The position numbers and the translations under genes are program-made. This document shows, in pieces, positions 1 through 32,000 of a DNA stretch of 32,000 nucleotides (its first letter is position 1; each line of letters starts with the position of its first letter). A model generated the notes under the pieces. That model was not told the DNA's origin and ran no database searches. It saw only the letters and a program-made list of their open reading frames with translations. Origin of the DNA: Methanococcus maripaludis (GTDB lineage Archaea; AGJL01; Methanococci; Methanococcales; Methanococcaceae); the NCBI RefSeq assembly GCF_002945325.1, contig NZ_CP026606.1:1680001-1712000 (forward strand), in the 5' to 3' direction.

Positions 1-1
1 G

Positions 2-841
2 TGTGCGGTTTTAGCAGCTTGCAACCCAAAAAGAGGTAGATTTGATAGAAACATGGGCGTAGTCGAACAGATTGGAATTCCAGCACCCTTGTTAAGCCGT
101 TTTGATTTGATATTCCCTTTAAAAGATTCCCCTGATAGGCGAAGGGATGCAGAGATTGCAGAACACATACTTGATACACACGTTGAAACTGCAACGAAAA
201 ACTATTCAAAAGTTCTTGGTTCAATCAAAATAGATGGAATAACTGTTGATGAAAATTTAATTAAGAATTATATAATTTATGCGAGAACCTGTGCATATTT
301 CGATGAAAATCATCATTTGTATGCTGGAGAGGTTGATGAAAGGAAAATAAAAAGTCCACCCCTTTCAAAAGGCGCCAAAAAATTGATTCGGGATTATTAC
401 GTTGACATGAGAAAGCTTGGGGAAGGAAACAATCCAGTCCCCGTTACTGCAAGACAATTAGAAGCTGCAATAAGAATTTCAGAAATGCATGCAAAAGCAA
501 GGCTTTCAAGAGAAGTAGAAGAAAAAGATGCGAAAATTGCAATTGATATAATTGAAGAATGTTTAAGGCAAGTTGCATATGATCCTGAAACTGGAAAATT
601 TGACATAGATAAAGGAATGGGTGAAATTCCAAAATCTAAAGTCGATAAAATGGATAAAATCGTGGATATTATTCGTGAACTTTCAGTATTAAGTAGCAAC
701 GGTCTTGCCGATGAATGCGATATTGTAGAAAAAGCTTCAGAATTTCAGATTTCTGAAAAGGATGTTTCAGACATGCTTTCAAAATTAAAGAAGAGTGCAG
801 ATGTATTCAGCCCAAAATATGGATATTATAGATTAACTTAA
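2..841 (+). CDS. mcm: MCM replicative helicase, C-terminal portion (5' end lies outside the window)
   Basis: The frame is open from the window edge: CAVLAACNPKRGRFD...IPAPLLSRFDLIF, the MCM AAA+ arginine-finger/sensor region. It continues with PVTARQLEAAIRISEMHAKARL and a C-terminal winged-helix-like tail. The stop codon is at 839-841. Confidence 0.9.
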   Translation, partial: CAVLAACNPKRGRFDRNMGVVEQIGIPAPLLSRFDLIFPLKDSPDRRRDAEIAEHILDTHVETATKNYSKVLGSIKIDGITVDENLIKNYIIYARTCAYFDENHHLYAGEVDERKIKSPPLSKGAKKLIRDYYVDMRKLGEGNNPVPVTARQLEAAIRISEMHAKARLSREVEEKDAKIAIDIIEECLRQVAYDPETGKFDIDKGMGEIPKSKVDKMDKIVDIIRELSVLSSNGLADECDIVEKASEFQISEKDVSDMLSKLKKSADVFSPKYGYYRLT

Positions 842-860
842 AATTATTTCTAAAATAAAG

Positions 861-890
861 TCTTTTTTAATTTTTGTTTTACCATTTTTT
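861..890 (+). terminator. Oligo-T termination tracts downstream of mcm
   Basis: T6 (863-868), T5 (871-875), T4 (877-880) and T6 (885-890) lie directly after the stop codon. Archaeal RNAP terminates at oligo-T runs. Confidence 0.5.
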
Positions 891-898
891 CAGATAAG

Positions 899-908
899 TT
901 TATATATA
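899..908 (+). promoter_or_regulatory. TATA box of the tetR promoter
   Basis: TTTATATATA matches the methanogen TATA consensus TTTATATA and follows a purine-rich BRE-like AGATAAG. The predicted TSS is near 929, about 24 nt before ATG 953. Confidence 0.5.
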
Positions 909-928
909 CAAACGTCAATGTAAAGTAC

Positions 929-946
929 ATACCTTCTGGTAGGTAT
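929..946 (+). promoter_or_regulatory. Candidate TetR operator 1 (18-bp imperfect palindrome)
   Basis: ATACCTTCTGGTAGGTAT has arms ATACCT/AGGTAT. It sits at the predicted TSS of tetR and matches the copy at 1601-1618 at 16/18 positions. Confidence 0.5.
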
Positions 947-952
947 GGTATC

Positions 953-1555
953 ATGAGTACAAAAGAAAAAATAGTGCAGAACGCTGCAAAGCTGTTTCTT
1001 ACAAAAGGATACAAGCAAACGTCTTTAAATGAAATAGCCGAAAAAACAGGTATTACTAAAGGTGGAATTTACCACCATTTTAAAGATAAAAATGAACTTT
1101 TTGTAGAAATGGCCGAGTATTTCAAATCTAAATTTGCTTCGCTTTTAACAAAAATGGAGCAAGAATCATCTTTAGAAGATTTGTTGAAGAATTATTTTGA
1201 AAATTCTGAAATTTTGATGCAGGAAATTGCAGAATATCTTGAATTAACTCTTAAAGATATCAAACATTTTTCAGAATTTCAATCAAGATTTACATTAGAT
1301 GCAATCCAATACGGTCCAAAAGATATGGACTTTACAATGCACACAAAATCGATGTATTCCCTTTTGAAAAAAAAGATAGAACTCGCCAAAAAAAATGGGG
1401 AGATTTTAGAAGAAATCGATTCAAAAGAAATTTCATTAGAGATTATTGCAATCATTGAGGGTTATTCAAATTTAAGGCGATTAAAATTAATGGATGACTC
1501 TTATGAATATGGAAATAAGTGCTTTGAACGATTGTGGAATCGAATAAAAAAATAA
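953..1555 (+). CDS. TetR/AcrR-family transcriptional regulator
   Basis: The N-terminal TetR HTH reads AAKLFLTKGYKQTSLNEIAEKTGITKGGIYHHFKDKNELF. The 200-aa size is typical of the family. Confidence 0.9.
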   Translation: MSTKEKIVQNAAKLFLTKGYKQTSLNEIAEKTGITKGGIYHHFKDKNELFVEMAEYFKSKFASLLTKMEQESSLEDLLKNYFENSEILMQEIAEYLELTLKDIKHFSEFQSRFTLDAIQYGPKDMDFTMHTKSMYSLLKKKIELAKKNGEILEEIDSKEISLEIIAIIEGYSNLRRLKLMDDSYEYGNKCFERLWNRIKK

Positions 1556-1560
1556 ACGGC

Positions 1561-1590
1561 ATGAAAAATACGAAAGATATGTTTTTTCAT
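1561..1590 (+). terminator. AU-rich hairpin plus T6 run after tetR (possible partial terminator)
   Basis: ATGAAAAA (1561-1568) is complementary to TTTTTCAT (1583-1590). A T6 run lies at 1582-1587, 6 nt after the tetR stop codon. Confidence 0.3.
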
Positions 1591-1600
1591 ATTCGAGTAA

Positions 1601-1618
1601 ATACCATCCGGTAGGTAT
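1601..1618 (+). promoter_or_regulatory. Candidate TetR operator 2
   Basis: ATACCATCCGGTAGGTAT is 16/18 identical to 929-946. It lies 12 nt upstream of the GGTGAT SD (1630-1635) of the exporter gene. Confidence 0.5.
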
Positions 1619-1638
1619 TTTTAAATACTGGTGATTAG

Positions 1639-2805
1639 ATGAAAGCCGAAAAAATCTTACAAAAAATAGCTGAGGCATCTGAACGACATCCTTTAAAAGT
1701 TGTCGCAGTTGTTATTGTCCTCACGATATTCATGGCTTTTTTAGCTACAGGTATTGAGTCTCAAACTGATTACGAAAAGATGGTTCCGCAAGATGATCCT
1801 GTAATTGTTGCTTTAAACGAAATACGGGATGAATTTGGCGGTACTGAGACTATAATGTTAGGGGTAAAACTAGTGCCCTCCGATAGCTCTGAAAAGGTAA
1901 CCGATATCCGTGATCCGCGAGTTTTAGATCTTGTGGACTTTTTAGAACAGGATATTGGGAGTATGGATATGATAACATCCGTTAGTTCAAGAGCGGATGT
2001 TTTAAAGGCCTATAACAATGATGTTATTCCAAATGACATTGCAACCGTAAAGACAATTTATCAAAATCTGCCCGAAAGTTCTCGAGATGGTATATTTAAC
2101 AACGATTATTCAATGGTTGTAGTTTATGCAACAACTGATGCGGGAACTGATGACAAAAAGATACTTGTTAAAGATATAAATTCACGATTGGACGAAGCTC
2201 CAATTCCTCCTGGAGTTGAAGTGATCACAACAGGTACTCCTGCACTGAGTGAACTTTTAAAGAGAATGATGGATGAAAGCCAGGCAGTAACGGGTCTTGC
2301 TTCGCTTTTAGCGATCTTTACAATATTATTATTGTACTTTAGAAATATTGTAAAATCAGTACTTCCATTAATACCGGTCGTGGTTGCAGTTATCTGGGCC
2401 GCAGGTTCAATGGCGATATTTAAAATTCCAATGGATACTGCAACATCTGTTATGGGCTCCCTTCTTTTAGGGCTTGGTATCGATTACGGGGTTCACCTGT
2501 TCCACCGATATGAAGAGGAACTTGGAGATGGAAAAAGCATGGATGAAGCAATAAATATTGCAGTAGTAAGTACGGGAAGTGCAGTTTTGGTAACTACTGC
2601 AACAACAATGGCAGGTTTTGCTGCATTAACAATTGCGCCATTATCAATGATGGCAAACATGGGTAAAGTCTGTACATTGGGTATATTCTTCTGTATGGCT
2701 GCAGTTATCTGTTTATTGCCTCCATTAATCGTAATTGAAGAAAGATACACAAGACCATTCCTCAAAAAACTTACCTTAAAATTAAAAGGTGAATCAAATG
2801 AGTAA
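1639..2805 (+). CDS. Half-size MMPL/RND-superfamily exporter (COG1033-like)
   Basis: Topology is one N-terminal TM, a soluble loop of about 190 aa, then a 5-TM bundle. The bundle contains LGLGIDYGVHLFHRY and TTATTMAGFAAL, as in MMPL/SSD transporters. The SD GGTGAT lies 3 nt before the ATG. Confidence 0.8.
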   Translation: MKAEKILQKIAEASERHPLKVVAVVIVLTIFMAFLATGIESQTDYEKMVPQDDPVIVALNEIRDEFGGTETIMLGVKLVPSDSSEKVTDIRDPRVLDLVDFLEQDIGSMDMITSVSSRADVLKAYNNDVIPNDIATVKTIYQNLPESSRDGIFNNDYSMVVVYATTDAGTDDKKILVKDINSRLDEAPIPPGVEVITTGTPALSELLKRMMDESQAVTGLASLLAIFTILLLYFRNIVKSVLPLIPVVVAVIWAAGSMAIFKIPMDTATSVMGSLLLGLGIDYGVHLFHRYEEELGDGKSMDEAINIAVVSTGSAVLVTTATTMAGFAALTIAPLSMMANMGKVCTLGIFFCMAAVICLLPPLIVIEERYTRPFLKKLTLKLKGESNE

Positions 2806-4369
2806 ATTATCAAAAATAATTTTAGCAATTGGGCTTCTGTCAATTCTTGTAACTGCAGTTTCTGCACTTGAAATTGACGAGCCACAGTATAACCCAAACG
2901 TTATACACCCTGGAGATGACGTTGATGTATGGATTGATGTCGCAAATGACGAAGGATCTGACGAAATAATTGAAGACTTAAGAATAAGCGTAGAATCAAA
3001 CTATCCCTTTGAAGTAAAGCAAGTAAACCCGACAAAAGGCGTTTACGAGATTTCTCAATTAAATGAAGGGGAAAGTGATACAGCATACTTTAAATTACAT
3101 ATAAACGACGATGCATCATCAAGAGACTACAGGCTCGATGTAACGGTTTCATACGATATTGTGGAATACGATGGTGACGACAGACAAGTTATCTCAAAAT
3201 CATACACAAAAATCTACTATATCCCAGTATACGGCCTTGCAAACTTTGAAATTAACTCAGATGGAGTTACTTTAACTCCTGCAAAAACTGAAAACGTTCA
3301 AATTAAGGTAACAAACAAAGGAACTGGAACTGCAAAAGAAGCAACTTTGACAATTGGTTCAAACGATTTAATAAACCCAATTGATACAACCAAGTTCTAT
3401 CTGGGAAGTTTAAGCCCCGACATTACAAAATTACTCTCCCTTAATTTACATGCAAGCGGAGATGCAACTGAAGGATCATACCTAATTCCTGCAACATTAT
3501 CATGGATTGATTCAGATGGAACCGAAAACTCTGAAGTAATAAACATAGGCTTCATTGTCGAAGGAGACATCAATTTAGGAATTTCAAATGTAATAACTGA
3601 TCCTACTGAGATAAAAGCTCAGGAAACTTACGTAAAAATTGACGTTGATTTAACAAACAACGGACACGGCGAAGCTAAAAACATTGAAATTGATTTACTC
3701 TCAGAATATCCATTTAAAGACTCATGGAGTAATTCAAACTTCAAAAACATCGGAACACTAACTTCAGGAGATACAAAAACTGCAACATTCTATATCGATG
3801 TAGATAAGGATGCAGAGGCAAAACACTACTCAGTTCCATTAAATATCACGTATATGGACATATTCGATGAAGAACACTCTGAAATGGAGTATATTGATTT
3901 ATATATCAAACCAAAACCAGTACTTGAAATCCTCCCAGAAACCTACACTTTAAAAGCAGGAGACGAAAACACAATTACTTTGACTCTCCAAAACACAGGC
4001 TCAGAAAAAGCTCAAAGTGTAAAAATAACGGCAATTAAAAACACAGCTCAACCATTTGAGTACACTCAAAAAACTGATTCAATCGGAACACTCGACACCA
4101 ACGAAACGGGTGAAGGACAGTTAATAATCGATGTGGATTCAGATGCAGCAAATAAAGAGTATTTAATTACTGTAGAAGTTAGGAGCGTTGGAGACTCTGA
4201 AGAAGGAGACGACAATGTATACATTTCACAAAAAACTATTAGGGTAAACGTTGAAGGCGGAAGCAACTCAACACTAGTTTATCTAGTAGTATTGCTGCTT
4301 GTCGGTGGTTTAGGATACTATATGTACCTTAAACGGAAAAAAGGTAAAGCAACAGAAGAAACTGAATAA
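2798..4369 (+). CDS. Cell-surface protein with repeated COG1361/CARDB-like beta-sandwich domains and a C-terminal TM anchor
   Basis: Signal peptide MSKLSKIILAIGLLSILVTAVSA. Modules of about 110 aa repeat (e.g. ...VTNKGTGTAKEATLTI..., ...LTNNGHGEAKNIEIDL..., ...LQNTGSEKAQSVKITA...). The C-terminal anchor LVYLVVLLLVGGLGYYMYLKRKKGK follows. I prefer ATG 2798 (AAGGTGA 5 nt upstream) over the ORF-track GTG 2789. The gene overlaps the exporter stop by 8 nt. Confidence 0.75.
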   Translation: MSKLSKIILAIGLLSILVTAVSALEIDEPQYNPNVIHPGDDVDVWIDVANDEGSDEIIEDLRISVESNYPFEVKQVNPTKGVYEISQLNEGESDTAYFKLHINDDASSRDYRLDVTVSYDIVEYDGDDRQVISKSYTKIYYIPVYGLANFEINSDGVTLTPAKTENVQIKVTNKGTGTAKEATLTIGSNDLINPIDTTKFYLGSLSPDITKLLSLNLHASGDATEGSYLIPATLSWIDSDGTENSEVINIGFIVEGDINLGISNVITDPTEIKAQETYVKIDVDLTNNGHGEAKNIEIDLLSEYPFKDSWSNSNFKNIGTLTSGDTKTATFYIDVDKDAEAKHYSVPLNITYMDIFDEEHSEMEYIDLYIKPKPVLEILPETYTLKAGDENTITLTLQNTGSEKAQSVKITAIKNTAQPFEYTQKTDSIGTLDTNETGEGQLIIDVDSDAANKEYLITVEVRSVGDSEEGDDNVYISQKTIRVNVEGGSNSTLVYLVVLLLVGGLGYYMYLKRKKGKATEETE

Positions 4370-4370
4370 T

Positions 4371-4410
4371 CTTTTTTAAATTTTTTAATTTTCTATTTTT
4401 TAATTTTAAA
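4371..4410 (+). terminator. Oligo-T termination tracts ending the tetR-exporter-surface protein unit
   Basis: T6 (4372-4377), T6 (4381-4386) and further T-runs lie immediately after the stop codon. Confidence 0.5.
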
Positions 4411-4466
4411 TGTTTTACCAATTAGGTTTATTTAATTGTAAACCAAATGTCTATTGATGAGTAATT

Positions 4467-5495
4467 TTGAAATTCAGGGGATTGGTAATCTTGAACAGTA
4501 AAGAATATGATATTTTATCGCGATTATTTATGGTATTTTCATTTTTTGCACTCATTTACATGTTATGGCCGTTTATGGGGATTATTGCGCTTGCAGTTGC
4601 AGTTGCATACATGACAAAACCCCTTTATGATATTTTAAAACCAAAATTTGGAAGAACTTATGGTGCAATAATCTGCCTTCTTGGAATTGTAATTCCATCT
4701 TTACTTTTGGTTGTACTGGTTGCAGAAGATGTTGTAACGTTTTTACTTTCACTTGATATTGAAAATATCATTACAAAAGTTACTCCAATTTTAAATGATA
4801 TTGGATATTTGAGGGTAGATGGTCCAGACGTTTCAAAACCGTTTTCTGATATCTGGAGTGTTTCAAAACCGTTACTCAATAGTTTTGCATCGCAAATTTC
4901 TTCAATCCCGTCATTACTGATGAAACTACTGTTCCTGTCGTTCATGACATTTTACTTTTTGAAAGATGGGGATAAACTGACGGATAGTTTTTTGATTTAC
5001 GTTCCCGATGATAAAAAAAGGAATACTGCACTTTTTCTAAGTGAGATACACAAGGCTTTAAAGACGTTATTTATTGGAAACGCTGTTACCTCGGTAATTG
5101 TTGGAATTATTTCGATAATAGGCTATTGGCTTATTGGAATTCCAAACCCGATTACACTTGGTGCACTTTCAGGAATACTAAATATTTTGCCGGTGGTTGG
5201 TGGCTGGACAATATACGTTCCACTTACTGTATATTACTTGTTAACTGGAGAAATTGCTAAGGGAATACTTTTAGGATTATTTGGAATTGTATTTTTATCT
5301 TTAGCACCGGATTTTGCAATAAGGCCCCGTGTAATTTCAAAAGACGGAGATTTGCACCCTGCACTTGTTTTAATCGCATTTTTAATTGGACCGTTGGTTT
5401 TTGGAATACCGGGGCTTGCAATCGGGCCGATAATTGTTTCAACGGTGTATGCAATCCATAAAGTTAGAAGATTAATCGAAAAAAAGAATAATTAA
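4467..5495 (+). CDS. AI-2E family (PerM/UPF0118) membrane transporter
   Basis: The protein is multi-TM with family-typical LSGILNILPVVGGWTIYVPLTVYYLL and a C-terminal PGLAIGPIIV. The start is uncertain: TTG 4467 is the longest ORF, and TTG 4491 or ATG 4530 are alternatives. Confidence 0.75.
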   Translation: MKFRGLVILNSKEYDILSRLFMVFSFFALIYMLWPFMGIIALAVAVAYMTKPLYDILKPKFGRTYGAIICLLGIVIPSLLLVVLVAEDVVTFLLSLDIENIITKVTPILNDIGYLRVDGPDVSKPFSDIWSVSKPLLNSFASQISSIPSLLMKLLFLSFMTFYFLKDGDKLTDSFLIYVPDDKKRNTALFLSEIHKALKTLFIGNAVTSVIVGIISIIGYWLIGIPNPITLGALSGILNILPVVGGWTIYVPLTVYYLLTGEIAKGILLGLFGIVFLSLAPDFAIRPRVISKDGDLHPALVLIAFLIGPLVFGIPGLAIGPIIVSTVYAIHKVRRLIEKKNN

Positions 5496-5500
5496 TATTT

Positions 5501-6310
5501 TTAATATTTATTTTTTGTAAATACAAATATTACAAATAATGCTGCTAAAAGGAAGCCTAAATAAACTAAAATACCTTCAAAACCAATGTTTTTTGAAATT
5601 TCGGAAACTTCAGAAATATTTTTTGAAGTATTTTTTGAAATGGATATATTTTCAGAAACATTTTCAAAAATTTCTATTTTTTCAGATTCTTCAAAATTTT
5701 TAAAAAGATCGTAGTTTTCGCCTGCATATACTGTGACTTTTTCTGAATAGTTTCCAAAAATTTCAGAAGAAAGCCTTAGAAAGTGGTTTCCTTCTTTAAT
5801 TGATACGTTTAAGGGCGTGTTTCCCACATAATTTCCATCCACATATATTGGCATATTTTTAGGGTTTGAGTTTATAGAATAAATTCCGCGACCTTCACTT
5901 ATTTTGTAGTTAAATTTTTTTTGAATGGTTTTTGGACCTACGTATACCTCATTTTCTGAATCATAATCGTAATACTGAATAAAAATTTTTCCGGATTTTT
6001 CACCGAGTTCTGCATTTTTTGAAGCATTTATTTTAAAAGATACTTTAATCACTGTTCCATCGTTAATAACTGGAATTTCGATATTTTTTGGAGTTATTTT
6101 TACGTTATCTTCGTAAATTTCAGGAACTGCCGTTATATTATATGCACTGGATACTCCACCAACTTCCTCAATTTCAAGATAAATTCTTTCAGTGCTTCCC
6201 CTTTCGATTTCAGGAGTTGAAGCGCTTGCATCAAGGTATGGCACTGCTGAAACTGAAACAATATTTAAAATAATACATATTAAAAGGATAAATAAAGATT
6301 TTTTAAACAT
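5501..6310 (-). CDS. Secreted, membrane-anchored PEGA-domain surface protein
   Basis: The protein has a signal peptide MFKKSLFILLICIILNIVSVSA and a beta-sandwich N-domain. A PEGA-type segment follows: YSINSNPKNMPIYVDGNYVGNTPLNVSIKEGNHFLRL. A sequon-rich stalk and a C-terminal TM anchor complete it. I prefer ATG 6310 (GTGAT 4 nt upstream) over GTG 6319. Confidence 0.7.
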   Translation of the reverse strand: MFKKSLFILLICIILNIVSVSAVPYLDASASTPEIERGSTERIYLEIEEVGGVSSAYNITAVPEIYEDNVKITPKNIEIPVINDGTVIKVSFKINASKNAELGEKSGKIFIQYYDYDSENEVYVGPKTIQKKFNYKISEGRGIYSINSNPKNMPIYVDGNYVGNTPLNVSIKEGNHFLRLSSEIFGNYSEKVTVYAGENYDLFKNFEESEKIEIFENVSENISISKNTSKNISEVSEISKNIGFEGILVYLGFLLAALFVIFVFTKNKY

Positions 6311-6377
6311 GATTATCACGTTTAGATATATGTTTTAAAAGTTTAAAAAAAGTAAGGGTATGGTTTAAATCAACAGT

Positions 6378-7856
6378 TTAAATCAGCAAATTGATTCCAT
6401 CCATCATGGCTTCAACAGACGCCATTACAACGTCTCCGTGTGCTTTTTTGACTTCTACAACTTCGTTTCCTTTTCTCAAGTGAACTACTACTTCAATTAA
6501 AGCATCAGTTCCTCCAGTCATTGCACGAACACTGTAATCTTCAAGTTCAATATCTGCAACTCCGGTGAGTGCTTTTTTAACTGCATTAATTGCCGCATCA
6601 ACTGGACCAAGACCGTATGCTGCTTCACGGACATTGTCTTTGATATTGCAGTCGTTTGCAAATTTTAAGTTTATTGATGCAAGAGGCGATACTTTGTTTC
6701 CTGATACAACCGTAATTTCATCGAGAATTACTTTTCTTTCAAGTTCAACTCCTCGAACCTGATTTATGATGGTTTTTAAATCTACATCGCTAATGTATTT
6801 TCCAAGATCCCCAAAAGCCTTAATTTTTGAATATGTTTCTTCAAATTCTTCATGACTCAATCCAATGTTCATTATTTCAAGTTTATATTTTAAAGCAGCT
6901 TTTCCGCTGTGTTTTCCAAGTATAATTTTTCTCCTGTTTCCAACTGTTTCAGGATGAATTGGCTCATAAGTTTCCGTACTTTTCATAAGGCCGTCAACGT
7001 GAATTCCTGCTTCATGGGCAAAGGCGTTGTCACCAACAAGCGCCTTATTTGCGGGAACTGGAATTTTCATATATTTTGAAACAATTCTTGAAATTTTATG
7101 GAGTTTTTCAGTATCAATTCCAGTTTCTATATCGTACAGTGATTTTAAACTCATAACTACTTCTTCAAGTGACGCATTTCCTGCCCTTTCGCCGATACCA
7201 TTAATTGTAACGTGGCACTGGTCTGCACCCGCACTTATTGCAGAAATTGTATTTGCGGTAGCCATTCCAAAATCGTTGTGACAGTGGATTGAAACTGGAA
7301 TTTTTATTGTATTTTTCATTGTTTTTATAAGATCTATTGCTTTTAAGGGCGTTAAAATACCGACAGTATCACAAACACAGATTCTATCAGCTTTTAGTTC
7401 TTCTCCTTTTAAGAATAGTTCTTTTAAAAATTCAACGTCGCTTCTTGTTGCATCTTCTGCTGAAAGTTCGACGATTAAACCATGATCTTTAGCATACTCT
7501 ACAGCGTGCATTGCATCTTTTAAATTTTCTTCACGACTTTTCCTTAATTTGTAGGTCATGTGGATGTCTGAAGTTGGAACGACTAAATGGACGCTGTCAA
7601 CATCACAGGAAAGTGCAGCATCAATATCTACTGGAAGGGCCCTTACAAATGAAGATATTTCAGCATTTAAATTCTGCCCTGTAACCAGTTTCATGGCTTC
7701 TCGTTCCCCTTTTGAGGTTATTGCACTTCCTGCCTCGATAATATTTACACCAAGTTCATCAAGTTTTATTGCCAGTTCGAGTTTTTCACTTGGAGATAGT
7801 GAGACCCCCGGAGTTTGTTCTCCATCCCTCAATGTAGTATCGAATATGTTAACCAT
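6378..7856 (-). CDS. cimA: (R)-citramalate synthase (isoleucine pathway; LeuA/CimA family)
   Basis: Motifs FDTTLRDGEQTPG and HCHNDFGMATANT are present, along with the C-terminal LeuA-dimer regulatory domain. The sequence is very close, from memory, to M. jannaschii CimA. The start at ATG 7856 has GAGAGGA 5 nt upstream; the track start is 7874. Confidence 0.9.
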   Translation of the reverse strand: MVNIFDTTLRDGEQTPGVSLSPSEKLELAIKLDELGVNIIEAGSAITSKGEREAMKLVTGQNLNAEISSFVRALPVDIDAALSCDVDSVHLVVPTSDIHMTYKLRKSREENLKDAMHAVEYAKDHGLIVELSAEDATRSDVEFLKELFLKGEELKADRICVCDTVGILTPLKAIDLIKTMKNTIKIPVSIHCHNDFGMATANTISAISAGADQCHVTINGIGERAGNASLEEVVMSLKSLYDIETGIDTEKLHKISRIVSKYMKIPVPANKALVGDNAFAHEAGIHVDGLMKSTETYEPIHPETVGNRRKIILGKHSGKAALKYKLEIMNIGLSHEEFEETYSKIKAFGDLGKYISDVDLKTIINQVRGVELERKVILDEITVVSGNKVSPLASINLKFANDCNIKDNVREAAYGLGPVDAAINAVKKALTGVADIELEDYSVRAMTGGTDALIEVVVHLRKGNEVVEVKKAHGDVVMASVEAMMDGINLLI

Positions 7857-7951
7857 TTTATCCTCTCGCACCATTAGTTTTAGTATTTAGCCAATTGAAT
7901 GATAAGTTTAAATAATATTTCACTGATTAATTGATAAACCATAATATTTGA

Positions 7952-9412
<1,461 letters not shown>

Positions 9413-9450
9413 AAACTCTTAATTTTTCTAAAAAATAAATAAAAAAAGAA
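9413..9450. terminator. Convergent oligo-T/oligo-A terminator region (ask versus CBS gene)
   Basis: A T5 run at 9423-9427 serves the + strand. A-runs at 9431-9435 and 9441-9447 read as T-runs on the - strand. Confidence 0.45.
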
Positions 9451-10707
9451 TTACTCCTCATTTTCGGGAGTTTCAATAGTTTCTGAAAATTCTTCAGCCA
9501 TTATTTCTTTTTTACCAACATTTAATGATTTGGACTGTCTTTTTTCTTTATCAATGTTCATCTGTTTTTTTACAGAATCAAGCGCATCTTTTAATACTTC
9601 AATAAAGTCCCATCTCTGTTTTTCGGCAACTAATTCCATTTCTTCGCCGTCCCAGTCTATTCTTTTGGTTGATGAAAGTTTTGGTTTTCCTTCTGCAACG
9701 TAAAGTTTTCTTGGAGTTTTTACGTACGTTTTTACACTGTAGTTTGGCACTCCACCTTTATCCCTTTCTTTTTTAACAGCTAATTTAATCCAGTGGATTT
9801 TTTTCGAATAAATGGCAATTTTCTTAATTTCATTAAATAATATCCTTTCTGCAAGTTCTCTCTGGTCTTCGTCAAAATCACCTTGAATTTCAACTTCAAC
9901 CATTGATTCAGCTCTTAAATCCCTTAAGTATTTTAAAATATCAAGTCTTGTAACGATACCTCTTAATGTATCGTTTTTAAATATTGGAATTCCTCTAATA
10001 TCTTGTTGTTCGAGTATTTCTGCTACTTCCGCAACTGAATCGCCTATATTTGCAGTAATAAGTGGTTTATTTATTATCATTGATACGGGCTGGGCCATTC
10101 TAGGCACTTTATTGCCAGTAAGTTCTCCAACTGTCATTTTGGTTTTTGGTTTGAAGACTTTTTTAACGATATCGTCTTCTGTAACCATTCCAATAGGCTT
10201 TCCATCCATATCGAGTACAATTAGTCTTCCGATGTTATATTTCATCATTAAACTTCTTGCCTTACCGATACTTTCATCGATATCAATTGTGACGGGGCTT
10301 TTCGTCATTATTTTATCGATTTTAACGTCTTTCAAAAGCTCTGACTCTGCTGCGCACTTCATGACATCGTAATCAGTAATAATTCCAATTAGTTTGTCAT
10401 TTTCGTCGATAACTGGAGCTACTCTCTGACCGCTGTTAATCATTTCAAAAGCGGCATCAATCACCTGCGTATTCATTTTTACACAAAATGGTCTAAACAT
10501 CAGATCTTCAACCTGTTGATGCACAGAGTTTCCAAGTAGCAAATCATGCATTGTTACTAGATATATGTCATCATCTTTCTCAACTATCAAATTATGGAAT
10601 TTTTTGTTTTCCATAGTTCCGACAGCTTTTGATATTGGCGTATCAGGACTTACTGTAACAACGTCTTTTGTGGCTATGTCAATTACTTGCTCTTTCAAGA
10701 CTTTCAC
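9451..10707 (-). CDS. Four-CBS-domain protein with a C-terminal beta-alpha-beta-beta-beta-alpha domain (HPF/YfiA-like by pattern)
   Basis: Four CBS repeats lie at aa ~8-60, 66-120, 128-185 and 205-265. The C-terminal domain covers aa 270-392 and is followed by an acidic tail. Confidence 0.8.
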   Translation of the reverse strand: MKVLKEQVIDIATKDVVTVSPDTPISKAVGTMENKKFHNLIVEKDDDIYLVTMHDLLLGNSVHQQVEDLMFRPFCVKMNTQVIDAAFEMINSGQRVAPVIDENDKLIGIITDYDVMKCAAESELLKDVKIDKIMTKSPVTIDIDESIGKARSLMMKYNIGRLIVLDMDGKPIGMVTEDDIVKKVFKPKTKMTVGELTGNKVPRMAQPVSMIINKPLITANIGDSVAEVAEILEQQDIRGIPIFKNDTLRGIVTRLDILKYLRDLRAESMVEVEIQGDFDEDQRELAERILFNEIKKIAIYSKKIHWIKLAVKKERDKGGVPNYSVKTYVKTPRKLYVAEGKPKLSSTKRIDWDGEEMELVAEKQRWDFIEVLKDALDSVKKQMNIDKEKRQSKSLNVGKKEIMAEEFSETIETPENEE

Positions 10708-10903
10708 CCCTTTTCGAGTCCATGGTATATTTTATGATTTTGAGATTTTATATGGTTTCCGATATGATTTTGAAAAAGCAGTGATAATTCTCCGTTTTGG
10801 CGGGTTAAGAAGAGTATATTGATATTCATGGAATTAAATATTTAAGTTAAAATTTGTATGTTAATCATAAATTCCGTTGTTTTAACAAAAGAACCATTAA
10901 TAA

Positions 10904-11203
10904 TTAATATCTTTCAAGTTCATTTGCAATAACATTTAAAATTTCGTTTGTAAGCATGTTGACTTTTTCAGTTCTTTCTGAAACTTCGATCACTTTTTTC
11001 CTTAATCTTTCAGCATCACACTGTTCGATGTCTCTTGCTTTTAGTGTTTTTCTTTTGTCTTTTGCAGCATTTTCTTCAGCGATTTTTGTAGTGGTTACAA
11101 CCATTTCCTGTAAAATTTCAACTAATGCTACGACAGATTCAGCTGATACATTCATATCAGTATTTTCTTTCATAATTCTTTTAACGGTTCCTTTTGGTAT
11201 CAT
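10904..11203 (-). CDS. Archaeal histone-fold protein with a C-terminal coiled-coil extension of about 35 aa
   Basis: The histone fold reads MIPKGTVKRIMKENTDMNVSAESVVALVEILQEMVVTTTKIAEENAAKDKRKTLKARDIEQC. The extension reads DAERLRKKVIEVSERTEKVNMLTNEILNVIANELERY. ATG 11203 has AGAGGT 6 nt upstream; the track start 11242 adds 13 aa. Confidence 0.85.
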   Translation of the reverse strand: MIPKGTVKRIMKENTDMNVSAESVVALVEILQEMVVTTTKIAEENAAKDKRKTLKARDIEQCDAERLRKKVIEVSERTEKVNMLTNEILNVIANELERY

Positions 11204-11320
11204 AATAAGACCTCTTATTTTATCTTTAGAATCATATGGCATTTAAATTATTTAAACCTTATATAAAACAGTAAATCAAAAATGGGAAAATAACACAAAA
11301 GAATATTTAAAAAAAATAAA

Positions 11321-12388
11321 TTAAATTAATTTTTCATCGCCAAGCGGTACAATATTTTTCTGTTCGTATTCCATGTACTCAATCCACTCTTTTTTACAGT
11401 CGCATTCGATATCAAGTTTTTCAATTTTTTGAGTAACTGTAAAATCATTGAATATATCTTTTATTTTATCGTTGCAGGTGCAGTCAATATTGTTATGTGC
11501 TCCCCTTTTTGAAGAAACTCCTGCAGTATCACACATTACGAGAGCATCAGGGTTTTTAGACTTTACTTCTTTTAAAATTTCTAAAATACTCCATAAAAAT
11601 GGTGGTCTGTACTGATTTTTTTTCCAGAGAGTTTCAATTAAAGTTCCTTTGTGAATTGATGCAGGACAGAAAGAAATTCTGCTGCAGCCCATTTCGATGC
11701 ATTTGTTTGCAGTGTCTATTGCATCAATAATTGCCTCTTTTTCGGAAATAAATGGGGGTTTTATCAAAATATATGCTTTTATTCCTACATCGTATTCTTT
11801 TGCGACGGAAAACGCATTTTCAATTGTTTTTGTAGGAACACCTTTGTGAATTGCAACATTTCTTATTTTTTCATTTAAACTTTCGATTCCAACACCGATT
11901 TCAATGTTGCATGAAAGAATATTTTTTATCGATTCCATGTTTTCAGGAGTTACAAATTCAGCTCTTGATTCAATTGCAACTTCCTTTGCACCCATTTCTT
12001 CGATTCTTTTAAAGATATATTCTCTCGTTTCAAGAGGGATTTCAAAAGTATCCAAAAAACTACCTGACGTAAATAGTTTTATTGACATATTTTTATTGAG
12101 CTGATCTTTATATTTTTCAACTGCAGAATCGAACTGGTTTTTCAAGTTTTCAGAAGTAATTTCGGCAGGGGATGCGTCCATTAGGTAGCTGCACATCGTG
12201 CACCCTCCGCTATCGTATGCCCATTTACAGCCCTTTGTTCTTAAAATTATTGTAAAGCTTTGTCCAAACGTTTTATCGCGAAAAACATCGTCTTGAATCC
12301 AAACTGCAATCGGATAATCAGGATTTCTTTCTTTTCGTTTTTTAAGATGTTTTTCACGGATATTTTTTAAATAATCAGCCATAGACAT
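11321..12388 (-). CDS. Radical SAM protein, TIGR01210/RaSEA-like (archaeosine biosynthesis)
   Basis: The Cys cluster TKGCKWAYDSGGCTMCSY is followed by TIM-barrel-like radical SAM core strands. Size and N-terminal pattern match the archaea-specific RaSEA family as I recall it. Confidence 0.6.
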   Translation of the reverse strand: MSMADYLKNIREKHLKKRKERNPDYPIAVWIQDDVFRDKTFGQSFTIILRTKGCKWAYDSGGCTMCSYLMDASPAEITSENLKNQFDSAVEKYKDQLNKNMSIKLFTSGSFLDTFEIPLETREYIFKRIEEMGAKEVAIESRAEFVTPENMESIKNILSCNIEIGVGIESLNEKIRNVAIHKGVPTKTIENAFSVAKEYDVGIKAYILIKPPFISEKEAIIDAIDTANKCIEMGCSRISFCPASIHKGTLIETLWKKNQYRPPFLWSILEILKEVKSKNPDALVMCDTAGVSSKRGAHNNIDCTCNDKIKDIFNDFTVTQKIEKLDIECDCKKEWIEYMEYEQKNIVPLGDEKLI

Positions 12389-12452
12389 AATATCTCCTCA
12401 AAATAAGAAAATAATTTAATAAAAAATTTAAAATAAAATAATCGGGGTTTAA

Positions 12453-15400
12453 TTAATTTTCAAGTTCATTTAATGAATAAACTCCAAGTTCTCCAGATTT
12501 AATTGCTTCGATAGCTTTAATTGCAGCGTATGCTCCTTGTAATGTAGTCATGCATGGAATGTTTAATTCAACTGCAGCTCGTCTGATGAAGTATCCGTCA
12601 GTTTTAGCTTTGTCTCCTGAAGAAGTGTTTATAATTAAGTCGACTTCTCCTTTCTGCATTAAATCAAGAACGCTGTTCTGCATGCTTTCTGAGATTTTTC
12701 TAACTTCTCTTACAGGAATGTCAAATAACCGAAGCTCTCTTGCAGTTCCTCTTGTAGCAACGATTTCAAAGCCTAAATTGTGGTATTTTTTAGCAATTTT
12801 TGTAATGTTGTCTTTATCCCTGTTCCTTACGCTTATAAAGACAGTTCCGGAAGTTGGAAGTTCCATGTTTGCAGAAAGCTGGGATTTGTAAAATGCTTTT
12901 CCAAAGTCCTGATCAATTCCGATTGCTTCACCTGTTGACTTCATTTCTGGGCTTAATACAGGGTCTACTCCTGGAAGTTTTAAGAATGGAAATACTGCTT
13001 CTTTAACGCTTACATATTTTGATTTAGCAAGTCCAAAATACCTCATTTCTTTTAATTTTTTGCCCATTATTGCATTTGTTGCAATTTTTGCAAGAGGTAC
13101 TCCAACTGATTTACTTACATAAGGAATTGTTCTTGAAGCTCTAGGGTTTGCTTCGATAATATATACAACGCCGTCTTTTACGGCATACTGGATGTTTAAT
13201 AATCCAATTACGCCAAGTTCCAGTGCAAGTTTTGTTGTATGTTCCGCAATTTTTTCAATTACTTCTTTTGAAAGAGTTTGAGGGGGAATTACACAAGCAC
13301 TGTCCCCACTGTGGATTCCAGCTTCTTCAATGTGTTCCATAATCGCGCCAATAAATACGCTTTCTCCATCGCACACTGCATCGACATCGACTTCAACAGC
13401 TTCTTCTAAGAATTTATCAATTAAAATCGGGTGATCTGATGAAACTTTAACAGCTTCTCTCATGTAATCTTTTAAATCTTCCGTGTTATAGACAATCTGC
13501 ATTGCACGACCTCCCAACACGTATGAGGGTCTAACAAGTGCAGGGTATCCGATTCTTTCAACAACCTTAAGAGCTTGCTCTTCACTAAATGCAGTTGCAC
13601 CATCTGCCTGAGGTATTTTCAATTTTTCAAGCACGTGTATGAACTGATCTCTATCTTCTGCAAGGTCGATTGATTGGGGGGAAGTTCCTAAAATGTTTAC
13701 TCCTGAATTGTAGAGTTTCATTGCAAGGTTAATTGCGGTCTGTCCACCGAATTGAACGATAACTCCAAGTAACTGTCCGTTTTTATTTTCATTTTCAATT
13801 ATATTCATTATTTCTTCGTAAACTAATGGCTCAAAGTATAATTTGTCCGAAGTATCGTAGTCAGTACTTACGGTTTCAGGGTTGTTGTTTACAATTATTG
13901 CTTCGATTCCAAGTTCTTTCAGTGCAAAAATTGCGTGAACTGTTGAGTAATCAAATTCAACACCTTGTCCGATTCTAATTGGTCCAGAACCTAAAATTAT
14001 TACTTTTTTTCTGTCCGAGGATACGCTTTCGTTCTGTTCTTTATCGAAGTACCTTTCGTATGCTGAGTAGTAGTATGGTGTTTTAGCTTCAAATTCTGCT
14101 GCACAAGTGTCCACCATCTTGTAAACTGGAATTACTTCGAGTCTTTTTCTAAGATCCCTTATCTCATTTTCAGTTTTTGAAAATATTTTTGAGATTTGAA
14201 CGTCTGAAAATCCTAATGATTTTGCTTTTAAAAGGATTTCTTTTAATTTTTCGTCATCTACTGGAAGTCTTGAAATTACTTCAAGTTCTTTTTTACAGTC
14301 GATAATTTTTTTGATTTTTTCAATGAAAAATGGATTTATTCCAGTTCTTTCACAAATTCCGTCAACACTCCATCCTTTATCGAGTGCGTAAGCAATTACA
14401 AAGAGTCTTTCATCTGTAGCATGTTCTAAAATATCAACAATTTCAGAATTCGAGTATTCTTTGTCTTTTCCATCAGCAATTATTCCAAATCTTCCGATAT
14501 CCAAACTTCTAACTGCTTTTTGAAGAGCTTCTTCAAGGTTTCTTCCAATTGCCATGATTTCTCCCGTGGATTTCATGGAAGTTCCAAGTTTTTTGTCAAC
14601 AGTTCTAAATTTATCAAACGGCCATCTTGGAATTTTTACTACAACGTAGTCTATTGTAGGCTCAAAGCTTGCTGGTGTTTCTTTTGTAACGTCATTTTGT
14701 ATTTCATCGAGTGTTCTTCCAATTGCAATTTTTGCAGCGATTTTTGCAATCGGGTATCCTGTTGCTTTACTTGCAAGTGCAGAACTTCTTGAAACTCTCG
14801 GATTTACTTCGATTACAACGTAATCAGTCATTTCAGGGTTTACTGCAAACTGAACGTTACAGCCACCTTCAATTTTCAAGTGTCTGATAATTTGCAATGA
14901 TGCATCTCTTAATTTTTGGTGGAATTCATCGCTTAAGGTCTGTGAAGGCGCAGTTACGATACTTTCTCCAGTGTGTATTCCCATTGGATCGATGTTTTCC
15001 ATGTTACATACAACAATGCAGGTATCGTTTTTATCCCTCATTACTTCGTATTCGTATTCTTTCCAGCCTAAAAGACTCTGATCAATTAAAACTTGTTTGA
15101 TCATCGAGTATTTTAATCCTTTTTTTGTAATTTCAATTAATTCGTCTTCGTTATTTGCAATTCCACCACCTGTTCCTCCAAGGGTGAATGCAGGCCTTAC
15201 AATTGCAGGATATCCAAGTTCCTTAGTAGCTTCAATTGCTTCCTCAACACTATGGACAGCTGCAGATTTTGCAATAGGTTGGTTAATTTCTTCCATTGCT
15301 TTATTGAATAAATCTCTATCTTCTGAAGTTTCAATTACGCTTTCAGTTGAACCCAAAAGTTCAACACCGTGTTTTTCCAAGATTCCGCGTTTTGAAAGTT

Positions 15401-15698
15401 CCATTGCAAGATTTAAACCAGTCTGACCGCCCATTGTTGGGAGAATTGCATCAGGCTGTTCTTTTTCAATGATTTTTTCCAATATTTTTGGATTTAATGG
15501 TTCCAAGTAAACCTTATCTGCAATATTTGTATCGGTTTGAATGGTTGCAGGGTTTGAATTTACTAAAATTGTATAAATTCCCTCTTCTTTTAAAGATTTA
15601 CAAGCTTGCGAGCCAGAAAAATCAAACTCTGCTGCCTGTCCGATAACAATGGGGCCAGAACCCAAAATCATTACCTTTTTTATATCCTCTCTTTTCAA
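12453..15698 (-). CDS. carB: Carbamoyl-phosphate synthase large subunit (single polypeptide)
   Basis: The ATP-grasp halves are duplicated ([17 protein letters not shown] and [16 protein letters not shown]) and a C-terminal MGS-like domain is present. The TTG start at 15698 has GGTGG 4 nt upstream. No carA is adjacent. Confidence 0.97.
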
Positions 15699-15986
15699 AA
15701 TTCCACCTTAGGATACTTTTCCATATAATATGTTATTCTCGTTTTTAAACTCTATGCTAATATAAAATTCAAATTGTCAAAGTATATCCAAAGACCAATA
15801 TTTAAATTATCCGCTCGAAATAATTTCAAATGTTCCGAATCGATTGAAATAAAGTTTTATAAAATTATAAAAAAATAGAATTTAATTAAAATGTTACTAA
15901 TTCAGTTGCGAGTTTTGCGAGTTTTTTTCTTTGTAATTTTAAAGACATTATGGTATTTTATAGGTTTTTCAGCATAACAATATTTT

Positions 15987-16736
15987 ATGAAAATGTTATC
16001 GTGGAATGTAAATGGGATTCGTGCATGTTTGAAAAATGGCTTCATGGATTTTTTAGAACGTGAAAGTCCTGACATCATGTGCATACAAGAGACAAAAGTG
16101 CAAAGTGGACAGGTCCAGCTTGGACTTGACGGTTATTTTCAGTACTGGAATTACGCAGAACGAAAAGGTTATTCTGGAACTGCAATTTTTACAAAAATAA
16201 AACCAAATAACGTTATATTGGGGATGGAAAACAGTGAGCACAACAATGAAGGAAGGGTAATTACTCTTGAATTTGACGAATACTATTTAGTGAATGTTTA
16301 CACTCCAAATTCTCAAAGGGGCCTTACAAGGCTTGAATATCGGCAAAAATGGGATGAAGACTTTTTAAATTACATAAAAACCCTTGAAACTAAAAAACCA
16401 GTGGTATTTTGTGGGGACTTAAATGTTGCACACAAAGAAATCGATTTAAAAAATCCGAAAACTAATGTAAAAAATGCAGGATTCACTCCTGAAGAAAGAA
16501 GTGGGTTTGACAATATTGTAAATTCTGGATTTTTAGATACTTTCAGGGAATTTAACAAAGAAACTGATAATTATTCTTGGTGGAGCTACCGATTTAATGC
16601 AAGGGCAAAAAACATAGGCTGGAGAATTGATTATTTTTGTATTTCGAAAAGTTTAAGGGATAATTTAAAAAATGCATTTATAATGCCTGAAATAATGGGT
16701 TCAGACCACTGTCCTGTGGGAATTATATTTGAATAG
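15987..16736 (+). CDS. xth: Exodeoxyribonuclease III / AP endonuclease (EEP family)
   Basis: Motifs MLSWNVNGIRA, CIQETK, GDLNVAH and GSDHCPV are present. Confidence 0.93.
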   Translation: MKMLSWNVNGIRACLKNGFMDFLERESPDIMCIQETKVQSGQVQLGLDGYFQYWNYAERKGYSGTAIFTKIKPNNVILGMENSEHNNEGRVITLEFDEYYLVNVYTPNSQRGLTRLEYRQKWDEDFLNYIKTLETKKPVVFCGDLNVAHKEIDLKNPKTNVKNAGFTPEERSGFDNIVNSGFLDTFREFNKETDNYSWWSYRFNARAKNIGWRIDYFCISKSLRDNLKNAFIMPEIMGSDHCPVGIIFE

Positions 16737-16889
16737 ATCTTCTGAAAAAATCTGTTCCTTACTTTTTTATTTTTTAAAGATATTATTCTAGAGTTATTTT
16801 AATTTTTAAAATCGATAAGCTTTTTAAGCGATACCGCATTACATTTAAGAGAACAATTTTTGAAAAGGATTTTAGAAACAGTGATAATT

Positions 16890-18557
16890 ATGAAAGATAC
16901 TGTAATGGCATATCTACTTGAAAATTCGATTAAATTCAAAGGAAAACCAAATCCAAAAGCTGCAATGGGAAAAATACTTGGAGAAAACCCTGATTTAAGA
17001 AGTAAAGTTAAAGAAGTAAACCAGGTTATTTCGGAAGTTTTAAAAGAAATTGAAACAATGTCCCTTGAAGAACAGCAGGCAAAATTAAACGAACTTGCTC
17101 CAGAAGGGTTTGGACAAAAAACAGAAAGAAAAAAAAAGGAAATTGAACTGAAAAACGTTAAAGGAAATGTTGTAATGAGATTTGCACCAAATCCTTCAGG
17201 ACCCCTTCATATCGGACACGCAAGAGCATCCGTATTAAACGACTTTTTCTCAAAAAAATACAATGGAAAACTTGTTTTAAGACTTGAAGACACCGATGCT
17301 AAAAGAGTTCTTCCAGAAGCTTACGAAATGATTCAGGAAGATTTAAAATGGCTTGGAGTAAAAGTCGATGAAGTAATTGTACAATCAGAAAGGCTTGAAA
17401 TTTACTACGAATACGGTAGAAAATTAATTGAAATGGGACACGCTTACGTTTGCGATTGCGATGCAGATGAATTTAGAACTTTAAGAGAACAGGGAATTCC
17501 TTGTAAATGTAGGGATACTACTCCAGAAGAAAATATTGCATTATGGGAAAAAATGCTCGCTGGAGAACTTGATAATGTTGCAGTAAGATTGAAAACAGAT
17601 ATTGCACACAAAAACCCATCAATTAGGGATTTTCCAATATTTAGAATTGAAAGAACCCCTCACCCAAAAAATGGAACAAAATATCACGTATATCCTTTAA
17701 TGAATCTTTCAGTAACTGTTGATGACCATTTGCTTGGTATGACACACGTTTTAAGGGGAAAAGACCACATAGTAAACACAGAAAAACAAGAATATATTTA
17801 TAACTACCTTGGATGGGATATTCCAGAATATGTTCACTACGGAATTTTAAAAATAGAAGGGCCTGTTTTAAGTACTTCAAAAATGCATGCAGGAATTTTA
17901 AGCGGAGAATACTCCGGCTGGGACGATGCAAGGCTTGGAACATTGAGGGCTCTCAGAAAAAGAGGAATAAGGCCAGAAGCACTCTACAAATTAATGGTTG
18001 AAATTGGAATAAAACAAGCAGACGTTAGATTTGCCTGGGAAAACCTTTACGCTGCAAACAAAGATATAATCGATAAAGATGCGAGAAGATTCTTCTTTGT
18101 AGAAAGTCCGAAAAAATTAGTAATTTCTGGTGCAGAAAATAGGAAAATTGATCTTAGAATGCACCCTGATAGAAGCGAACTTGGAAACAGGGAACTGTTA
18201 TTCGACGGCGAAATATACGTTTCAGACGATCTTGAAGCTGGAAAAATGTATCGACTAATGGAATTATTCAATATTGTTGTTGAACGGGTTGAAAATGATA
18301 TTATCTATGCAAAATACGACAGCGATGACTTTAAAGTTGCGAAAACTAATAAAGCAAGTATCATTCACTGGATTCCTGTAAAAAACAGCATTCCTGTAAC
18401 GGTTATCGATGAAAATGCTGAAAAAATAGAAGGATTTGCAGAAAAAGACTTTTCAGTTGTAAAAGAAGATGATTTTGTCCAGTTTGAAAGATTTGGATTT
18501 GTAAGAATTGACGAAAAAGAAGATAATGGATATACCTGCTATTTTACCCACAAATAA
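16890..18557 (+). CDS. gltX: Glutamyl-tRNA synthetase (archaeal/eukaryotic type)
   Basis: The HIGH motif is [12 protein letters not shown] and a KMSKS-like LSTSKMH is present. The archaeal-type anticodon-binding C-terminus follows. ATG 16890 has GTGAT 4 nt upstream; the track start TTG 16860 is less likely. Confidence 0.95.
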
Positions 18558-18665
18558 TTTAACTTTTTTAGATTTTAATTTATTTTTAAAATTCACGATT
18601 TTTTTAATATGAATTTATAAGTAATTTAAAAAGATAAACTAACTTTAAACAACAAGTGATTTCAA

Positions 18666-19562
18666 ATGGAAAGTCAAAAAAAGATTTTAAAACTAACAGT
18701 TGATTCAAAAATTGTTGGAAACAAGTTAATCGATGTTTTAAAGGACAATTTTGAACTTTCAAATAAAATGATAAAAAAATTTGACAAAGAAAATAAAATT
18801 TTTGTAAATTCTAAAAATATCTCCTTAAAATCAAAATTAAAAGAAAATGAAACCGTTTATGTTGAAATTGATTGTGGAATCAATACAATTGATCCCGAAA
18901 ACTTAGCCCTAAATATAATTTACGAAGATGACGATTTATTGATTGTCGATAAACCAAAAAATATGGTTGTTCACCCTACTAAAAATGTGCTATCGAAAAC
19001 ACTTGCAAATGCAGTTTCAAATCACCAGAAAATAAATAATCAGAACTACAAAATAAGATTTGTAAACCGTCTTGATATGGACACTACTGGACTTTTAATC
19101 ATTGCAAAAGATCCATATTCTCATCAACGTCTTGCAAAACAGATGGATGAAGGAATTTTGGAAAAGATATATATTGCGGTAGTAAATGGGCATCTGGATT
19201 TAAAAGAAGGAATTATTGAAGATTCAATCGATTTAAATGACGACGGTATAAAAAGAGAATTATCTAATGTTGGAAAAATTTCTAAAACTAAATACAAAGT
19301 AATCGAAGAACTCAAAAATGCATCAATTCTTGAAATAAAATTACTTACCGGCAGAACTCACCAGATAAGGGTGCATTTATCAAGTACTGGAAATTATATA
19401 ATTGGAGATACTCTTTATGGTGAAATTTCTAATTTAATTGAGAGACAAGCTCTTCATTCGTATATTTTAAGATTTATTCATCCAATTACAAAAGAAAAAA
19501 TGGAATTTTCATCAAAACTGCCAGATGATATGGAAAATCTCATAAAAAATTTGAAAGAGTAA
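18666..19562 (+). CDS. RluA/RluD-family pseudouridine synthase with an N-terminal S4-like domain
   Basis: The catalytic-Asp motif is [26 protein letters not shown] and ALHSY are also present. Confidence 0.88.
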
Positions 19563-19584
19563 AATTCGTGTGTTGTGGGAAAAA

Positions 19585-20841
19585 ATGGTACTTTTAAAAA
19601 ATGGAAAAATCGTGTCTGAGAATAAAATAACTGAATCTGATATCTTAATCGAAGATGGAATAATTCAAAAAATTGAAAAAAATATTGATTATTCTGGTGA
19701 AATAATTGATTTAAAAGGAAATTATGTTTTTCCAGGAATAATTGATTCACACGTTCACTTTCGTTGGGGAAATCCCGAAAAAGAAGATTTTGTTTCCGGA
19801 AGTGAAGCTGCAATTGCTGGTGGAATTGTTTATGCAATAGATATGCCAAATAACACGCCTCCTGTAACTACAAAAGACATATTTTACAAAAAAATGAAAG
19901 AAGGAAATGAACAAAGCAAGATAAATTTGTATTTTGCTTACGGAGTTACGGAAAATAACTATTTAGAAAATGTCGAAGAAGCGATATTTTATAAAATTTT
20001 TATGGTAAAATCAGTCGGCGACCTTTTTATTAGTGATTACTCAAAATTAAGGGAAATTCTTGATCAAAACAAGATTTTTGCAATTCACGCAGAACATAAA
20101 AGTATAATTTCCGAAAATTCCAAAAAATACGAACTAAATAGTTTCGAAAACCACTGTAAAATCAGAAGTCGAGAAAGTGAGATTGAAGCAGTTAGGGAAG
20201 TTTTAAATGTTTTACAAAAAATTGATAAAGAAAGTAAAAATAAGCCTCACGTTCATTTCTGCCATATTTCAGTTAAAGAAGCGCTTGATTTAATAAAAAA
20301 TGCCAAAAAAACTTTTAAAAATGTAAAAGTTACTGTTGAAGTGTCCCCTCACCATTTATTTTTAAATTCAAAAATGGCCGAAGATTTGAAAGGATGTGGA
20401 AAATTTAACCCTCCATTAAGGGAAGAAGCAGATAATCTAGCACTATTAAATGGAATTATCGATGGAACGGTGGATATCGTTGCAACGGACCACGCGCCCC
20501 ATTTAATCGATGAAAAACTAAATTTGGTCGAAAACTGCCCTTCAGGAATTCCTGGAATCGAAACACTAGTGCCATTGATTATGAATTTGGTAAACGAAGA
20601 AAAAATTTCAATTTTTGATGCATACAGAGTTTTATCAAGAAATCCTTCAGAAATTTTTAAAATAAATAATAAGATCAAAGTTGGAAATAACGCGAATATG
20701 ACTGTTGTTGATATGGACAAAGAATACAAAATATCTGCCAAAGATTTTAAATCAAAGGCTAAATTCACGCCTTTTGAAGGAAAAACCGTTAAAGGAAAGC
20801 CTTCTGCAACATTGGTTAATGGGAAGATATATATATTATAA
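19585..20841 (+). CDS. pyrC: Dihydroorotase
   Basis: The metal ligands DSHVHFR and VATDHAPH are present, with the typical N-terminus [10 protein letters not shown]. The track start GTG 19570 adds 5 aa. Confidence 0.9.
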
Positions 20842-20888
20842 TCTTTCTAAAACATATTATACTATGTAAACTTTAGAACGGTGGTAAA

Positions 20889-20984
20889 ATGACGTATAGG
20901 TCGGAACAGTCGGAAACAAAAGTAGAATCATTATGTAAATTAAGTTCATTTGAATGTGTTGTTTTATTCCAGTGGTGGCAGTAA
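20889..20984 (+). CDS. Candidate trp leader peptide (31 aa, MTYRSEQSETKVESLCKLSSFECVVLFQWWQ)
   Basis: GGTGG (20880-20884) precedes ATG 20889 with the same GGTG-to-ATG spacing as the exporter gene. Tandem TGG TGG lies at 20973-20978, one codon before TAA 20982-20984. The ORF is below the ORF-track size cutoff and sits in the pyrC-trpC spacer. Confidence 0.35.
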   Translation: MTYRSEQSETKVESLCKLSSFECVVLFQWWQ

Positions 20985-21035
20985 TCACTGTGTAATTTGT
21001 TAGTGGACGCTATAGTCCGGTTAATTAGTATTTTT
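20970..21035 (+). promoter_or_regulatory. Attenuator-like set of overlapping RNA helices plus a U-tract
   Basis: Helix 1:2 pairs 20970-20976 with 20984-20990. Helix 2:3 pairs 20985-20990 with 21001-21006. Helix 3:4 pairs 21004-21008 with 21015-21019. A T5 run lies at 21031-21035. All pairings were found by eye. Confidence 0.25.
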
Positions 21036-21098
21036 GCAGTTGTTATCAAGAATTTAGAGATATCAGTATAGTTAATATTAATATATCTAACAATACGG

Positions 21099-21110
21099 AT
21101 TAATATAAAA
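21099..21110 (+). promoter_or_regulatory. TATA-like element proximal to trpC
   Basis: ATTAATATAAAA lies about 63 nt upstream of ATG 21173. In AT-rich DNA this match is weak evidence. Confidence 0.3.
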
Positions 21111-21172
21111 ATTCTAAGTATCGACTACACGGTTCATCAATTTATTCAAGATTTAAATTTTAGAGGGCAGTT

Positions 21173-21862
21173 ATGACCATAAATTTTAAAAAACAGGCAA
21201 ATGCCATAAAAAATTTTGACAAAAACCCAATAATCGCGGAAATTAAAGTTCATTCTCCAAAATATGGCGATTTGTTGAAAGGAAGATCTGAAATGGATAT
21301 TTTAAGAATATATGAAGAAGCTGGAGCAGTTGGAATTTCATATATTACTGATAAACAGCATTTCAACGGAAACTTTGACATGTTTAAAAAGATCTGCGAA
21401 AACACCGAACTTCCAGTTTTAAGAAAAGATTTTCTAACAACAAAAGACGAAATTGAAAAAACAGCAAGTGCCGGGGCAAGTACCGTTTTGATAATTGCAA
21501 GATTATTGAAAGAAAAAACAGCTGAATTTGTAGATTTTGCACTCGAATGCGGGCTTGATACGCTTGTTGAAGTTCATAACACAGAAGAAATTGAAATTGC
21601 TAAATCTACGAACACAACAATGATTGGAATAAACAACAGGGATATTTCAAAATTGGAACTTGATGATGGAACTGTTTCACTAACTGAAAATCTTGCAGAT
21701 TTAATTCCAAAAGACAGAATTCTTGTCAGTGAAAGTGGAATTGCTAATTTAACCGATTTAAAAACTGCATTAAAATATGCAGATGCTGCATTGATTGGAA
21801 CATCATTCATGACAGCCGAAAACCAAAACGAGTTCGTAAAAAGTTTTGTTGAGGGAAAATAA
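21173..21862 (+). CDS. trpC: Indole-3-glycerol-phosphate synthase
   Basis: Motifs IIAEIKVHSP, PVLRKDF, LVEVH, GINNRD and VSESGI are present. The SD AGAGGG lies 5 nt upstream. Confidence 0.9.
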   Translation: MTINFKKQANAIKNFDKNPIIAEIKVHSPKYGDLLKGRSEMDILRIYEEAGAVGISYITDKQHFNGNFDMFKKICENTELPVLRKDFLTTKDEIEKTASAGASTVLIIARLLKEKTAEFVDFALECGLDTLVEVHNTEEIEIAKSTNTTMIGINNRDISKLELDDGTVSLTENLADLIPKDRILVSESGIANLTDLKTALKYADAALIGTSFMTAENQNEFVKSFVEGK

Positions 21863-22827
21863 TGTTAAACAAACTAATTGAACGTGAGAATTTATCATTT
21901 GAAGAATCATATGAATTATTTAACATGCTTTTAAATGAAAGTGAAATGAGAATAGCAGCTTATTTGGTGGCATTACAGACAAAAGGCCTAACTGCTGATG
22001 AAATTGCAGGATTTGCAAAAGCAATGAGGGATAATGCAGTTAAAATTGACCTTGGGGAAGTTACTGACACTTGCGGAACTGGCGGGGACGGTTCAAAAAC
22101 AATAAACGTGAGCACAGCAGTTTCAATAATTCTTTCATGTTTTACAAAAGTTGCAAAACACGGAAACGTTTCAATTACTTCAAACAGTGGTTCGGCAAAT
22201 GTTTACGAAGCACTTGGCTGTAAAATTCCAGAAACTCCTGAAGATGCAAAAAAATCAATGGATAAAACAAATTTCGCATTTTTGTTTGCTCAAAAATACC
22301 ATCCTGCACTTAAAAAAATAATGCCTGTTAGAAACGAACTGAAAGTAAAAACAATATTTAATATTTTGGGACCTCTTGCAAACCCTGCAAACCCAAAATA
22401 CCAGATACTCGGAGTAAACTCTTCAGAATTATGTGATAATGTTGCAATTGCGTTATCAAAAGTTGGGGGCATTAAAAAAGCGCTTGTGGTATATGGTAAT
22501 GGACTTGATGAGTTAACTCCAAATGGCACTTCAAAGATAACTGAATATGACGGAAAATTTGACACTTACGAAGTAACTCCAAAAGACTTTGGATTGAACT
22601 ACTCAAAAATAATTCCTTGTGAAAGTCCTGATGAAAGTGCAAAAAGATTAATTGATGTATTTTCGGGAAAAATCAATGAAGACAGGAATTTTATATTGAT
22701 GAATGCTGCAGCTGCACTTTATACTTCAGAAATAGCGTCAGACTTCTTAGATGGTGTTGAAATTGCAAAAGAAGCGATCGAATCTGGAAAAGTCCTTAAA
22801 AAACTTGAGGAGATAAGAAATGTATAA
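21862..22827 (+). CDS. trpD: Anthranilate phosphoribosyltransferase
   Basis: Motifs CGTGGDGSKTINVST and KHGN are present. The gene overlaps trpC by 1 nt (TAATG). Confidence 0.93.
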   Translation: MLNKLIERENLSFEESYELFNMLLNESEMRIAAYLVALQTKGLTADEIAGFAKAMRDNAVKIDLGEVTDTCGTGGDGSKTINVSTAVSIILSCFTKVAKHGNVSITSNSGSANVYEALGCKIPETPEDAKKSMDKTNFAFLFAQKYHPALKKIMPVRNELKVKTIFNILGPLANPANPKYQILGVNSSELCDNVAIALSKVGGIKKALVVYGNGLDELTPNGTSKITEYDGKFDTYEVTPKDFGLNYSKIIPCESPDESAKRLIDVFSGKINEDRNFILMNAAAALYTSEIASDFLDGVEIAKEAIESGKVLKKLEEIRNV

Positions 22828-24139
22828 ATTGGATTATGTAAATCCTCTAAAACTTTATGGTGTTTTAAGGGATGAAGGAAAATATCCAGTAATGCTTGAA
22901 TCAAGAGCTAAAGGGCAGATTAATGCAAGGTACACCTATATTTCTTCAAATCCCGAATATATGCTCAGAATTGGTAATAAAACCAAAATGGACAACGAAA
23001 CGATTTCAAAAGAAAGCAACCCTTTCAAAGCTTTAAAAGAAAATTTCAAAGTTACTCAAAAAGGCGACAGATTCACCGGCGGATACGTTGGATATATTGC
23101 ATATGACTGTATCCATAACTACATTGGTGGAAAAATCGAGGAACCTTCGGTATTTGGATACTATGACCACATGTATGTTTACGATCATGAAACAAGGAAT
23201 TTTTACTACCATTCTGAAAATAACAACCCAGAAGAATTAAGAAATGCTGAATTAACTGTTGAAAAAGCAAAAAATTTCAAAATCGAAGAGGAAGACGGCG
23301 GAATTGAAGTTTTGGGTTGCGATGCGGACTTAGACGACTATGTAAAAATGGTTGAAAAAACTAAAGAATATATTTATGCAGGCGATGCTTTTCAGGTCGT
23401 TCCTTCAAGAGAATATCGCTTGAAAAATGAATTTTCTGCATTTCAATTGTATAGGAATCTTAGAAAAGTAAATCCAAGTCCGTACATGTTTTTGCTCGAA
23501 TTTGATAAGGACGTTGTTGGAGCATCACCTGAAACAATGGCTTCGGTTCAGAATAATATCTTAAAAGTAAACCCTATTGCAGGGACTACTGCAATTGGAA
23601 AAACTGAAAGCGAAACTCAAAAATTGGCAGAAGCACTCTTAAAGGACGAAAAAGAGCGAGCAGAACACATGATGCTTGTTGACCTTGCAAGAAACGATGT
23701 CAGAAAAGTTTCAAAATCTGGAAGTATTGTGCTTGAAAGGTTTTTCGATGTTGTAAGGTACAGCCATGTTCAGCACATCGAAAGTGAGGTGCTTGGAACA
23801 TTAAAAGACAATTCGACAATATTTGATGCAATAGAAGCTGCATTCCCGGCAGGAACTCTAACCGGAGCTCCAAAATTCAGAGCAATGGAAATTATTGATG
23901 AAGTTGAAAAATCAAGAAGAAAAATTTACGGCGGAGCTGTAGGTTATTTCTCAAACAGCGGCAATGCGGACCTTGCAATTGGAATTAGAATGGCAGAAAT
24001 TGACAGCGTTTGCAGAGTACGAGCAGGCGGAGGGGTTGTTGCTGACTCAGTACCTGAAAATGAATACTACGAAACAGAGCGGAAAATGGCCGCAATGATG
24101 AAAGCACTGGGTGTTCAAAATGATAGTGATAATAGATAA
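22820..24139 (+). CDS. trpE: Anthranilate synthase component I
   Basis: Motifs AFPAGTLTGAPKFRAMEII and GGAVGYF are present. The gene overlaps the trpD stop by 8 nt. Confidence 0.95.
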   Translation: MYKLDYVNPLKLYGVLRDEGKYPVMLESRAKGQINARYTYISSNPEYMLRIGNKTKMDNETISKESNPFKALKENFKVTQKGDRFTGGYVGYIAYDCIHNYIGGKIEEPSVFGYYDHMYVYDHETRNFYYHSENNNPEELRNAELTVEKAKNFKIEEEDGGIEVLGCDADLDDYVKMVEKTKEYIYAGDAFQVVPSREYRLKNEFSAFQLYRNLRKVNPSPYMFLLEFDKDVVGASPETMASVQNNILKVNPIAGTTAIGKTESETQKLAEALLKDEKERAEHMMLVDLARNDVRKVSKSGSIVLERFFDVVRYSHVQHIESEVLGTLKDNSTIFDAIEAAFPAGTLTGAPKFRAMEIIDEVEKSRRKIYGGAVGYFSNSGNADLAIGIRMAEIDSVCRVRAGGGVVADSVPENEYYETERKMAAMMKALGVQNDSDNR

Positions 24140-24716
24140 CAAAGATTCGTTTGTATGGAATTTGGCAGACTATGCATCGATTTATGATTCTGTAAAAGTT
24201 GTTCCAAACACGATTTCAATTGATGAGTTAAAAAAATTGAATCCTGATGGAATAATTATTTCACCAGGTCCCGGAGCTCCAGAAAACAAAAGAGATGTTG
24301 AAAACTGTCCTGAAATTATAAAAACTATGGATGTACCCGTTCTTGGAGTATGTCTTGGACACCAAACAATTGCACACATATTTGGCGGAAAAGTTGGAAG
24401 AATTCCTCCGGTTCACGGAAAATCAAGTTCTGTAACCCACGATTCAAAAGGAATCTTTAAAAATGTGAAAAATCCATTTACTGCTGGAAGATACCATTCT
24501 TTATCAGTTTTAAAAGTTCCTGAAAATTTTACAGTTACTGCAACGACTGATGACGGAACAGTCATGGGAATAAGGCATAATGATATGCCAATCGAAGGAG
24601 TTCAATTTCACCCTGAAAGTGTATTAACAGAATTTGAAGAAAAAGAAGGGCTAAAAATTATTGAAAATTTTGTGAAATTCGCTAAAACATATAAATCTTT
24701 TAAAAAGGAAATTTAA
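24120..24716 (+). CDS. trpG: Anthranilate synthase component II (glutamine amidotransferase)
   Basis: IVIIDNKDSF, the catalytic Cys in GVCLGHQ, and VQFHPES are present. ATG 24120 has GGGTG 6 nt upstream (track start GTG 24111). The gene overlaps trpE by 20 nt. Confidence 0.93.
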   Translation: MIVIIDNKDSFVWNLADYASIYDSVKVVPNTISIDELKKLNPDGIIISPGPGAPENKRDVENCPEIIKTMDVPVLGVCLGHQTIAHIFGGKVGRIPPVHGKSSSVTHDSKGIFKNVKNPFTAGRYHSLSVLKVPENFTVTATTDDGTVMGIRHNDMPIEGVQFHPESVLTEFEEKEGLKIIENFVKFAKTYKSFKKEI

Positions 24717-24726
24717 GTGAAAAATC

Positions 24727-25362
24727 ATGTTCATAAAAATTTGCGGAATAAAAACTCCAGAAGAACTAAGAATAGTTGAAAATTACGGCAGCGCTACCGG
24801 AGTAATTTTAGAATGTGCTTCAAAAAGAAGAATTGGTTTTGAAACAGCAAAAAATCTTGTAAATTTATCGAATATTCCTGTATTTGCAGTTTCAACAACA
24901 TTCGATATTTCAGTATGGGAAAATATTATTGAATTGACAGGTACGAACTATTTACAGATGCATTCGGATATCGACCAAAAAGCAATAGATTTCATTAAAA
25001 ATGAGTACGGATGCTTTATTATGAAATCGTTTAAAATTCCTGAAACAAGCGAATCACCTGAAATTGATGCTGAAAAAATTATTTCAGAAATTGAAACTTA
25101 TGAAGTTGATAGAATTTTATTGGATACTGGAAAAGGATGTGGGCAGATTCATGACCACAGAATAAGTCAAATGATTGCAAAAAAGTTTGACATTGTTCTT
25201 GCAGGGGGTCTTGATCCTGATAACGTATTAAAAATTGTAAAATCTGTAAAACCGTTTGGAGTTGACGTTTCAAGCGGAGTTGAGAATAATAATTCAAAGG
25301 ACGAAGAATTGATAAAAAAATTTTGTGAAAATGTAAAATTAGGTGAAAATTATGAAATGTGA
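24727..25362 (+). CDS. trpF: Phosphoribosylanthranilate isomerase
   Basis: The N-terminus is [14 protein letters not shown] and GVDVSSGVE are present. Confidence 0.88.
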
Positions 25363-26536
25363 AGGATACTTTGGAGAATACGGCGGGCAGTTTATCCCTG
25401 AAGTTTTGATGCCTGCAATCGACGAGCTTAAAGAAGCATATTTTGAATTGAAAGATGATGAAGACTTTCAAAATGAGCTTTCCTACTATTTGAAAAATTA
25501 TGCAGGACGTGAAACGCCGCTTTACTATGCTGAAAATTTGACCAAAAAGCTTGGCGGTGCAAAAATTTACTTAAAAAGGGAAGATTTACTTCACGGAGGG
25601 GCTCACAAAACTAATAATACTATCGGTCAAGCGCTGCTTGCTAAAAGAATGGGTAAAACAAGAATAATCGCAGAAACCGGTGCAGGACAGCACGGTGTTG
25701 GAACTTCAATGGCTGGAGCATTGTTTGGACTTGAAACTGAAATTTTCATGGGAAGACTTGATACCGAAAGGCAGCAACCAAACGTATTTAGAATGAAACT
25801 TCTCGGTGCAAAAGTAACTCCTGTTGATACAGGTTCAAAAGTTTTAAAAGATGCGGTAAACGAAGCAATGAGGAACTGGACTGCAACATTTGAAAACACG
25901 CATTATTTAATGGGAACTGTTATGGGGCCACACCCTTTCCCAACGATTGTTAGAGATTTCCAGTCTGTAATTGGAAAAGAAGTTAAAAAACAAATAATGG
26001 AACAGGAAGGAAGACTTCCAGATCACTTGGTTGCATGTATTGGTGGTGGAAGTAACGCACTTGGTTTATTCCATGCATTTATTCAAGATAAAGACGTTAG
26101 AATGGTTGGAATTGAAGCTGCGGGAAAAGGACTCAACACAAGCCTTCACGGAGCCTCCATTTCAAAAGGAAAGAAAGGAGTTCTTCACGGAATGCTTTCA
26201 TACTTCTTACAGGATGAAGATGGCCAAATTGAAGAAGCATACAGTATATCAGCAGGATTGGACTATCCTGGAATTGGCCCAGAACACGCATATTTACACG
26301 ATTCTGGAAGAGCAGAATATGCATCAGCAACTGATGATCAGGCATTAAGCGCATTCATGGAACTTACAAGAAGTGAGGGAATAATTCCAGCTTTGGAATC
26401 ATCACACGCGGTAGCTTACGCAATTGAAAATGCCGGAAACATGGATAAAGATGAAATAATGGTCATAAACCTTTCAGGAAGGGGCGACAAGGATTTAAAC
26501 ACCGTAATTGACATCATGCAAAAAAGAGGGATGTAA
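25352..26536 (+). CDS. trpB: Tryptophan synthase beta chain
   Basis: The PLP-lysine motif is [16 protein letters not shown] and GGGSNA are present. ATG 25352 has AGGTGA 5 nt upstream (track start GTG 25343). The gene overlaps trpF by 11 nt. Confidence 0.96.
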
Positions 26537-27313
26537 ATGAATAAACCAGTGTTAGTCAGTTTTTTAGTTTCTGGAGATCCAAATCCAGATGCAACATTGA
26601 AATTTATGAAAACACTCGATAAATATTCGGGAGTAATTGAACTAGGAATCCCGTTTAGCGACCCTGTTGCAGATGGGCCAACAATTCAGGCAGCAGATGT
26701 AAGGTCTCTATCTAATAAATTTAAAATTTCTAAATCATTTGATATATTGAAAGAATTTAGAAAAGAATCAAGTACTCCTGTAATTTTGATGACATACTAC
26801 AATCCTGTATTTAAAAGAGGAATTGAAAACTTTGTAATTCAAGCAAAAGAAGCAGGTGCAAATGGACTTATTATTGTTGATTTGCCACTTCAAGAAGCAA
26901 CAGAATATCGAGAAATCTGTAAAAAACACGAAATGGGAACGGTATTTCTTGCAGCACCAAACACTCCAGAAGAACGTTTAAAAATATCTGATGAAGCAAG
27001 CACTGAATTTTTGTACCTTATTTCAACTTTTGGAATCACAGGTGCAAGGGATACCTTCGAACAGATGACATTTGATTTTATTAAACGAGCAAGAACAACT
27101 TGCAAAGGAAAAATCTGCGTTGGATTTGGAATTTCAAAAGGAAGTCATGCAGAAAGTTTAATTGAACAGGGTGCTGATGGAGTAATTGTTGGAAGTGCAT
27201 TTGTAGATATTATTAAAAATTATGGGGATTCAGAAGAAGCACTTGTTAAATTAGAAGAACTTGCAAAAGAATTAAGTGAAGGAATCGATAAAGGATACGG
27301 AAAAAGAAAATAA
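26537..27313 (+). CDS. trpA: Tryptophan synthase alpha chain
   Basis: Motifs [17 protein letters not shown] and VGFGIS are present. The ATG directly abuts the trpB stop (TAAATG). Confidence 0.93.
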
Positions 27314-27339
27314 CTACAAATTAATTGCGAAATTAAAAA

Positions 27340-28560
27340 TTAAAAGAACTTATCAAGGGTGGCCTGCCTTTGATTGCTCTTTAAAATCTTACTTTCTGTT
27401 TCATAGTCTTTCATTGGAACATCGAGGTATTTTTTTATCTCTTCAAGTGCAGATTTTAAATCATTAAATTTGCCAAGCCTGTTTTCCATTGCAAGCCTTA
27501 CGCCAGTTCGAATCTGCCATACTCCAACTGGGGCATAATATTCCGGAGTAATTTCTCGAAATACTAGTATTTTCGCCTGTTTTTTTCGTTTTTTAAGGTA
27601 TTCCAAAACACTTAGTCGGCCTGCATAAAATGCACCTGTTATTTTATTGGCATATCCTTTCATTCCCGTAATATCTTCAAAGTCCCCTAAAATCTGGTAG
27701 TTTTCACCGCTGAAAAGGGAACCTTTAAGCCAAACTTCAAGCATTTCAAAGGCATACAGATCTGGAACCAAAAGAACTGCATATCTATTCCCGAGGAAAT
27801 TTTTAAAGTACACTTCGTAGTCATTAATCTGGTTATTTTCCAATATTTTTTTCTTTACGTGCTTTCCAAGCAAATCCTGTGCCGCAGTTATGCTCCATTT
27901 TGTTGGAACGAGTTTTTTATTTATTCCAAGGAGCCCTGTTGAAAGAAGTTTTATTATGTAGTACTCATCAAATCCCGAATCGTAAAGTGAAATCATCCCC
28001 TCATTCGCCTTTAAATCATCACCTACGATATAATCGGATTTTCGGGGGATTTTCGGGTTTTCTGCAAGTCTGAATTTTAACATGCTTTCTCGTGGGCCGA
28101 CAGGGGGCGTAAATCCACCAGTTATTAATTCAAGTTTTGGGGCTTTTTTAAGTTCAATTTCACTATCAACAGGTTTATTCGCCATTGCAAGTTCCTGAAT
28201 GTTGTTTAATAACTTTGAATTTTTATTCACTGAAACATTTGCATTAGTTTCGCCCATAACAAGCATTGAACGGTATTCCATAATTTCAGGAATTGTAATA
28301 TTGTCCCATCGACTGGGATCATCCATAAAAGAAGTATCCCCTTCCACAGGTGGAACCATTGGTCCAATCCTGACGTTTGGGTATTCAAATTCTCCAACAA
28401 AAACGGATGGGGGGGACGCTCCAAAAATTTCTTTTTTATTTATTTTTGATTCAACTGATTTTGCAACCCTAAATTTTTCAAGTATTGGGCACCTTGGCCT
28501 TCCGCAAAGATGTTTCCTACCCTTACAAAGAGCGCATGTTTTTGACCTGAAAAGTTCCAT
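27340..28560 (-). CDS. nreA: Nre-family DNA repair protein (NreA-like) with a C-terminal PIP box
   Basis: The N-terminal Cys cluster is CALCKGRKHLCGRPRCPILEKF. The protein has Nre_N/Nre_C-like length. The terminal QATLDKFF fits QxxLxxFF. Confidence 0.75.
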   Translation of the reverse strand: MELFRSKTCALCKGRKHLCGRPRCPILEKFRVAKSVESKINKKEIFGASPPSVFVGEFEYPNVRIGPMVPPVEGDTSFMDDPSRWDNITIPEIMEYRSMLVMGETNANVSVNKNSKLLNNIQELAMANKPVDSEIELKKAPKLELITGGFTPPVGPRESMLKFRLAENPKIPRKSDYIVGDDLKANEGMISLYDSGFDEYYIIKLLSTGLLGINKKLVPTKWSITAAQDLLGKHVKKKILENNQINDYEVYFKNFLGNRYAVLLVPDLYAFEMLEVWLKGSLFSGENYQILGDFEDITGMKGYANKITGAFYAGRLSVLEYLKKRKKQAKILVFREITPEYYAPVGVWQIRTGVRLAMENRLGKFNDLKSALEEIKKYLDVPMKDYETESKILKSNQRQATLDKFF

Positions 28561-28772
28561 AAAATCCCTTTGAAATTTTTAAATTACATTTTTTCAAATT
28601 TATCCATATTTGGGCTTTTTTTACAAATAATACTTATGTATTCAATGAATTTAAACTTATTTTATGGATTTAGTAAAGTTTGAAAGATTTAGATATATTT
28701 GGGAATCTAGAAAGATATATAATATAAATTGAACAGATGTAAAGCTTCAACTTTAAATCATAAGGGGTTTTT

Positions 28773-29021
28773 ATGAATATAATCTATATTTTGATAGTGG
28801 GTTTAATTATCGGATATTTATTTAAAAGCAGTCTTGAAAAAGTCGATTTATCAAAACCAACAAATTTAGCACTTCTTCTTTTGATATTTTTTATGGGTGT
28901 GGAAGCTGGAAAAGTCGATTTAAATGCATTTTCAACGTTTGTAGTTTCAATGGAATTTTCAGTCATTGTAATGGTTACAAGCCTCCTTGTGGCAGTATTT
29001 TTAGGGGGTAGGTTCAGATGA
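28773..29021 (+). CDS. LysO/DUF340-family membrane protein, small subunit
   Basis: The 82-aa protein has 3 TMs and reads ILIVGLIIGYLFK...LLLLIFFMGVEAGK. It overlaps the next gene by ATGA. Confidence 0.6.
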   Translation: MNIIYILIVGLIIGYLFKSSLEKVDLSKPTNLALLLLIFFMGVEAGKVDLNAFSTFVVSMEFSVIVMVTSLLVAVFLGGRFR

Positions 29022-29605
29022 ATTTTACAGTTTTGGTGTTAATTTTCCTAATTTTGGGATTTATTGTTGGACGAAGTATGGGAATTGACTTTGGAAATAT
29101 GTATGAAATAATGCTTTACATCCAGATTTTATTAATTGGAATTGATCTTGGAAAAAGTAGCGGTCTTAGGGGAGTTAAAAAAGTTGGAAAATTTGGTCTT
29201 TTACTTCCATTATTTACAATCATCGGTTCATTAATCGGCGGAATAATTGCATCAATTGTTTTAAACATTCCTATAAAATATGCACTTGCAATTGCGTCAG
29301 GAATGGGCTGGTACAGTCTTTGTGGGCCAATTTTAGCAAAATATTCTGCAATTTATGGGGTAATGGGATTTTTGGTAAATCTTGCAAGAGAAGTTTTAAC
29401 AATTATCGGCTATTCTTTTGTGATAAAAAAGTTTCCAAAAGATATGGCAATTACGCTTGGTGGTGGGACCAGCATGGATTCAACACTTCCAATAATCGTT
29501 AAATTTGGTGGAAAAGACATAATGATTCTTTCATTTGTACATGGCTTTATTTTGACGCTTTTAATCCCATTTATAACGCCGTTTATATTAATGCTTCCAA
29601 TCTAG
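29018..29605 (+). CDS. LysO/DUF340-family membrane protein, large subunit
   Basis: The 195-aa protein is multi-TM and contains ILLIGIDLGK and SGMGWYSLCGPIL. It is translationally coupled to the preceding gene. Confidence 0.6.
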   Translation: MNFTVLVLIFLILGFIVGRSMGIDFGNMYEIMLYIQILLIGIDLGKSSGLRGVKKVGKFGLLLPLFTIIGSLIGGIIASIVLNIPIKYALAIASGMGWYSLCGPILAKYSAIYGVMGFLVNLAREVLTIIGYSFVIKKFPKDMAITLGGGTSMDSTLPIIVKFGGKDIMILSFVHGFILTLLIPFITPFILMLPI

Positions 29606-29737
29606 AATTTTAAATTTTAATTCACCACTAATTTTTTTAAAAATTTTCAATGTGGTATAATACGATAAAATTACAATTTTAAAGTTTAAAAAAGTTTATT
29701 TTTGTTTAAAAATTAAAAAAAGGAAATATTCAATATA

Positions 29738-30487
29738 TTATTCCATGCTGACGTATTTATTTCCTTTTAAGATGTTTTCAGAATCAAGAGATATATCATA
29801 CAAACTATTATTCAATGCGGTGTTTGCAATTATACTATTATTTGTAGAACCCATAATTCCCCATATTCCAAAATTGGTATTGTATGAAACTTCATTTGTA
29901 ATGAATCTGTTGCAGTTGGAGCCTTGAATGTCCAATCCAGCTTGATAATTGTAGTTTACAATGTTGTTGACAACTTTGTTTCCTGTTGATAAATCTACAG
30001 ATATGCCCCAGGTATTATTGCATACGAAATTGTCTTCGATATTGTTATTATCTGAGTACCATGCCATAATACCATCCATATTGTCTGAAGCATTATTTTT
30101 AAGAATTTTACATTCAGTAGCGTTGTTAATCCATATCCCGGAACCAAATTTGGATATCTGCATATCTTTAATGGTTACCTTGGAACAGTCGTACACGTAT
30201 ACTCCTGAGTCACCCATCCAGCCCCAATAGATATCATCCCCTTCGAGGTAGTTTCCATTTCCATCCAGTATTACATCATCTGCGTTTATTGTTATCGCAG
30301 TGCCTATGATTCCCGATTGGGATATATTCAATAGATATTTCCCAGAATCATTTATTGCATAAGGTAATGAATTTATGTAATTAGTATTTGTTCCCTTTTC
30401 CCCACCTGCTGCAGCACATGCAATTGACATACTCACAAATACTGCGAGAGCCAAGGCTATTAATGGTTTATAACCAATTTTAGTCAT
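29738..30487 (-). CDS. Secreted right-handed parallel beta-helix (PbH1/NosD-like) repeat protein
   Basis: Asn/Gly-rich coils of about 22 aa repeat (NNASDNMDGIMAWYSDNNNIEDNFVCNNTWGISVDLSTGNKVVNNIV...). The signal peptide is MTKIGYKPLIALALAVFVSMSIACAAA. ATG 30487 has GGGGGTGA 7 nt upstream; the track start 30586 is unlikely. Confidence 0.75.
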   Translation of the reverse strand: MTKIGYKPLIALALAVFVSMSIACAAAGGEKGTNTNYINSLPYAINDSGKYLLNISQSGIIGTAITINADDVILDGNGNYLEGDDIYWGWMGDSGVYVYDCSKVTIKDMQISKFGSGIWINNATECKILKNNASDNMDGIMAWYSDNNNIEDNFVCNNTWGISVDLSTGNKVVNNIVNYNYQAGLDIQGSNCNRFITNEVSYNTNFGIWGIMGSTNNSIIANTALNNSLYDISLDSENILKGNKYVSME

Positions 30488-30783
30488 TTTTAATTCACCC
30501 CCATGGTTACAATTAGATTTATCCGTTTTATAATATTTAAAATTAATTAAAAAACGATTATAACACTTTAATAGTTTAATAACCAATTTATAACATTATT
30601 GATCGAAAAATAAAAAAATATAATCTATATTTGTATAAAATACTGGTTTTAAACGTAAATTTATTAAAAATATGCAGAAAATACCTCCTACCTCCGATTT
30701 AAATAATATCTTTCCCAGAGTATCAAAAATTAATTATACTGTTTTAAAAATAATGTTTAATATGGGTTTGTGGGGGGATTGTC

Positions 30784-31140
30784 GTGTACACTTATCCCGT
30801 ATTATTATCCGTAATTTTTATGGTAATTTTTGCAGGATGCCAATCAGAAAAGCCATTGGGGGATTCTACAGTTACGTTTCAAAACGAAACAACAGCGGTA
30901 GTATTGATAGAGGATTTTTCGTATAAGCCTGCAGTTGTGACTGTGAAAGTTGGAACAAAAGTTACATGGGTACAAAAAGATAGTGTAAGGCATACTGTAA
31001 CATCAAATGACGGAATATTTGATTCAGGACTTCTTTCAGAAGGAATATCTTGGGAATATACATTCAATGAAGTAGGGACGTATAATTACTACTGTATACC
31101 CCATCCTTATATGGAAGGAACGGTTGAAGTGGTAGAATGA
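30784..31140 (+). CDS. Cupredoxin (amicyanin/plastocyanin-like type-1 copper protein), probable lipoprotein
   Basis: The lipobox-like signal is VIFMVIFAGC. The cupredoxin pattern is FSYKPAVVTVKVGTKVTWVQKDSVRHTV...GTYNYYCIPHPYMEGTVEV, which supplies a full His/Cys/His/Met ligand set. The GTG start follows a GGGGGGA SD. Confidence 0.85.
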   Translation: MYTYPVLLSVIFMVIFAGCQSEKPLGDSTVTFQNETTAVVLIEDFSYKPAVVTVKVGTKVTWVQKDSVRHTVTSNDGIFDSGLLSEGISWEYTFNEVGTYNYYCIPHPYMEGTVEVVE

Positions 31141-31358
31141 CTCCAGAAGCTTCGTTTAAACTGGTTTACTATACGGGATTTACCAATTTTTTATTTATTG
31201 TCCTGATTATTCTTTCTTGTAGATGCGGAACTTTTTTACCGCATTCCTTTAAAAATCTAAAAATTTATAAAATAATTTTTAAATATCACTGCTACTATTG
31301 GGCGTTATTTTTAATTTCTGTAGCACTCCATTCTTATGGGGTATATTCACTAAGATAA
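31137..31358 (+). CDS. Small hydrophobic protein (2 predicted TM helices, Cys/His-rich)
   Basis: The gene overlaps the cupredoxin stop by ATGA. Two hydrophobic stretches are present (FTNFLFIVLIILSC and YYWALFLISVAL). Only coupling and hydropathy support it. Confidence 0.45.
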   Translation: MTPEASFKLVYYTGFTNFLFIVLIILSCRCGTFLPHSFKNLKIYKIIFKYHCYYWALFLISVALHSYGVYSLR

Positions 31359-31371
31359 GGGGGTAGAAATT

Positions 31372-31635
31372 ATGGATAAAAAATTTTTTGAATGCAAAGT
31401 TTGTGGGGACATTCATCAGGGTAAAAATGGGCCAAATCCCTGTCCAACCTGCGGATCAAAAGATTCCCAAAATGAAATCAAAGGATATACGATTGTAAAA
31501 AAATTCAGTGAATGCAAAGTATGTCAAGATTTTCACTGGGGTGAAAAAGCTCCAAGTCCATGCCCAACGTGCATGACAAAGGACTCTTACGTTGAAATTA
31601 CAAAAGAAGAGCTTCCAGAAAAACTTGGAATGTAA
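31372..31635 (+). CDS. Tandem rubredoxin-like zinc-ribbon protein (2 x CxxC...CPxC)
   Basis: An internal 40-aa duplication is present: FECKVCGDIHQGKNGPNPCPTCGSKDS / FSECKVCQDFHWGEKAPSPCPTCMTKDS. It resembles the C-terminal rubredoxin domain of rubrerythrin. A GGGGG SD lies 8 nt upstream. Confidence 0.75.
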   Translation: MDKKFFECKVCGDIHQGKNGPNPCPTCGSKDSQNEIKGYTIVKKFSECKVCQDFHWGEKAPSPCPTCMTKDSYVEITKEELPEKLGM

Positions 31636-31665
31636 CTTTTCTTTTTTAAATTTTTTTATTTTTAT
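31636..31665 (+). terminator. Oligo-T termination tracts after the cupredoxin operon
   Basis: T4, T6, T7 and T5 runs lie at 31637-31663, immediately after the stop codon. Confidence 0.5.
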
Positions 31666-31698
31666 ATTATTTTAGTTTTAATATCGTTTTCAGCAAGT

Positions 31699-31732
31699 TT
31701 TATATATTTTAATGTTAACAATATCTAACATT
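31699..31732 (+). promoter_or_regulatory. TATA box plus a 7-bp-arm inverted repeat at the predicted TSS
   Basis: TTTATATA lies at 31699-31706. AATGTTA (31711-31717), an 8-nt spacer and TAACATT (31726-31732) follow. Confidence 0.4.
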
Positions 31733-31791
31733 GAGTTAGAAATAAGTAACATAATGTTTGAAATAATTAACAGTATTTATGGTGATATTAC

Positions 31792-32000
31792 ATGTTTGGA
31801 AAACCCGAATGGTTTGAGAGAAGAAAGTACGGCGGTTGGGGACTTCACCCAAAAACATGGCAGGGTTGGCTCTATATTGCAGTAATGGTTCTACCTTACA
31901 TAATATTTCAATCGCTACCTTATTGGGACGAAACAACAAGAACTTACGTTACTGTAGCTTGGGTTTTATTTTTATTGCTTGATGTAGGGCACATCATGGT
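31792..32000 (+). CDS. Hypothetical membrane protein, 5' part (runs off the window)
   Basis: GGTGAT (31781-31786) lies 5 nt before the ATG. The frame is open to the window edge: MFGKPEWFERRKYGGWGLHPKTWQGWLYIAVMVLPYIIFQ...VAWVLFLLLDVGHIM, with two hydrophobic helices. Confidence 0.6.
   Translation, partial: MFGKPEWFERRKYGGWGLHPKTWQGWLYIAVMVLPYIIFQSLPYWDETTRTYVTVAWVLFLLLDVGHIM

Follow-up and report, generated by a model that had tools for sequence, protein, structure and literature searches.

Leader-peptide attenuation is the textbook regulatory use of transcription-translation coupling, and outside the candidate described here we know of such switches only from Bacteria. The E. coli trpL leader has 14 codons. 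Archaeal RNA polymerase terminates at oligo-U or via aCPSF1/FttA, not at hairpin-dependent intrinsic terminators. Two archaeal trp regulators have been named, TrpY in Methanothermobacter and Tar (TK0271) in Thermococcus, and little else is known in Archaea (PMC6737238). Both act on the pathway considered here, but they are DNA-binding proteins at promoters, whereas the element that we describe is a translatable ORF with Trp codons. Our full-text literature searches, which reach few subscription-journal papers, turned up no account of a trp leader peptide in an archaeon.

The locus lies in a 32,000-nt stretch of Methanococcus maripaludis contig NZ_CP026606.1 (hereafter, the window). Like the E. 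coli trpL attenuator (RF00513), it has a short ORF, preceded by a Shine-Dalgarno-like sequence, directly before the trp operon, and this ORF carries neighbouring Trp codons close to its stop. As in trpL, the Trp codons occupy the first arm of a hairpin, with the stop separating the two arms, another hairpin and a U-run follow downstream, and a premature 3′ end is found in vivo. It differs from trpL in its archaeal host and in lacking any sequence or covariance-model similarity. Its leader is 31 codons long with the Trp codons just one codon from the stop, the 2:3 pairing is weak, and the downstream hairpin stands 5–12 nt from a U5 tract with the mapped 3′ end in its loop.

Other bacterial systems share single features with the locus or its relatives. 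As in tnaC/Rho-dependent control of E. coli tna, a ribosome arrested at the leader end could hide RNA 3′ of the stop from a termination factor, and a U-run abuts the stop in Methanothermococcus and in two metagenomic relatives, L027 and L005. TnaC, however, senses free Trp and induces a catabolic operon, whereas the operon here is biosynthetic and would be switched on by Trp-tRNA starvation; aCPSF1/FttA or a nuclease would act in place of Rho, and M. maripaludis itself has no U-run after the stop and an aCPSF1-insensitive 3′ end. As in E. coli pyrBI, the leader ORF of Methanothermococcus and L027 runs into a strong hairpin (−14.9 kcal/mol) with U5-6 directly behind it; its final codons supply the 3′ arm, and a ribosome on those codons would therefore exclude the hairpin. 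Unlike pyrBI, which senses UTP through RNA polymerase pausing and tight coupling, the sensed codons here would sit inside the hairpin arm, which poses a timing problem unless transcript ending is slow or factor-mediated. Finally, L027 and L005 appear leaderless, as are the mycobacterial poly-Cys uORF attenuators (bioRxiv 10.1101/834739).

A Trp-ended reading frame ahead of trpC

The leader region and its surroundings contain the following features:

19570–20841: amidohydrolase/dihydroorotase gene (pyrC), the upstream flank of the leader
20827–20852, + strand: candidate leader promoter P1, a TATA-like ATATATATATTATAA overlapping the pyrC stop codon, then a TTTCTAAAA motif
20880–20884, + strand: Shine-Dalgarno-like GGTGG, 4–5 nt ahead of the leader ATG
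20889–20984, + strand: leader ORF of 31 codons, MTYRSEQSETKVESLCKLSSFECVVLFQWWQ and stop, 188 nt upstream of trpCDEGFBA
20973–20978, + strand: tandem Trp codons UGG UGG, followed by CAG and by TAA at 20982–20984
21079–21090, + strand: conserved TATA-like island TAATATATCTAA between leader and trpC
21173–27313, + strand: trpC-trpD-trpE-trpG-trpF-trpB-trpA operon (Pfam matches), the presumed regulated target

An initial annotation had described the GGTGG, an ATG at 20889, the encoded peptide and a TGG TGG pair one codon ahead of TAA, and the sequence bears out each of these. The GGTG-to-ATG spacing is indeed that of the gene at 1639, a member of the MMPL family (5 nt in both), and the region is richer in G+C, as had been suggested: 0.34 in the ORF and 0.43 in 20964–21019, compared with 0.255 in the rest of the spacer and 0.10–0.31 in other intergenic stretches. 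Gene callers and NCBI annotate the ORF as "hypothetical protein." It is the sole ATG-started ORF of 8–70 codons with at least two Trp residues in its last six codons in the window (64 kb over both strands). At the composition of the spacer, a 31-codon open frame has a chance probability of about 0.06 and TGGTGG one of about 1.4e-4 per codon pair. To gauge the background we can also use a metagenome scan with a TrpC alignment, whose patterns were too generic and returned mostly distant bacterial and archaeal trpC loci; these, mostly distant as they are, yielded 29 Trp-ended short ORFs per 463 kb. The leader ORF is beyond chance, and the decisive evidence is its conservation across species. Two minus-strand ORFs in the same region (20857–20988 and 20873–21049) were rejected, being absent in M. 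vannielii and M. voltae.

The presumed target is poor in tryptophan. The claim that its seven enzymes contain only three Trp codons holds: we count 3 Trp in 2056 residues, one each in TrpG, TrpF and TrpB, whereas the remaining long ORFs of the window have 47 in 7245, a 4–5-fold depletion in the Trp enzymes. The homologues in strain S2, MMP1008–MMP1002, have been defined as a single operon, apart from MMP1010–MMP1009. No regulator gene adjoins the trp operon, its neighbours being pyrC and an Nre-family gene.

We searched the locus for known regulatory elements. Rfam at gathering thresholds gave no match anywhere in the window, including to RF00513 (Trp_leader) and the T-box RF00230; at E ≤ 10, the interval 20780–21230 returned just four chance-level matches to unrelated families, and tRNA/tmRNA scans found nothing relevant. 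The TRP-box TGTACA occurs four times in the window and not once in the spacer (20842–21172), and no divergent trpY gene adjoins the operon; on the evidence of the spacer and the neighbouring genes, we rejected TrpY-type repression. A TRAP-like (G/U)AG array was likewise rejected, with just three UAG triplets about 12 nt apart. We also dropped a T-box in which UGGU would pair with the tRNA ACCA end, since any UGGUGG pairs so and there is no Stem I or covariance-model match.

Two candidate promoters flank the leader. The P1 motif TATWTATAYTAWA...TTTCTAWA aligns across M. maripaludis, the uncultured Methanococcus sp. L025, M. vannielii and M. voltae despite differing upstream genes, and P1 may serve as the leader promoter. 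The TAATATATCTAA island is the only conserved island of the AT-rich spacer in the Methanococcus alignment, and its Methanothermococcus counterpart, AACTTATATATTT, is stronger and lies about 62 nt ahead of trpC. It is possible that this island is a second, proximal promoter (P2), perhaps the true trpC promoter, in which case the leader would be a separate upstream unit. Published dRNA-seq tables (PLoS Genet 2019, NAR 2023 supplements) list no transcription start site for the leader or trpC and have no entry for MMP1008 or S2 coordinates 9927xx–9930xx.

Conservation of the leader among relatives

Aligning the spacers of relatives, as the initial annotation had proposed, showed that the ORF, the Shine-Dalgarno and start, and the terminal Trp codons are kept in M. 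vannielii, M. voltae, another Methanococcus and Methanothermococcus. Homologues precede trpC in 10 distinct lineages or variants. The M. vannielii leader ends VVLFQWWQ, and those of M. voltae (two or three strains) have 41–43 codons and end VVL[FS]QWWH. The uncultured Methanococcus sp. L025 also carries a homologous ORF ahead of trpC. In Methanothermococcus okinawensis IH1, Ax23, S013 and L110 the leaders end NV[AV]WRWW. Metagenomic relatives carry shorter versions: MKKLNNSFLGKYPTWWC, ending TWWC, in L027, and the 8-codon MFLCWWSE in L005.

Across these forms, W-W or W-R-W-W falls 0–2 codons from the stop in 12 of 12 variants, and M1 and one Trp are the only invariant columns. N-termini, length (8–43 codons) and the upstream gene all vary, and the reading frame survives in-frame length changes. 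The start signal is kept as well: every Methanococcus and Methanothermococcus leader has a GGTG core 5–8 nt ahead of its start codon. In L027 and L005, a TATA box some 30 nt ahead of the ATG suggests a leaderless start instead. The gene upstream is DUF2085 in M. vannielii and L025 and a divergent Pyr_excise gene in M. voltae. Judged by this synteny, the leader element travels with trpC, not with the upstream gene. No Trp-ended leader was present in some relatives (L003, L004, L006, L007, L029 and L111), nor at the Archaeoglobi/Thermococci-like trpC loci L008–L013, L030, L031 and L034.

Conservation at the nucleotide level is also high near the Trp codons. A 65-nt block 3′ of them is nearly invariant in three Methanococcus species, and its substitutions are all unpaired or pairing-preserving (simulation p = 0.006, post hoc). 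Within it lies one element shared between genera:

20997–21005, + strand: conserved 9-mer TTGTTAGTG, 13 nt past the leader stop; neither strand of the window has a second copy

In Methanothermococcus L001, L002 and L110 an identical TTGTTAGTG stands 12 nt beyond the end of the leader, and M. voltae has the variant TTGTTAGCG.

These patterns raise the question of whether the conserved block is instead a non-coding element, such as an RNA to which a protein or tRNA binds, or an operator or promoter in the DNA for a Trp regulator, with the ORF and its Trp codons incidental or constrained at the nucleotide level. Conservation of 20958–21019 is indeed higher than a leader peptide would require: V-V-L-F-Q-W-W is invariant at its synonymous sites in three species, as is the 12-nt GUGUAAUUUGUU, the 9-mer is common to both genera at a fixed offset, and known archaeal trp control, by TrpY and Tar, is protein-based (PMC6737238). 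Yet Methanothermococcus, L027 and L005 differ entirely in nucleotides and still keep the ORF, start signal and terminal Trp codons, the Shine-Dalgarno, start and frame are maintained through indels, and the spacer lacks an Rfam match, a TGTACA or a TRAP-like site. We regard a purely non-coding element as unlikely.

The ORF might also be a stand-alone small-protein gene, maybe with a dual function like that of the bacterial peTrpL, whose hydrophobic, Trp-ended peptide of 30–43 residues acts in trans from its own promoter and terminator with no effect in cis on trpC. Sinorhizobium offers an example of a trp leader peptide that acts in trans (PMC7298713). Such a gene would fit with the promoter-like element and Shine-Dalgarno of the ORF, both conserved, with the hairpin and U-tract that follow it, and with the possible separate promoter before trpC. 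N-termini drift even among M. maripaludis strains; the C-terminal KLSSFECVVLFQWWQ is invariant within the species, which would again fit a functional peptide. However, this C-terminal conservation coincides with RNA helices, and the N-terminal halves drift freely. The peptide ranges from 8 to 43 residues, the Trp codons alone are common to all forms, and in each context that we examined the leader was strictly linked to trpC. A small protein acting only in trans is, in our judgment, distinctly unlikely.

RNA structure and transcript ends

To ask what the leader RNA might form, we folded the region and mapped the published 3′ end onto the predicted structures:

20964–20995, + strand: Trp-codon hairpin 1:2 (MFE and alifold), −8.6 kcal/mol, z = −1.65
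20999–21025, + strand: downstream hairpin T (core 3:4 UGGAC-GCUAUA-GUCCG, 21004–21019; outer GUUA:UAAU)
21013, + strand: in vivo RNA 3′ end, a Term-seq "primary TTS" of S2 at genome position 992870 (PMC8716108, Supplementary files 1 and 2)
21031–21035, + strand: U5 tract inside a GTATTTT(T)GC motif that each of the five Methanococcus sequences keeps although the spacer varies

In hairpin 1:2, CAGUGGU (the Gln and first Trp codons) pairs with AUCACUG just past the stop, with a UUAU:GUAA extension, and the stop codon sits in the loop and 3′ arm. All 11 of its pairs are retained in the five sequences, with one U:A to U.G change. Hairpin T has an energy of −6.5 kcal/mol for the core and −7.2 when extended, and forms in all ribosome-masked folds. 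One of its G:C pairs has become A:U by compensatory change and three other changes affect one side only; pairing survives all of them, while the loop varies. A gap of 5–12 nt separates T from the U5 tract, leaving T without a directly adjoining U-run. Overall, the folding energy of the region is unremarkable (z = −0.71).

Trp-codon hairpins are present in three of the four leader forms, the 8-codon L005 having none. Analogues occur in Methanothermococcus (z = −3.3 for its −14.9 kcal/mol structure) and in L027. In all three forms the Trp-codon hairpin is followed by a U-rich tract, by a second conserved hairpin with a U-tract, or by both. In Methanothermococcus and L027 the strong hairpin includes the Trp codons themselves and directly abuts the U5-6 run. 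That run immediately adjoins the stop codon, where a ribosome stalled at the final Trp codons could reach it; a further U4-5 lies at +36 to +43 after the stop.

We then considered alternative pairing in the style of E. coli. The 1:2, 2:3 and 3:4 pairings can all be drawn and are 100% kept in the five Methanococcus sequences. The 2:3 antiterminator, however, amounts at best to 4–5 bp and −1.3 kcal/mol, versus −7.2 for hairpin T, and after this energy evaluation we downgraded it to a weak possibility. Helices 1:2 and T alone can explain the M. voltae substitutions, and no mutually exclusive equivalent was found in Methanothermococcus.

Overlaying published S2 Term-seq data, another check that had been suggested, revealed sense transcripts across the region, about 28% of which end at 21013. 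This site, 29 nt past the leader stop and 172 nt past that of pyrC, falls within the loop of hairpin T. It has 32 head reads, a TTE of 0.28 (0.24 on aCPSF1 depletion) and no U4 tracts, and its sequence from −30 to +5 is AUCACUGUGUAAUUUGUUAGUGGACGCUAU|AGUCC (PMC8716108). The end shows no aCPSF1 dependence; it may mark termination, a pause or cleavage, and RNA processing or degradation could also account for it. At the U5 tract (21031–21035) the same S2 tables list no 3′ end (PMC8716108).

The Term-seq authors assign the 21013 end to MMP1009 (pyrC), giving it a 172-nt 3′ UTR (PMC8716108). Taken at face value, this filing would make the region the 3′ UTR or terminator of pyrC and the ORF a chance open frame, short ORFs being abundant in AT-rich spacers. 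Synteny contradicts this: the element persists beside DUF2085 in M. vannielii and L025 and beside a divergent gene in M. voltae. The S2 tables also contain a distinct pyrC 3′ end 17 nt past its stop, and the probability that an open frame with terminal WW would recur by chance in several diverged lineages is negligible. A pyrC 3′ UTR is accordingly the least credible account of the locus, and we consider it extremely improbable.

A model for Trp-dependent transcript ending

Given the conservation and structure of the leader, we think it probable that the ORF is a Trp-sensing leader peptide gene, an archaeal trpL analogue that has a promoter of its own before trpCDEGFBA and modulates the early ending of transcripts. 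A ribosome would translate the 31 codons of the leader. When charged tRNA-Trp is scarce, it would stall with UGG-UGG in the decoding site, covering the Trp-codon hairpin together with the nucleotides that directly follow the stop, so that these can neither fold nor be bound, and transcription would run on into trpC. When Trp-tRNA is plentiful, the ribosome would reach UAA and depart; the Trp-codon hairpin and the downstream hairpin with its U-tract would then form, and part of the transcripts would end early, the 3′ end at 21013 being one such early end. Stalling and its effect on read-through are what we would expect from this arrangement, and the ending machinery may be an intrinsic U-tract, an aCPSF1/FttA-type factor or another nuclease.

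The initial annotation had taken the ORF to be a Trp-sensing upstream ORF controlling trpCDEGFBA. The predictions of this claim that we could check, on the conserved ORF, Shine-Dalgarno and Trp codons and on sense transcripts with an early 3′ end, all agreed with it and support it in part; the weak 2:3 pairing, a hairpin without an adjoining U-run and the possible P2 leave the proposed control of the operon less secure. Spacing adds a constraint. With bacterial-type spacing between ribosome and RNA polymerase, no ribosome would be on the Trp codons while RNA polymerase is on a stop-abutting U-run, so a slow or factor-dependent step must be assumed.

A broader form of the model has, in our estimate, an even chance of being right. 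It holds that Methanococcaceae use genuine ribosome-mediated attenuation, in which hairpin-embedded tandem Trp codons couple tRNA-Trp charging to early ending of trp transcripts via the archaeal termination/cleavage machinery. It would exist in at least three architectures: two hairpins in Methanococcus, a Trp-codon terminator hairpin with U6 in Methanothermococcus, and leaderless mini-ORFs of 8–17 codons in uncultured relatives.

The locus is the best candidate so far for a ribosome-sensed leader-peptide switch in Archaea, and if the model is true, it would be the first leader-peptide attenuator in the domain. In practical terms, it could supply a Trp-responsive expression element for methanogen engineering, and its combination of a hairpin, a U-tract and a short ORF that ends in cognate codons offers a template for searching other archaeal amino-acid operons. 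If validated, it would provide a natural, genetically tractable assay in M. maripaludis for archaeal coupling, aCPSF1/FttA polarity and RNA polymerase pausing. It would also mean that the position of an archaeal ribosome on nascent mRNA can decide the fate of an RNA polymerase that does not use hairpin-dependent intrinsic termination.

The leader ORF and its setting

The 331-nt spacer between pyrC and trpC houses a 31-codon ORF with tandem Trp codons near its stop, hereafter the leader. The initial annotation had read it as a Trp-sensing upstream ORF ahead of the trp operon, and the positions that it gave for GGTGG, ATG, reading frame, TGG TGG and TAA were all reproduced from the sequence.

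Features of the leader spacer and its borders
19570-20841: amidohydrolase/dihydroorotase gene (pyrC), upstream border
20880-20884, +: Shine-Dalgarno (SD)-like GGTGG upstream of the leader ATG
20889-20984, +: leader ORF, 31 codons (ATG 20889, TAA 20982-20984), product MTYRSEQSETKVESLCKLSSFECVVLFQWWQ
20973-20978, +: tandem Trp codons TGG TGG
20964-20995: hairpin 1:2, -8.6 kcal/mol; the Gln-Trp1 codons pair with sequence just past the stop
21004-21019 (core, -6.5 kcal/mol), 20999-21025 (extended, -7.2 kcal/mol): hairpin T, from MFE and alignment folds
21079-21090: TATA-like island between leader and trpC, TAATATATCTAA in M. maripaludis, from alignment
21173-27313: trpC-D-E-G-F-B-A, downstream border

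Two compositional claims of the initial annotation also held. The seven Trp enzymes contain three Trp in 2056 residues versus 47 in 7245 for the window's other long ORFs, a 4-5-fold depletion. The leader part of the spacer is richer in G+C (0.34 in the ORF, 0.43 in the block after it) than other intergenic DNA (0.10-0.31); the remaining spacer is at 0.255. The window comes from M. maripaludis (GCA_013761225.1), and its TrpC is 97-99% identical to that of other strains of the species. Neighboring trp genes overlap or abut, for example the trpC stop and trpD start at 21862 and trpD with trpE (8 nt of overlap), an arrangement that suggests coupled translation. The longest pyrC ORF has a GTG start at 19570 (423 aa), and the annotated gene in the source genome starts 15 nt downstream (418 aa). 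Unusually long intergenic stretches at 10708-11320 (613 nt), 28561-29017 (457 nt) and 15699-15986 (288 nt) gave no Rfam or tRNA matches.

Could such an ORF arise by chance in a pyrC 3' UTR? The spacer's composition gives 0.088 stop codons per codon, so an open frame of 31-43 codons is expected 2-6% of the time. When we filtered for ORFs with an ATG start, 8-70 codons and at least two Trp within the last six residues, the leader alone passed in the window (both strands). The plus strands of 12 other archaeal trpC loci gave one match, again directly upstream of trpC, and control loci of ~230 kb (463 kb over both strands), mostly bacterial and more GC-rich, gave 29. We regard a chance ORF in a pyrC 3' UTR as very improbable.

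Leaders in relatives

The trpC loci compared here came from scanning a genome collection and from looking up exact TrpC homologues. Every tabulated lineage has a Trp-ended ORF upstream of trpC, preceded by an SD except in loci L027 and L005.

Leader peptides in relatives (each followed by a stop codon)
M. vannielii SB: MTYYLSQKFNTINNSGFKLNLVEFVVLFQWWQ
Uncultured Methanococcus (L025/L112): MTYHMPEQSGNKIVLGSKLTSFECVVLFQWWQ
M. voltae, two loci: ...SKIVVLSQWWH and ...SEIVVLFQWWH, 43 codons
Methanothermococcus okinawensis IH1: MELSNRTRLSTIYKMDTFFNNYSNVAWRWW
Methanothermococcus Ax23: MELSNIKRTKISNIYKMDSFFSNHSNVVWRWW
Methanothermococcus MAG S013 (L001): ...SNVAWRW, with two stops
Metagenomic L110: MKIVSVMCDMQRIKTSNIYKMDSFFSNHSNVVWRWW
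Divergent metagenomic L027: MKKLNNSFLGKYPTWWC
L005: MFLCWWSE, 8 codons, 30 nt before trpC

Conservation in other Methanococcus, on which the initial annotation had made its reading depend, was found: ORF, start signal and terminal Trp codons are kept in M. vannielii, M. voltae and L025. A peptide-profile search added three further variants and exact look-up found five M. maripaludis alleles, all annotated "hypothetical protein". Upstream of the leader, M. maripaludis and M. okinawensis have pyrC, M. vannielii and L025 have a DUF2085 gene, and M. voltae has a divergent gene, so the element goes together with trpC. No leader was found where trpC sits inside a different operon or is part of a fusion (L003, L004, L006, L007, L111), in L029 with its different operon layout, or in Archaeoglobi/Thermococci-like trpC loci. 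The 394-residue product called in metagenomic L111 (1242-2426) joins CofD and TrpC domains (PF01933 + PF00218), either by gene fusion or through a missed stop or frameshift.

The peptide alignment has two invariant columns, the initiator Met and one Trp, and a second Trp and one Val are nearly invariant. N-terminal halves vary even among M. maripaludis strains and length runs from 8 to 43 codons, with the frame always kept. That the product is a small protein acting in trans seems to us quite unlikely. Minus-strand ORFs overlapping the leader show no conservation in relatives and were ruled out as conserved genes.

RNA structure and transcript ends

Downstream of the Trp codons, a ~65-nt block is nearly invariant in three Methanococcus species (TTGTTGTTTTATTCCAGTGGTGGCAGTAATCACTGTGTAATTTGTTAGTGGACGCTATAGTCC); next come a variable spacer and, conserved again, a GTATTTT(T)GC U-tract. 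In Methanothermococcus and L027, U5-6 abuts the leader stop codon, then come TAGTTGTTAGTGTAAATATTAAATG and a second U4-5 tract. The 9-mer TTGTTAGTG lies 12-13 nt past the leader stop in Methanococcus and Methanothermococcus and occurs once in the window. Methanothermococcus-type loci carry an extra exact copy within trpC (L001 1116, L002 3503, L110 1036, L111 2284), which may be coincidental coding sequence.

MFE and alignment folds give two hairpins in the M. maripaludis leader RNA, the Trp-codon hairpin 1:2 and the downstream hairpin T (core 3:4). All pairs of both are retained in five sequences; in hairpin T, a G:C pair is replaced by a compensatory A:U, three one-sided changes preserve pairing, and the loop is variable. 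Hairpins 1:2 and T alone can account for the M. voltae substitutions, and in a simulation of five random substitutions, at least four in paired positions with no pair broken had p = 0.006 (a post hoc test). The fold as a whole is not notably stable (z = -0.71). The Methanothermococcus Trp codons make up the 3' arm of a strong hairpin that runs directly into U6 (-14.9 kcal/mol, z = -3.3; -10.9 kcal/mol in M. okinawensis), and L027 has a similar hairpin-U5 layout (-7.8 kcal/mol). Folding found no Trp-codon hairpin in L005. In Methanococcus, Methanothermococcus and L027 alike, the Trp codons sit in a hairpin, and either a U-rich tract or another hairpin with a U-tract comes soon after. A non-coding RNA or DNA element, in which the ORF is incidental, is in our judgment unlikely.

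In M. maripaludis S2, the trp operon (MMP1008-MMP1002, of which MMP1006-MMP1008 are the window's trpE, trpD and trpC) is a unit distinct from MMP1010-MMP1009 (PMC10450193). S2 Term-seq tables file a "primary TTS" under MMP1009, 172 nt past the pyrC stop, with the -30 to +5 sequence AUCACUGUGUAAUUUGUUAGUGGACGCUAU|AGUCC; it has 32 head reads, no U4 tract, and a TTE (1 - reads[+2]/reads[-2]) of 0.28, or 0.24 on aCPSF1 depletion (PMC8716108). A second pyrC-assigned end lies 17 nt past the pyrC stop (window 20858), and the tables list none at the U5 tract (PMC8716108). The primary end converts to window 21013, within the loop of hairpin T and 29 nt past the leader stop. This overlay, also proposed in the initial annotation, shows that the leader region is sense-transcribed and that some transcripts end just past the leader, by termination, pausing or cleavage; from the TTE, ~72% run past 21013. 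The published dRNA-seq tables examined list no TSS for the region. With UAA in the A site, the P-site codon begins 34 nt before 21013 (20979-21013), which is about the shortest ribosome-RNAP spacing seen in bacterial collided expressomes; the match may be a coincidence.

Deleting the RNA chaperone TRAM0076 in S2 raised trpC reads ~4-fold (2095 vs 494), trpD ~3.5-fold and neighboring pyrC 1.7-fold (PMC6705878 S1 Dataset). The rise in trpC and trpD indicates that the trp operon is clearly regulated; a tie to leader RNA folding is speculative.

Proposed mechanism and candidate promoters

Conserved start signal, frame and terminal Trp codons, an otherwise free peptide, strict linkage to a Trp-poor trp operon, structured RNA and a premature 3' end are the signature of a leader-peptide sensor. 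We think the leader is probably a cis-regulatory ORF sensing Trp-tRNA. A 2019 paper described archaeal trp regulation as little known beyond TrpY, and itself added the activator Tar (PMC6737238). In full-text searches of literature that takes in few subscription journals, neither an archaeal trp leader peptide nor ribosome-mediated attenuation in Archaea came up.

We favor a mechanism based on ribosome occupancy, which fits all architectures save possibly L005. A stalled ribosome would occupy the Trp-codon hairpin and the sequence abutting the stop codon, keeping the RNA from folding or factors from reaching it; a ribosome that terminated normally would depart, and the hairpins and U-tracts would promote early transcript ending. 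This is closer to tnaC-type masking than to the E. coli three-helix switch. A classical 1:2/2:3/3:4 switch is possible in Methanococcus but would be energetically weak: the 2:3 pairing (20985-20989 with 21002-21006) is retained in all sequences, yet reaches only -1.3 kcal/mol. Hairpin T still forms in folds with ribosome footprints masked.

A TATA-like box and a TTTCTAWA motif upstream of the leader are alignable in M. maripaludis, L025, M. vannielii and M. voltae, which suggests a promoter dedicated to the leader. In L027 and L005, the leader ATG lacks an SD and has a canonical TATA box ~30 nt ahead of it, suggesting leaderless mRNAs. At L005 2878-2970, the 8-codon ORF starts ~31 nt past a canonical TTTATATA box; U4 and U5 runs come next, then trpC without a visible SD, and trpD does not come after trpC.

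The rest of the Methanococcus spacer is poorly conserved, with one exception, the TATA-like island ATATATYTRA. Its Methanothermococcus counterpart, AACTTATATATTT, is strongly conserved ~62 nt before trpC (about 62-110 nt in L001/L002/L110/L023). The island may serve as an additional trp promoter, close to trpC. In that case, a basal promoter would be supplemented by attenuated transcription reading through from the leader promoter; alternatively, the leader might form a unit of its own.
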